From positions 3,328,001-3,392,000 of the forward strand of contig OY970223.1 in NCBI GenBank assembly GCA_963714015.1: 64,000 nucleotides of DNA, in the 5' to 3' direction. Shown in pieces: positions 1 to 64,000 of the stretch. Below the pieces are notes generated by a model. It was not told the origin of the DNA. It worked only from the letters and a program-made list of their open reading frames with translations, and ran no database searches. A program made the translations under genes and the position numbers. Origin of the DNA: Vulcanimicrobiota bacterium (GTDB lineage: Bacteria > Vulcanimicrobiota > Vulcanimicrobiia > Vulcanimicrobiales > Vulcanimicrobiaceae). Numbering within the stretch: the first letter of the stretch is position 1; each line of letters opens with the position of its first letter.

Positions 1-441
1 CGATGCCGCATCGGAGACGATCGCTTCCAAAAGTTCGAGCGTGTCGGACGTCGCCCAGTGGAGGTCTTCGATCGTCAGCACGGCGCTGCGGCGCTGCGTG
101 AGCGAACGCATGCGTTGCTGGATCTGCGCAAATTGCTCGGCGCGGCTGAGCGCCGGCTGCACTTGCGCGGCGTCTTCGCCCAAGCGCGAAAGACCGTCGA
201 GCACGGCCGAGTAGGGACGATTGCTGGATTCGCGGCACTGCGCGACCGCAACATGCAGCCGCGCGGAATCGAGCTTCGCGCGAAATTCAGCGAGCAACCG
301 CGACTTGCCGGCGCCCGCCTCTCCGGAGATCAGGACCATGCCGCCGCGCCCCGCACTCGCGTCGCGCCGGCGCTGCAGAAGATGTTCCAGTTCGGCCGAG
401 CGGCCGCGAAACGAACGAAAAGCAATCGCCGTGGCAAGCAT
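1..441 (-). CDS. AAA ATPase (LuxR/STAND-type regulator N-terminus), partial, runs off window start
   Basis: Hand translation from ATG at 441 gives MLATAIAFRSFRGRSAELEHLL...LISGEAGAGKSRLL (Walker A) and ...LTIEDLHWA (Walker B-like). Not in the ORF track because it is open-ended. Confidence 0.8.
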   Translation of the reverse strand, partial: MLATAIAFRSFRGRSAELEHLLQRRRDASAGRGGMVLISGEAGAGKSRLLAEFRAKLDSARLHVAVAQCRESSNRPYSAVLDGLSRLGEDAAQVQPALSRAEQFAQIQQRMRSLTQRRSAVLTIEDLHWATSDTLELLEAIVSDAAS

Positions 442-513
442 GTAAAACAGCGTCCCTCGAACGCCTATTTGGCGCTGCGGGACGCTGTTTCATCTACCGG
501 TGGCGAGGCGCAG

Positions 514-1467
514 TTAGTACGCGGGGCCGGGCGCCAGCGCTAAGCCGGGTGCCGCGCCGCCCTGCTCGGCAGTCGTCGACTCCACGGCTCCGGTGCTGGG
601 ATTGAGCGCGATGATCTGCGCCGTGCCTGTGTCGGTAAGCCACAGATGCTTCCAACCCGCATCGAAGCGGATGAACGTCGCCGTATTGAATCCCGTTGCT
701 AGTTGTTTGCAATTCTTCGTGCCGGTGCACTTGAAGACGCCGTTCGCCTGATCGACGTAGTACAGATTATCCGATCCGTCCACGGCCAGACCACCCGCCG
801 CATCGTCTTTCGGCGTCGTTACCAGCACCTTGGCGTTTCCGGCGCAATTGAGAAACTCGACGACGTCCGCATTGAAATTTTTGAGGTCGTCGACCATCCA
901 ATAACAATTGCCTTGGCTGTCGGTCGCGACGCCGAACCCCGCGCCTTGTCCGCCGCTCGGGACATAATGCAGCGTGCGTGACGGCGTTTTTGCGCCGTTC
1001 AAAAACACTTTCACATTCGCCGGTCCGTTGTTTGCGCCGAATTCGTTCGAGACGGCGACCAGTTTGTGCGCGGTGTTCACGGTCACGTCGATCGGCATCG
1101 CGCCCGTGTCCGCAAGGGTGCCCTTCGGACCCACGGGTCCATTGGCGGTCGAGCTGTACGTGACGGCTTCGTCCGCACTCACCAGCGCCTCGTACCACCT
1201 TCCCGCCGTGGTTGCGAATCCGCCGAGCGGTCTGCCCGGAGGCGTCAACGTGCTCTTAAAGGTCAGTGCGGTGCCGCTGACCGTGTACGTCTCGCAGTTC
1301 CCCGTTGATGCCGCGCACGTATAAAGCCAGCTCCCAATACCGGCCGATTCATGCATTGCCGCCATCGGCAGCAGCGGCGACGGTCCCGGTGCGGACGGTC
1401 CGCCGGAACACGCGCTCACCCACGCCGCCGCAATCATCACCGCGATACGCCAAATGATACTCTTCAC
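514..1467 (-). CDS. Lipoprotein with beta-propeller (NHL/SMP-30-like) repeats
   Basis: Signal peptide with lipobox VSAC; repeated GLAVD/GVATD motifs. Confidence 0.7.
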   Translation of the reverse strand: MKSIIWRIAVMIAAAWVSACSGGPSAPGPSPLLPMAAMHESAGIGSWLYTCAASTGNCETYTVSGTALTFKSTLTPPGRPLGGFATTAGRWYEALVSADEAVTYSSTANGPVGPKGTLADTGAMPIDVTVNTAHKLVAVSNEFGANNGPANVKVFLNGAKTPSRTLHYVPSGGQGAGFGVATDSQGNCYWMVDDLKNFNADVVEFLNCAGNAKVLVTTPKDDAAGGLAVDGSDNLYYVDQANGVFKCTGTKNCKQLATGFNTATFIRFDAGWKHLWLTDTGTAQIIALNPSTGAVESTTAEQGGAAPGLALAPGPAY

Positions 1468-1542
1468 GAAAAACGCTCCTCCCGAGATTGCTCTTGGGAA
1501 GAGCGTAGCGGTTTTTCGGCACCCGCCGCAGTGGGGGAAACC

Positions 1543-3362
1543 CTACTCGGTCGCGGCCGGCGCGCTCAAGATGACGATCGCGCTGCGCGAGGCGTCGCTC
1601 CAGACGGCCTGTCCGACCAGCGGATCGGTCAGGTGCGAAAATGCCGCTTGTACCTCCTCGCGGGTGCACGCTTGAACGGAACCGGCCGCGCGCAATGCCG
1701 CATCGACCAGCAGCATCGCCGCGTCAAGGGTTAGCAGCGGCGCATTGGCCGGACCGCCTTGCTGCGTCGCGGTGACCTGCGCCTTCCAGCCTTCTTGCCG
1801 AACCAGGTGCGCGACGACCGCGATCCGTTTGCGCACGCCGTGCGTGCGTTCCCAGAGCAGATCGCTCAGCAGGTCGCAGGCAAAGCCCGGCTTGAGCAGT
1901 TGCCGGATTTCGAGCGGCGTCGCGCCCAGCGAGAGCAGCGTGCGCAAATCGGACACCGTGAGCGCCGTGACGCCGTGCGTGTGCAGTTCGGTAACGAGCT
2001 CTTCTTCCTCCGGAAACTCCGGGCCGATGATCGTGTTGTACTGCGCCTTGTACGCGGCAGCGTATTTGGAGGCCTCGACGCAATCGGGCTGCGTCACGAC
2101 GCCTTTGGCCGTTTTACATTCCAGCATGACGCGGTAGCCCAGCACGCCGACTGCGCGTCGGCGTAGCCGTCCGGTGCGAGGTACCCGCCGACGTGCGTTG
2201 CGCCAAAGCCCAAATGCGCAAACGCATCGCAGACCGCGATTTCGAACGCGGCCGGATCGGCGCCGGTCGAAGTAGCCTCTAGACGATCGATGAGCGCTTG
2301 CGTGGTTGCGCCGATCGCCGGCCGCACTTCAGGTTCGAGGTCCGGCCAGTCGTCGGGCGGCTGATTAATTCGGAACGTTCGATCCTGATTCTGCACGATC
2401 AGCGGTTTGCGACCGTGACCGATGGCGCGCGCGATGTACTCGATGAGCGCCGTATACATGTACTTTTTCACCATGTTCGGCTGCACGAGGCCGCGCTTGA
2501 GCGCTTCTTCAAGAATCTGCTGGGCGCTGCGCGCTTTGCCGTCTTCCAGGATGTCGAAGGCGGCCGTGATGGCGCTGCCGCGCGGCTGCGCCAGCATCAG
2601 GGTCGGCGCAGCGTTGATCTGCGCGAACTTTTGCGGCGGAATGGCCGCCACGACGTCACCGAAGACGTCACCGTGGGTCTTCCAGCGCTGCACGAACGCA
2701 TCGGCTTTGAGAGCGCCGTTCAGCGCGTCGAGTTCGTCCCAGCGGAACGGCGTTGCGACGGGGAATCCGTCAGCGCCGCGCAGGCTGTAAGGAAGAACGC
2801 TGAAATGCCAAGGCGCGTTGCTCGAGACGTGAAGATGGACGCGCTTGACGTCGTGCGTGTTGTACTCGGTCGTGAAGAGGTCGGGTCGGCGCGCCACCGC
2901 GTCGTTACAGAACGCGTGCAGCCAGGTGCGAACGTCCTGCGCCGCCGGCGCGTCGGCGAACGGAATCCAAAGTGCGATGCCGTCTTTGCCGTCGAAGAGC
3001 GGCGCCGCTTGCAGTTCGTGCTCAGCGAGCATATCACGCAAGGTTGCGGCCGCGAGGTTCCGACGGGCGGCGTCAGGCGAGCGCTCCAGCAGGATGCGCG
3101 CGAAGCGCAAGCGATCGACCTCATTCGGCACCGGCGCCCAGCCGTGAAACTCGACCGCGAACATGCGATGGCACAGCCAGAGCAGCTTGTTGGTGGACAT
3201 CGGCACATGCGTGCGATGCCAGTGCGGTGCCTGATCAAAACCAGCCGGAAAATTCGCGAAACAAATCGGCTCGTCCGCAAAGTGCTTTGCCATGGTTTCC
3301 GCGACGAGATAGTAATGGGAAAGAACGCGCGTTTCTAACGCGTCATTTAAGAGCAGCGCCAT
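1543..3362 (-). CDS. Fusion: degenerate LigD-type primase-polymerase + winged-helix (HARE-HTH-like) + Mrr-like PD-(D/E)xK nuclease; frameshift near 2150
   Basis: ORF 2094..3362 has LigD-POL motifs (VEFHGW, PYSLRG...VATPFRWDEL), then SAITAAFDILEDGKARSAQQILEEALKRGL, then FEIAVCDAFAHLGF...PDG. It continues in ORF 1543..2145 with LECKT. Confidence 0.7.
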
Positions 3363-3383
3363 AGCCGCCTTAAATTGGCCGCG

Positions 3384-3444
3384 GGGTCCGTCGAGGGCCT
3401 TTAAGGGAGTGTCAGGGTCCCTCGAGGGCCTTTAAGTGAGTGCA
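3384..3444. repeat. Tandem direct repeat, 2 x ~31 bp (GGGTCCsTCGAGGGCCTTTAAGkGAGTG)
   Basis: Units read directly at 3384-3414 and 3415-3444. Confidence 0.85.
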
Positions 3445-3874
3445 AAGCCCTCGTTAAGACGAAGCGGGCCCCGAGGAGAATCTATCCGTACCTCTTAGCA
3501 GGCGCTATCGCGCATAGGCAACCCCACTTTATCGCGGTTTTACGCCGGCTTCGCTTCTGATTGATGCTCGTAACCGGGCCCGCAGGGGTTGCGCTTTGCT
3601 GCATTTTGGAGCCCCCGATTGCGCGCTTTTGCGTCATCGGCGTCCGCAATAGACGGAACCAACAGTCGATGGTAACGCGGGCCTTAACGCAAATGCCCCT
3701 TGTCCCGATGAGGGCTTCCAACTTGGAATTTCAGGAAATCGTCACCGTTCTTGTCCTTGTGACGACGGGATAGGAGTTAAGGCCTTTTAAAACGAGGCCC
3801 CCCTCCTGGGCGCCTCGCGGCGTCGCGGCTAAGTCAATTCGATGGACTTAAGGCCTTCGAAAACGAGCTTCCGC

Positions 3875-4828
3875 CTAAGTCGGGTCAGAGACCGTTGCTA
3901 ATTTTGGACCGATATAGCCGATCAATATTTTGCCGTTAACCCGCTCGTTCCATATGTAATATCGCCAGGCCTGAGGTGTGATTCGGCCGTGAAGCGAAAA
4001 CGTACGTTGTACCCCATCAGGACAACTAAATGTGCGCTCTGCCGCGTAGCGCTGCATAGTTTGATCGCTTTCGCCAGATACATTCTCTCCCAACGTCAAT
4101 TTTGTTAACTGATTGCTAACCAACGTCGGCGCCACATCACTTAGCGCTGTAAGGTGCTTTATCATTTGAAAGAGAATAGGGTCGTTTTTGCTGAGCGCAT
4201 TCAAATTGTCCTTTGCAGACTCGCAAAATGTTAAACCAGGAAAAAGGCCTGCGCGTTGCTCCCAAACATCGCCCCCACAAGTGATACCATGCCTAAGTAT
4301 CCTTGCCGGCTCATTACAGTGGCGTGCCGCATGCTCCACGTTGCTGGCATGCAAAACGCGCTCATCGCGTTCCAGAATCCGGTCACCGTCTAGTACAGTA
4401 CTGCACGAATGACGAGTTCGTGAGTATCCCATGGATGCTCCGCACTCATGCTGACAGCAACTCCTTCGAATAAGAAGGCGAAACCAAGGCCCTTGCATGG
4501 GTTATCCGCAATGGAGAACTCACGAATTAACGTCTGCTCCTTCAGCGCGACCTCCTCATCGGCTATATACGGTGCCGCAGTAGCGACCGTAAGAAATGCG
4601 CGTCTAGTATCCACTTCAACGCCCCTATCGTTGACCCACTTAAGTATCGGATAGTCTGGCGCGATCTCCAACGTGGCTATCGTGTCTTGGGTACGCAAAC
4701 GGTTGTTGAAGCCATTTTTTATTAACCGCAATAATGTCAATGTAAATCGGCCCATCATAGCGCAAGCTGAACGTCGGTCTCGATAGGTCGCAATACCGTC
4801 ACCCGTTTAAGAAAATATCTAAGGGCAC
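3875..4828 (-). pseudogene. Third gene of Menshen-like locus (NsnC-like; C-terminus resembles RelE/ParE-type nuclease fold), frameshifted
   Basis: Fragments 4390..4758 and 3875..4498 lie directly downstream of the ATPase; C-terminal HGRI...WRYYI...ILIGYIGPKL. Confidence 0.5.
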
Positions 4829-4835
4829 GCGTACC

Positions 4836-5935
4836 CTACACTAACAGCTCTGTCAGGTTCTTTTCCCACTCGTCGAAGAATCCGTCCGGCCACTCGTTTA
4901 TGCGTCCGTTTTTATCCAACTTTGGAGAAACGATCGTCGATCCGGATGTGGGATCGCGCTGAAAATAGTGCAGTGCTATGTCCTCGGGTTGCAGCATTTC
5001 GCGGTGAACGGCCAGTCTCACACCGTTAAGTAAGTGGTCGCTATGCGTTTCTACTATAACCTGCACGCCGCCGAATGCTACTGGGGCGAGCAGCTCCCCC
5101 ATGATGGTTTGTCCTCGTGGGTGCAAGTGGGCCTCGGGGTTTTCAACTATAAACAGCGAGCCCGATATAGCGGCAAGGCTCGCGACTATCACGGGCAGCA
5201 CATACGTAAGTCCGAATCCAACGTTAGTGGCCCGGTAAGGGTTAGATAGGCCCGACGCTGATTCGAAGTGATACGCAAGCCCCACAAGGTCCATTGTGGC
5301 TTGTCGCGCCGTTGTAATACGCGTGCCGGGACAAAAGCTCGCCAAGCCATGCCTCGACTTGATCTTGTAAGCGCGGCGATGGCGCAGACTTTATGCAGTG
5401 TCGACTCGTTCCGTACCGGCTCATCCTTGAAAACATCAAGATAATGGATAGCGAACTCACCGCGTACCCCAACTCTTCGTTGTTGTCGAACGGCATAGTC
5501 AGCCATGACAGAATAAGGGCGCGGCCCCAAACGCTCCGCAGTCAAATAGGTAAACATATCATCAAACAAATTCGACGAATAGCCGTAGGAATTGGGGTCT
5601 CGAGCCAAAGGGCTTAAGACTTCCGCCTCGCGATCGTAATTAAAGGACCACGTAGCACCCCCCCCGCTAAATTGTAAATCGAAGGATATTATGTCATCGG
5701 TAGCGTTCTCGTACAAGGCATCCTTTGCGGAGCCAATTTCAGTCAGTTCTCCGTTTAACGCAAGGCCTATATCTGGCAGGTAACCAACAGAGCGCGACTG
5801 ACGCAGAAGTAGGAGGCTTTGCACAAGCGAAGACTTCCCCATCCCGTTAAGGCCTGAGAGAATCGTCAGTTTACTGAACGGGACTCGACAACGTTCAAAG
5901 CACTTAAAGTTGTGTATAGAAATACTATCCAGCAT
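4836..5935 (-). pseudogene. AAA/ABC-type ATPase with DUF3696 C-terminus (NsnB-like), frameshifted
   Basis: MLDSISIHNFKCF...GLNGMGKSS (Walker A), NVGFGLTYVLP, IVENPEAHLHP, ETHSDH, WPDGFFDEW. Split over ORFs 5189..6025, 5242..5496 and 4836..5345. Confidence 0.8.
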
Positions 5936-7097
5936 CGAGCACCTTTCTAACTGCCTTCTCAACCTTCTCAAATCTGAAACGAATTCGGTCTGGATTACCG
6001 GTTGCGACTGAGATCGTTTCCTCAAATCGAGTGTTTCGTAGTAGTTCCTCGTATGCGCGCCGGCAATCGTTCTTCCGATTACGTAACAATTGCTGCCGTT
6101 CGATAGGCACTTTTGCTAGATTTACGGACCACGTTTCGAACAGCGCCTTATTAATGGGAGGGCGTGGCAGGCTTCTCTCGCTTGATTTTACGAAATGCAT
6201 TCGCCCCGAAAAGATCGTGTGCGAGAGACATTGTTGATACGAATGACCGCCGAATTTCTTCAATCTCGCTTTGAGGCAAGGTATTTAATTCGCTCATTGC
6301 AGTGCTTAGGAAACTATCGAAGTCGCGCGCTTTGTACGATTTGTATGACATTCGAAAGAACGCGACAAATCGCAAAACGCATTCCCTATCACCCATGCGA
6401 TCATCGCGAATACCGAAGTCCGTTGCGATCCCGAATTCTGGCGCTTTTGCCAATTCGCTAAGTATGTCGCTTGCCTGCCCTTGGTTAAGCGCGTGGCGAA
6501 TCTCTTGAGCGGACAACGGCAAGCCACCCGTATTAATGCGTTTGAACACGGTGTATTTAACAGGTGGAGGCGTACCCTGCTGAATTCGATAAGCTGTAGT
6601 TGTGTTTCGTTAATTCGTCTCTGGATATTCCTTGTGAGATCGTCGTAGCGCTTTCCATCTAAGTTCGTTAGAAACTCCATGTCTTTCAGTCGTAACGACC
6701 GGTCAATTACAAAGCGCTTCAGAGTAATCAGTCGCTGCAGCCCGTCTACGACAAGCCACTTATCGTCATCTGTCGCGTCAAAATAGAATGCTGGAAGCGG
6801 TATTCTAACCAATATTGACTCGATGAGGCGGCTTTGCGTTGTGTCATTCCAGATGCCACCCTTACGCTGAAAGCCAGGGTTGAGATCGATTTCGTTAAGG
6901 GCAATCCGTTGCAACACCAAATCGATCGTCGGCTGCGTTGTTTCCATCCGAACAAGGTTCGGGTCAAACGGCTCAGTTATCGGTGTATCCGCGGAGGTGT
7001 CGTCTTCCTCTATACCGGGCTCAATCTCGTTGATTGACGCTGTACGCCCGGTTAGATCAAACAGTTTGTCCTGCTTCACTCCCATTTGCTTCGCCAT
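5925..7097 (-). pseudogene. DUF262 (ParB/GmrS-like) protein (NsnA-like), frameshifted twice
   Basis: PGFQR...IW...QSRLIESIL..IPLP.FY, VVDGLQRL, FKRINTGG.PLSAQEIR. Split over ORFs 6306..7475, 6151..6549 and 5925..6263. Confidence 0.8.
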
Positions 7098-8852
7098 TTT
7101 CGACAATATCTTGAAGTTTCCGCTGGTTGATTGGGTGCGGACGTCGCCCCGCGCGAATCGCCTGGAGCGCTGCGCGCGACACGCTACTGCGCTCTTGTAG
7201 TGTTTGTAGCGGCATAGCCTTGAGCTTTGGCAGAATCTTCGTGACCCATGCATCGCGCAGATTGTCCGGGTACTCCGTGTAAATGCTGCTCGCGTCCGAG
7301 GTGCTTTGCTGCTCGACCTCTTCCAGGTGATTCGACTCCTTGCCAATGTACCGAACGCAATCAATTGCGACGTGGCGCCGTGCCAGAAGCCCAGTCGTCC
7401 TTTGAGTTGAGGGCTCGCCGTCTGGAGTCGCGCACTTGGATTCCGGATGATATTCGTACGACGTAAGAACGTCATTGTACGTCTTTAGGCCGGCAGCCTT
7501 ACTGTCGCGGGTCGGCAACGTTGATACGCGATAGCGCCGCGCAGAGTACTCATCAATCCACTGTAGTCGTAGCCACTTCATCGGATTCGACTCGTACGGA
7601 GCAATGAGGTGAAAGCGCTCGGGATCGACGCCTAGCGGATGCCCCAATTGCTGAACATGTGCGCTGAGGAGGAAATTGAACGGCTTGATTTGCTTCGCAT
7701 AGTCCTTGCACCGATTGAGCTTTTCAAATAGGCGCGCGACATGCGGGCTGCTCACGGTGATACGACTGACGGCTGGCACGTATGCAAACGTAGCAGGCGT
7801 TGCCTTGAGACCGAACGCCTTGCGAATGATGCGAAGCCATGCATCGGCAACCAATCGCGATCGTCGCCCTCCGGATCGGTAGGGTTGAGCAAATGTCCTA
7901 ATCCATGCTCGGACCAATGGTTCTTGCCATTATTGATACCGGCGCGCAAAAGACTGTGGAACGCCCTTTGCATCCCGAAGAAAGAGCACATAGCGCTTTG
8001 CCGATATCGCGTAACACCACAAGCTGTCGCTGTTTGCCGCTTTTCGGGTCGAAGTTATCGTCTTCGATCTCCAGAATGGAACCTCGCACGGCCTCGCGGT
8101 CGTACGGGTTGAGCCTCGCAAACAAGTCCACAATCTCTTGGACTTGCCCCCAGGAAAGCGCCCGGATTGCCTCCCGCCCGCCGCGCATGCGAAGGGGGCC
8201 GCCAGGACAGGCTACAGGGCCGCCGCCGCGCGTGGCCGCTATCGCCATGGAGTCGGTATCCTCCATTGCGTACGTGCCGCCCCGATCGGTGACAAGGCGC
8301 TCCAGGAGGGACAGGAACAGCCTTCCACCGCTCGTGACCAGCGATGCGAGAGGCGGAAAGCAATACTCGCCAGGCGCTTCGGGATGCGAGACCGCGCACG
8401 CATACGGGCTATCATCGATGCCGTAGCATTGCAGGCGCACTTTCTTATCGGATTCCTGGCGGTCCATTTGCGCAAAAATGCCATAGGCTGTCGCGCTACC
8501 GAACGTCTTGAGGGCTTTATCTAAGCGCTCCCGCTCGGCCGGCTCAATGTCCTTGCGCGACGCGAGACGCTTGCGTTCCTCGATCACCTTTCGGAAAAAA
8601 TCGTCCCTGCGGGGGTTGATCGGGACCCGCCCTCGGAATGCGATCGGCGTCAGTAAATCGACCTCGCCGATCGGTTTGATTCGAAACGCCTCCACGATCC
8701 GAGGGATCTTACCGGTCAGCAAAACCGAGGCGACGAGATCCGGCCACGCATACCAGAGTGCGTCTTCCTGGCGCGAGGCATACAGATAGTTCACACCGAT
8801 TTGCCACGCATTGCTCCCGTACTTTGCTCGCACGGGAAGAACGTCGCCATCC
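7057..8852 (-). pseudogene. Divergent family B DNA polymerase (self-synthesizing element/casposon-like), N-terminus lost, internal frameshifts, C-terminal HTH-like tail
   Basis: Motif B-like KALKTFGSATAYG, PLASLVTSGGR and motif C YAMEDTDS in the C-terminal part of ORF 7898..9271. Continues through 7930..8133, 7752..7991 and 7057..7917. Confidence 0.7.
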
Positions 8853-9606
8853 GATCGCAGCGGATTGCCGTTGGAGCACCGCGCTTGACGACGATGCGAT
8901 CCAGTATCCGTACGACGTCCGCAGGCTTTGAATCCAGGCGCGACCTCGATGGCGAGGCATTCGCGCGTGAAGACATCGACGATGTTGAGCAAGCGAAACT
9001 TTCGTCGTTGCTCGCCCTTGAGCGTGTCGTGCATAAAATCCATGCTCCATACTTGATTGGGTCCCGCTGGCGAAAGACGAATGCGCTGCGCCGCCGACCG
9101 CCGCCGGCGTTTCGGTCCTTTGGCCCGTAAATTCAGGCCTTCCAACGTGTAGAGGCGTGCGACGCGCTTGGCGTTGACCTTCCAACCTTCGCGTTGCAAG
9201 AGCACATGGATGCGCCGATAGCCGTACCGCACGCGCGCGGCGGCAATCGCTATTATTCGTCCGCGCAGCACGGTTCAACGCATTGCGCTTGGGTTTGTAC
9301 TGCGGTGATGCGCGATGAATCGTAGCGCCGCGCTTACGCGCCGCTGGCTCACGCCAAACTGTTCTTGCACTTCGCCGGCGAGCTCGCGCTGCTTGGCCGG
9401 CCTCAGAGTTTTTTTTAGAGCACGTCCTGCAACATCGCCTTGTCGAGCGAGAGATCGGCGACCAGGCGTTTGAGCCGCGTATTTTCATCGCGCAGTTCGT
9501 TCATCTCGCGAATCTCGCTCGTGCCGAACTGACCGTATTTTTTCTTCCAAAAGTGAATCGTGTTCTCGTGCACGCCAGCTTGGCGCGCGAGTGCTGCGCT
9601 ATCGGA
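8853..9606 (-). mobile_element. IS3-family internal fragment (orfA 3' part + orfB 5' part); near-identical inverted copy of the element at 14812-15586
   Basis: RYGYRRI, WSMDF, IVDVFTRECL motifs; DNA matches about 14952-15586 in reverse complement. Confidence 0.9.
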
Positions 9607-9627
9607 TCACGCAAACGCGCGGCGCGC

Positions 9628-10911
9628 TTATAAGACGCTTACCTTTATCGACACGCTGTTGGAGACGTTGTCGCTTATTTTTATCGTGCAATTTCCCGAG
9701 CCCGTAGCCGTTACGGTGAACGTTGAAGCCGAACCGCCTTGAGCGACCGTTGCAACGGCGGTATTCGACGACTTTGCGGTCCATGCGCTTACCGTGCTTT
9801 CACTAACCGTGAGCGTTCCGGTTTGTCCTGCAGCAGTAAACGATAGTTTGAGAGGCGACACAGTCATTGGATTCGTCACGAGTACATCCAGGGCGTTGCC
9901 GCCGAGCGTATCGATCCACACATTTCCGTCAGGCCCCGCGGAAAGGGCATCCACGTTTACCAACTCCGGAAGCGGAGGCGTAAAGATCGTCACGGTTTGG
10001 CTCGCGGTGTTTACCCTGAAGATGTTGTCGTCGGTGCGGCTCGCACACCATGGTTCACCATCGGGGCCACGCGCGCAGAATTGTTCCGTTTCATTTCCCT
10101 CGAACGAACCGCCGATCGGATAAACGGAAATCACTCCGGCCGGAGTGATGCGGCCCATCTGGGGTGCTGAGGCTAAGCATGCAAACCAGACGTTATTGTC
10201 TTTGGCTAAGACAACGGCGGCCGGGGTGCACGACACCGGAATCTGAAACATGCTGATTGTGCCGGTGGACGGAACGATGCGTCCGATCGCGTTTTGCGAC
10301 GATTCGGCGAACCACACGTTGCCGTCGGATCCGGCCGTGACGCCGCCATATTGATTCGTCCCCGGCTGCGTGGGATACGCATATTCCGTAATCACGCCTG
10401 CCGGCGTAACCTTACCGATGTGGTTGACTTCGGCGAACCAAACATTTCCGTCCGGCCCCGCGCCTATTCCGTCGAGCGACGTGTTGTCACCGCTTGGTAT
10501 CGCGATCGACTTCGACTTGCCTGCGGTCGTCGCAACGGCGATGCTTGTCGTCTCGTCGCTTATATAGAATTTCTTGTCGGCGCCGAGAGCCAACGAAACC
10601 GGACTGCCGCCAAGCGAGCCCGAGAGAGAGAATTCTTTGACGATTCCGGCCATCGAAACGCGCGCCAGCGCGCCCGCACCTTCGTCAAGGAACCACATAT
10701 TGCCGTCGGGACCCGCCACGATTGCCGCACCCTGTCCGCCGGCGCCCTTCAACGCAAACCGTACGTATTGCGCGCCTTTTCCTTTTTGTGCCACGTCGGG
10801 CCGTAACGAAGAAAGCGAGGGCAGTGACGAAGCGGTCCCGCTAGTGTGAGCGCCGCAAGCGGCGCATATACAAGCCAACAGCGCAAGGGACGCGAGGCGA
10901 TAGTTGGTCAT
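9628..10911 (-). CDS. Vgb (virginiamycin B lyase)-like beta-propeller lipoprotein with C-terminal Ig-like domain
   Basis: Repeated GPDGN(M/V)WF motifs; lipobox-like CAAC; C-terminal SSNTAVATV. Confidence 0.75.
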   Translation of the reverse strand: MTNYRLASLALLACICAACGAHTSGTASSLPSLSSLRPDVAQKGKGAQYVRFALKGAGGQGAAIVAGPDGNMWFLDEGAGALARVSMAGIVKEFSLSGSLGGSPVSLALGADKKFYISDETTSIAVATTAGKSKSIAIPSGDNTSLDGIGAGPDGNVWFAEVNHIGKVTPAGVITEYAYPTQPGTNQYGGVTAGSDGNVWFAESSQNAIGRIVPSTGTISMFQIPVSCTPAAVVLAKDNNVWFACLASAPQMGRITPAGVISVYPIGGSFEGNETEQFCARGPDGEPWCASRTDDNIFRVNTASQTVTIFTPPLPELVNVDALSAGPDGNVWIDTLGGNALDVLVTNPMTVSPLKLSFTAAGQTGTLTVSESTVSAWTAKSSNTAVATVAQGGSASTFTVTATGSGNCTIKISDNVSNSVSIKVSVL

Positions 10912-11222
10912 AAAATGACCTCCGCAGCGACTAGAGAGTCGAAGCGTTCGTTGAGCCGCCATAAGCGCCTGTGTTTGGAATGGTTCAAAAGGCTCACTCG
11001 CGCGTGGGCTCTTCGCGCGAAAGGGCCTGCGCCGCCCGCCTAGCGCGCTTTTCATCGGGGGTGAGGTCCAGTGCGCGGCGTCGGTTACTTTCGGCTATCT
11101 TAGCGCCGCGTATCTTTGCCGCCTCTCCCGCATGGCCAGGGCTAAAACCGCGGTTAAGCCTTGTTTGTGCTATTGAAATCGATAACCAGAATGGATAATG
11201 CTGGGCGGAAGCGGCTATCCGG

Positions 11223-11901
11223 GTGGTTGTCGAAATCAGCAACTCCGGATTCGTAGCGAGTATCACGCCGGAAACTGATTCGTCGAATCCATGGATCACG
11301 CAATATCCCTCAGGCGCATCAACTACGTCAGGACACGCCATCGCGCTCGACCAACAACTTTGGAGAATTTCAACTCCTAAAATTGCGAATCCGGATGGCG
11401 TGCAAATCATCAACAAGGCGAGCGGCTTCGCAATAGACTTGCCGATCGGAGGCACCGAAGCAAGTCGGGCTGAAGCGATGCACGCGGGCAGGAAGATACA
11501 GGAATATTCGATTAACAATGCCGCCAATCAGCAATGGGCATTTGAGGCCTACCTCGGGAAATGGTTTACCCCAAGTCGCAATCACCGGCATTAACGAAGG
11601 GACGTACAGTACTTTGTCGATAAACGGGAGCGGCTTCAGCGACTATGTAGGACAAGAAGTCTACTACTGGTTGGATAGTACGCTACCGAGCATTGTAGAC
11701 TACGGGTTCCCTGAGCGCGCAGGGATTCGAGTGAGCAGTGCTGGCGATTTTACGACGTCATGGACGCAACCGTTCTCGGCGACGTTGTCGCAGCAAGATG
11801 CCCAAAGTAATTGGGTTGTATTACATGTGGAAGACTCCGCTAGGGGACTACTGGCACTTGGCTCCATACAGATATCCTATTGGGTCGGAACACCGAAATG
11901 A
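11223..11901 (+). pseudogene. RICIN-type beta-trefoil lectin domain protein fragment, frameshifted
   Basis: QxW repeats (QQLW, NQQWAF) and IINKASGFAIDL; continues in ORF 11518..11901. Confidence 0.55.
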
Positions 11902-12001
11902 ATTCAAAGATGGTTTAAACCATCGACGTGTCGCGGGGGTCAGCCGCGGATGTTGTTGACGCCGGGCGAAAATTGACCCACTTTCCTAGCGGATCGCCGG
12001 T

Positions 12002-13814
<1,813 letters not shown>

Positions 13815-13919
13815 CGCGAACTAGTGTTCGCGCAGAGTCAGGTGGGTCAATTTTCATCCGGCGGGGTGGATCAATTTTACTCCGGCGCTAACAGTAATGG
13901 ATATAACGTCTCTGAAGGC

Positions 13920-14560
13920 GGGTCTACCCCCAAGTTCTTACTCCGCGGATAACTGGAAAATGGCGGCGAACTCCGACCCGTAAGGAGGGCCGCCCATGCG
14001 CAAATCGCGCTACTCCGATGAACAGATCGCCGCGGCATTGCGGCAAGCCGAAATCCGTACGCCGGTCGCTGAGATCACCCGCAAACTCGGGATCAGCGAA
14101 GCCACGTTTTACACCCGGAAGAAACGCTTCGGGAGCCTTGGCACCCCCGAGATCCACGAACTGCGCCAGCTGCGCAATGAGAACGCCAAGCTGAAGCAGG
14201 TCGTCGCGGACTTGTCACTCGATCGCGCCGTCTTGCAGGATGTGCTCAAAAACAAGTGGTGAGCCGGGTGCGGCGCAAAACGGTGCTCCCGGAGATTCGC
14301 CAGGCTTGGCGCTTGAGCGAACGGCGCGCGTGCGCGATTCTCTCCGTAACCGGAGAGCCGTCCGCTATCATTCCGTGCGCAGCAGTGAAGATGCGGCTTT
14401 GCGCATGCGCATCAAAAACCTCGCAGCCGCTCGGGTTCGGTTCGGGCAACGGCGTATCTACGTGTTACCGCGCCGCGAAGGCTGGGTCGTAAACATTAAA
14501 CGCGTTGCTCGCATCTATCGCGCCGAAGGCCTAGCCATACGAACCAAAACGCCACGCCCG
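13920..14560 (+). mobile_element. IS3-family element, truncated (left end, orfA 13996..14262, decayed 5' orfB)
   Basis: MRKSRYSDEQI...ENAKLKQVVADLSLD; downstream RFGQRRI...GWVVNIKRVARIYR. Confidence 0.85.
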
Positions 14561-14742
14561 GCTACTGATGATGGGTCGCTGGCGTAAACCAGCCCAAGTC
14601 TTCGGCTTGATCCTTGGCATCGCGATGCTTTTGGTCATCACGCTGTTCATCGTCTTCCTGGTCGGCGCCACGACTTTCTGCAATCCGTGCCTGTGAGTGA
14701 TCGTGGCGGGGCCGGGGCGAGTGGCGTAAGGCACTGCGCGCG

Positions 14743-14811
14743 TTACGTTGCTTCGGTCGTCATCTTCGAGACCAGCACGCGGCGAACGCTTTGCGCGTGC
14801 CACGCCTTGCC
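14743..14811 (-). pseudogene. C-terminal remnant of a serine recombinase, cut by the adjacent IS3
   Basis: Hand translation GKAWHAQSVRRVLVSKMTTEAT*; matches the G..W....V..IL end of recombinase domains. Only 22 aa. Confidence 0.45.
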
Positions 14812-15586
14812 TGGTGGGCTCCCCAAAAACTAGGCCAGCGGGACCACAAAACCGAGTCGGCTAATCGGCTCGCCGAAGGAGGTCCCCATGGCACGCAAAC
14901 GCCACTCGCCCGAATCGATCGCCGCCGTCTTACGTAAGGCCGAATCCGGCATTCCGATAGCGCAGCTCGCGCGCCAAGCCGGCGTGCACGAGAACACGAT
15001 TCACTTTTGGAAGAAAAAATACGGTCAGTTCGGCACGAGCGAGATTCGCGAGATGAACGAACTGCGCGATGAAAATACGCGGCTCAAACGCCTGGTCGCC
15101 GATCTCTCGCTCGACAAGGCGATGTTGCAGGACGTGCTCTAAAAAAAACTCTGAGGCCGGCCAAGCAGCGCGAGCTCGCCGGCGAAGTGCAAGAACAGTT
15201 TGGCGTGAGCCAGCGGCGCGTAAGCGCGGCGCTACGATTCAATCGCGCATCACTGCAGTACAAACCCAAGCGCAATGCGTTGAACCAGGTGCTGCGCGGA
15301 CGAATCAAAGCGATTGCCGCCGCGCGCGTGCGGTACGGCTATCGGCGCATCCATGTGCTCTTGCAACGCGAAGGTTGGAAGGTCAACGCCAAGCGCGTCG
15401 CACGCCTCTACACGTTGGAAGGCCTGAATTTACGGGCCAAAGGACCGAAACGCCGGCGGCGGTCGGCGGCGCAGCGCATTCGTCTTTCGCCAGCGGGACC
15501 CAATCAAGTATGGAGCATGGATTTTATGCACGACACGCTCAAGGGCGAGCAACGACGAAAGTTTCGCTTGTCAACATCGTCGATGC
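14812..15586 (+). mobile_element. IS3-family element, truncated (left end, orfA 14888..15142, 5' orfB)
   Basis: Begins TGGTGGGCTCCCCAAAAACTAGGCCA; orfA HTH; A-run at orfA/orfB junction; orfB breaks off after WSMDF...NIVD. Confidence 0.9.
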
Positions 15587-16126
15587 GAGGACGTCTCTTC
15601 TCGGGAAAGATTGTTGGTCCAACGCCTTGTCGACCAACAGAAGCACAGTTGGAAGAACGGTCGGACGGAATAGCAAACATCACGAAAGTCTGCTGGCGTC
15701 GCTACCGTCAAGCGCAATGGAACAAGATCGACGTTTCTCACCGGAATCCTTGCGAACATCAAGAGCGACGTTTGGAAACGGCGTCGGCACTGGTGCTTCT
15801 TGTTACGTTTGGCCGCGACACACTCTGCCCATGGTCGCGAGCAACCCAGGCAGACCATCTGCATCGCTCGATGGGGCACGAGTTGCCGTGGTTCGATCGT
15901 GCCGTTGAACGCTCGGACACATGAAGCCGTAACCATTGCGCGGATGATCTTCGGTCGAGGGACGGTGGATTGTATGCTGCGCTTTGCATATTTTCTAGCT
16001 TACCGGCTTTACTTACCTAGTCCGGTTTTGCCTCCTATAGTTAGTTACGGAGATTCTTAGAAGCCTCTGCCTTACCCTGAGCCCACATATTCACGGAAAT
16101 GATAGTCGACCTGAGCCGGATGTCGA

Positions 16127-16714
16127 CTATCCGAGCCTACCGCTTCCGTCATTAAGGCTCCTGCGAGCATTATTGAGCAAAGATAAGGCATATTCATTGA
16201 GTTCCGATTCGTGCGGAGCGAGCACCCTTACGATGTTAACATCATCGTTCCCCTGGGCGTAGACCGTGGCTACGCGTGACGCTACTATCCAAGCCGGCTC
16301 GTCCTCAAGAAGCTTTGGCGCATTTACCTCCATACGCGCAACTTGGTTTAAGAACATAGAATTAGGGTCCAGCGCTGCTTCGCGAAACGAGCGTAGCTGT
16401 TCGCTCATTTCCGATACAGTTTCCCGTAGTTCGTCGTCATTGCAGGCAGTCGGCACCCAAAATAGATCTGGTCCGGGATTTCCAACATTCGACTTTAATT
16501 CGCCGCGAAAACGGCGCATGGATTGCAAATCCACAAGATCAAACCCCGCTTTTTTTACTCCCACAAATAGCTCACGCGTTTGCTCATCCATAATTATGGA
16601 GATCGATATGTTGCCTTTGGTGTATCGAGCACGGCTGCTTGAAAGTGTTTCAAAAGCATAGCCATCGTCGACAAGCCAGGAGTATACGCGTCGAACGGTA
16701 TCGATAAAGTTCAC
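16127..16714 (-). CDS. Hypothetical protein, possible immunity protein
   Basis: AT-richer 195-aa ORF that starts 1 nt after a toxin-like fragment. Confidence 0.45.
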   Translation of the reverse strand: MNFIDTVRRVYSWLVDDGYAFETLSSSRARYTKGNISISIIMDEQTRELFVGVKKAGFDLVDLQSMRRFRGELKSNVGNPGPDLFWVPTACNDDELRETVSEMSEQLRSFREAALDPNSMFLNQVARMEVNAPKLLEDEPAWIVASRVATVYAQGNDDVNIVRVLAPHESELNEYALSLLNNARRSLNDGSGRLG

Positions 16715-16715
16715 T

Positions 16716-16979
16716 CTACCTCCGCAGCATAGGCCTCACCCATTCCCCGGTAACGCAATCCAAACGGTAGCCTAAATCGTACAAGTTGCTTCTTTCCAAT
16801 TCGAAGAACGAGCCTTGAATAGGGAAACCCTCCCCGTCGACGTCCAATCTCCCGGTCCTTAGGTAGGTTGCATCGAAGATGCGCGTCCCCTTTTGGGCCG
16901 CTTCGGTGATTACCGCTTGGTTTTGCGCCCTATTTAATGCTCTGCTGCCGCGGTCAGGTCGCTTGTCCAAGAACGTCAA
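16716..16979 (-). pseudogene. Possible polymorphic (RHS-type) toxin C-terminal fragment
   Basis: N..VI..A...G....GSFFELE...L..LGY pattern; no convincing start; lies just beyond an IS3 truncation. Confidence 0.35.
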
Positions 16980-17136
16980 ATCGCGGTCTATGCGCTCAAG
17001 TGGAGCTGATCCGGTTTGGTGGATACTTTCGGCTTAGCCGAGAAGGGTCCATCCAATGCGAAAACATCCCCGATCCTACCCACCGGAGTTTCGGCGTAAG
17101 GTCGTCGAGCTGGCTCGGACCGGCCGACGCCTGGAC

Positions 17137-17640
17137 GATCTTTAATGCGTGCGCGCAGCAGAGCGTTGAGCGGGCCCGCTTTGGACTTGCAGTAATACGT
17201 TGCGCGATTGAAGCGAACGACCGCACACGCGCGGCGCACGCCAACGCCGAAGGTGCGCATCAGGAAGCCGACGCGTTCGCGCTGCACGGCCGGCCTCACA
17301 GTTTTTTTGCAATGATCTCCTGGAGCGTTTTCCGGTCCAGGCTCAAATCCGCGACAATGCTTTTCATCTTGGCGTTCTCTTCGCGCAATTGGCGCAGTTC
17401 GCGGATCTCCGGTGTCCCCAGGCCGCCGAAGCGGCGCTTCCAAGTATAAAACGCGTTCTCATGGATGCCGAGTTTGCGGATGATCTCGGCGACAGGCGTG
17501 CCGGCCTCAGCCTGCCGCAGGGCCGCCGCAATCTGCTCGGGGGAGTGGCGTTTTCGCACGGGCAAAACCTCCGACGTTGGGAAGGGTGTTTTGCCGATTT
17601 TTCGCGGGTCCCGCCGGTCCGGGTACTAGTCAGGGTAACA
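17137..17640 (-). mobile_element. IS3-family element, truncated (left end at 17640, orfA 17296..17565, 5' orfB)
   Basis: End TGTTACCCTGACTAGTACCCGG; orfA RKRHSPEQI...; slippery A AAA AAA at the orfA end. Confidence 0.85.
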
Positions 17641-18250
17641 TCAAATCGTCATTTTGCCGACTAGGGTCAAAGGCGTTCGGCGTTTTGTTGGCTAGCGATC
17701 GATGCGGGCGAAATCGACCACGATTTGCGGCACACGATAGCGCGCGACGGGGTTGCAATTTATGTTGGTGACGTCTCGGTAAGGCACAAGGCATCTGACT
17801 GCCGCTGCTGCTTTCATTAGGATTCTTCGCAGCCGAACCTGTGCCGCGCTTGCCCGGTCGCCTGGACGCGCATTACCACCGCCGAGTTGGTGTGGCATAG
17901 GCTCTATCGGGTTAGTGCTGCTGCCGGTCGATTTTCTATATTGAATCTTCGCATTGCGGGTGGAGCGAACAGAGTCAATCGAGGGTCTTCGCGGCGCCGA
18001 ATACGGCGGGAATTATGAGCAGCGTGGCGTCGCGCCCCGGCATGCGTTCGACGTTCAGTTTCCAGAATCTGCTCTGGATCGTTTTTCGAACTGCGCGCGT
18101 CGAGCGTTCAAGCGTGGGAACAAACGAATGAGCCCTTTGGCCTGCCTGAAGTTATAGGACACCCGAAAGAACCGTAAGCAAAACGACGCCAGCAAGGCGC
18201 TGCAAAAAATGCGGCGAACGGGCCCCTTCTAGAACTATCTCTCGGGGGGT

Positions 18251-19546
18251 GTGCCTATCATGAAGGGATTGTTTTTCGCGTTTGGCGTCGTCGCTCTGGC
18301 GGCTTCCACTGCAGCACCTTGTAGTTCCGTTTTGGCCGCCGCGCGTCACGCGGGCGGTTCGGGGAGTTCGTCACCGAGTTCGTCACCGAGCCCGACGCCA
18401 ACACCTACGCCGCTTAAGGTTCCCGGCGCTGGGTTCATCACGGTACCGAAGAATGACTTGTATGAAGAGTCTGCAGACAAAGTTGATTACGCAAAGGTGC
18501 TGCTGATAACGATTGAAGGCAACGACCCTGGAGCGCTCAGCATCGATCCACAAGTAGCGTATGCCTACAATTCTTTTCGGCGAATTTATGGAATGCATGG
18601 TATCCTCGCGCTTCCTATAGCCTTTCCCGCCACGGATGCCCAGGTCCAAGACTTTTGTGGCGGCCCCCTCGGGAAGAGCCCGATGCTGGTGTTGGACATG
18701 GCAAAGGATGCAAAAAGTAATACCTACTTAGACGCGATCTATACCGGCGTCCAGTTCGACGGCGTAGTCGAACAATGCGTCGAAACTCATGGGAATTCGG
18801 ACAATGGCATTTCGCCATCGCCATCGCCTTCGCCGTCCACGACCCCCACCGCCGAACCCAGGATAGCCCCCAAGCTGGGTACTGCAACCCCCAAACCGAA
18901 TCACGGCTCGAAACCAGCGAAAGCCAACAAACGCGGCAGCAAGGGCGCCGGTAAAGGCGTGAAGGGCAAAGGCAACAGCGCCAATGGTCGCGGTACTCCT
19001 GGAAACGGCGGCGCCGCGACCGGCGGAACGGGGAGCGGCGAGAGCAGATTGTCCGGTGACAATTCTAAGAACGATCAGTATGTACTCGCGCCCGTCAGCG
19101 AAGAGTACAGCGGAACGTATCGTCGGGCGTACTATCGCAACTTCATAGCGGGCGTGCAGGCGTCGGCCGCATATTCGTCATCGCCGTGGGTGACGAAGTA
19201 CAAGTCTTGGCTGCTGTTTCCGCTCGCACTGCTCGGCAGTTTCGCGCACGAGACGGAGGACTACAACGGCACCGTTTACTGCGCAGCGGTCGACCTTGTA
19301 AATAAGCACTTAGTACATCTCCTGAATGAGGGCAAGATTTCCTCGATGGGACCGCCGTGGACGGAAGTGCCGCGACAGCAGGCAACTGTTCCCGCCGCGG
19401 GAGCGTCGCCGCTGCCTGCACAGCCGCCGCCCACGTTGCCGCCACTCTCGCCAACCATCCCCCCATCGCCGACGCCCACACCAAGAAATTTGACGCCGAA
19501 TTGCGGTGGTCCAGGCGCTTTTGGCGCAGCACCTATGAACATTTAA
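18251..19546 (+). CDS. Secreted Pro/Ser/Gly/Lys-rich hypothetical protein
   Basis: Signal peptide; SP/TP linkers; 431-aa open frame. Confidence 0.6.
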   Translation: MPIMKGLFFAFGVVALAASTAAPCSSVLAAARHAGGSGSSSPSSSPSPTPTPTPLKVPGAGFITVPKNDLYEESADKVDYAKVLLITIEGNDPGALSIDPQVAYAYNSFRRIYGMHGILALPIAFPATDAQVQDFCGGPLGKSPMLVLDMAKDAKSNTYLDAIYTGVQFDGVVEQCVETHGNSDNGISPSPSPSPSTTPTAEPRIAPKLGTATPKPNHGSKPAKANKRGSKGAGKGVKGKGNSANGRGTPGNGGAATGGTGSGESRLSGDNSKNDQYVLAPVSEEYSGTYRRAYYRNFIAGVQASAAYSSSPWVTKYKSWLLFPLALLGSFAHETEDYNGTVYCAAVDLVNKHLVHLLNEGKISSMGPPWTEVPRQQATVPAAGASPLPAQPPPTLPPLSPTIPPSPTPTPRNLTPNCGGPGAFGAAPMNI

Positions 19547-19571
19547 ATCGTTTTTGAGCTGGAGAAGCGCC

Positions 19572-20823
19572 ATGTCGCTAAGAGGCGGAAAGAAATACGA
19601 TATCTTCGTCAGCTCGACGTTCGAGGATTTGAAGGACGAGCGGCGTACGCTGCAGGCGCACATCCTCAAGCAAGGCCATTCGCCCGTCGGGATGGAGTTA
19701 TTCAGCGCTGGAAACGACGACCAGTGGGCGATCATCAAGAACGTCATTGACGCTTGCGACTATTATATTGTCATCATCGCAGGCCGCTACGGGTCGCGAA
19801 CGCGAACCGGTATAAGTTACACGGAGCGTGAATTTCGATACGCGCGGAAGTCTGCGCAAGAAGATCATGGCATTCGTGCTTTCCGACGACGGCTACCGCT
19901 CATGGCCGACCGAAAAGAAGGAGACCGATGAGCAAGCCAAGGCGAGCCTCGCGGATTTCAAGAATCTGGTAAGAAGCCGCTACGTTTACCAGTGGAAAGA
20001 CTCAGCTGATCTCAAGGATTTGATTCAGAACAATTTCCTAAAATGGATCGAAACGAATCCGATGCCTGGATGGATTCGGGCTGAGATCGACAGCCGTAGA
20101 GATGGTTACGCATATCAGTATGTCCTAAACAAGATGAAGTCCGACGAACCGCACTTCAGCCTTCCAGAAGATGCCGACGAACTGTTTGCCCGAGGAACAG
20201 CCCTTGACAGCGCCCGGGGAGTTGTCGGAAGCATTAACGCGCTCATCAATTACTACGCACGCTCGCGCCTCGATCGAGGCGTGAGGATGTACTTTGCCTA
20301 CCAGCTTTCGAAGCCGCTTTACCTTCCCGAAACCCCCGAATCCCCGGCTTTCACGGCGCGGTATCGGATCGGCATCGCAAATACACTGGAGAAGCCTTGG
20401 GGAAGGGGGTTGTACGTTGGCGAACGCTCGAACATCCATCGCGTCTACGATGGAGGCGGGGATCACTATATCCCCGACACGCACGTTGCGACGCCGGCTG
20501 GCGAAAATCAGGAGGTTGCAAAGGAAGGTAGCGTGTACGCCGTTGCCGTCTCCTATGGCAGAAAATCAATAGGCGTTATCGGGTTGAGCTCTTCTAGAAT
20601 TGGCGGCATTTCGAACGATCAGATCGCCCTCGGACAACAACTCTCAATACTCTTCGGCGCGTTGGCCTACGCGTTTGCGATACGGATCAGAGCCAGAGTC
20701 TCAGAGCAGGAGACGGTGCACCAAATACGGACACAGATCGCAGATCACTTTGCCGAGGATCTGGGGGACAAGGTTGCAATCCCGTTCGAGCAGGCCGCAG
20801 CCTTGGAGATGAAACGGGTTTAG
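19572..20823 (+). CDS. DUF4062 domain + C-terminal GAF-like domain protein; frameshift near 19850
   Basis: IFVSSTFEDLKDER...GMELF...IDACDYYIVIIAGRYGS...SYTERE (DUF4062); C-terminal SVYAVAV...IGVIGLSS....ISNDQI (GAF-like). Confidence 0.7.
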
Positions 20824-20843
20824 GCTCGTTGTGAGGTGATGAA

Positions 20844-21783
20844 ATGACTAGCCAAAACCCGGTTCTTTCCGACCCTGTGGCGGGCGGAGACGCCCCCCCC
20901 GCATGGGAGGTGGGTGCGATCGGGATTACATTGGCAGTAGCGTTTGCGCTATTCTTATATTTGCTGCTCTGCCTATGGCCGACAAAGACCCCCGTGTCGA
21001 CGACGGTTAAACCGGTTTCAGCGAGCGCAACGGTTCGGCTAACTGCGGTTCCAACGCCGGAGCCTGTGACCGCGCCTCCCGGATCAAACGCCGGCGATTG
21101 GTATCCATTCGTCAGCATATTTGGAAGTGCGCCCATTCCGCTCGATAGCGATAAGCGATTCTTATTAGTTGTCGTCCTTTCGGCTGCGCTCGGGAGTTTC
21201 GTGCAGATCGCTACGTCGTTCACCACGTTTGTCGGGAACAAGAAATTTATTCGAAGTTGGATTTGGTGGTATCTCCTCCGTATCCCGATCGGCATGGCGC
21301 TGGCACTACTATTCTTCTTCGCAGTGCGCGGCGGGCTGTTCACGAGCGTTTCGGCCGCCGATCTGAGTCCATACGGTACGGCTGCGGTCGGCGGATTAGT
21401 TGGGATGTTTTCGAAGCAAGCGTCCGACAAACTTCAAGACGTCTTCGAAGAGCGTATTCAAAAGCAGCCAGGATCAAAGTCGAGCGGACAAGTTGACCGG
21501 CCCGGTCGTCAGTGCGACAAATCCAGCTCGCCTGACGCCGAGCGCAAATCAAATGACCGTATTGGGAAGTGGCTTCGTCGCAGGCTCGTCCGTTTCGGTT
21601 AACGGAGCCGCCCAGAAGGCGGCGTTCGTCGATTCGAACACGCTGGCCGTAACGCTCGACCCCGCAGCCCTGAAGGGCGCCAGCTTCGTCAACGTCATCG
21701 TAGCGAATCCTGGTCCGTCCGGTGGAACGTCGTCGCCTGTATATCCGGTGGCAATCGATCAAGGCGCGTCTCCTGGGATCTAA
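20844..21783 (+). CDS. Multi-pass membrane protein with C-terminal IPT/TIG domain; frameshift near 21450
   Basis: About 4 hydrophobic segments; second frame gives TVLGSGFVAGSSVSVNG...FVDSNTL...VIVANP. Confidence 0.65.
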
Positions 21784-22035
21784 TTCGCTAAGGCCGATTG
21801 CATGGCCCAGCCGGGGAGAGAGCGGTGCCAATGTTCAGATCCGCAACAGTGCTCATGGTCGCGACTTCGCGCGTGGGACGCTGCCATCGACCGATAGTAC
21901 TCAAGGTCCGTTGCGGGCAAAGATTTCCGTCGTAATAATTGCCGTCGCATAAACCATGATGGCATAAGATAATCCTCGGGACGGCGATCGGCCCTAGCGA
22001 AGCGGGAGCCCTTCTGGGCCGAATTCTTGCATAAC

Positions 22036-22589
22036 TTAAGCCGCTGGCGCTCGCGGGGTTAAACCCGTCATCTCCAACACGCACATTGGCTTGAAAGCAG
22101 CGATGGTGAGCGTCTTCAAGGCCACATGGCAACGCTGCCTGGTGCACTTCATGCGCAAATGCGTTGGCGTACGCCGGCAAAGGCCAGCGGCAGATGGTGC
22201 TCGCGCTGATCGATCCGTCTTCCCGCAAGAAACGGTGGAGGCGGCAAGCGCGCATGGCGCTGCGTTGTTGCGGATCAGTTGCGCGTGAAATTTCCCGAAA
22301 TCGCCCCCATGCTCAATGATGCAGAATCGGAAGTTTTGGCCTACATGCAATTCCCGAAAGCACATCGCGTTCAGATAGCCTCAACCAAAACCCCCAAGTG
22401 GCTGACCGCCGAAATAAAACGCCGCACGAACATTGTTTGGATCTTCCAAACGACGCGTCGATCGACCGCCTTGGTGGCGCGCTGCGTCTTGAGCAGAACG
22501 ATTAATGGCAGCTCCATAGGCGCTAAATGCAGCTCGAAGGACATCAGACTGCAGCCACAACACCTTACATCGCATCTTAGCTCTTGACC
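22036..22589 (+). mobile_element. IS256-family transposase remnant (3' part and right end)
   Basis: ATWQRCLVHFMR, LAYMQFPKAH...IAST...EIKRRT; multiple frameshifts. Confidence 0.8.
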
Positions 22590-23039
22590 GGAACCGCGCT
22601 GATGGCCACGTTCGTATACCACACACTGGGGTACAATCCAACGAACCGAGCGCTGAACGGCGACATCGCCCCATTGCGCCAATTTTCGATGTACGAGGAA
22701 ATATCTGTACGCTGCTTTCTCCTGTCTTTTCTAAATGTGTCCGTCGAAAAGTTCGACGTCTCAGACGCACAATTCGCATTTCCACATAGACAAGGCGGCG
22801 ACGCGGGTGGTAGGGGCGCTACTCATGGATCGATACGAGCTTGGCTGGATTCTCGGTATCTCGACACGGTTGGTTACCATGAATGGCGCGAGCGAGCGAA
22901 TCGTAAGGCGGTCGCCTTCACGAGGACCGCAAAGAAGACGGCGCAGCCAACTATGGGGCCGAAGTCGAATTTACAGCAGTGGGGCTTGACTCGATAATCC
23001 AGCACCCGCACCCTTCATCATTATTATACCGTATCGACC

Positions 23040-23058
23040 GGGGCTTGCCGCAAGCCCC
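23040..23058. promoter_or_regulatory. 19-bp palindrome GGGGCTTGCCGCAAGCCCC resembling the rifamycin-associated element (RAE); overlaps putative -35 TTGCCG, with -10-like TATGAT at 23070
   Basis: Perfect 9-1-9 inverted repeat about 55 bp upstream of a Rox-like gene. Confidence 0.75.
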
Positions 23059-23109
23059 CTGTCGCGCGTTATGATTGCCGGCCGGAGCACTGAAACCGAC
23101 CGATAGGAG

Positions 23110-24580
23110 TTGCGAATGTTCGATCATTCAGTACTGATTGCCGGGGCTGGTCCAACGGGTCTAATGTTGGCAGGTGAGTTGGCGTTAGCCGGCGTCGACG
23201 TTGCGGTTGTGGAGCGCCGTGCCGGCAGAGAGGTCGGCGGCTCACGCGCGGGCGGTCTGCACGCACGCACGATCGAGATCCTCGACCAGCGTGGAATCGC
23301 GGATCGATTTCTCGCTGAAGGACAACGGGTTCAAGTTGCGACTTTTGCGCGAACCACTTTGGATATTAGCGACTTTCCCACCAGGCACAACTATGGTCTC
23401 GGACTATGGCAGAACGACTTCGAACGCATATTGGCCGGTTGGGTGGAAGAACTTCATGTGCAGATCTACTGCGGCCGTGAAGTAACCGGCTTCGCGCAAC
23501 ACGCCGAGGGGGTCAATGTCTCGATGAGCGACGGCGAATCCTTGCGCGTGCAATATCTCGTCGGATGCGACGGCGCGCGCAGTACGATCCGTAAGGCAGC
23601 CGGCATCGAATTCGCCGGATGCGATCCGACCACGAGCTGGCTGATCGCCGAAGCCCAAATGGCGGACGAACCCGAATGGGGCATGCGCTATGATGCCCTG
23701 GGCATGCACGGAATCGGAAAACTGAAGAATGGGACCGCGCGAATCGTTGTGAACGAGAAGCACCTCGTACGCGCGGAACCCACTCTTCGAGATTTGAGCG
23801 AGGCGCTCATCACGGTCTACGGGACCGACTTCGGAGTCCATAGTCCTACACGGCTCGCTCGATTCAACGATATGGCACGACAAGCCGCGGCCTACCGCGA
23901 CGGACGCGTTTTGCTGGCGGGCGATGCGGCGCACGTGCATTCGCCCATAGGTGGGCAGGGGCTCAACCTCGGCGTACAAGATGCAGTAAACCTAGGATGG
24001 AAACTCGCTCAAGTCGTCAAGCGAACATCGCCGGATAAGCCTGCTCGATACCTACCATGCCGAGCGCTACCCGATCGGCGCACGCGTTCTGCGTAATAGC
24101 ATGGCGCAAATCGCGCTGCGCCGCTCAGACGAGCGCACTAACGCCTTGCTCGAATCAATGTCGGAGCTCCTAAGCATGGACGAGCCTCGCAAACGGTTCG
24201 GAGCGATGATGTCCGGTCTGGACATCCGTTACGACTTCGGCGAAGGGCATCCGTTGCTCGGGCGTCGCATGCCCGATCTCGACGTGATCAGCAAACGCGG
24301 TCCGCTGCGGATCTATACGCTATTGCACAAAGCCCAGCCCGCGCTGCTTAATTTCAATGCGAACGACGGCACTTTCGACATCATGCATTGGAGGGATCGC
24401 GTTCAGTCGATCGACTGCAGGTATGATGGCGCCTGGGAGCTTCCGGCATTGGGAAACGTCGCGGCTCCTTCTGCTGTGTTAATTCGGCCGGACGGACACG
24501 TGGCATGGGTGGGAGATTCATCTGGCGAGGGGCTCACCGATGCGCTAACGACGTGGTTTGGACCGCCCCGCGCCGCATAG
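23110..24580 (+). CDS. FAD-dependent monooxygenase, Rox (rifamycin monooxygenase)-related; frameshift near 24040
   Basis: GAGPTG, GCDG.RS, GTDFGVHSP, GDAAHVHSPIGGQGLNLGVQDA, RYDFGEGHPLLGRR, RPDGHVAWVG. Confidence 0.8.
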
Positions 24581-24822
24581 CTGCATCGGCTTCCGCAACG
24601 CGGGCCGGGCCCGCAATTGCGGTGTCTCGCCTGACCGCGATCGCGACCGCTTGGACGCAAGCTCGGGCTGAAGGATCACGATCGATACGGAAGATGGAAG
24701 GCGAAGGTTCTTTTGTTTTAATGGGACGGTTGCTGGTGTAACTACGTAAAGCAATCGCGCTTTCGCGAGGTCAGCTATCAGAGAAGGCTCAAAACAAGGT
24801 TGCTCCGCTTCGAACGCGATTT

Positions 24823-25239
24823 TCAATCACAGTTGCCGACTCCGGTTATCCCTTTGAACTTAACCTCTTGAGCCGGCGTTATGGGGCTGGCGACTAGGCG
24901 AAAATTGCTTGGATTGCGGTTGATTGGAACCACCGTCACCATAATCACTGCGCCAACGTGAAGCCAGTGCGGCACGGCGTTTGCCATGATGATCCGTTCG
25001 GTGTCTATATTTTCAAAGCCGTTGCACCACGGCCGATAATGAACCCTCAACACCAGCGAATCGTCCGCCTTGCGTTCGATCCTATCTATGCGTACGGGGT
25101 ATGACGGAAGATCAGCCGGAGCACTGGACGCATACGATCCGTATACGGTGGGATGCTGTGCGGCAAATGCGCAATCAACAGATGCGATGGCCGCGAGGAG
25201 CACGATACGTAATATTACAAGTACTGGCGACGGTATCAT
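24823..25239 (-). CDS. Hypothetical exported protein
   Basis: Signal-like segment after an internal Met of ORF 24823..25338. Confidence 0.4.
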   Translation of the reverse strand: MIPSPVLVILRIVLLAAIASVDCAFAAQHPTVYGSYASSAPADLPSYPVRIDRIERKADDSLVLRVHYRPWCNGFENIDTERIIMANAVPHWLHVGAVIMVTVVPINRNPSNFRLVASPITPAQEVKFKGITGVGNCD

Positions 25240-25652
25240 GGTAACCACTAAACGATTATGGAAGATAGAACGTCCCGGTCCACGCGGCATCGGTTCCAGA
25301 TCCCGTGTGAACGGGTGAGCTGCAGCCACGCGGTTCAACTGTAGGCATCGGCGGTGTCCCCGTAACCGTTACCGTGTAGACGCCCGTTTGCGCAGACGCG
25401 GACGAGTACGCCCCGGCTCCGCATTTGCGGAAGTAACGACTTGAGCTCCAGCGCATGCGCTTAACTATGTCATATCGATATGCATAAGTAAACAAATATT
25501 GAACCGGCGGCACCGATCGTTTGAGGAAGTTCTGGAGACCGACGTTCCTGTTGCAAGCGCCGCCATGCCGGACAAGCCTTGTTTGAATCCGAAATGCGCG
25601 TCCCTGCGGCTTCTGTTGCTTTGAGCCGAATTGGTTGACCGGAGCCATTCGA

Positions 25653-26573
25653 TCAGCCAGGTGCCGCTGTGCCGGCTTGGAGTGAATGCGCTTCGTACGC
25701 AAGCTTTGCGGCATACAGATCTTCTACGGCAAGTCCGCCGGACTTGAAAATCGTCGTCGCCGTCTTCGGCGGCGGCGGCACGGAGCAGGCAAAGATCTCC
25801 CCGATTTCCGCGTACGGCTGAGCGCCCGACAGGATCACGTCGCCGGATTCCTTGGCCATTGCTTCGCGCGAATCCACGACGACGACGTTTGCCATCGCTT
25901 CGTCGTCGAGTTCCCGCCAGTCCGGATGGTTCGCTCCGACCGCATTGACGTGCGCACCCGGCTTAAGCCACTCTCCGCGGAGCACCGGCTGCTGTGAACT
26001 CGTCGCAACGACGACGACGTCCGCTCCGCGCACAGCGGCTTCCGCATCGAGAGCGCGCGCATGGTGTTCGCGCGCAAAGCGCGCGGCATGTGCCGAATTG
26101 CGGCTCCAGACACGGATGTCCTCGAACGTTGCGACGTGCGAGAGCGCTTCCAGATGCGCGCGGGCCTGAACGCCGCTCCCAAGAATGCCGAGCACGTGCG
26201 CTTCAGGCGGCATGAGATAGCGCGTGATGGCCGCTGAGACTGCGGCCGTGCGCATCTCGGTGATGAGCCGTCCGTCCATCGCCGCCAGCGGCGCACCGGT
26301 CCGCGTATCGAACAGCACGATCGTCGCCTGGTGCGTGGGAAATTCGCTGCCTTCGTTGGCGGGATAGAAGCTCACGAGCTTAGCGCCCATGACGTCATCC
26401 GCTACAGCGGGCATGACCCCGAGGAAACGGCGATGTTCTTCGACTGTAATGACCGAGCGCACCGGCTGGCGGACTTTGCCGGCTGAAAATGCGGCAAGCG
26501 CGTTTTCCATCGCTGCGATCAAAGCGTCCCAGTCCAGAAGCGCGCGAATCCGATTCTCATCGAGATAAATCAT
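25653..26573 (-). CDS. Ornithine cyclodeaminase / mu-crystallin family protein
   Basis: ITEMRTAAVS, GSGVQA, GAHVNAVG, FKS.GLAVED. Confidence 0.92.
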   Translation of the reverse strand: MIYLDENRIRALLDWDALIAAMENALAAFSAGKVRQPVRSVITVEEHRRFLGVMPAVADDVMGAKLVSFYPANEGSEFPTHQATIVLFDTRTGAPLAAMDGRLITEMRTAAVSAAITRYLMPPEAHVLGILGSGVQARAHLEALSHVATFEDIRVWSRNSAHAARFAREHHARALDAEAAVRGADVVVVATSSQQPVLRGEWLKPGAHVNAVGANHPDWRELDDEAMANVVVVDSREAMAKESGDVILSGAQPYAEIGEIFACSVPPPPKTATTIFKSGGLAVEDLYAAKLAYEAHSLQAGTAAPG

Positions 26574-26602
26574 GGCGTCCCCGGTAAAGTTACTGCCCGA
26601 GT

Positions 26603-27079
26603 CTACAGAATCGTCCGAATGGCTGAAGCGATCTGCGCTCGGTCCATTTGACCGACGACGATTTTCGCAATGACACCCGAACGATTGATGAAGACGTGCA
26701 CGGGCAAGCCGTTTACGGAATACTGCGTCTGCAGCTTGCCGTCGTCAACCACCGCAGGGTAGACCAAGTGATATTTCGCGATGAACTGCTGCGCTTTCTT
26801 CCGGCTCTCCAACTCGTCGACGCCGACGATCTGGAGGCCGCGAGCGGCATAAATCTTTTGGAAATCGTTGATGTACGGCGCTTCCTCATTGCACGGGTCG
26901 CACCAAGTGGCGAAGAAGTTCAAGTAGACGGGGCGCCCGCGCAGCGAATCCAGCGTAAGCTGTGTCCCCGAAGCCGTCGGCTCGGTCCAATTCGGCGCAA
27001 CGGCTCCCGTGCGTGCGGTGCTGGACGCGCTTGCACATGCTGCTAATGCTGCAACGCTCAGCGCCGCAGCAAGGGTCAC
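26603..27079 (-). CDS. TlpA/ResA-family thiol-disulfide reductase lipoprotein
   Basis: NFFATWCDPC; lipobox LAAC; GLP. Confidence 0.88.
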   Translation of the reverse strand: MTLAAALSVAALAACASASSTARTGAVAPNWTEPTASGTQLTLDSLRGRPVYLNFFATWCDPCNEEAPYINDFQKIYAARGLQIVGVDELESRKKAQQFIAKYHLVYPAVVDDGKLQTQYSVNGLPVHVFINRSGVIAKIVVGQMDRAQIASAIRTIL

Positions 27080-27080
27080 T

Positions 27081-27998
27081 CTAACCGTACGAAGGATACG
27101 CAACGGCTTGCAGATCGCGCTGCATTTGGTCCAGAAGCGCATCCGCGCTGCCGAATCGCTCTTGATCGCGAACGAATCGCAGCTCTCGAAGCCAAAGTTC
27201 TTTGCCATAGATCGTCTCCTCGAAATCCCGCAGCCAGGCCTCGACCGTGCGCTGCGTCCCGTCGAACGTCGGATTGGTCCCGATGGACAGGAGCGCCGCG
27301 TAGTCCCGGCCGTCGAAGCGCGCCACCGCAGCATAAACCCCGTCTTTCGGTAAGAGTTTCCGCGGCACGCAGATGTTAGCGGTCGGAAAACCCAAGTCGT
27401 GACCGCGGCCGGCACCCAACTCGACCGCACCCCGCAGCTCGTAGCTATGTCCCAGCAGCTCGTCCGCGCGCGTCAAGTCGCCCTTCTCGATAGCGAGCCG
27501 GATGCGCGTGCTCGAGATACGCTCGCCGCTCTCGTCGAGTGTAGCATCCAGAGCAGCGAACTCGACCCCGCATTCCGCAAATACGCGCTGCATGAGTTGC
27601 GTATCTCCCTTGCGCAAGTGTCCAAAGCGGAAACTCTTTCCGACGACGACTCCCCGAACGCCGAGATCGCGCACGAGCGTATCGCGCAGGAAATGCTCGG
27701 CCTCTTGTGAGGCAATTCGCTCGTCGAACCCCGGCACAAAACATTCGTCATATCCGGCGCTTGCGATCAGGTCGACGCGCTCCTCGAGCGTCGTTATCAG
27801 CGGCGGCTCCGTCCCCGGCCGCAGGTATGATGCCGGATGATTCGCAAACGTCAATGCCGCCGTCTTCCATCCAAGCTTGCGCATCCGCATAACTTGGCGC
27901 GCGATGTCGCGATGCCCGCGATGCATCCCGTCGAAAAACCCGATCGAAATCACGAGCGGTTCTTTGGAATCACGCCGAAGTTCGTGATGCAGTTTCAC
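27081..27998 (-). CDS. ribF: Riboflavin kinase / FAD synthetase
   Basis: IGFFDGMHRGH, ISSTRIR, GFPTAN, IGTNPTF. Confidence 0.95.
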   Translation of the reverse strand: MKLHHELRRDSKEPLVISIGFFDGMHRGHRDIARQVMRMRKLGWKTAALTFANHPASYLRPGTEPPLITTLEERVDLIASAGYDECFVPGFDERIASQEAEHFLRDTLVRDLGVRGVVVGKSFRFGHLRKGDTQLMQRVFAECGVEFAALDATLDESGERISSTRIRLAIEKGDLTRADELLGHSYELRGAVELGAGRGHDLGFPTANICVPRKLLPKDGVYAAVARFDGRDYAALLSIGTNPTFDGTQRTVEAWLRDFEETIYGKELWLRELRFVRDQERFGSADALLDQMQRDLQAVAYPSYG

Positions 27999-27999
27999 T

Positions 28000-28875
28000 C
28001 TAGACGAAAACCTTGCGGGGTGCCAGCAACGCGCCGTGCATTTCGCCGACGCCCACGAGCGTACGCGATTCGTCGCGAACGAAGACGTGCTTTCCGGCGG
28101 CTCCGGCCGGCAGCGGCACGACGCGTCCGGCGCGGAAATCGGCCGAATGACGCAGATCCAGAACGATCGTCGGAAACGGAATGATGTGTTCCGGCGCGAT
28201 GAGCGCCTCGCGCGGTTCCAGAGCGATCTCGTCGAGCGTGCGGCTCTCGAACAATACAAACGGTCCCGAAGCTTCGCGCACCAGCGCCCCCATGTGCGCC
28301 GGCAGATCGATCGCGCGGCCCAGATCCTCGCACAGCGTGCGCACGTACGTGCCCTCGCTGCATGCGATTCTCAAACGCGCCGCACCCATACGATCGATTC
28401 CCAGCAGCGTAATGCCGTAAACGGTGATCGACCGAGCTTTGCGTTCGACTACGCGACCTTCACGCGCAAGCTGATAAAGACGCTTTCCCTCGTGGTGTAC
28501 TGCGCTGTACATCGGCGGAATCTGATCGCGTTTGCCGACGAAGTCCGGCAGTATTTGCGAGAGCTTGCGCTCCCAGCCGTGCGGAACCGCTTTGCATTCC
28601 ACTTCTTCACCGAGTGCATCCCCAGTCGTCGTCGACCGCCCCGGTACGAGTGTGCAGACGTACGCTTTGCGCTGATCGGTCAGCAGCGGAATCAAACGTG
28701 TCGCTTTACCGACCGCAATGGGTAAAACCCCGGCCGCTTGCGGGTCCAGCGTGCCCAAATGACCAACGCCGATGTGCCGGTCGCGGGAATAGATCGCGTA
28801 AATGCGACGCAGGCGCGCCACGACTTGCGCCGAGCTGGGACCGGCGGGTTTGAAGACGTTGATGAAACCGAGCAC
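28000..28875 (-). CDS. truB: tRNA pseudouridine(55) synthase
   Basis: GHLGTLDP, QIPPMYSA, CSEGTYVRTL. Confidence 0.95.
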   Translation of the reverse strand: MLGFINVFKPAGPSSAQVVARLRRIYAIYSRDRHIGVGHLGTLDPQAAGVLPIAVGKATRLIPLLTDQRKAYVCTLVPGRSTTTGDALGEEVECKAVPHGWERKLSQILPDFVGKRDQIPPMYSAVHHEGKRLYQLAREGRVVERKARSITVYGITLLGIDRMGAARLRIACSEGTYVRTLCEDLGRAIDLPAHMGALVREASGPFVLFESRTLDEIALEPREALIAPEHIIPFPTIVLDLRHSADFRAGRVVPLPAGAAGKHVFVRDESRTLVGVGEMHGALLAPRKVFV

Positions 28876-29123
28876 TACTTCGGCTTGGAGATATAGAGCT
28901 GCTCGCGCCGCGCGAAGCGGCCGTAGTAATAGACGACTACGCCCGCGATTGCCAGAATTGCGCCGGCGATTACGCCGCGCACGGTGAAGATTGCGGATGC
29001 AGCGATGCATAAAACGCCGACCAGCGTCACGACGATTCCCCAACGCATGAACGGCGTCTCGCGCCTGGTTCCGAAAAGCATTCCGGCAGCCAGAACGACC
29101 GCTACGATGAGGAGCAGTCTCAT
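28875..29123 (-). CDS. Small 3-TM membrane protein
   Basis: Hydrophobic 82-aa ORF with 1-nt overlaps on both neighbours. Confidence 0.7.
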   Translation of the reverse strand: MRLLLIVAVVLAAGMLFGTRRETPFMRWGIVVTLVGVLCIAASAIFTVRGVIAGAILAIAGVVVYYYGRFARREQLYISKPK

Positions 29124-30106
29124 TAGAGTCCTTCGGCTACGAGCGCCTCGTCGACCGCTCGCACGCCGGCTGCAAGCGAACCGTTGTACGTCAATCCGGA
29201 AGCGCGGAAATGACCGCCGCCGCCCAAGCGCGCTGCCGCAGCCTGCACGTTGACGCGTCCGCTGCTGCGCAAACTCACGCGCAGTTCGCCGTCATAGTCC
29301 TTGAACAGCGCGGCAACCTCGACGCCTTCGACGGATCGCAGGTGATTGACGATCTCTTCCGTGTCTTCGCCGTCGGCCTTGCACTGCGCCAGCATTGCCT
29401 GGTCGACGTACGACCAGATGTAGCGCCCGTCATGTTCGACCTTCGCTTCGCCCAGCGCGCGGCCGAGCAGCTTGAGCGCTGCAAGCCGTTTGTTCGCGAA
29501 GATTTCTTGCGTGATCGCTTCTTTGTCCGCACCAAGCCGCATCAGCTCGGCGGATAGGCTCAGCACGTCCGGCGTCGTGTTGCTGTGAATGAAGCCGCCC
29601 GTATCGGTCATGATCGTCGTCAGCAGACACGTCGCGATATCGGCGTCAATCTTCACGCCGAGCTTTCGCAGCAAATGCATAACGCAAGTACCGGTCGAGC
29701 ACTCGTGCGTGAGCACATAGTTCAGAGCGCCGAAGTGATCGTTCCCCAAATGGTGATCGATATCCAAAATGTTCTCGCGCCGCAGTTCGGGCAAGAATTC
29801 TCCCGCGCGCGACGGGCTGCTCATGTCGCCGAAGACCCAAAGCGCATCTGACGGCAGATCGGAGGGAATCTCACGCGAAACGAACTGCGTATCGGCCAGA
29901 AACCGCAGATTGCGCGGAACCGGATCCTGTTGGAAGTAATGCACGCGCTTGCCGAGTTTTTTCAGTGCAAGTCCGAGCGCCAGCCCTGCTCCCAGCGTGT
30001 CGCCGTCAGGTTTCACGTGGCTAACCATCACAAAAGCCGCACGCTTGAGCAGCTCCGCCACGACCTCTTCCGTCGTTGCGCTAACCTTGCTCGGGTTTTG
30101 AATCAC
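29123..30106 (-). CDS. nrnA: DHH-family phosphoesterase (oligoribonuclease/PAP phosphatase)
   Basis: H..PDGD, IDHH, DTGGF, GGGH. Confidence 0.9.
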   Translation of the reverse strand: MIQNPSKVSATTEEVVAELLKRAAFVMVSHVKPDGDTLGAGLALGLALKKLGKRVHYFQQDPVPRNLRFLADTQFVSREIPSDLPSDALWVFGDMSSPSRAGEFLPELRRENILDIDHHLGNDHFGALNYVLTHECSTGTCVMHLLRKLGVKIDADIATCLLTTIMTDTGGFIHSNTTPDVLSLSAELMRLGADKEAITQEIFANKRLAALKLLGRALGEAKVEHDGRYIWSYVDQAMLAQCKADGEDTEEIVNHLRSVEGVEVAALFKDYDGELRVSLRSSGRVNVQAAAARLGGGGHFRASGLTYNGSLAAGVRAVDEALVAEGL

Positions 30107-30453
30107 GCGTTGCCACCGGCGGCGTCGCGCAGCCTCTTACTCAGATTGATGGCGCGCTCAGTGGAACGATCCTCGACGAACACCAATTCCGGCGTATGGC
30201 GCAATTTGATCTCCCGTCCAAGCTGCCCGCGCAAGAATCCGCCCGCGTGCCCGAGCGCCTCCATCGTCTGAGCGGCGACGTGCCGGTCCCCGATGATCGA
30301 CACGAAAACCTTCGCATGATGGAGATCCTGCGTAATCTCGACGCGCGTCACCGTCGTAAATCCCATCCGCGGATCTTTCAACTCCTGCGAGATCAACGTC
30401 CCCAGCACCCGTTGAATCTCATGATCGATTTTCTGCATTCTTTGGAATTTCAT
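30103..30453 (-). CDS. rbfA: Ribosome-binding factor A
   Basis: LKDPRMGFTTVTRVEIT.DL..AKVFVS; LRHTPEL.F. Confidence 0.95.
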   Translation of the reverse strand: MKFQRMQKIDHEIQRVLGTLISQELKDPRMGFTTVTRVEITQDLHHAKVFVSIIGDRHVAAQTMEALGHAGGFLRGQLGREIKLRHTPELVFVEDRSTERAINLSKRLRDAAGGNA

Positions 30454-30531
30454 AATGCTGGATTTTCCCATGCTCGAATCGCCGAAGCACCATTTCGGTG
30501 AGCCTGGCGCCGGCAACCACTGCGCCGTAGG

Positions 30532-30832
30532 GCCACTCGGAAATCCGACATCGTGTCGGATTCCTGTTCGCGCCGCATTTTCGGCAAAGTAAATTTTGAA
30601 ATCGCCATCCATGGCAGGGCCAAAAAGTCGAGCGCGCGACCCCGGCGCCCAGTGAGTCTGCACGCCGACAGCAGCCTCGCGCCGAACTGCATGAGTGGCG
30701 CGCGATGGGTTACCTGTGCCCGGGGCGCGCTCGAACTTTTTCGCGCTCGCCAGGATGGCGATTTCAAAACTTCGTTCACGCGAAAAAGTCGCGCGAACAG
30801 GAAATTCACACGATGTCGAATTTCCGAGTGGC
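30532..30832. repeat. Long imperfect inverted repeat (~110-bp arms, ~75-bp spacer), MITE-like or long RNA hairpin
   Basis: GCCACTCGGAAATCCGACATCGTGT...TTTTGAAATCGCCATCC pairs with GGATGGCGATTTCAAAA...ACACGATGTCGAATTTCCGAGTGGC. Confidence 0.85.
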
Positions 30833-30887
30833 GCCAGGGGGTATGACGGCGCTCCCGGCAAGATCGCGCGTGAGCCGCTCGCGCGAA

Positions 30888-33683
30888 TCATGCGTGAGCG
30901 AGCTCCGCTGCGATGGTCTCCGTGGTGAAGGCTTCGACGACGTCGCCGACTTTGAGGTCTTGGTAGCGGGCGACTTGGATGCCGCATTCGTAGCCTTCGG
31001 CGACTTCGCGCACGTCGTCTTTGAAGCGGCGCAGCGATTCCAGTTCGCCTTCGAAGATGACGACCGAATCGCGCAGGACGCGCACTTTGGCGTTGCGTTG
31101 GATCTTGCCGTTCTTGACGTAGCAGCCGGCGATGGAGCCGACCTTGCTGACCTTGAATATCTCGCGCACTTCGGCATGGCCGAGCGTGACTTCGCGCGTG
31201 ATTGGAGCCAGCATGCCGCGCATGGCTTTCTTGAGATCGTCTTCCACTTCGTAGATGACTTGGTACAAGCGCAGATCGACGGCTTCGTTGTCTGCAAGGC
31301 GTTTGACCGTCTCGTCGGGTCGAATGTTGAACCCGATGAGCACGGCGTTGGACGCGCTCGCAAGGTTCACGTCGTTCGGAGTGATCGCGCCGACGCCGCC
31401 GTGAATCACGCGGATGTCGACTTCCTCCGTGGAGAGCGACTCCATGCGCGCGCGCAGCGCTTCGACCGAGCCTTGACCGTCGGCTTTGACGATGATGTTC
31501 AGCGTCTTCTTGCCTTCGGCGGGCATCGTCATGAACGTCTCGAGGGAGACGCGCTGTCCGCCGCTTGCAGCGATGCGCACGTCGCGGCGGCGCGTCTTGC
31601 GCTTCTCGGCCGTTTCACGCGCGACGCGTTCGTCGCTGACGACCATGAGCGTGTCGCCCGCAGAAGGCACATCTTGCAGACCCATAATCTCGACCGGAAT
31701 CGAGGGGCCGGCTTTCTTGACCTGTTTGCCCTTGTCGTCGACGAGCGCGCGAACTTTACCGAACGTTCCGCCGACGACGACGATGTCGCCGACGCGCAGC
31801 GTGCCGTTCTGAATCAGCGCGGTCGCAACGGCGCCGCGGCCTTTGTGCAAAGCGGCTTCGATCACGACGCCCGTGGCGCGGCGAGTCTTGTTCGCTTTCA
31901 AATCGCGGATGTCGGCTTCGAGCAGCACCGTTTCGAGCAGCTGATCGATCCCGATGCCGTTTTTCGCGGAGACCGGAACCATCTCGATATTGCCGCCCCA
32001 ATCCACAGACTGCAGGCCTTCGTCGGCGAGCTGCTGTTTGACGCGATCGGGTTGAGCTTCGGGCTTGTCGATCTTGTTGACGGCAACGACGATGGGCACG
32101 CCCGCCGCTTTGACGTGTGCGATGGCTTCCTTCGTTTGCGGCATGACGCCGTCGTCGGCCGCGACGACCAAAATCGCTACGTCGGTAACTTTCGCGCCGC
32201 GCGCGCGCATCGCGGTGAACGCTTCGTGACCCGGCGTATCGATGAACGTGATCTTGCGATCGTTCTTTTCGACGGTGTATGCGCCGATGCGCTGCGTGAT
32301 GCCGCCGGCTTCGCCCCCGGCGACGTTGGCGCTGCGGATCTTGTCGAGCAGCGAGGTCTTGCCGTGGTCGACGTGACCGAGCACCGTGACGACGGGCGGA
32401 CGCGTCGTCATCATCTCGGGCTTGTCTTCTTCTTGCTCGACGGTCACTTCTTCGCCGGCTTCCTTGACGACGGCGCTGAATCCGAACTTCTTCGCGACGT
32501 TGATCGCGATGTCGCTCGAGATGTTCTGGTTGATTGTGGCCATCGTGCCCATCTTGATGAGCTCTTTGATGACGTCTTTGGCCGGAACGATCATCGACGT
32601 GGCAAGTTCTTGAACAGTCAGAAGATCGGGAATCTCGATCGCTTCCAGCTTAACCGCAGCGGGCGCGGCGGTTTCGACGCGTTTTTTGCGGTTGCGCTCT
32701 TTTTCGAGCAGCAGCTCCTTCTCGCGATCTTTCTTGTTGACTTTGTCGTCCCGCTCGCGCGAACGATCGCCGGGGCGACCGCCGCCCGAACTGGGCGTGG
32801 GCGCCTCGGTCGCGGACGACGGAACGCCGGGCCGCGGTGTAAACGGACGTTGTCCCGGCGGCGTCAGCGGCCGGAATGGACCATTGCCCTGGGGCCTGCG
32901 CGGCGGAGCGGGCGTAATGAGACGCCCGGGCTGCGGAGTCCGCGCCTGACCTGAGGCGGCTGGACCGTTGGCGGCACCGGCCTGCCCGGGGCGTGGCGCC
33001 ACGCCCGGACGGCCCGGAAGGCCGACTTGCGGTCCGGGTGAGGCCGACGCAGAGGTTGTCGGGGGCGGCGCCTGCCGGCGCGGCGGAAGCACGGACGATT
33101 GGCCTGAGGGCACCGGTCGCAGACGCGACACGGGCGAATGCTGCGCGGGCGGCCGCGAAATAGGTGCACTCACCGGAGGCGGCGCGGGCCGGCGCGCCGG
33201 CGGCGCGGGTTTGGCAGCGGGCTGTCCGTCAGACGGGGGTTCGGGAGCCTTGGCGGCCGGAGCGGCCTCCGAAGGCGGCGCTGCCGGCGCTGCGGGCTGC
33301 GCGGGCGGCTTCGTTTGAGCCGGCGCAGCGGCAACGCGGCGCGAGGTCGGTGCGACCGGTTTGAGCGTCGGAATGGGAGCCTCTGGCTCGGCCTTCGGCG
33401 GCGCGGCGGGCGGCTTTGCGGCGGCCGGAGCGGCCTTTGCGGCCTCTGAGGGTTTGGCGGGCTCCGCGGCCGGGGCAGTGGTCTGACCTGAAGATGCAGC
33501 CGGCTTGGCGGACTTTAAAAGTACGCTTCGCACGAGGTCTGCGATGTGATCGGGAACGACGCTGAGCTGGTTCTTCGCTTCGAAGATTCCGCCTAAGCGC
33601 TCGTTGAAGAGGTTAATCAGCTCTTTTGAAGTGAGCCCTACCTCTTTTGCAAGTTCAAATATTCGAACTTTTCCGGTAGCCAA
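30888..33683 (-). CDS. infB: Translation initiation factor IF-2
   Basis: [17 protein letters not shown]; long Pro/Ala-rich N-terminus. Confidence 0.98.
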
Positions 33684-33853
33684 ATTCTGCCTTTCACGTT
33701 GCAGGCGTGTAAAATCCCTCGCGCTGAGCCGAGGGTGCCTGCATCTGCCCTCAGTTCATGTCACGCGCCTCCCGCTCTCCGCGCGCCCGCACGGAGACCG
33801 CAAAACGATTACGCATTGTGCATTTTGAACGTCATGTCGATTGAATCAAACGG

Positions 33854-34138
33854 TTAGCCTAGTTGTAACCCGTATTCGCCGGCTGCGGATGCAAGCCCCG
33901 GATACTTCTTATTTTTCTCCACTTTGCGAACGCATCCGGCCGAGCAAAGGTAGACTCCCCTGCCGGGCTGCCGCTTCGACCCGGCGTCCGGCTGCCACTG
34001 CCGAGGGCCCGCACGTACGAACCGCTGCATCAGCGCCTGGGGTTTTCGCTGCCGGCACCCCGCGCACTGCCTGACGCCGACCTCGCCGCGGCGGGCGGGA
34101 CGCTCGCCACTACGGCGCGCAGAGGCCTTAGCCTTCAT
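33854..34138 (-). CDS. ylxR: YlxR (DUF448) RNA-binding protein
   Basis: R.C.GC...GRGVYLC...C; sits between nusA and infB. Confidence 0.85.
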   Translation of the reverse strand: MKAKASARRSGERPARRGEVGVRQCAGCRQRKPQALMQRFVRAGPRQWQPDAGSKRQPGRGVYLCSAGCVRKVEKNKKYPGLASAAGEYGLQLG

Positions 34139-35361
34139 TCACCGAGGCGTTCGCGCTTGAACTCCTCGAGTTTGCGGATCAGTTCTTCGTCGATGGAAGC
34201 AGCCGGCGCGCCCTCTTCAGTCTCGGCCGTCTCGGCGACTTCGACTTCGGCCTGAACGACCGGCGCCTCGCCGCCTTCGGCGCTCTGTGCCCGTTCGGCC
34301 AAGTAGCGTTCGCGCGCCTCACCGGCTTCGGTTTCGCTCGCGATGTCCAAGCGCCAGCCGGTCAGACGAGCCGCTAACCGCACGTTTTGGCCTTCGCGGC
34401 CGATTGCCAGCGAGAGCTGATAATCCGGCACGACGACGAGCGCAACGCCGTCGTCTTCGAAGAGTTCGACGCCCAGGACTTTCGCCGGCTGTAGAGCGTT
34501 CATGATGAACGCCACGGGATCGGACTCCCACCGGATGACGTCGATCTTCTCGCCGCGCAATTCGTCGGAAACATTGGCAATGCGGCTGGACTTTGGGCCT
34601 AAGCACGCGCCAATCGGATCGATCTCCGGGCGAACGCTGCGCACGGCAACCTTCGAGCGGCTCCCCGGTTCTCGCGCGATCGCCATGATCTCGACGATAC
34701 CGTCTTCGATCTCGGGTACTTCGAACTCGAGCAGGCGCTGCACCAAACCTTCGGCTGCGCGCGAGAGAATGACGCTGGGGCCTTTAGGCGACTTGCGCAC
34801 GTCCAGAACGTACGCGCGAATGAAGTCGTTGATGCGGAAGTTCTCACGCGGCACCTGCTCCGAGAGCGGCAGCATCGCTTCGTCCTTACCGTCGAGGAGC
34901 ACGTACATGTTGCGCTGCTCGAAGCGCTGCACGGTGCCCTTGACGATGTCGTTGAGTTTGGCCGCGTACTTGTTGTAAACGGTGTCGCGTTCGGCCTCGC
35001 GGATGCGCTGGACGATCACTTGTTTGGCCGTCTGCGCAGCAATGCGTCCGAAGTCTTTCGGCGTCACTTCCTCGTCGAAATAGTCACCGACCTGATACTG
35101 GGGTCCCGATTGGCGCGGAGTTATCTCCAGTTTTGGATCCGCGACCTCTTCGACGACGGATCGCCGGTGGAAGACTTTGTATTCACCCGTTTGCCTGTCG
35201 ACGGTAACGATCGCGTTTGCTTCGCTGCCGAAATGGCGCTTGTACGCCGTCAGCAACGCCGCTTCCAACGCTTCGATGAGCATCTCGAAAGGAATGTTCC
35301 GCTCCTTCGAGATGAAGTGCAGAACGTCGATAAGTTTTTCGTCGGTCGCAGTCTCAGGCAT
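34135..35361 (-). CDS. nusA: Transcription termination/antitermination factor
   Basis: FGRIAAQTAKQ, AREPGSRSK, SLAIGREGQNVRLA. Confidence 0.98.
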   Translation of the reverse strand: MPETATDEKLIDVLHFISKERNIPFEMLIEALEAALLTAYKRHFGSEANAIVTVDRQTGEYKVFHRRSVVEEVADPKLEITPRQSGPQYQVGDYFDEEVTPKDFGRIAAQTAKQVIVQRIREAERDTVYNKYAAKLNDIVKGTVQRFEQRNMYVLLDGKDEAMLPLSEQVPRENFRINDFIRAYVLDVRKSPKGPSVILSRAAEGLVQRLLEFEVPEIEDGIVEIMAIAREPGSRSKVAVRSVRPEIDPIGACLGPKSSRIANVSDELRGEKIDVIRWESDPVAFIMNALQPAKVLGVELFEDDGVALVVVPDYQLSLAIGREGQNVRLAARLTGWRLDIASETEAGEARERYLAERAQSAEGGEAPVVQAEVEVAETAETEEGAPAASIDEELIRKLEEFKRERLGE

Positions 35362-35908
35362 TGTTCAAATTCTTCCGTTCCATTTTAACAGGCGTATCGG
35401 CTCTTTGTTTTCGTTCTTTCTTATCTCGCTGCAAGTCCGAGCGGACGTCGTATTCCAGATTTGCGCGCTCGATGGTCGCGAGCGGCAACGGTAGTTCGCC
35501 TTTAGGCGTCTCCAGGATCACGTTCGTTCCGCGAACGCCGCGCAGCACGCCTCGGTGCGTCTTACCGCCCTGCACGAGCAATGACGTGACGACTTTGGCG
35601 GCGCGTCCGGCGAAACGTTCGTAGTCTCCCGGCTTGGTCAGAGGGCGATTCAGCCCCGCTGATTCGACCTCGAGCCGATAAGGGTCGTCGTAAGCGTCCA
35701 GTCGGGCATTGATTGTAGCAGCAATCCGTTCGCACGTAGCGAGATCGACGCCGCCTTCACGATCGATCGTGACGCTAAGCGACGTCGTTTGCCTGCCGCG
35801 GCGGGCGGAATGATGTACGATCTCCACGCCGGCAAAATGCGAATCGTGCGCGATCGATTCGATCGCGCGCTCGAACGCTTGCGGGAGCGTCAATTCTTCC
35901 AAAGGCAT
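35354..35908 (-). CDS. rimP: Ribosome maturation factor
   Basis: IDREGGV...C; Y.LEVESAGL.RPL. Confidence 0.92.
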   Translation of the reverse strand: MPLEELTLPQAFERAIESIAHDSHFAGVEIVHHSARRGRQTTSLSVTIDREGGVDLATCERIAATINARLDAYDDPYRLEVESAGLNRPLTKPGDYERFAGRAAKVVTSLLVQGGKTHRGVLRGVRGTNVILETPKGELPLPLATIERANLEYDVRSDLQRDKKERKQRADTPVKMERKNLNNA

Positions 35909-35935
35909 GACCGGTTTTCGGACCCTTACAACAAC

Positions 35936-35960
35936 GAAGCGCGGGACCTGCCCACGCTTC
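35936..35960 (-). promoter_or_regulatory. rimP/nusA operon leader hairpin
   Basis: Minus strand GAAGCGTGGG-CAGGT-CCCGCGCTTC ~30 nt upstream of rimP, preceded by -10-like TATTCT. Confidence 0.6.
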
Positions 35961-36244
35961 TGCGATTACTGCGTAAGAATACCCTAAAAATGCGGCGGGC
36001 CGCAACCCCAGTGGGTGCAGCCCCTCGCTCTGTTTAGTCTTCGCTGACTTAGAGCACGCATAAATTCGTGCCGGTGGACGTCCGGCTGCCGCTGAGCGCT
36101 CGTCTAGCGCTCCGTTGTTATGGCGCGCTCACTCGGGCTCCGTGGCCCGGTGGATCTTGCGGTAGTTCCAACCGCCCTCCTTAATGTTAACGCTCAAGCG
36201 TCTTTGCTGAGACACCTTCATTTTACGCCGCCGCAGCCGCAGTT

Positions 36245-37510
36245 TCAAGAACCCTTCGACGGCTCGGGTGCTGGCGGAGTAAACGGTTCCAAGTGCCCGG
36301 CGCAAATGAACGAGGAATTCGGTTCGATAATCCATTTCGGCTCGAGATCGCGATCGGAATCCACCATATATTGCGACCTTGAACCCGGATCGGGCAAGCG
36401 TGCGACCCACCCGGTACACCATTTGATTGGCCCGATCCGCTTCACCGACGTGACGTACATCTCCACGGCGAGCTCTTCGGGTGCAGTCCCCAAGAACGAT
36501 TGCTTCCATCTTTGAGCCGCGACATTTTCGACGTACAGAAACTTCGTGTTTGCGATGACGTCCGGCGGTGGAGTCGGCGGGGGCGGCGGCGTCGAGATTA
36601 GGCTTCCGGAGAAGTGGTAGTGCTCGCGCGGGGGCGGCGACATGGACGGATTGGCCGTTGGAATCAAATTCCGTAAGCGCTGGTTGAGCGTCTGACCGCG
36701 TTTGAAGGCAACGCGAGGGGCGGGGCGAGGCGTCGAGGGCGGCGCTTGAATCGGGCGCGCCGCTTGGGGTCCTTTCACGGCCGCGACCGGCTTTGGCCCC
36801 GGCGATCCGGCCAGCGTCCCCGGCGTCACGACGGTGACGGGCTTAGCCATCGCAATGACCGGCGCGGCAGTGGCTTGCAGAGGCGACGGTTCGGGCTGCG
36901 CGGTCGGCGGCGCAGCCGTCGGCGGCACAGCGGTCTGCGGCGCTTTGGCGGTCGGGACCGGCGTGCGCTTCACCGGCGGAGGGCTCGGCGCGGCAGATGG
37001 TCTCGGAACCGGTGAGGCGGTCGGTGGTGATTTTATCGACACAGCCGTTACCGGCAACGGAACGCTGGTCGGTACCGCAGCCGCGATCGGTGCGGCCGAA
37101 ACCGCAATCTGCGGCTCTTGCGTGACCACCGGCGCCGGCTGCATGGTGCTTTGCGGCGCGGGCGTCGGATTCGGCGGCGCCGTCGGTGCGAATTTCGCAA
37201 GCTCGTGCAATACGCGCGGATGCGGCGGCGCCGCTTGGGCGCGAGCTTGCGGATGCGCAGTCGGCATGACGCGCGCATGCGGAACGGGCGGCTGTGCATG
37301 CTGCGCCTGCGTTTGCGGCGGCGTCTTCGGCGCTTGCCGGGTGACGGTTACCAGCACGCCGTTCGTGGTAGACTCCGGCGCGCTTTGCTCCGAAGACGAA
37401 GTTGCCAACGAAAATAAGCAGAACGCTGCGATTGCGTGCAACAGCAGCGACGCGGCGAAGCTGACGAGCGTGCGTTCGGGGCGCCGTTTGTCGTTCGGAT
37501 CGCGTGTCAA
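36245..37510 (-). CDS. Membrane-anchored Pro-rich protein (TonB-like N-terminal anchor)
   Basis: SLLLH anchor and long Pro/Ala linker; start estimated at TTG 37510. Confidence 0.65.
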   Translation of the reverse strand: MTRDPNDKRRPERTLVSFAASLLLHAIAAFCLFSLATSSSEQSAPESTTNGVLVTVTRQAPKTPPQTQAQHAQPPVPHARVMPTAHPQARAQAAPPHPRVLHELAKFAPTAPPNPTPAPQSTMQPAPVVTQEPQIAVSAAPIAAAVPTSVPLPVTAVSIKSPPTASPVPRPSAAPSPPPVKRTPVPTAKAPQTAVPPTAAPPTAQPEPSPLQATAAPVIAMAKPVTVVTPGTLAGSPGPKPVAAVKGPQAARPIQAPPSTPRPAPRVAFKRGQTLNQRLRNLIPTANPSMSPPPREHYHFSGSLISTPPPPPTPPPDVIANTKFLYVENVAAQRWKQSFLGTAPEELAVEMYVTSVKRIGPIKWCTGWVARLPDPGSRSQYMVDSDRDLEPKWIIEPNSSFICAGHLEPFTPPAPEPSKGS

Positions 37511-37553
37511 GCGCAGGACCCTTCGGGAACTTTCTCGCAACGGCCTGGAGCGC

Positions 37554-38984
37554 ATGGAAAAGACGCAAAAACGTACGAAGATCGTCGCAACGCTCGGTCC
37601 GGCGTCGCGCGATCCGGAGATCATTCGATCGCTCATCATTGCGGGCGCAAACGTTTTCAGGCTCAACTTCTCGCACGGTTCGCCGCAAGAGCATTCCGAG
37701 AACATCGACAACATCCGCAAAGTCGCCGTGGATCTGAACCGGCACATCGCGATACTTCAGGATCTGCCGGGTCCCAAAGTTCGCACCGGGAAATTTGCGG
37801 ACGGCGCAACGAGCGTGCACCTCGAACGCGGACAGCAGTTCGTGCTGACCACTCACGAGGAACCAGGCAGCGTCCAGCGCGTCTCGGTTTCGTATCATGA
37901 CCTGCCGGCCGACGTCGCCGTCGGCAACCGCATCTATCTGCAAGACGGCACGATCACGCTGCGGATACTGGAAAAGAGCGCGACCGACATTTCCACGACG
38001 GTCGAAGTAGGCGGCGATCTTCGCGAGCAGCAGGGCATCAACTATCCGGACGGCACGCTGAATATCGCCGCCGTGTCCGATCGCGACTTGGAGTTTCTGG
38101 CCTTCGGGCTGGAACGCGACGTCGACTACGTCGCCGTTTCGTTCGTGCGCAACGCCGACGACGTGCGGCGCGTCAAATCATTTATCACCGACCGCAAAAA
38201 AACCACGCACGTCCTGGCAAAGATCGAAAAGCACGAGGCTCTGGACGACATCGAAGATATCATCGCCAGCGCCGACGGCATCATGGTTGCACGCGGTGAC
38301 TTGGGGATCGAGATTCCGCTCGAGCAAGTTCCCCTCGTGCAGAAAGACCTTATAGCGCGCTGCAACCGCGCGAGCAAACCGGTCGTCACGGCCACCCAGA
38401 TGCTCGAGTCGATGACGTTCAATCCACGCCCGACGCGCGCCGAGGCGACCGACGTCGCCAACGCTATCTTGGACGGTACCGACGCCGTCATGCTCTCGGG
38501 TGAGACCGCCCGCGGGCAGTATCCCACCGAGACCGTGCGCGTCATGGCCGAGATTGCGCGAGAAGTGGAGAAACAGTATCCGCACGAGACGCTGCAACTG
38601 CGTCGATTGGAAGGCGCGACGCGCGACATCGCAACGTCGATCGCCGAAGCGGCTACGCGTTCGAGCTCGGAGTTACACCTGCCGTTCATCGTTACCGGCA
38701 CCACGACCGGCAATGCCGCGCATCACATTTCCGCGTTTCGCCCGAAGGCGCACATCATCGCGCTCACTCCCGTCCCTGAGGTGGCCCGGCGGTTAGCTCT
38801 GCTTTGGGGGATCGAATCGATTCTGATCGAGCGCTACTCCTCGATCGACGTGCTGCTTCACATCATGGAGCAGCGGATGCTCGCGGAAGGCCTGGTCGAC
38901 CACGGCGACTGCGTCGCATTCACCACGGGCATGCCGGTCGGCGCCGGCGGAACGAACTTGCTCAAGGTGCACCAGATTGTTTAG
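37554..38984 (+). CDS. pyk: Pyruvate kinase
   Basis: TKIVATLGP, RLNFSHG, AKIE, MVARGDLG, ATQMLESM. Confidence 0.97.
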   Translation: MEKTQKRTKIVATLGPASRDPEIIRSLIIAGANVFRLNFSHGSPQEHSENIDNIRKVAVDLNRHIAILQDLPGPKVRTGKFADGATSVHLERGQQFVLTTHEEPGSVQRVSVSYHDLPADVAVGNRIYLQDGTITLRILEKSATDISTTVEVGGDLREQQGINYPDGTLNIAAVSDRDLEFLAFGLERDVDYVAVSFVRNADDVRRVKSFITDRKKTTHVLAKIEKHEALDDIEDIIASADGIMVARGDLGIEIPLEQVPLVQKDLIARCNRASKPVVTATQMLESMTFNPRPTRAEATDVANAILDGTDAVMLSGETARGQYPTETVRVMAEIAREVEKQYPHETLQLRRLEGATRDIATSIAEAATRSSSELHLPFIVTGTTTGNAAHHISAFRPKAHIIALTPVPEVARRLALLWGIESILIERYSSIDVLLHIMEQRMLAEGLVDHGDCVAFTTGMPVGAGGTNLLKVHQIV

Positions 38985-39418
38985 CTGAACGCGAAGCGGC
39001 CTCGGCCGTCGCCTCGAGCAGCGCGATTGTTTTCCGGTCCACACCGCTCCCCAATTGCGAAGCTTAACTCCGCAAGCGCCGATTGCAGCGAGGCGGCAAT
39101 CTTTCGCCCTTCCTTCGTGAGTGCGATTGCGATGCTGCGTCGATCGGAGCTCGAGCGCTCCCGCTCGACGTAGCCTTTTGATTCCAGACGATCTAAAACA
39201 CTGGTAAGCGTAGACCGGCGGTGCAGGAAGGCGCGATGAACCTCGTTTATCGTGCTGCTTCCCGCCGGTAAGAGCTGCAGCAGAACGAGGGCTTCCGGCT
39301 GCGAAAGTTCAGTCCCGAACTTTGCATCGACGAACAAGCCCAAGGCGTGCACGGCACGGTGCAGCTGCGCTACGTACGAGATGAAAAGTTCGGGATCCGC
39401 ATATCGTCTCATTGACAT
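38981..39418 (-). CDS. MarR-family regulator
   Basis: LTSVLDRLESKGYVER..SDRRS...LT.EG. Confidence 0.88.
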   Translation of the reverse strand: MSMRRYADPELFISYVAQLHRAVHALGLFVDAKFGTELSQPEALVLLQLLPAGSSTINEVHRAFLHRRSTLTSVLDRLESKGYVERERSSSDRRSIAIALTKEGRKIAASLQSALAELSFAIGERCGPENNRAARGDGRGRFAFS

Positions 39419-39447
39419 TACTACGATTTCGTATTATATGTTTTCGT

Positions 39448-39915
39448 ATGACTATCGCGCCTTTCCTTCTCGCGCTCACCGTTCAAGCAACAATGATTCT
39501 GCATCTGGCGGCGCCGCCCGCCGCGGCGTTTCCCCTTTTCGATCCGGTAAATGAGACCAAGTGGGATCCATCGTGGAAACCCCAGTTGCTTGGACCTGCT
39601 GTCAAACAAGGCTTAGTTTTCCTGACGCACGACGAACGCGGAAGCGCCACCTGGCTGCTCGACCGGTACGATCCGGCGGCGCACGTCATCCGCTATGTGG
39701 TTAGCGCGCCGGATCTGCTCGACGAGATTGATATCCAGGTGCGGCCCGAAGGCCACTCGCGCAGCGTCGCATCGGTCACCTACCGGCGCACGTCCCTAAG
39801 CCCGTCCGGCGATGAGCAGGTCCGCTATTTTCAGCGCCACTTTCCCAAACACGCGCCGCATTGGGAATCGGCGATCAACGCCGCCTTGGCCAGTTCTAAC
39901 GGTCCTTCGAAATAG
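39448..39915 (+). CDS. Hypothetical protein, SRPBCC/START-like
   Basis: FPLFDPVNE..W.P.W; divergent from MarR. Confidence 0.55.
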   Translation: MTIAPFLLALTVQATMILHLAAPPAAAFPLFDPVNETKWDPSWKPQLLGPAVKQGLVFLTHDERGSATWLLDRYDPAAHVIRYVVSAPDLLDEIDIQVRPEGHSRSVASVTYRRTSLSPSGDEQVRYFQRHFPKHAPHWESAINAALASSNGPSK

Positions 39916-39989
39916 ATAGCTGCTTCATGAACGGGACGAAGGCAGATGGCCATCGGGCGCACCGCTTCTTCGGGCAATTGGGCTGCCTG

Positions 39990-40502
39990 TTAGGGGCGCT
40001 CCGGTCGATAATGAATCTGCTTTAGGACGACGCTGTCTGGATTTAACTCATACTCAAAAAGCTTGTCATTCTTGCAGCATTTCTGTCCCGGAACATCGTA
40101 CGGGCGTTCGATCGTCAAGTGCGATCCGTCTAGGTTCGATCCGTAACCATAGCCCGATGGCGTATCGCCTTCGGGAAGCAGGGCCATACGAACGAGATGA
40201 CTCCCCCTCACCTTGAATATCGCAAACGCGCTGAATCCCATATCGTGGTCAGTTGTGAGCGGGACGAGCCAAAACGTCTGCTGCGCCGGCTTTGTCGTCT
40301 TCGCACCCATAATCTCGTACCGAAGTTCTCGGCCTTTAAGCCGAATAGTCTTCAAAAGCAGATTTCCATTGGAAAACTCTTGATAAGGTATCGGACGCGG
40401 CGGCGCCGGATCCGCTAACGCCGCCGAATTTGGCAACGCTTGAAAGGCTGCCATAATACTCGCGGCACAAGAAAGACTAAAAAGACATCTGTTCCAGTTC
40501 AT
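39990..40502 (-). CDS. Hypothetical exported protein
   Basis: Signal peptide; AT-richer than neighbours. Confidence 0.55.
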   Translation of the reverse strand: MNWNRCLFSLSCAASIMAAFQALPNSAALADPAPPRPIPYQEFSNGNLLLKTIRLKGRELRYEIMGAKTTKPAQQTFWLVPLTTDHDMGFSAFAIFKVRGSHLVRMALLPEGDTPSGYGYGSNLDGSHLTIERPYDVPGQKCCKNDKLFEYELNPDSVVLKQIHYRPERP

Positions 40503-40762
40503 TTATTTGCATGGCGCGGCGGGGTTTGACTTGCTGATGTCCGTGCGTAGCGCAAAGAGCAATACCCTACCTCCGATTGCACAGCTCGCTGAGCGGAGTC
40601 ACCCAGCACCGTTATTGCCAGAAAAGTATAGTATGCTGGCGGTTGATCGTCAACCACTCGATTCGCGCGGGAAACGTACGCCGCGAACACGTTTAAGGGC
40701 TGCCTACACTCGGACTGGCCCGCGAACTTCCTCGTCCTGCGAGGTTGAACGCGATGTGCTGC

Positions 40763-42499
40763 TCAGTGTGCCACGAGAGCGAGGCGGCGTTCGTGGGTTT
40801 GTTTTAGCAGCGTGCGCGCGTGTTGGAGGGCAACGGCGTGAGCTTCGCCCGAGAGCATACGGGCGATTTCGGCGGTACGTTCATCGTTGGTGGAAAGTTC
40901 GCGTACGTCGATCGTCGCCGCGGTTTTGCTCTCGTGTTTCTCGAGTACGTAATGCGCTTCGGCCCAGGATGCGATCTGCGCTAAATGCGTAACGCAAATG
41001 ACTTGTCCGTCCGCTGCAAGACGGCCTAAACGCACCCCGACGGCCGTTGCGGTTGCGCCGCCGATGCCGGCGTCGATCTCATCGAAAACCAGAGCAGTGC
41101 GCTCGCGTGCGCCGGAGAGAATGACGACCAGAGCCAGGAGCACACGCGAGAGTTCGCCGCCGGAGGCAACCCGCGCGAGCGGTCGTTCGGCCTCGCCTTT
41201 GTTTGCGGCGAACAGGAATTCGACGTCTTCGGCACCGCTCGCAGTGACTTCTTTGAACGGCTCCAAGCGCACGCCGAAACGCGCGGAGGGCAGCGCAAGA
41301 TCCTTTAATTCGACTTCGACGGCTTTGCGCAAACGTTCGGATGCGCCGTGACGAAGGCGCGAAAGGTGCTCGGCCGCAGTCTCCAATTCGTCCGTGCACT
41401 GCTGGAAGTCGCGTTCGAGTTGCATGCGGCGCTCGTCCTTGCTCTCGAAAAGATCCAGCGTCGACCGAAACTGCGCGGCAGAGGACAGCGCCGCATCAAT
41501 CGATCCGCCGTACTTGCGTTTTATCGTGTCGATCGCGTCCAGCCGCGCGTTGATCGCCTCGAGTTCACCCGGATCGAACTCCAGCGCTTCAACCTCGCGC
41601 GCGACGCGCACCGCCAAGTCGTTTGCCTCCTCCTGCAGCGCTTGCGCCGCATCCGCCATGCTCGCAAAATCCGCGCCGATATCGCGAACGTGCGCCAAGG
41701 CGTCGGCCGCAGCACCCAGCGCATCCGACGCCGAGGACTCCTCGGCTGCCAGTGCTTCATGCGCGGTCTGCAGCGCGCCGGCGAGCTTCTCAGCGTTGTC
41801 CAGCACGCGCCTGCGCTGCGTGAGCCGCTCATCCTCGCCCGCTTCGAGCGCTGCTCCTTCAATTTCTTCGAGCGCGTATTTCGCATATGCGTACTGCTCG
41901 CGCGCGCGGCGTTCGTCCGTGTCGAGCGATTCGATGGACCTTCGGATCTCTTGCCGGCGAGTAAAAAGTTCCGCGACGCGTGCTTTTCCGCGAAGCGCCG
42001 TCTCCCCGGCAAAACGATCCAAGAGCTCGACGTGATACGAGGGCGAGAGCAAACGCTGCGCCTCGTGCTGACCGACGATGTCGACGATTTCCGCCGCAAG
42101 CGCTCGCGCAAATGCGGCCGTGGCCGGCCGCCCGTTGAGCCGCAACGCCGACTTTCCGGCTTCGGACATCTCGCGAGAAAGCGTCGCGTCCTCGTCTTCG
42201 TCGAGCGGAAATCCGTCTGTCGCCAGCCGGTCGCGCAGCGCCGGTCCGGCCTCGAATTCGAGCGTTACGATTGCCCGCGCACACCCGCGACGCACGACGT
42301 CGGCGCTCGCGCGCTCTCCCAAAACGAAGGCGATGGCGCCAAGCACCATCGTTTTTCCGGATCCGGTCTCTCCGGTAAAGATCGTGGAGCCGCGCGCAAA
42401 GTCGATATGCGCGCGCGCGATCAGACCGTAATCCTCTATCGTCAGGCGCCGCAGCACGAGACGTTCATTCGCGTTTGCTGCGATCTTTGATCGAAACAC
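40763..42499 (-). CDS. recN: DNA repair protein RecN
   Basis: TGETGSGK, ASGGELSR, FDEIDAG, CVTHL.QIA. Confidence 0.96.
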   Translation of the reverse strand: MFRSKIAANANERLVLRRLTIEDYGLIARAHIDFARGSTIFTGETGSGKTMVLGAIAFVLGERASADVVRRGCARAIVTLEFEAGPALRDRLATDGFPLDEDEDATLSREMSEAGKSALRLNGRPATAAFARALAAEIVDIVGQHEAQRLLSPSYHVELLDRFAGETALRGKARVAELFTRRQEIRRSIESLDTDERRAREQYAYAKYALEEIEGAALEAGEDERLTQRRRVLDNAEKLAGALQTAHEALAAEESSASDALGAAADALAHVRDIGADFASMADAAQALQEEANDLAVRVAREVEALEFDPGELEAINARLDAIDTIKRKYGGSIDAALSSAAQFRSTLDLFESKDERRMQLERDFQQCTDELETAAEHLSRLRHGASERLRKAVEVELKDLALPSARFGVRLEPFKEVTASGAEDVEFLFAANKGEAERPLARVASGGELSRVLLALVVILSGARERTALVFDEIDAGIGGATATAVGVRLGRLAADGQVICVTHLAQIASWAEAHYVLEKHESKTAATIDVRELSTNDERTAEIARMLSGEAHAVALQHARTLLKQTHERRLALVAH

Positions 42500-43310
42500 C
42501 CCAGCGAAGCTTTTCCTCCAAGCGCTCGAAGAAGCGCAGGCGTTCTACCCGCGCAAACTTGACCATCCGCGGGTGACGTTCAATCACGACCGTTGCGCCC
42601 GGATCAAGGTCGCTTACGACGTCGCCGTCGCACTCCAGGTTCGCGTGCACGATCTCGGAGTCGCAGCTCACGATTATGCGCGAGGTTCCGGGAACGATGA
42701 GCGGACGCGAAAAGAGCGTATGCGGCAGGAGCGGTACGATGCCCAATGCTTCGACGTTGGGCGAAATGATAGAGCCTCCGGCCGACAGGAAGTACGCGGT
42801 GGAACCGGTCGGTGTGGCGATGCAGATGCCGTCCGCCGGCACGTGAGCGACCTCTTCGTCGTTGAGATACAGCCCAAATGGGACGAGGCGCGATACGGCT
42901 CCTTTGCGCACGACCACGTCGTTGAGGGCAAAAAACGTCCGTCCGTTGCATTCGGCCTGCAGCGCGAGCCGCTCTTCGATGATCAGTCCGCGCTCGAGCA
43001 GATCGGGAAGTTCGTCAATGAGTTCGTCGTCGTCGTCGAATTCGGTCAGAAAACCTAGACGCCCGGTATTGATGCCGATCAGCGGGACGCCGTCGTCTAC
43101 GGCGAGGCGCGCGGCGCGCAGCAGCGTTCCGTCGCCTCCGATCGTGATAAGGAGCGCCGCCTCGCCGATTCGCGACCCCGCGGCTATGGGCGTGACGTTG
43201 TAACCGGCCTCGGAGAATCGCGCGCGAACGCGAGCGCTCACCGCTTGAGCGTTCTCACGGTTCGGATCGGCGTAAAGCGCCACGACGCGCTTTTTCACGG
43301 AGACCGTCAC
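42465..43310 (-). CDS. nadK: NAD kinase
   Basis: GGDGT, GRLGFL, ALND, TPTGSTAY. Confidence 0.95.
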   Translation of the reverse strand: MTVSVKKRVVALYADPNRENAQAVSARVRARFSEAGYNVTPIAAGSRIGEAALLITIGGDGTLLRAARLAVDDGVPLIGINTGRLGFLTEFDDDDELIDELPDLLERGLIIEERLALQAECNGRTFFALNDVVVRKGAVSRLVPFGLYLNDEEVAHVPADGICIATPTGSTAYFLSAGGSIISPNVEALGIVPLLPHTLFSRPLIVPGTSRIIVSCDSEIVHANLECDGDVVSDLDPGATVVIERHPRMVKFARVERLRFFERLEEKLRWGVSIKDRSKRE

Positions 43311-44089
43311 GCCGGTCTCTCTTCGGCGACCACCGCATCGATCTCCGCGTCCCCGATGGAGCTTCCTTGAGGACGCAGCAGCATCAGGAACTCGCGATTT
43401 CCGGCCGGACCGAGCAAAGGTGAAGCAGTCAGCGCACGGGCTGAGAGGCCCAGCACGGGAAGCGCGTCGCGCACCTCGCGCAGCACTTGGCGATGAACCT
43501 CCGGATCGCGAACGACGCCGCCGCGGCCCAAGCGCTCGCGGCCGGCCTCGAACTGCGGCTTTACCAGCGCCACGATCGCTCCGTCCGGCGCAAGATAAGC
43601 CACCGCGCGAGCGAGGATTGTCCGCAGGGAGATGAATGACGTGTCGATGACGATCAGATCGAATTTTCGATCGAACGCGTTATCGGGGAGGCGCCGGAAA
43701 TTGGTACGCTCGAGCACCGTCACGCGGGTATCGTTGCGCAACGCCCAATCCAGCTGGCCGTAGCCCACGTCCACCGAGGTAACGTGCGCGGCGCCGCGCT
43801 GCAAAAGGCAATCGGTGAATCCGCCCGTGGACGCGCCGACGTCGAGCGCGTATTTGCCTTCAGCGTCTATGCGGAAAGCGTCCAAGGCATGCGCGAGCTT
43901 CTCTCCGCCGCGACTGACGAACGCGCGCGGCCGTTCCACTTCGATCCGCGCATCTTCGCGCACGCCGGCGCCGGCTTTGGTTGCGAGCGCTCCGTTAACC
44001 CGCACGCGCCCCTCCATGATCAAGCTGCGCGCTTGCGAGCGCGTGATTCCTTCACGCTCGGCAACGATGTTGTCTAAACGCTCCGCCAT
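43307..44089 (-). CDS. tlyA: TlyA rRNA methyltransferase
   Basis: S4 domain, FVSRGGEKL, DVGASTGGFTD, KPQFE, GNREF. Confidence 0.95.
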   Translation of the reverse strand: MAERLDNIVAEREGITRSQARSLIMEGRVRVNGALATKAGAGVREDARIEVERPRAFVSRGGEKLAHALDAFRIDAEGKYALDVGASTGGFTDCLLQRGAAHVTSVDVGYGQLDWALRNDTRVTVLERTNFRRLPDNAFDRKFDLIVIDTSFISLRTILARAVAYLAPDGAIVALVKPQFEAGRERLGRGGVVRDPEVHRQVLREVRDALPVLGLSARALTASPLLGPAGNREFLMLLRPQGSSIGDAEIDAVVAEERPA

Positions 44090-44099
44090 GCCGGGCGGC

Positions 44100-44330
44100 C
44101 TAGAATGGGATCTCCTGATCGCCGGGTTGCTGCGCCGCTTGCCCCATTGCGCGGTCGATCTGCTCCTGCGCTCCTGTGAGCAATTCCTGACACTCGGCCG
44201 AGATCGTCTTGCCTTCTTTGAACAGCGCGACGGCGCGGTCGAGCTCGACGCTTCCATTCTCGAGTTCCTTGACGATTGCTTCGAGGCGCGCGATTTTCTG
44301 CTCGAAAGCACCCGGAGTTTGATCAGCCAT
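44100..44330 (-). CDS. xseB: Exonuclease VII small subunit
   Basis: FE....RLE.IV..LE.G...L; follows xseA. Confidence 0.92.
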   Translation of the reverse strand: MADQTPGAFEQKIARLEAIVKELENGSVELDRAVALFKEGKTISAECQELLTGAQEQIDRAMGQAAQQPGDQEIPF

Positions 44331-45696
44331 CCCGGTTTTTCCGTTCGACCTGCGCCCAAAGCTTTCCGTGCTGCACTTGCGCCTCGATCGTCGCGCCCTC
44401 GGGTACCGCCGCTGCGTCGCGCACGGTACGTCCGTTCAACGTCACGATCGCATAGCCGCGTTCGAGCGGCGACTGTGGATTCGAGGCGTTCAGCTTAGCG
44501 GCAACCAGTTCGAAGCGGCGCGTGGATCGCTCGAGTGCAGCGCTCTGCTGCCGGTCGAGGCGGCCTCTGAGCGCTGCCAAGCGGTCCAGCCGCGGCAGAA
44601 GCGGCCGCGCGGAAAGCGCTTGCAGCGTGGAACGCAGCGACGCCAGCCGTTCGCCCCGCTTGGCCAAACGGCGCTGCGGCGTTTGGGCGTTCAGACTGCG
44701 TTCGAGCTGCGCGGCGCGGCGTTCGGATTCACGCCAGCAGTCCCGAACGGATCGAACCAGACGCGCCGAGGTGTCGTCGAAGCGCTGTGCCCGGGCTAGG
44801 AAGATCCGCCGGATCGCGTGTTCGATCTCGCTCTGTGAGTGCTGGACTTGCGTGAGAAAGCGTTTTCCGATCTGTCCGAACCAGTGCGCCGCGTTCGAGG
44901 GCGTCTCACAGCTCTCATCGGCGACGAAATCGCTAAGCAGCACGTCTTGCGTGTGGCCGATCGCCGAGATTACCGGATGTTTGGCTCGAACGATCGCGCG
45001 CAGCACCGGTTCGCGATTGAACGTGAACAGCGACTCGTAGGAACCTCCGCCCCGCGTGACGACGATCGCGTCGACCTGCAGCTTCGACGCTTTGTCGATC
45101 GCTTCGGCGACGTCGATCTCCGCACCGTCGCCTTCCACGCGTGTGGAGACGGTCAGCACTTCGACGAAGGGCGCTTCGCGCGCGAGCGTCGTGAAGAAAT
45201 CCTCAACGCCGCGGCCGCCCGGCGTCGACACCACGGCAACGCGCGTCGGGAACTGCGGCATCGGCCGCTTGCGCGACTTCTCGAACAGGCCCTCTCTGCG
45301 AAACTTCTCCTTCAGCGCTTCGAACTGCGCGTACAGGGCGCCGATCCCGGAGAGCTCGACGTTACGGACGATCAGCTGATATTGTCCGTATGGCGCATAG
45401 ATCGTGAAGTCTCCGTCGCAGATGACTTCCGTTCCATCCTTGAGCGGCGGCAGTTTTGCCGCGTTGTTCGCCCAGACGACGCATTTCAAGACATCAGTAT
45501 GCTCTTTGAGATCGAAATACAGCCGGCCGCCTCTTTCACGCAGATCCGAGATTTCGCCGCGCACGCGAAGCGTCGCGAGCGCTCGGTTCTGTTCCAGCAG
45601 CCTGCGGATGTAATCGACGACGCGGCTGACGCCCTGCACCGGCTCCATCCCGGGCGCCGGCGGCTGCGGCTTGGAGAACAGGGAGTCCTGCGTCAT
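44323..45696 (-). CDS. xseA: Exonuclease VII large subunit
   Basis: RGEIS, YFDLK, RGGGS, ISAIGH, TPS, LERGY. Confidence 0.95.
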   Translation of the reverse strand: MTQDSLFSKPQPPAPGMEPVQGVSRVVDYIRRLLEQNRALATLRVRGEISDLRERGGRLYFDLKEHTDVLKCVVWANNAAKLPPLKDGTEVICDGDFTIYAPYGQYQLIVRNVELSGIGALYAQFEALKEKFRREGLFEKSRKRPMPQFPTRVAVVSTPGGRGVEDFFTTLAREAPFVEVLTVSTRVEGDGAEIDVAEAIDKASKLQVDAIVVTRGGGSYESLFTFNREPVLRAIVRAKHPVISAIGHTQDVLLSDFVADESCETPSNAAHWFGQIGKRFLTQVQHSQSEIEHAIRRIFLARAQRFDDTSARLVRSVRDCWRESERRAAQLERSLNAQTPQRRLAKRGERLASLRSTLQALSARPLLPRLDRLAALRGRLDRQQSAALERSTRRFELVAAKLNASNPQSPLERGYAIVTLNGRTVRDAAAVPEGATIEAQVQHGKLWAQVERKNRDG

Positions 45697-47822
45697 GGGC
45701 CGGGCGATGCGGCCGGAACGGGCGATGAATCCAGCGGCACGTAATTCGTTCCGTCGCCGACCGTATCGGGAGGCTGCGTCGGATCGACCGGCGGTGCGGT
45801 CGGCTCGGGTGAGAACGTCGGCGCCGGCGGCAAACTCGCGGAGTCGTTCGAGAGTCCGACGCCTTCGCCGAAACTGTTTAGTTTGGGCGTTTGCGGTTCG
45901 CCGCACGGCGAAAGCGGCTCGGTACCGTTCAAATAATACTCCCACGGACCGTACGAGCGTCCGCAGCTTGCGATCTTCTTGACCTCGTCGCCGGGAAACA
46001 CGAAGTCATGCTTGGGGACGCCTTGGAGCGCGGCTTTCATGAAACGCGCCCAGATCCTCGCCGGAATATTGCCGCCGTACGATTCGTTCATCGGCTTGTA
46101 ATCGTCGTTTCCGATCCAAACCGCGGTCACCAAATCCGGCGTGAACCCAACAAACCAGGCGTCGCGAAAATCCGACGTGGTGCCGGTTTTGCCCGCCGCA
46201 GGCCGGCCGATGATCGCATTGGGATAACCCGTGCCGTGGTTGATCACGTCCTCCATCATGGTGGTGACGATGTACGCCGTTCCTGCGCTCACGACTTCGG
46301 TCTGCTCGGGAAACTGGTTGTCCAGAACCGTGTTCCCGAGCGAATCCTTTACGACGCGAAAGGGCGAGGGGGCGATGTGAATCCCTTGATTCGCAAGCGT
46401 TGCATAGCCGGTCGCTTGATCGAGCGGCGTGATGACGGAGGTCCCGAGCGCAAGCGAAAGATTCGCTTCCAGATTGGACTGGATGCCCATCCGATGCGCG
46501 TACTGAATCACGCGATCGACGCCGATCTCTTCGAGCAGTTTGACGGCGACGATGTTCCGGCTTTGCGCGAGCGCCGTACGCAGCGTAATTGAGCCCATGT
46601 AACTATGATCGTCGTCTTCCGGCGACCATATGCCGCCGGTGCCGTCGGGGTAGCTTACCGGCGAATCGTCGATAATGGTCGACGCCGGCATTCCCGAATC
46701 GATCGCGGCGGTGTACACGTAGGCCTTGAATGACGAGCCGGGCTGACGATGCGCCTGCCAAGCTCGATTGAATTGATTCGCCAGCGAGAAGTGCGTGCCG
46801 CCGATCATCGCCAAAATTTCGCCGGTCGAAGGACGAATCGCGACCAGCGCGGCCTCGTCCGCGCCGATGCCCTCGAGTTTGCCTTCGTTGACGCCCCAGT
46901 CGACGGCGTCTTGGGCGATTTTCTCCATGCGCGGATCCAGCGTGGTGTAAACCTGCAACCCGCCTTCATACGTCGCTTGTTTTCCGAAATCGTGCTCGAG
47001 TTGCTCTGCCGCAAACGTCGTGAACCAAGGTTCGCGAAATCCTTGCAGGCCCGAAGGACGTTCCCCGGCCAGCTGCAGCGGAGCGTTATACGCATCATCG
47101 GCCTGCGACTGGGAGACGTATCCGCTCTGAGCCATCCGATCGAGCACATGACGCTGCCGTTCGCGCGAGAGTTGCAAATCGACGTAAGGTGAGTAATCCG
47201 AGGGCGCCGCGACCAACCCCGCAAGCAGCGCTGCTTGTCCGACAGTAAGTTTGTCGACGCCGCGTCCGAAGTATGTGTGCGCGGCAGCATCGACGCCGTA
47301 TGCGCCCGATCCCAAGTAGATCAGATTCAAGTACCGCTCGAGGATCTCGTCCTTGGTGTAGTAACGGTTGATCTCCATGGCGAGCAGCGCTTCTTGAATC
47401 TTGCGCGAGATCGTCTGCTGGTCGGTCAGGAAAAGCCCGCGCGCGAGCTGCTGCGTGATGGTGGAGGCACCCTGCTCGATATGATGATGCAGCAGGTCGT
47501 CGATGCCCGCGCGCATGATTCCGCCGAAATCCACGCCGTTGTTGGAGTAGAACGTATGGTCCTCGTTCGCGATGAAAGCATCGCGCACGATGGGCGGAAT
47601 CTTGTCGATGGGCACCCAGATGCGGTTCTCTTTGAAAAGGTTTGCCAGCAGCGATCCGTCGCGCGCGTAAATACGCGTCGAGCGAGCGGGCTGATAATCG
47701 GCCATGCGGCTGATGTCGGGCAGGTTGCGCGAATAGGCCGCCACGATGCCGGCGACCGAACCGGAGACGAAGAGCACGATCAACAACAGCGCGACCGCGC
47801 AGAAACGTAAGAATCTACGCAT
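45693..47822 (-). CDS. Class A penicillin-binding protein (PBP1A)
   Basis: ED..F, GASTITQQL, RQPGSSFK, SRN, KTGT. Confidence 0.95.
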   Translation of the reverse strand: MRRFLRFCAVALLLIVLFVSGSVAGIVAAYSRNLPDISRMADYQPARSTRIYARDGSLLANLFKENRIWVPIDKIPPIVRDAFIANEDHTFYSNNGVDFGGIMRAGIDDLLHHHIEQGASTITQQLARGLFLTDQQTISRKIQEALLAMEINRYYTKDEILERYLNLIYLGSGAYGVDAAAHTYFGRGVDKLTVGQAALLAGLVAAPSDYSPYVDLQLSRERQRHVLDRMAQSGYVSQSQADDAYNAPLQLAGERPSGLQGFREPWFTTFAAEQLEHDFGKQATYEGGLQVYTTLDPRMEKIAQDAVDWGVNEGKLEGIGADEAALVAIRPSTGEILAMIGGTHFSLANQFNRAWQAHRQPGSSFKAYVYTAAIDSGMPASTIIDDSPVSYPDGTGGIWSPEDDDHSYMGSITLRTALAQSRNIVAVKLLEEIGVDRVIQYAHRMGIQSNLEANLSLALGTSVITPLDQATGYATLANQGIHIAPSPFRVVKDSLGNTVLDNQFPEQTEVVSAGTAYIVTTMMEDVINHGTGYPNAIIGRPAAGKTGTTSDFRDAWFVGFTPDLVTAVWIGNDDYKPMNESYGGNIPARIWARFMKAALQGVPKHDFVFPGDEVKKIASCGRSYGPWEYYLNGTEPLSPCGEPQTPKLNSFGEGVGLSNDSASLPPAPTFSPEPTAPPVDPTQPPDTVGDGTNYVPLDSSPVPAASPGP

Positions 47823-48222
47823 GGCCGTTTGCCGCCTTCACCGAGGAGAGCACGCCGTTGACGAAGCGGCCCGAGTCCTCGGTCGAGAAGCGCTTTGCCA
47901 ATTCGACCGCTTCATTGATTACGACGGGGCCTGGGGTCCCAGGATGGTAGCGCAGTTCGAACGTTGCCATGCGAAGGAGTAAACGGTCGATCGTCGGCAG
48001 TCGTTCGATAGTCCAGCCTTGAAGCAGCGGCGAGAGCGTCTCGTCACTCTCTTCGGAGTGCTCGAGCGTCCCAAGAACGAGCTCCTTCACGAACAGGCGT
48101 TGCGCCGATTCGCTGAACGTCGCCAGATATTCCTCGAGCACTTCAGCGGGATCGCGATGCCCGACTTCGACGGAGAAAAGCGCCTGCAGCGCGAGTTCGC
48201 GGGCCATCCGGCGTGTGGGCAT
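47815..48222 (-). CDS. nusB: Antitermination factor NusB
   Basis: RR.ARE.ALQ.L, INEAVELAKRF, FVNGVL. Confidence 0.96.
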   Translation of the reverse strand: MPTRRMARELALQALFSVEVGHRDPAEVLEEYLATFSESAQRLFVKELVLGTLEHSEESDETLSPLLQGWTIERLPTIDRLLLRMATFELRYHPGTPGPVVINEAVELAKRFSTEDSGRFVNGVLSSVKAANGHA

Positions 48223-48231
48223 GCCGTTTGC

Positions 48232-49578
48232 CTAGACCCGTTCCTGCATCAGCGCCGGCAAGAAGTCGATGGCGTAATGCCCGGATCTGAACTGCTCGGT
48301 TCCCAGGATCTCCAAACATTGCTCGATCGTCGTGTTGACGCCCTCGACGACCGTTTCACGCAGCGCGCGCTCCATGCGGGCGATCGCGGCTTCGCGCGTC
48401 ACTCCCACCGCCACGATCTTCGCAATCATCGAGTCGTAGAACGGCGGCACTGTGGCACCGGAGTACACCGCAGTGTCGACGCGAATACCCGGGCCTCCCG
48501 GGAACGCGACGCTCGTGAGCGTTCCGGCTGCCGGCGCAAAGTTATTGCGCGAATCCTCCGCGTTTACCCGGCATTCGATGGCATGGCCGACCGGTTTGAG
48601 ATCGGACTGCGTGTAGCCCAGCGACTCGCCCGCCGCAACGCGGATCTGCTCCTTGACCAAGTCGATGTTGTACACCATCTCGGTAACCGGATGCTCGACT
48701 TGTATGCGCGTGTTCATCTCCATGAAATAGACTCGTTCGTCCGCAACGAGGAACTCGAGGGTACCCGCATTGCTGTACTTCACCGCCTTGGCCGCGCGAA
48801 CCGCCATATCGAGCAGCGTTTGACGCGCCTTGGCCGGAAGATTCGAAGCCGGCGCCTCCTCGATCAGCTTCTGGTGCGACGGCTTCTGCACGGAGCAATC
48901 GCGCTCGCCCAAATGCAGCACGTTGCCGAAGTTGTCGCCGAGAATCTGCACTTCGATATGGCGCGGCTTTACGATCAATTTTTCCAGGTAGAGGCGACCG
49001 TCTTTGAAACCGGCTTCGGCTTCCGCCGTAGCCGAATCGAAAGCGCGTTCCAGGTCGTCGGGGGAACGCACCTCGCGCATTCCCTTCCCCCCGCCGCCCG
49101 CTGTGGCTTTGAGCAAGACGGGATACCCGATTTGCTCCGCCGCGAGCTTGGCTTCTTGCGCCGAAGGCAAGATGTCGGTTCCCGGCGTCGTTGCGACGCC
49201 GGCTTCCTTCATGACGCGCTTTGCCGTCGCCTTATCACCCATTGCGGCGATGACGTCCGGCTTGGGACCGATGAACGTTAGAGCGTGGTCCGCACAGATC
49301 TCCGCAAACCGGGCGTTCTCGGCGAGAAACCCGTACCCGGGATGGACGGCATCGCAGCCGGTGATCAGGGCAGTCGAAATGATGTTCGGAATGTTCAAAT
49401 AGGAACGTTGAACTGGTCCCGGGCCGACGCAAAACGCCTCATCCGCATGGCGCACATGCAGCGAATGTCTATCGGCTTCGGAGAAAATCGCGACCGTTAG
49501 CACGCCGAGCTCGCGGCAAGCGCGGTTGATGCGCAACGCGATTTCACCGCGATTCGCGATAAGCACCTTTTTAAACAA
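48232..49578 (-). CDS. accC: Biotin carboxylase
   Basis: [43 protein letters not shown]. Confidence 0.96.
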
Positions 49579-49646
49579 GGGGACGAATCTCCCCGGCGCC
49601 CGCGAGCGCAGTTTGACGGCGCGCAGTCTGAGGTCGCAGCGCCTGT

Positions 49647-50537
49647 TCAACGGGAAAGCTCGAACAGGACTTGGCCGTACTCGACGGTTTGGCCGTCCCG
49701 GCACTTTACGGATGCGACGCGGCCCGGGCCCAGCGAACGGATGGGATTCCGGATGCCGAGTGCCTCCACGTAGCCCAGTTCGCGGTCCCCTTCCAGGCGA
49801 TCGCCGGTGTCGACGGGGTGGCGGCTGAAATGAAAGATGCCGACCAAATCAGCCTTGATGAGTTCGAGCGGCTCGGGCGGCGCTTGCGGCTGCCCGTCCG
49901 AAGCGGGCGCGGCGGCGCGCCGAACCGGTGCGCTCGCCGGTTTGCGCAGTTCCACCGAGTTCTTTTCGGCGTCTTCGATTCGCAAACGGACGAGGTCCGT
50001 GTCGATGAATGCTTCGGTCAGCGTACGGACGCGCTCAATCAGGGCCTCGTCGGACATGAGCGCTACCGATTCGCCTCCCTCCAGCGGAAAAACTCCCGCA
50101 CGCTCGCTTGGCTCGAGGGCCTGCACTGCAGGAGCAAAACTTGGGTCGAGCTCCGCGAGCGGCAGCAGCGCGAACGCCCGCTCGAACAGGCGCGGGTGAG
50201 GGATCTGCAGATCGGCCTCGTTCACCATGACCTCGCCATAGAGCAAGATGTCCAAATCTAGGACGCGCGGTCCCCACCGCGGCCCCTCGACGCGTCCGAG
50301 CTCGTTTTCGATTTGCTTGAGCCCGGCGAGGAGCTCCCGCGGTTGCGTTTCCGTTTCGATGAGGGCCACGGCGTTGTAAAAATCCGGCTGATCGGCGACG
50401 CCCCACGGTTTGGATCGATAGAGCCGCGAAACCGCGAGAACGCGGCCAAATCGTTTCAACGATCGAACGGCGCAGCGTAATAATCGCACGGAGTCGCCCA
50501 GATTGGAACCCAGTCCTATTGCAGCGCGAACGCTCAA
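49647..50537 (-). CDS. folK: HPPK (FolK) in frame with a C-terminal BCCP-like domain lacking the biotinylated lysine
   Basis: [25 protein letters not shown]-terminal VG.F...[12 protein letters not shown]...[12 protein letters not shown]. Confidence 0.85.
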
Positions 50538-50911
50538 CGGCGCACGTTGGGATTTTCTCGCCGCAGCCCAACACTCGGCGTTGCGCCGTCCAACAGCTCC
50601 GGTTTTGCGACGCGCACATGCGCGGCAACGATGCGATCGTTCGTGAAAATCGCCTCGAGAATCGCCTCCGCCAGCCCTTCCAGCAGCGCAAAAGAACGAG
50701 ACTGCACGGTTCGAACCACAGCCGCATGGACCGCCGCATAGTTCACGGTATCCGACAGGTCGTCACTGCGCGCAGCCGCAGCGAGGTCCGCTTCCATTTC
50801 CAAATCCACGACGAACGGCTGCTCTCGATCGCGTTCGCCCGGGTTGACCCCATGTTTACCGTTCACGCGAATGTTCCGCAGAGCAATCACGTCCATCCCG
50901 CCGGCCTCCAA
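50534..50911 (-). CDS. folB: Dihydroneopterin aldolase
   Basis: HGV..GE....Q.F..D; SDDL.DTVNY; LLE.LA. Confidence 0.93.
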   Translation of the reverse strand: MEAGGMDVIALRNIRVNGKHGVNPGERDREQPFVVDLEMEADLAAAARSDDLSDTVNYAAVHAAVVRTVQSRSFALLEGLAEAILEAIFTNDRIVAAHVRVAKPELLDGATPSVGLRRENPNVRR

Positions 50912-51753
50912 TTGCGGACAATCGCGTCCGCGACGCTCACTGCGTCCCGCGCGGCTTCGACGTCGTGAACCCGAACGACGTCGATGCCTGCAGCGACCGC
51001 CAGCGCCGTGGTTGCGGTCGTTCCAAAGATGCGGTCGTCCGGGCGTTTCCCGGTCAGTTTGCCGATTGTCGATTTGCGCGAGGTGCCGATTAACGTAGGA
51101 AATCCGAGTTTCGGCAGCCGGTGCAGATCGCGCAGCACTTCCAAGTTATGATCGGCCGTCTTTCCGAAGCCGATGCCGGGATCCAAAATCACGCAATCCG
51201 GTCGCATGCCCGCGCGAACGGCGCGCTCCGCCGCTTCGGAGAGAAACTGCAGCACTTCGTCCATGACGCTGCCGCGGTAGACCGGCTCGGATTTGTTGTG
51301 CATGACAATCACGGGCGCACCGGCTTGCGCTGCCGCTTGCAGCAGCGAATCCGTCAAGCCCCAAATGGAGTTGAGCATATCGGCTCCGGAAGCGACCGCG
51401 GCCCGAAAGACGCCGGCTTTATAAGTGTCTGCGGAGATTACTGCATCGGGCAGCGCTTTACGGATTCCTTCGACTACCGGAAGCAAACGCGCGCGCTCGA
51501 TCTCCTCGTCGACTGCAACGTGTCCCGGGCGCGTGGACTCGGCCCCGACGTCCAAGAGGTCCGCGGATCGCGCGTGCTGCCGAATGCCGTGCGCTATCGC
51601 CTGCGCCGCGTCCGGTAAACCATCGCCTGAAAAGGAGTCCGGCGTCACGTTCACCACGCCCATAACGTAGGTGCGCTGGCCCCACACGAGCGTGCGCCCG
51701 CGTATCCGCAGCGCGCCTCGTTTTTCAGCGGGAGGATTGAGCGGCGACGACAT
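50887..51753 (-). CDS. folP: Dihydropteroate synthase
   Basis: GVVNVTPDSFS, ESTRPG, DPGIGFGK, SRK, RVHDV. Confidence 0.96.
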   Translation of the reverse strand: MSSPLNPPAEKRGALRIRGRTLVWGQRTYVMGVVNVTPDSFSGDGLPDAAQAIAHGIRQHARSADLLDVGAESTRPGHVAVDEEIERARLLPVVEGIRKALPDAVISADTYKAGVFRAAVASGADMLNSIWGLTDSLLQAAAQAGAPVIVMHNKSEPVYRGSVMDEVLQFLSEAAERAVRAGMRPDCVILDPGIGFGKTADHNLEVLRDLHRLPKLGFPTLIGTSRKSTIGKLTGKRPDDRIFGTTATTALAVAAGIDVVRVHDVEAARDAVSVADAIVRNWRPAGWT

Positions 51754-53053
51754 GCTCCATCCACCATTCGCGCAACTCGGCGACGACGAACGTCGATCCC
51801 GTTACGACGATAAGGTCGTCGGCGGACGCGTTGCGTCGCGCGATCGTGAGCGCCTCGACCGGATCTGCAATGGCGCGCCCCCAAATGCCGAATGACTCGG
51901 CGATGCTCGCCAGACGCTGCGGCTTGGCTGCAGTTCGGCCCTGCGTTTCGAACGACGTGAAGATGTAGGAAGCGGAAAGGTCGCCGAAAGCGCGCAGAAT
52001 CTCGTGCGCATCCTTGCTTTCACCAATCGCGATCACGAATGTGTACCGTTTATCCGGAAACGTTTGCTTTAGGGCGGCCACGAGATGCGCTGCCTTATCC
52101 GGATTGTGCGCAACGTCGAACACGACGCCCGGATGGGAAGAGAAGTATTCCATGCGCCCCATCAACCGCGTTGCCGACAGACCGCGCTCTACGTCTTCCT
52201 TATTCGGGCGGAGCGTCTCGGGAAGCTGCTCGAGCGCGAGGATCGCCGTTGCAGCATTGAGTCGTTGAAAGTCCCCCAGCAACGGAAGAGCAACGTCGTA
52301 TTTTGCCTGCGGTGTGGATACGGTGAAGTGCTGCCCGCCGTATCCGGTCTCGTCGATCAGCGTTATATGCACGCTGTCGGGGACGGAGATGAACGGCGCG
52401 CCGGCGCTGCGGCACGCCTCCTCGATAACAGCGCGAGCGCCGGCGTGATCGACGGCGCTGACCAGCGGTACCCCGGGTTTCGCTATTCCGGCTTTGTCGG
52501 CGGCGATCTCTTCCAGCGTGTCGCCGAGAATCTCCATGTGATCCAGACCTACGTTCGTAATGATGCTCACGCGCGGGCGCAGCACGTTCGTACCGTCAAG
52601 CTTTCCGCCGATCCCCACTTCGATTACGGCGGCGTCGACACGCTCGTTCGCAAAATATGAAAACGCCAGCGCCAGCAGCGTCTCGTAATAGGAAGGGCGC
52701 GAAAACCGTTGCGTCGTCGATTCGATTGCCGGCATCATTGCAGTGAGGAGATCCGCGAACGCCTCTTCGGAAATGGCTGCGCCGTCGATTTGCGCGCGCT
52801 CGACTATCGATTGCAAGTGCGGCTTTGTATGCAGGCCGGTCCGCCGCCCGGACGCGGTCAGTACCGACGCGATCATCGTCGAAGTGGAGCCTTTTCCGCT
52901 CGTCCCTCCAACGTGCACCGCAGGATAGGCGTTTTGCGGTTCGCCCAGCTCGTGCACGAACGCCAGCATCCGATCCAACCGGGTGGGCTGGCGGCGTGAG
53001 ACGTTCTCGTTGATCGTACGGAGGAGATATGCTTTTGCTTGCGAGAAATTCAT
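51725..53053 (-). CDS. folC: Folylpolyglutamate/dihydrofolate synthase
   Basis: HVGGTSGKGST, EVGIGGKLDGTN, DVAHNP. Confidence 0.94.
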   Translation of the reverse strand: MNFSQAKAYLLRTINENVSRRQPTRLDRMLAFVHELGEPQNAYPAVHVGGTSGKGSTSTMIASVLTASGRRTGLHTKPHLQSIVERAQIDGAAISEEAFADLLTAMMPAIESTTQRFSRPSYYETLLALAFSYFANERVDAAVIEVGIGGKLDGTNVLRPRVSIITNVGLDHMEILGDTLEEIAADKAGIAKPGVPLVSAVDHAGARAVIEEACRSAGAPFISVPDSVHITLIDETGYGGQHFTVSTPQAKYDVALPLLGDFQRLNAATAILALEQLPETLRPNKEDVERGLSATRLMGRMEYFSSHPGVVFDVAHNPDKAAHLVAALKQTFPDKRYTFVIAIGESKDAHEILRAFGDLSASYIFTSFETQGRTAAKPQRLASIAESFGIWGRAIADPVEALTIARRNASADDLIVVTGSTFVVAELREWWMEHVVAAQSSR

Positions 53054-53535
53054 CCGTCGACTACTTCACCGCCCAGCAGTTCGAGCGCGTGCGGCAGCAC
53101 GGAGAGGACGGAGTCGAGCGACTCCCCGACGGCCTTGGGACTGCCCGGAAGATTCACGATGAGGGTACGATTGCGAACACCGGCCGTCGCCCGGGAAAGC
53201 ATTGCGGTCCTTACCACCTTCATCGATTCGGCCCGAATCGCTTCCGCAATGCCGGGCACTTCATAATCCAGAATCGCCGCTGTGGCCTGGGGAGTTCTAT
53301 CGCGCCGGCCCAAGCCCGTTCCGCCGCTCGTAAGGATAAGAGAGGCGGCGCCCCTATCACACAGATCGATCAACTCGGCCTGCAGCGCGCCGGCGTCATC
53401 CGGCAGAATCGTTTCGCGTACTATCTCGTACGCGGCGCCGAGGCGTTCCCGCATCACGGGGATGCATCCGTCGGCGCGCGTCCCCGAGGCCGCGCGATCC
53501 GAGAGCACGACTAACGCCACTTTATTCTTCGTCAC
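53050..53535 (-). CDS. mog: MogA/MoaB molybdopterin adenylyltransferase
   Basis: GGTGLG.RD.TP, SRATAG, NLPGSP. Confidence 0.92.
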   Translation of the reverse strand: MTKNKVALVVLSDRAASGTRADGCIPVMRERLGAAYEIVRETILPDDAGALQAELIDLCDRGAASLILTSGGTGLGRRDRTPQATAAILDYEVPGIAEAIRAESMKVVRTAMLSRATAGVRNRTLIVNLPGSPKAVGESLDSVLSVLPHALELLGGEVVDG

Positions 53536-54019
53536 GGCGCTCTGGCGCAGCAGAGTATTCGAACGTGCCGCTCTTTCCGCCCGTTTTTCGCAGCAAGCGA
53601 ACGGATTCCACCGTAATGGCCTTAGAGATCGCTTTCGTCATGTCGTAAATCGTCAACGCCGCGATCGACGCGGCAACCAACGCTTCCATCTCGGCGCCGG
53701 TTTGTGCCGTGGTCCGCGCCTCGGCCTCAATTGTAAGCACGTCACCGTCCCATCCGAAGTTCACGTCCACCTTGGCCAGCGGTATGTTATGCGCGAGGGG
53801 AATAAGCGACGGTGTCTGCTTTGCAGCCAATATTCCGGCCACTTGAGCGGCCGAAAACGCGTCGCCCTTTGCCAACGTCGCATCGCGCAGGGCGGTTGCG
53901 GCCTGCGGCCCCAACCGGACGCGCGCCTGCGCCAGCGCGGTTCGAAGCGTCGGGGTTTTCCCCGAAACGTCTACCATGAAAATGCTGCCGTCGGCGGCGA
54001 TATGTGAGGGTTTCTGCAC
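53522..54019 (-). CDS. moaC: Cyclic pyranopterin monophosphate synthase
   Basis: MVDVS.K, KGD, LIPL.H, TG.EMEAL, YDM.KA, KTGGKSG. Confidence 0.95.
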   Translation of the reverse strand: MQKPSHIAADGSIFMVDVSGKTPTLRTALAQARVRLGPQAATALRDATLAKGDAFSAAQVAGILAAKQTPSLIPLAHNIPLAKVDVNFGWDGDVLTIEAEARTTAQTGAEMEALVAASIAALTIYDMTKAISKAITVESVRLLRKTGGKSGTFEYSAAPERRDEE

Positions 54020-54042
54020 GGTAATGAAAAAACGAGCGAGAA

Positions 54043-55227
54043 ATGTCCACAGCGGAAGGTCTTCGCGGGAGTTCTAGCCCCGAGTCCGCGGCCCTCGGTG
54101 AAGTGCTGGCATTCTTCGGCACGGTCGCCGACTATGCCGCGGGCGCGCCGTCCGGCCAGGCGGAACGAATCGCCGGCGCGGCCGTAGGCATGGGCGCGTT
54201 AGCGGGTATGCCGCAAGAAGATCTCGACGCGCTGCACTTCGCAGCGCGTCTACGCAATCTCGGCGCGCTTGGAAATGCCGCTTTTTCGAAAAGCGATGTT
54301 CTGCCCAATCGCGGGCGCAACATGGTGTTGTGGGATATTCCGCCCGACGGCGCTCGTATCTGCGAGCGCATTGCAGCGCTTCCTCCGGCGGTTGCCGATA
54401 TCGTACGATGGCAAGGCGAGTGCTGGGACGGCACCGGTTATCCGGATCAACTTCGCTGGTCGGGCGTCCCGCAGACCGCCGGTCTATTGCATGTCGCCTC
54501 GGTATTCGCTGCGGCTGCCGAACCGGACGAGGGATTCACGGCGGTATCGGCCGAGAGCGGCCGAACCTTCGCGCCCGAGCATGTCCGAACGTTTGTGACG
54601 TGGTTTCACACTTACGGCGGCGAAATCGAAATCGTTCCAATGCCGATCGACGTCTTGGACGCTGCGAGGACGAAGCCCATGCAAGTCATCGAGATGCTTT
54701 CAGAACGCGTGGACGCCCATAACGGTACGCCGCTGCGCGCGCAGAGGATAACTCGCCGCATCGGCGACGTCGCGCGGGCGCTTCAGATCGACGATCGCTC
54801 GTCGCGAGTCGCCCAGCTTTGCGCACTGACGTTCGGCATCGGCGAGTTGCGCTCCGCGGAAGTCGAATCGCAGCAATTCGATCCGCTTGCGCGTCTGGGA
54901 ATAGAAACGCGCGCCGCGCACGCCGTCGCGGCGGCACAATTGGCGGACTGCTGCACCTTTGTGAAAGAAGCGGTGCCCGTTTTGCGCGCGCGGGCGGAGT
55001 GGTACGACGGCACCGGCCGCCCCGATCGCCTCCGTAGCGACGGCATTCCGCCGGAGGCAAGAATCCTCGCGGCGGTGATCGCTTTCGACGCTTTGGACGA
55101 CGCCTTTCGCAGCAGAATCACCGAAGAACGTGCGCTGCCGATCTCCCGGTTGGAGACGGCTGCGGGAACGCAGTTCGATCCGCAAGTGGTGCGCGCGCTT
55201 GCCGGCGTGCTGCAGGCCCGCGCGTGA
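54043..55227 (+). CDS. Tandem HD-GYP-like domain protein with degenerate HD motifs
   Basis: E.WDGTGYPD.L, E.YDGTGRPD.L, ARILA...FDAL, GTQFDP.VV; HD positions read RN and FG. Confidence 0.8.
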   Translation: MSTAEGLRGSSSPESAALGEVLAFFGTVADYAAGAPSGQAERIAGAAVGMGALAGMPQEDLDALHFAARLRNLGALGNAAFSKSDVLPNRGRNMVLWDIPPDGARICERIAALPPAVADIVRWQGECWDGTGYPDQLRWSGVPQTAGLLHVASVFAAAAEPDEGFTAVSAESGRTFAPEHVRTFVTWFHTYGGEIEIVPMPIDVLDAARTKPMQVIEMLSERVDAHNGTPLRAQRITRRIGDVARALQIDDRSSRVAQLCALTFGIGELRSAEVESQQFDPLARLGIETRAAHAVAAAQLADCCTFVKEAVPVLRARAEWYDGTGRPDRLRSDGIPPEARILAAVIAFDALDDAFRSRITEERALPISRLETAAGTQFDPQVVRALAGVLQARA

Positions 55228-56138
55228 TCGAGCTTCGCGAGCGCACTCGGCGCATCTCGCCCTCACGGCTCGAAGAATTGCTGCGGCGCTACGATTGCAC
55301 CAGCGTCGTGGATCCGTTCATGGGTCTCCCAACCCACTTGAATTACCTCAAACGCCATTCGTTTGCCGTCCATGGCGGCGACCTGGTCGAATGGTTCGTG
55401 CGCGTCGGCGAAGGCATCGTCGTCAACGACTTCACGTTCCTGCGCGATAGTGAAGTGGCCGAAATCGTCGAGATGCTCCCCGGACGGATCTACTCGGTCG
55501 ACATGTTCAAAGCGTGGGAAGGCGTCTTCTTTACGGAAGAGCAGTGCATCTATCTGGGCGTTTGGCACGACAACGTGCACAATCTTCGCAGCGATGGGCA
55601 AACCGGACTCGCCGTGCTGGGCCTGTGGAACGTCCTTTGCTACTGGCTGCAGAAAACGCACTATCCCGACGACATGCAGGACGTGCTCCCGAGCGAGCTC
55701 GCGTGGAACTACATCCGCAAGACCGAACAATGGGTCACGAGCAATTTGCGCCGCAATACGGTGCGCCAAGCGGACGTTCTGACCACGATTGCCTCAAACG
55801 AGGCAGATGCGCTCTTCCTCTCGCCGCCCGCGCGAAACTCGTTCCGCAGCGCCGACGCGCGCATTTGGATGTGGGAAGCATGGTGGCAAGGGAACCCATA
55901 TTACAACATCGAGCACGTCTACCGCGACTCTCTCTTCGGCCGCGAGAGTTCCGATGAGGCAGGGTACGCGCGCGCCATCGCCGGCGTGCTCTCCAACGCG
56001 AAGAACTACCCGGTGGTAATCTTGCAAACCACGGAACAGCGCCTGCACGAATTCGAACCTTATATGCGCAACGCGCGTCCCGGCGTAGAGATCTTCGCTC
56101 CCTACCCGAGCGAAGTCTATCTGATCGGAACGCGTTAA
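55224..56138 (+). CDS. D12-class DNA adenine methyltransferase-like protein with degenerate motifs
   Basis: SVVDPFMG (motif I-like), ADALFLSPPA (DPPY-like); GTGA overlap with the upstream gene. Confidence 0.55.
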   Translation: MIELRERTRRISPSRLEELLRRYDCTSVVDPFMGLPTHLNYLKRHSFAVHGGDLVEWFVRVGEGIVVNDFTFLRDSEVAEIVEMLPGRIYSVDMFKAWEGVFFTEEQCIYLGVWHDNVHNLRSDGQTGLAVLGLWNVLCYWLQKTHYPDDMQDVLPSELAWNYIRKTEQWVTSNLRRNTVRQADVLTTIASNEADALFLSPPARNSFRSADARIWMWEAWWQGNPYYNIEHVYRDSLFGRESSDEAGYARAIAGVLSNAKNYPVVILQTTEQRLHEFEPYMRNARPGVEIFAPYPSEVYLIGTR

Positions 56139-56264
56139 TGCGCTCTATGCTCCGAGCGTCGAACGGCATCCCAGCCCACCAAGCCTGACGGCCTATTCTA
56201 GGTCATCCAAACGGCCGGTTTCGGAGAAGCGAAGATTTTAGGGAGTTAGCGAGAATACCGCAAC

Positions 56265-56549
56265 ATGGATTTGAGCGGGTGCTTCGCTATCACGGGTGCG
56301 GTCGTGCTGTTGGCAACATTGGCCGCGGTGTGCGTCATAAGGCGGCGCCGCCAACCGTGGAACGCTGCGCTCCAGGCAGGTTCGACGGTCATGTGGTGTT
56401 GTACGGCGGGCTATTATTTGACGGCTTCCCATTTAATCTGGCCGTACTTTGGTGCGGCACTGGGGTTGGTTTGCGCTGCGGCCAACGCTGCGATGCTGAT
56501 TAAAACCATGCGCGGACAGCGCTCGGCGACCGTGGCGGCTAAATACTAG
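56265..56549 (+). CDS. Small membrane protein
   Basis: Three hydrophobic segments. Confidence 0.45.
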   Translation: MDLSGCFAITGAVVLLATLAAVCVIRRRRQPWNAALQAGSTVMWCCTAGYYLTASHLIWPYFGAALGLVCAAANAAMLIKTMRGQRSATVAAKY

Positions 56550-56840
56550 ATGCAAATAGATCCGAGCGGGTGGAATTTGAACACCTGGTTGATAGCGGCG
56601 GCCATAGCGATCTACTTGGGCACAGTGATCGTAGCGATAACATTCCGCCGGTACAGTCAATGGCGACTGGCGGTGAGTGTCAGCGAGATCATTTTTCTCA
56701 TCCTCGCAGCGGGATGGGCGTTCACGTGGCCGGTGCATTTTTGGTTGTCGTACTGCGTTGGCTCGCTGTGCGCAGCTCTTGCAATCCTCAACCTTTACCA
56801 GCTGTTCAAATCCGGACGCCGCACCCGCGCCCCCCAGTAA
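56550..56840 (+). CDS. Small membrane protein
   Basis: Three hydrophobic segments; abuts the previous ORF. Confidence 0.5.
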   Translation: MQIDPSGWNLNTWLIAAAIAIYLGTVIVAITFRRYSQWRLAVSVSEIIFLILAAGWAFTWPVHFWLSYCVGSLCAALAILNLYQLFKSGRRTRAPQ

Positions 56841-56883
56841 AGTTGCTTGTTCGCTCGAGCTTAGGAAGCAACCGGAACGAGAA

Positions 56884-57081
56884 CTAGCTGCGAACGGCAG
56901 CACTGGGGGACATTCGCGCCCAGGCGAAGCAAAGCAGCGCAATCACCGCATAGAGAATCGTATGCTTCGTATGCGGTCTGCCGTCGAAGCCCAGCGTGTG
57001 ATTGAAATGCAGAACGCCCGTAGCGGCGCAGATTGCGGCCAGAACGAAGATGACGCCGAGAACGACGGCTAAGGTTTTCAT
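56884..57081 (-). CDS. Small 2-TM membrane protein
   Basis: ATGA overlap with the uppP stop; two hydrophobic segments. Confidence 0.65.
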   Translation of the reverse strand: MKTLAVVLGVIFVLAAICAATGVLHFNHTLGFDGRPHTKHTILYAVIALLCFAWARMSPSAAVRS

Positions 57082-57939
57082 CGGATAACTCCCTTGCTAG
57101 CAAGTGCGAGACAGACTGCGCCGAAAATCAGGCAATACCAGCCGAACGGCCGCAGGTCGTTGTTCTTGAAATAGCGGACCAAAAACGATACGGAAGCGTA
57201 TGCGGCAACGCCGGCCAAAACTCCGCCGGCGATCGCTTCGAGCAGCACGACGTGCGCGCCCGGAACGATCAAGTCGGGAACTTCAAGCAAGCCGGCAGCT
57301 GAGAATCACGGGCGTAGCCAGCAAGAACGAATAGTTTGCCGCATCCTCGTGATTCAGATCGGCGAGCAAACCGGCGACGATCGATGCGCCCGACCGCGAA
57401 ATGCCCGGGAAAAGAGCGAGCGATTGTCCGATGCCCACGCCGGCGCTCTCGAACCAAGAAAGCTTCTCGATTTTCTTATTTGGACGGTGCAGCTGCATCT
57501 TTTGCCTGCGGCGCAGATACTCGCCCAAGAACATGATGAAAGCGTTGATGATCAAAAAGATCGCGGCGGTCCGAGCACTCCCGAAGAAGTGACGCACCGG
57601 ATCCTTGAGCACGACGCCCAGGATACCCACGGGAATCGTACCTACTATCAGTAGCCATGCGATCTTTTCGTCGGGATCTTCGCCGATTTTGCCGCGCACG
57701 ATACTTACGACGAACGCCCGAATCAACCGGACCCACACTCGCCGGTAGAAAATGACAAGCGCAAGCGCCGTGCCCAAATGCAAGACCGTAACGAAAGCAA
57801 GGAACGTCGGATCGGAACGGTCGATGTTCCGCCACTGCAGCAAGGCCGGGATGAGGATGGTTTGACCGAGGCTGCTGACCGGAAACAGCTCACTCACGCC
57901 TTGTAAGAGCGCTAACGCAATGGCTTGGACGAACGACAC
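57078..57939 (-). CDS. uppP: Undecaprenyl-diphosphatase; frameshift near 57295
   Basis: QGVSELFPVSS, HLGT, PGISRSG, SFLLA.P; C-terminal F.WY in the second frame. Confidence 0.9.
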
Positions 57940-57996
57940 TCGGGCGTGGTTACGTCACCGGGAGGATTGCTCCTTGGGACGCCTAAGCCGCAAAAC

Positions 57997-58398
57997 GTGG
58001 ACGATAACCACACTGAGCCGCGTGCCGATGGCGACAAGCAGTACGGACATCACCGAGAGTTCGAACGCGTCGACGACACGCTGCTGGTTTCGTACAGCAT
58101 CTCCGACGACTTCGCGCCGGAGTTCACCGAAACGTACGACATCGCGCTCGGCGGCATGGCAATGATCACCAACGCCGAGCTGCACAAAGACGCACCCATC
58201 ACCGTTCAACTCGAACTGCGCGGCGACGCTCGTCCGCTGATACGCCTCAACGGCATGGTCCGCTGGTCGCGTTTCGATCCCATGCTGCAGCGCTATCGCA
58301 CCGGCGTCGCGTTCATCGATCTCGACGACGACACCAAACAAGACCTCACCCGCTATATCGACACGCTTCGCCTCTTACGCGACATGGGCGTGATCTAA
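57997..58398 (+). CDS. PilZ domain protein
   Basis: RxxxR (REFER), DIALGG, VRW, GVAF. Confidence 0.8.
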   Translation: MDDNHTEPRADGDKQYGHHREFERVDDTLLVSYSISDDFAPEFTETYDIALGGMAMITNAELHKDAPITVQLELRGDARPLIRLNGMVRWSRFDPMLQRYRTGVAFIDLDDDTKQDLTRYIDTLRLLRDMGVI

Positions 58399-58460
58399 GA
58401 ATTCTCGCGTGTTCCGGCGCGCGGACTCATGCTCCGATCGCGCCACTCAAGTTCAAGCGA

Positions 58461-58893
58461 GAGCGCTAATTCGGTTTGCGGGGCAGCGGGATACGTGTCC
58501 GCAGAAGCATCTGATATTTTCGCGCCAACACGGATGTTGTTTCCTTACCGTTGCGCGAAAATTCAGTGAGCAGAAAACTGCCATGGAGGGCAGTTTTCGA
58601 GCGTCTTCGGCGGAGACGTATTCCGCTGCGCCGCAAACCGACTCAGCGATCTCGAGCGCCGCCCAGATCCTGCGTAACCCAGAGACGAAACCAGACTAAC
58701 TTCAACCGACGAGCGCTGATTCAGTTTGCGGGGGCAGCGGGATACGTGTCCGCAGAAGCATCTGATATTTTCGCGCCAACACGGATGTTGTTTCCTTACC
58801 CTTCGCGAAAATTCAGTGAGCAGAAAACTGCCATGGAGGGCAGTTTTCGAGCGTCTTCTCCGGACACGTATCCCGCTGAAGCCGCAAACCGAA
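58461..58893. repeat. Two tandem ~185-bp foldback units (250-bp period), MITE/REP-like or structured RNA
   Basis: Copies start at 58461 and 58711 with near-identical cores; each has ~35-bp terminal inverted arms and two internal hairpins. Confidence 0.9.
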
Positions 58894-58903
58894 GAATGGG
58901 CGG

Positions 58904-59548
58904 TTACCATGCGGCGAAGTCGACGGTGAACGTGTACGTGCCGGCGACGGCTTTGCACGATTCGAGCTTGGGGCTGTAGGTTGCACTGCGCGCCATGTCG
59001 ACAGCGACGTTGTCGAGCCCGGAGTTCCCGGTTGATTGCGTGACGGTTGCGCCGGTGACGCGGCCTTGCGGATCGAGTGCGACCTGCACCGCGGCCGTGC
59101 CGCTGACTTTTGCGGCGCGCACGTCGGGCGGAATATCCGTTATCGGCGGCGTTGCGCTCACGGTAGGTAGTAGCGTTGCTCCGGCGCATCCCGGTGTTGA
59201 CGTGGCAAGCGGAGCTGCGGTCGATGCGGCGGGCGGAGGCGCGGACGCGACTGCGGGGCCCGGTGTTGCAAAGTGCACTGCAGGCGGACCGGAGTTCGTG
59301 CGATGCTCGATGTGCGGCGGTTGGACGCTCGAGCGGACGACGGGGGTCGGCGCGGGCGTCGGGGGCGGCGTCGGCGGCGGTGTGTGAACGATACGCGCGA
59401 TGCGCAGCGTGCGAACTTTGAACGTTTCGGGCTGCTGGGTCATGCGATCGAACAGATTCCACCGAAAGTAACCGGCGAAGATCAGGTGAACGAGCAGCGA
59501 TATCGCGATGGCGAAGAGGAAGACTTTTCGTGCGCGACCAGCGCTCAT
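58904..59548 (-). CDS. TonB-family protein
   Basis: SLLVH anchor, Pro-rich linker, TonB C-terminal domain (QSTGN..LD..A). Confidence 0.85.
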   Translation of the reverse strand: MSAGRARKVFLFAIAISLLVHLIFAGYFRWNLFDRMTQQPETFKVRTLRIARIVHTPPPTPPPTPAPTPVVRSSVQPPHIEHRTNSGPPAVHFATPGPAVASAPPPAASTAAPLATSTPGCAGATLLPTVSATPPITDIPPDVRAAKVSGTAAVQVALDPQGRVTGATVTQSTGNSGLDNVAVDMARSATYSPKLESCKAVAGTYTFTVDFAAW

Positions 59549-59570
59549 GAGCGAAGGCCTTCAGAAAACG

Positions 59571-59600
59571 TGAAGACGCTCCCTTTTGGAAGCGTCTTCA
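59571..59600 (-). terminator. Hairpin, putative intrinsic terminator between the two tonB genes
   Basis: TGAAGACGCT...AGCGTCTTCA followed by CGTTTTCT on the minus strand. Confidence 0.5.
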
Positions 59601-59617
59601 TCCGCAGAACGGCGGAC

Positions 59618-60352
59618 TTAACTATTGGGGTCGAACGTGACCTTGAACAAGTACTGCCCTTCGACGGGCGTGCAGTTCACGATCTTCGGCGCGTACGTCG
59701 ATTGCTTCGCGGCAGCCACTGCCGCTTGGTCGAGCGCGGCATTGCCGGCGCTTTGAGAGACCGCCGCGTCTTCCAACGAGCCGCTGGGCGCGATCGTCAC
59801 CGTGATGTTCACGGTCACGGTTCCAAGTCCCAGTTCGCGCGCGCTGTCCGGATAATCGGGCTGCGCCTGCTGAACGACGGTCGCGTCTTGATACGGCGTC
59901 TTACAAGCGGGGTGCGGCGTTTCGGGCGGTCCTACGGACGCCGGAGGCGCGGGCGGCGCGGTACCCTGGCCCTGCGGAACGCCGTTTTCGGCACCTTGCG
60001 TAGGCTGCTTGACCGTCTGTTCGGTCGACGTCGTGTTCGAGTTGCTGTGCGTGTGCACCAAGTTCACTCTGAGCTTGGGCTGCGGCGCCTGCTTGACCTG
60101 AGGCTGAGGCGTCGATTTCGGCGGCGGCGTCGGTGTGGGGGGCGGCGTCGGCGGCGGTGTCGGCGGCTTCACGATGATCTTCTTTGTGACGGAGACCTTC
60201 TCGACTTGCTGTGATTCGGACGACTGCGTCATGTTCTTGAGGAACGGCGCAAAGACGAAGTGAATCCCGAGCGAGATTAGGAACGCCCATCCGAGAAAGC
60301 TCCGGACCCGCTCGCCGGTGGTGATGAACGGCGAATCATTCTTGTTCGGCAT
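59618..60352 (-). CDS. tonB: Energy transducer TonB
   Basis: SLGIH anchor, Pro-rich linker, YPDSAR..G, SAGN.ALD.AA. Confidence 0.88.
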   Translation of the reverse strand: MPNKNDSPFITTGERVRSFLGWAFLISLGIHFVFAPFLKNMTQSSESQQVEKVSVTKKIIVKPPTPPPTPPPTPTPPPKSTPQPQVKQAPQPKLRVNLVHTHSNSNTTSTEQTVKQPTQGAENGVPQGQGTAPPAPPASVGPPETPHPACKTPYQDATVVQQAQPDYPDSARELGLGTVTVNITVTIAPSGSLEDAAVSQSAGNAALDQAAVAAAKQSTYAPKIVNCTPVEGQYLFKVTFDPNS

Positions 60353-60355
60353 CGT

Positions 60356-60769
60356 TTAGGTCTTGCTTCCCTCGATCTTGTTCGCCAAGCCGAACTCCGT
60401 GAGGTTTTCCTGTTTGGCGGCATCCATCACGAGGAGAATCGTCCCGTAGTCGGCCTTCGGATCCGCCTTGATGATCACGCTCTTGAAGCGGTCTCCCGTA
60501 TTCGCTTGGAGCGTCGCGAAAGCGTCTTTCGCGTCCTTGATGTTGACGACGTTGGAGCCGATTTCGACGTTGTTCTTGTCGTCCACAATCACCACGAGCT
60601 GAGACGCCACCACTTTGTCGCGGTTCTTCGCCAGGGGCAGCGGCGGCTCTTTAGTAACCGACGCCAGAATGATGAAGATGATCAGGAGCACCAACAGCAC
60701 GTCCGTGAAGGGCGTGATGTTGATGGTCGACATGACTTCTTCTTCACCTTGACCAGTAGAAACGGCCAC
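60356..60769 (-). CDS. exbD: ExbD/TolR protein
   Basis: INITPFTDVLLVLLIIF; IKAD...YG. Confidence 0.92.
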   Translation of the reverse strand: MAVSTGQGEEEVMSTINITPFTDVLLVLLIIFIILASVTKEPPLPLAKNRDKVVASQLVVIVDDKNNVEIGSNVVNIKDAKDAFATLQANTGDRFKSVIIKADPKADYGTILLVMDAAKQENLTEFGLANKIEGSKT

Positions 60770-60788
60770 GGATTACTTCAAACCTCCA

Positions 60789-61199
60789 CTAACCGGTGAC
60801 GAATCCGACATCCTCCAGACCGGCGATCTTCGCGGCGTCGAGGATGCGGATGATGATGCCGTAAGGAGCCTTCGTGTCGGCGATGATGTCCACGTGTTTG
60901 TTGCCGCGTTTGGCCCGTTCCCGCAGCATCGTGTCGTAGATACCATTTTGATCGGTGCGCGTGCCGTCGACGAAGATGACGCCTTTGTTGTTGACCGTGA
61001 TCTCGATGTTTTCTTTGGGCTTATTTTGCTGCGAGGGGTTGTTGTTGTTGTTCGGCAGCTCTTTTTCGAAGCCCGGCGGCGTGACGAGGGCGGCCAGAAT
61101 CATGAAGATGATGAGCAAAACGAGCAGCACGTCGGTGAACGGCGTGATGTTGATCTCCGCCATCACCTCTTCGTCTTGTTTTGCCGAAAGCAGGCTCAC
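60789..61199 (-). CDS. exbD: ExbD/TolR protein
   Basis: EINITPFTDVLLVLLIIFM; AD..APYG. Confidence 0.92.
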   Translation of the reverse strand: MSLLSAKQDEEVMAEINITPFTDVLLVLLIIFMILAALVTPPGFEKELPNNNNNPSQQNKPKENIEITVNNKGVIFVDGTRTDQNGIYDTMLRERAKRGNKHVDIIADTKAPYGIIIRILDAAKIAGLEDVGFVTG

Positions 61200-61217
61200 G
61201 AAACGATCCTAGCGAGC

Positions 61218-61883
61218 TTACTTGGTCGAAGTCGGCTGGTACAGGTCGGTCGGAATCGGCGCTCCCGTGTTGTGGAAGTGCAGCATCTCCGCCATCTGGT
61301 TGGCCGCTACGATCATCTCTTGGTTGTACGCCTTGATGCGCGTCTTGAAGTAGTTGAAGAACACGACCGCGATGACCGCGATGATCAGACCGCTGGCCGT
61401 GGTGATCAGCGCTTCGGAAACACCGGCCGCAACGACCGCAGGGGTCGAGTTGCCCTTGAGCGCGATGTCGTCGAAGGCCCGGATGATGCCCAGAACGGTA
61501 CCGAACAGACCGACGAACGGCGCGATGACCGCGATGGTCCCGACGATGCCGAGATTACGCTCGAGGGCGTTCAGGTGCTCCATCAGCGCGATGGAAAGCG
61601 CGTCGGTGATGTCGGCACGGTTCTTCTCTCCACGCTGAAGACCGAACTCGAGAATCCGCGGAAGCATGCCCCGCTGCGAGCGGCACATTTTGATTGCGCC
61701 GTCGATGTCGTCTTGGGAGATCTTCTGACCGATTTGCCGCAGAAGACCCTTGGTGTCGCCGTGCTGCGACGCGAAGAAGACCAGCCGCTCGATGACGACT
61801 GCGAGACCGACGATGGAAAGCAGAAGCAGCAACCACATGTCCCACCCGCCGTGCTGCATGAAACTCCAAAATCCGCCAAACAC
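61218..61883 (-). CDS. exbB: ExbB/TolQ/MotA proton channel
   Basis: APFVGLFGTVLGII.AF; GVSEALITTA.GL. Confidence 0.93.
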   Translation of the reverse strand: MFGGFWSFMQHGGWDMWLLLLLSIVGLAVVIERLVFFASQHGDTKGLLRQIGQKISQDDIDGAIKMCRSQRGMLPRILEFGLQRGEKNRADITDALSIALMEHLNALERNLGIVGTIAVIAPFVGLFGTVLGIIRAFDDIALKGNSTPAVVAAGVSEALITTASGLIIAVIAVVFFNYFKTRIKAYNQEMIVAANQMAEMLHFHNTGAPIPTDLYQPTSTK

Positions 61884-62000
61884 TATTTTTTCGACCCCTC
61901 CCGTGTACGGGAACGTGTGTGCGCTAAGACAGTAGAAAAATCGGGGGTGGCCCCCCGTGCGAGGCGGCCTATTTTTGGCCCGCCCCGCCTAAAGTCCTCG

Positions 62001-63342
62001 TTATTTTATGTTGTTGCTCATAAATGTCGTGATGTTGCTTACCAATGACGAGTTACCGGCAGACTGGGCCTGCGTCTTTGCCTTGTTAAGGGCATCCAGG
62101 GCCTGCTGCTTAAGGCCCGCGTTCGTGCTGCCGCCCACGACGTACTGGCCATACTCGGCGATGCCTTCGGCGTAGAGCGCAAGCGGGTCGTTCGGATCGA
62201 GCCCGAGCGCCTTGTCCGCATCAGCCTTCATCGCGTCGTAATCCGGTTTGTCAAGGTGGCTCTGTTCCAACGCGGCGCCCGCGTAAGCTGTGACCGCCAG
62301 CTTGGCACCTCCCACTTGCGCCGCTTTCTCGTAATCCGCGATTGCCAGCTGATGCGCTCCGGATTTGGATTCCGCATTGGCTTTGGTCATGTACTGATTT
62401 CCGGCGATCGTTTGGGCGGCATCGCTGTTCGGATCCAACCGCTTGATTTCATTAGCCATCGTGGCTGCGTCGGTGTTGTCGCCCGCTTTCAAGTAGGCTT
62501 GCATCAGCTCCGAATCGATCGCGAGGCGCGACTTGAGGTCGGTCTTCGGATCGGCGAAAGCCGCATCACGGGACTTCTTGAGATCGACGACCGCTTGCGA
62601 AGCGCTCCCGCCCTGCAGTTCGGCGGTTCCGAGCGCGAAGTAGGAGCCCGCACCGGGCGCCATCGCCACCGCCTTCTGTCCGTACTGCAGCGCCAGCTGA
62701 GGATTCGAAGCCGCGAGCTTTGCCGCAGCCAGTTGGTACGCTTGCGCGGCAACCGTCGCGAATTCTTTGGGCATGTTCCCGGACTTCTCGAAAGAAGCGG
62801 CGGCATCCGTATCGTCGTTCAGAAAGAACTGCGCCGCCCCGAGTTCGGCGTTGAGCACCGGGTCGTCGGGATTACTCCCCAGCGCCTGCTGAGCCTTGCT
62901 CATTGCCGCGTTGTAACTTCCTGCGCGCAGAAGATGATCGATCGCGCCTTTCGCGCCGCCCATGCTTGCCGCGCTCGTGCCGCCGCCGCCGGCAATGGAA
63001 CTGCCGTTGAAGCGCAGCGTGAAGTCGTAGAAAGCAGTAACGGGCGTCTTGCCGCGATGCGCGCGAGTGTACGTGGAAGTCTGGGCGATCTCCATTGCGG
63101 CCGCGTTGTCGCCCGAATTCGACGAACTGAGAATCCGCGTCGCCTTGTGCGTACCGTCGGCGTTCACTTGAACCTGAACCACGACGCGCCCGGCTCCGGA
63201 AATAGCCTTCGAGGTCGTGCCCTGTTTGAGCAGCTTCGGCGGCGAATACTCGTTAGCGTATTGTGCAGCCGCCGGGGCCGCGACAGTGCAGGGGGATCGC
63301 AATCGCGCCCACCCCTGCCACAGCGCGGATAAAACCTTTCAT
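62001..63342 (-). CDS. Exported TonB-C-terminal-domain + TPR protein; frameshift near 63290 in the signal region
   Basis: VVVQVQVNADG...SSSN; Ala-rich TPR-like helices; ATG at 63342 is in another frame. Confidence 0.7.
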
Positions 63343-63469
63343 GCGTCTCTTTCCTATTCAGGTTTAGAACTATAAATGAAGGCGGACGGGGCGCCTAGCC
63401 TTGTACCGAAAGTCAACGTAAGTCAAACGGCTTTCGTTGGTTCCCATAACCCTCGGACCAGCGAGCGCT

Positions 63470-64000
63470 TCAGGCGGCGAGAACAGCAGCGGGGATGCGC
63501 CTGCCTGTCGCGCGTGCGACTGCTTCGAGTTGACCCACCAGCGCGTTGAATTGTTCGAACGTGAGCGACTGCGGACCGTCCGAGGAAGCCGTCGCCGGAT
63601 CGGGATGAACCTCCACGAGCAAGCCGTCGGCTCCGGCTGCTACGGCAGCCAGCGCCATCGCCGGAACGAGCTCGGCGATGCCGGTTCCATGCGACGGATC
63701 GACCACCACCGGAAGATGCGTCAAGGAGTGCAGCAGCGGCACAGCCGCGAGATCGAGCACGTTGCGCGTCGAGTTGTCGAACGAGCGGATGCCTCGCTCG
63801 CACAACACGACGTTCGTGTTGCCTGCAACGAGCAAATACTCAGCCGCCATCAGCCACTCGTCGATCGTGGCGGAGATCCCCCGCTTGAGCAGCACCGGTT
63901 TGCCCGACTCGCCTGCTTCGCGCAGCAGGCTGAAGTTCTGCATGTTCCGGGCACCGATTTGGAGCATGTCGGCGTGCGCCGCAACGAGCTCCACTTCGCG
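63470..64000 (-). CDS. aroF: DAHP synthase (class I-beta), partial
   Basis: [36 protein letters not shown]. Confidence 0.95.

Follow-up and report, generated by a model that had tools for sequence, protein, structure and literature searches.

The described proteins closest to the one analysed here are the polymerase domains of LigD (LigD-POL), the Mrr-type and winged-helix-fusion type IV restriction enzymes, and FokI; the defence systems closest to it in concept are Hachiman and Lamassu. The solved LigD-POL structures (2fao, 2iru and 5dmu) share with our family the fold of the whole domain and the motifs EFHxW, PYSxR and P..W.EL. The family differs from them in that all the catalytic and nucleotide-binding residues are replaced, and also in forming a long-branch clade of its own, in being fused to a nuclease and in having no linkage to Ku or ligase genes. 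In the type IV enzymes, as far as the accessible part of their description goes (PMC11037411), a winged helix precedes a PD-(D/E)xK core like that of Mrr_cat, which is also the order found in our family. The two are further alike in that the gene stands alone, no methyltransferase being present among 144 neighbours of the family genes, and in that some members match the Mrr_cat profile. They differ in the extra N-terminal dead polymerase domain and the C-terminal winged helix, which only the family possesses, and in that the family gives no match to the Mrr_N or HARE-HTH profiles. The accessible part of PMC11037411 contains no passage on primase or LigD.

FokI provides the top structural match for the winged helix together with the cleavage domain. 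However, FokI has a cognate methyltransferase and three recognition subdomains, whereas no methyltransferase lies beside the family gene. Hachiman and Lamassu, in the accessible text of their descriptions, are defence nucleases that detect DNA damage or ends by way of a partner that is non-catalytic or derived from repair; they resemble the family in coupling a PD-(D/E)xK-type effector to a module derived from DNA repair, but the proteins are unrelated, the family has neither an ATPase nor a helicase, and its sensing role is one that we infer. A dead LigD-POL in fusion with a nuclease is described nowhere in the openly accessible literature that was searched, and such a fusion is not covered in the accessible part of Kazlauskas et al. 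2018 (PMC5862659). Neither this literature nor PADLOC describes the family, and we regard both the protein family and its domain combination as previously undescribed. It is a clear, well-populated example of a DNA-repair polymerase that has been inactivated and yet retained by selection as the non-catalytic part of a nuclease, and it illustrates the exaptation of NHEJ parts.

The gene and its reading frame

In the window (the whole 64-kb stretch analysed, contig positions 3328001-3392000; features are numbered from its first base) the gene occupies 1543..3362 on the minus strand and would encode about 606 residues if read through. Two minus-strand ORFs, 2094..3362 (422 aa) and 1543..2145 (200 aa), are pieces of this one gene, as judged from the ORFs themselves, full-length homologues and the structural model of the closest intact orthologue (P0002; pLDDT 92.9, pTM 0.87). 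A dead LigD-POL-like domain comes first, followed by winged helix 1, a PD-(D/E)xK nuclease and a helical linker with winged helix 2.

The initial annotation, made from the sequence alone, had joined the two ORFs across a frameshift near 2150, and DNA comparison with orthologues places a single missing base at 2149..2150 (minus strand): the window reads GCGCAG-TC-GGCGTG, leaving two bases where the orthologues have a Leu codon (GCGCAG-CTC/CTA-GGCGTG). Frame 0 of the window gene runs to ...APDGYADAQ and continues in the second frame as GVLGYRVMLECK, and full-length homologues (603-606 aa, 83-86% identity) read APDGYADAQLGVLGYRVMLECK across the same junction. The frame is intact in orthologues with 84-86% identity to the window gene, and homologues hold both pieces as one ORF, not as separate genes.

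The gap lies in the part of the nuclease core that separates D398 from E415. It could make the window copy a true pseudogene, left to decay along with the island around it, at a locus that does nothing. Its surroundings lend some colour to this. The Menshen-like locus that the initial annotation saw next door is recognised by PADLOC as NsnC (E-values 3e-40 and 7e-20), NsnB (4e-65 and 2e-41) and NsnA (7e-56, 7e-45 and 2e-19), in a row at 3875-7475 and adjoining the gene, and each of these three genes is split into two or three frames, with four breaks in total. A nearby IS3-type gene is truncated, and an intact 614-aa paralogue is present elsewhere in the genome, at C1 ~2087.0-2088.9 kb in a stretch of lower GC. 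We nonetheless consider a pseudogene improbable. The same kind of break splits rpoB, rpoC and gyrA between frames in this one-contig genome (uvrA is intact), and the canonical LigD-POL of the assembly also carries one; completeness is 89.6% for a single contig of 3.56 Mb. Since essential single-copy genes and the canonical LigD-POL share such breaks, indels appear to be common artefacts of this assembly, and frame breaks in it should not count as evidence for pseudogenes. The window gene has its single break, no stop codon and no other lesion, and dN/dS against two orthologues is 0.10-0.13 overall and about 0.1 in every domain. The frameshifts in rpoB, rpoC and gyrA, the intact orthologues and the dN/dS of about 0.1 together make an assembly error, and not an event of decay, the most likely cause of the frame break, and the gene is therefore probably intact in the organism. 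The sole public dataset that matched contained 15% of the sampled words; its short contigs cover 1949-2140 and 2185-2369, no public contig spans 2140-2185, and no RNA dataset was among the matches listed.

The LigD polymerase-like domain

Residues ~1-250 (2613..3362, minus strand) form the polymerase-like (AEP) domain, which was assigned by Pfam, VIA structure comparison, motif alignment and dN/dS. The Pfam profile LigD_Prim-Pol (PF21686) matches the window ORF over residues 56-234 with 92.8 bits (cut-off 27.4). VIA aligns residues 3-252 of the orthologue model with 2fao_A, the LigD-POL of P. aeruginosa (Z 27.5, rmsd 2.4 Å, 247 residues), and the LigD-POL structures overall give Z 26-27.5 and rmsd 2.3-2.9 Å over 235-247 residues. 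The initial annotation had described LigD-POL scaffold motifs with the catalytic positions replaced, and all the motifs it quoted can be located in the window protein (EFHGW, PYSLR, VATPFRWDEL, RILLERS, DGKDGIA and HLHVSSN). Alignment to 5dmu, 2iru and 2fao shows that the DxD of motif I is changed to E..S, that in SGxKGxH the K has become D and the H has become A, and that the Asp of motif III is a His.

These replacements extend across the 191 homologues that cover the polymerase-like domain. DxD is kept in none of them, and [DE]x[DE] is found in 19. The motif II His is likewise absent from all 191 and is replaced by Ala in 160, while the motif III position is acidic in one homologue and His in 157. 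All three acidic catalytic residues together, the AEP triad, are kept in 0/191. In 97 of the 191 the former active site is occupied by a co-varying Glu/Asp/His/His cluster. The dN/dS of the domain is 0.11-0.15 against the two orthologues and, to judge from this ratio, the dead domain remains under purifying selection. Sequence and model together support a true LigD-POL fold that is catalytically dead throughout the family.

The alignment also shows that, relative to the solved LigD-POLs, the family domain is missing ~25-35 residues at its start and an insert of ~23 residues. The lysines that bind the 5'-phosphate in the M. tuberculosis LigD-POL structures fall in the missing or changed N-terminal part. 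With the N-terminal segment and the insert gone, it should not be taken for granted that the domain still binds ends and gaps as LigD-POL does.

In a tree of 40 rows, with only three polymerases from outside the phylum and the row POL_own2 (a frameshifted fragment) left out, the dead domains form a clade with support of 100 on a branch of 2.21 changes per column. This clade evolves faster than the true polymerases and lies outside the Eremiobacterota POL clade, a placement that, with so few outside polymerases, speaks neither firmly for nor firmly against an origin from the phylum's own LigD-POL. Stand-alone dead domains are interspersed among the fused ones. Against PADLOC 2.0 the window pieces matched nothing at E<=1 and the paralogue nothing at E<=0.01; P0002 gave only a 14-bit match to a CRISPR-associated PrimPol (E 0.006).

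The nuclease and its winged helices

The nuclease core, which holds the break, spans residues ~352-479 (1927..2309, minus strand), with the catalytic codons for D398 at 2169-2171, E415 at 2119-2121 and K417 at 2113-2115. That the C-terminal part is a PD-(D/E)xK nuclease, as had been proposed from the window sequence, is borne out by the pattern E..D..ExK, which is kept in 180 of 186 homologues, and by a restriction-endonuclease fold: VIA comparison of the orthologue model gave Z 15.9-16.2 with FokI and 14.3 with HindIII. For the winged helix together with the cleavage domain the best structural match is 2fok_B (Z 15.9, rmsd 2.5 Å, 154 residues, 21% identity). Profile matches vary across the family. 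Mrr_cat exceeds its cut-off of 21 bits in some homologues (P0043, 32.9 bits; P0016, 27.3 bits), scores 18.7 bits, below that cut-off, in the closest orthologue P0002, and matches 11 of 18 stand-alone nuclease modules at E<=1. The window ORFs themselves have no Pfam Mrr_cat match, and the match to FokI_cleav_dom is marginal (E 0.03-0.3).

Winged helix 1 (residues ~264-334; 2361..2573, minus strand) consists, in the secondary structure of the model, of three helices and a beta-hairpin, and is part of the stretch that VIA aligned to FokI residues 193-579. The initial annotation had called this segment HARE-HTH-like. The model shows a winged-helix topology here, but Pfam Mrr_N and HARE-HTH gave no match at E<=1 in 16 proteins or 18 modules, and the HARE-HTH label is the sole detail of what had been observed in the sequence that was not confirmed.

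At the C-terminus (1546..1926, minus strand) a helical hairpin and a putative second winged helix add to the architecture first described. The assignment draws on a separate model of this domain (pLDDT 89.5), VIA and Foldseek. A wide VIA search with it returned winged helices (cullin WHB, YceH and ORC/Cdc6 WH) at Z 8-9.5, close to VIA's stated background for unmatched models, so that winged helix 2 is a generic fold call only. Foldseek gave no match at E<=0.001 (best E 0.15), its top rows being mostly winged-helix domains or proteins containing one, and the ESM Atlas gave unnamed clusters only, with a best score of 0.84.

Distribution, neighbourhood and possible function

Many soil Eremiobacterota carry the family. 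In three taxonomic families (f1-f3) about 63 of 131 sampled genomes contain strong matches, with one to six divergent copies each, and none of 69 sampled genomes from the rest of the phylum does. On this sampling of sequences the family is limited to a single class of Eremiobacterota, where its distribution is patchy. A total of 224 cluster representatives score E<=1e-30, and all four parts of the protein are covered in 136 of 264 retrieved proteins.

The two halves are joined in most members, and the parts also occur in other combinations. By match coordinates, the AEP and nuclease halves are separate, adjacent and divergently oriented genes in eight genomes; both were confirmed as ORFs in L087 and L089, one partner was seen in L088, L090 and L092, whose pairs stand on the coordinates. 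L091 looks like a frameshifted fused gene and not a true split. That the halves lie adjacent and divergent in some genomes argues for a functional link between them and not against one. The module of winged helix, nuclease and winged helix is also found alone (16 representatives) and joined to an M4 peptidase in which HExxH is retained (P0155 and P0182).

Searches of mobile elements gave 192 pattern hits on viral contigs, with no homologue confirmed. On plasmids 18 records matched; the 13 listed hits with an annotated feature were ligD or DNA ligase D, and the other five carried no identification. Mobile elements of this phylum are probably scarce in the viral and plasmid collections.

No Ku or ATP-dependent ligase gene lies within the window, as the initial annotation had stated. 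The sole Ku gene of the contig is at C1:820500, and ligase genes are at C1:818497, 3269033 and 3537513. The neighbour scan covered 148 of 216 selected proteins; of 73 loci, 54 have four neighbours, and 37 of these were included. Among the 144 neighbours of 36 loci there was no DNA methyltransferase, Ku or ligase, and in the window itself no DNA methyltransferase was found in 1-20800. Across 80 loci no neighbour is conserved (the next-largest neighbour cluster is present in 16), in agreement with the earlier view of the gene as a single-gene unit.

The domain descends from an NHEJ polymerase, Ku was detected in 125 of the 131 sampled genomes of the gene-holding families, and canonical loci of two kinds, ligase-POL-Ku and POL-ligase, are present in the window's genome. 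The protein could accordingly be an accessory end-processing nuclease of NHEJ, whose dead domain docks on Ku or broken ends and brings the nuclease to trim them; that the majority of neighbourhoods are not defence islands would also suit such a role. We consider this unlikely. Roughly half of the Ku-positive genomes have no strong match, and those that do often have multiple divergent copies, a pattern unlike that of a core repair factor. It is beside Ku or ligase in none of 36 loci, and it occurs independently of Ku, as a full-length copy, in four genomes in which no Ku was detected (G029, G033, G077 and G111; 95-98% complete). The existence of the nuclease module alone and in fusion to the M4 peptidase also speaks against an NHEJ role, as does the long branch of the dead clade with its faster evolution.

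The neighbours are for the most part common metabolic genes or hypothetical ones. In 10 of 36 loci a toxin-antitoxin, Cas9, transposase or Uma2 gene stands no more than two genes away, and PADLOC gives hits in six of the 36. The window copy itself has the Menshen genes and IS elements as neighbours. Defence or toxin-antitoxin genes are thus close by in only about 5-10 of the 36 loci, and the raw counts, taken without a background rate, point to no more than a modest association with defence islands. Toxin-antitoxin genes as frequent neighbours, the two-gene divergent forms and the patchy, multi-copy distribution could also be the marks of a selfish or addictive nuclease (toxin-like or homing-type) for which the divergent dead-AEP partner is the inhibitor or antitoxin. 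This strikes us as highly improbable, given that most members are single fused polypeptides (136 of the 264 retrieved proteins cover all four parts), which is unusual for toxin-antitoxin pairs, that no transposase or integrase is consistently adjacent, and that no homologue was found on the plasmids or viral contigs searched.

We put at about even the prospect that the ~606-aa protein is a stand-alone restriction- or defence-type nuclease in which an exapted dead polymerase serves as a DNA-binding or regulatory module. In favour of this, the gene behaves like an accessory gene, with its patchy, multi-copy spread, a paralogue in a lower-GC stretch of the window's genome and no constant neighbour. 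The effector would be the conserved Mrr/FokI-type PD-(D/E)xK DNA endonuclease between the two winged-helix domains, with an exapted LigD-polymerase domain, stripped of all its catalytic residues, in front of it. Such a nuclease, with no methyltransferase, may attack DNA that is foreign or aberrant, whether in the manner of type IV restriction enzymes or as a defence nuclease that senses DNA structure. DNA recognition, control of cleavage, or both would fall to the winged helices and the dead polymerase. The initial annotation had interpreted the gene as an inactivated AEP reused to sense DNA ends or gaps and to gate a nuclease, and as a candidate single-gene defence system; this is partly supported. 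The data show the architecture, the inactivation, the conserved nuclease, the modularity, the independence from Ku and a distribution that is patchy and multi-copy; the ligand of the dead domain, the gating of the nuclease and the role in defence are the parts that we infer. A defence nuclease of this kind would provide an entry point to the defence genes of uncultured Eremiobacterota, about which little is known.

A bolder and more tentative reading, which we think rather doubtful, is that an NHEJ polymerase fold deprived of catalysis has become an immune sensor that licenses the attached FokI/Mrr-like nuclease on binding. The dead fold might then read DNA ends, gaps or some other nucleic-acid feature, or possibly a metal or small ligand, its active site having been remodelled into the Glu/Asp/His/His cluster seen in 97/191 members. 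The dead polymerase and the M4 peptidase would in this case be swappable front ends on a common effector made up of the nuclease and its two winged helices. If the dead domain does read DNA ends or gaps, it would be a new type of sensor in bacterial immunity. The protein would also be a compact modular nuclease with a specificity module open to study or exchange and, were the sensor reading true, would define a new class of defence in which a single protein (or two genes) senses DNA structure.

Scans for promoters and terminators and for tRNAs around the gene gave nothing above chance. Immediately upstream of the start codon there are two 28-nt direct repeats (3384..3442, with no strand assigned), 93% identical and with a spacing of 31.

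A single break in the reading frame

The gene at 1543..3362 appears as two minus-strand ORFs that overlap in different frames, an N-terminal piece of 422 aa (2094..3362) and a C-terminal piece of 200 aa (1543..2145). In a three-frame translation one frame stops at ...HVGGYLAPDGYADAQ and the continuation, GVLGYRVMLECKTAKG, lies in another, while homologues of 603-606 aa with 83-86% identity carry the uninterrupted reading APDGYADAQLGVLGYRVMLECK. The window DNA reads GCGCAG TC GGCGTG against GCGCAG CTC/CTA GGCGTG in two orthologues, with exactly one base absent at 2149-2150, which confirms the frameshift that the initial annotation had placed near 2150; every motif quoted there was also found in the sequence. 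The sole public run holding part of this sequence yields short contigs that end at 2140 and resume at 2185.

Four long essential genes were tested in the window's own one-contig genome (G000:C1). uvrA is whole, and rpoB (2035484-2038733), rpoC (2063474-2066972) and gyrA (1029558-1031985) each lie in abutting pieces in different frames. The canonical LigD-POL beside Ku is similarly split between frames (819539-820331), genome completeness is only 89.6%, and the assembly is clearly prone to indel errors. Given these split genes, the low completeness, a window copy with no lesion other than the gap at 2149-2150, and its dN/dS of 0.10-0.13 against the two orthologues, the break is probably an assembly artefact. 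The same error pattern makes it unlikely that the locus is a true pseudogene, and frame breaks in this genome that lack read support should not be taken as pseudogenes.

An inactive polymerase fold joined to a conserved nuclease

Pfam LigD_Prim-Pol matches residues 56-234 with 92.8 bits. We modelled P0002, the closest intact orthologue (86% identical), from an alignment of 101 full-length homologues, and obtained a pLDDT of 92.9 and a pTM of 0.87. Residues 3-252 superpose on the LigD polymerases of P. aeruginosa, M. tuberculosis and Methanocella (Z 26-27.5, rmsd 2.3-2.9 Å), and are followed by a disordered linker, a winged helix of three helices and a beta-hairpin, and an alpha/beta nuclease core matched best by FokI (Z 15.9-16.2) and next by HindIII (Z 14.3). 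The segment earlier described as HARE-HTH-like is thus a winged helix in the model, and the HARE-HTH label itself found no Pfam match. The C-terminal part, for which a separate model was built on the sequence of the window copy (pLDDT 89.5), forms a helical hairpin and a second winged helix with Z 8-9.5 to the cullin WHB, YceH and ORC/Cdc6 winged helices; Foldseek returned no significant match for this part, so the assignment is to a generic fold.

The query and family profile were aligned to solved LigD polymerases to locate the catalytic positions. Motif I reads E..S in place of DxD, the SGxKGxH motif has Asp and Ala at its Lys and His positions, and motif III has His instead of Asp. We aligned 264 retrieved homologues to the profile. 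They combine the top 119 entries of a word-indexed search, not counting that of the window itself, with the top representatives from an exhaustive search in which 6310 proteins reached E<=0.001 and 224 reached E<=1e-30. Among the 191 covering the polymerase-like domain, DxD and the motif II His are both absent (0/191), [DE]x[DE] occurs in 19, an acidic motif III residue in one, and all three acidic residues in none. The loss of the AEP catalytic positions, first noted for this gene alone, therefore extends to the whole family. The intact appearance of the PD...ExK nuclease was also borne out, both by its structural matches and by E..D..ExK being kept in 180 of the 186 homologues that cover it.

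The dead domain is still under constraint: its dN/dS is 0.11-0.15 and many scaffold residues vary little or not at all (W75, N182, Y192, P205 and W208 never change, and R195 is kept in at least 90%). The former active site holds a Glu/Asp/His/His set in 97 of 191 members, and the Glu is found in 117 of 139 members with both His against 16 of 52 without both, a comparison confounded by relatedness. Unlike the solved LigD polymerases, the dead domain lacks ~25-35 residues at the N-terminus as well as a ~23-residue insert. The 5'-phosphate-binding lysines of the M. tuberculosis LigD-POL structures sit in this missing N-terminal part, hence binding of ends or gaps by the dead domain cannot be assumed.

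Modularity, distribution and relation to NHEJ

The wH-nuclease-wH module occurs without the dead domain in 18 retrieved proteins, 16 of them stand-alone (354-489 aa). The other two, P0155 (696 aa) and P0182 (703 aa), carry instead a thermolysin-type M4 metallopeptidase fused at the N-terminus, its HExxH intact, as a second front end. Such front-end exchange is a pattern known from conflict systems. The dead domain stands alone in 28 of 264 retrieved homologues, some possibly contig fragments. Genes for the dead domain and the module are adjacent on opposite strands in eight sampled genomes, and at two loci (L087 and L089) both ORFs of the divergent pair were confirmed, 25-42 bp apart. The fusion and this conserved adjacency argue for cooperation between the two halves. 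A tree of 40 rows groups every dead domain in a single clade (support 100, stem length 2.21), within which stand-alone and fused forms are interspersed, with terminal branches longer than those of true polymerases.

MAGs of Eremiobacterota (Vulcanimicrobiota) supply nearly all related loci; exceptions identified by title are one Dormibacterota, one Acidiferrales and one Rhodospirillales MAG, and several records are titled only 'bacterium' or 'uncultured bacterium'. In a search of 200 other genomes sampled from the phylum, a best E below 1e-60, taken as a strong match, was reached in 55/113 genomes belonging to the window's family, 3/3 of a second family and 5/15 of a third, or 61/129 without the positives G128 and G178, which are flagged as unpublished. 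The other 69 genomes gave no strong match, only weak ones typical of true LigD polymerases. Matches number 1-6 per genome.

NHEJ is a core pathway in the three families, judging by Ku in 125/131 of their sampled genomes, whereas the dead-LigD-POL-nuclease gene is patchy. As first reported, the window contains no Ku or ligase gene; the canonical ligase-POL-Ku locus (G000:C1 818497-820991) and a POL-ligase pair (3268136-3269575) both lie outside it, and a third ATP-dependent ligase is at 3537513. Kinship with LigD would suit an accessory end-processing factor of NHEJ. We consider that role improbable, in view of the patchy distribution, the multiple copies, the lack of linkage to NHEJ genes, and the presence of the gene in Ku-negative genomes (a full-length copy in 4/6 of those in the window's family, 95-98% complete).

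Neighbourhoods and proposed function

No conserved neighbour was found among 73 loci. We scanned two genes on each side at 37 of the 54 loci having four neighbours and dropped L025, a true LigD, leaving 36 loci and 144 proteins. None of these proteins is a DNA methyltransferase, Ku or ligase. At 10/36 loci a neighbour belongs to the toxin-antitoxin, Cas9-like, transposase or Uma2 kinds, and PADLOC matches occur at 6/36, one probably spurious; on these raw counts the defence association is modest.

The window copy adjoins a lower-GC block (48-55%) with Menshen genes, a truncated IS3-type gene and IS21. The Menshen-like locus already recognised beside the gene proved to be a complete set by PADLOC at 3875-7475, all on the minus strand: NsnC (3875-4758) and NsnB (4836-6025) in two frame pieces each and NsnA (5925-7475) in three. 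Given the error pattern of the assembly, these four breaks may be artefacts too. In the IS21-type pair (12002-13814, minus strand) the IstB ATPase scores 293 bits and the IstA-like transposase contains an rve domain.

The best-supported reading, which we propose with about as much confidence as doubt, is that the gene product is a DNA endonuclease of Mrr/FokI type that works alone in restriction or defence, in which the two winged helices and the exapted, catalytically dead NHEJ polymerase domain would supply DNA recognition or regulation. We infer that the dead domain may bind a ligand and gate cleavage. A selfish or toxin-like nuclease is a rival reading that we hold to be very unlikely. PADLOC has no model for the dead-LigD-POL-nuclease protein, and the portions of the literature covered by our search describe no dead LigD polymerase fused to a nuclease. 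The novelty would lie in the exapted domain, an unprecedented putative sensor or regulator attached to a nuclease of restriction type.

Between the start codon of the gene and the low-GC Menshen block are two 28-nt direct repeats (3384-3442) with 93% identity and a spacing of 31 nt, and a second pair lies at 3773-3867; they may serve as an operator or mark the edge of an island. A 457-aa ORF (7898-9271, minus strand) has an IS3-type HTH_21 and partial rve (residues 5-110) followed by unrelated sequence with no family match; together with the adjacent 286-aa ORF (7057-7917, minus strand), also with no family match, it may represent a larger gene disrupted by an insertion sequence. An intact 614-aa paralogue lies at ~2.087 Mb of the window's genome, in a stretch of 54-59% G+C with mostly unmatched small ORFs and a WYL-WCX regulator. 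A 297-aa protein whose C-terminal domain is DUF7669 precedes it (8961-9854 of the paralogue's locus, L093; G000:C1 ~2085.96-2086.85 kb), and this stretch may be a further mobile or defence island. Beta-propeller proteins of the Vgb_lyase/NHL type are found repeatedly in the vicinity of family members (window 9628-11055; L093 12518-14578 and 16190-16684; L027 6777-7865; L047 9738-10997), and the largest neighbour cluster occurs in 16/80 loci; this recurrence probably reflects no more than the great abundance of one paralogous family in these genomes.
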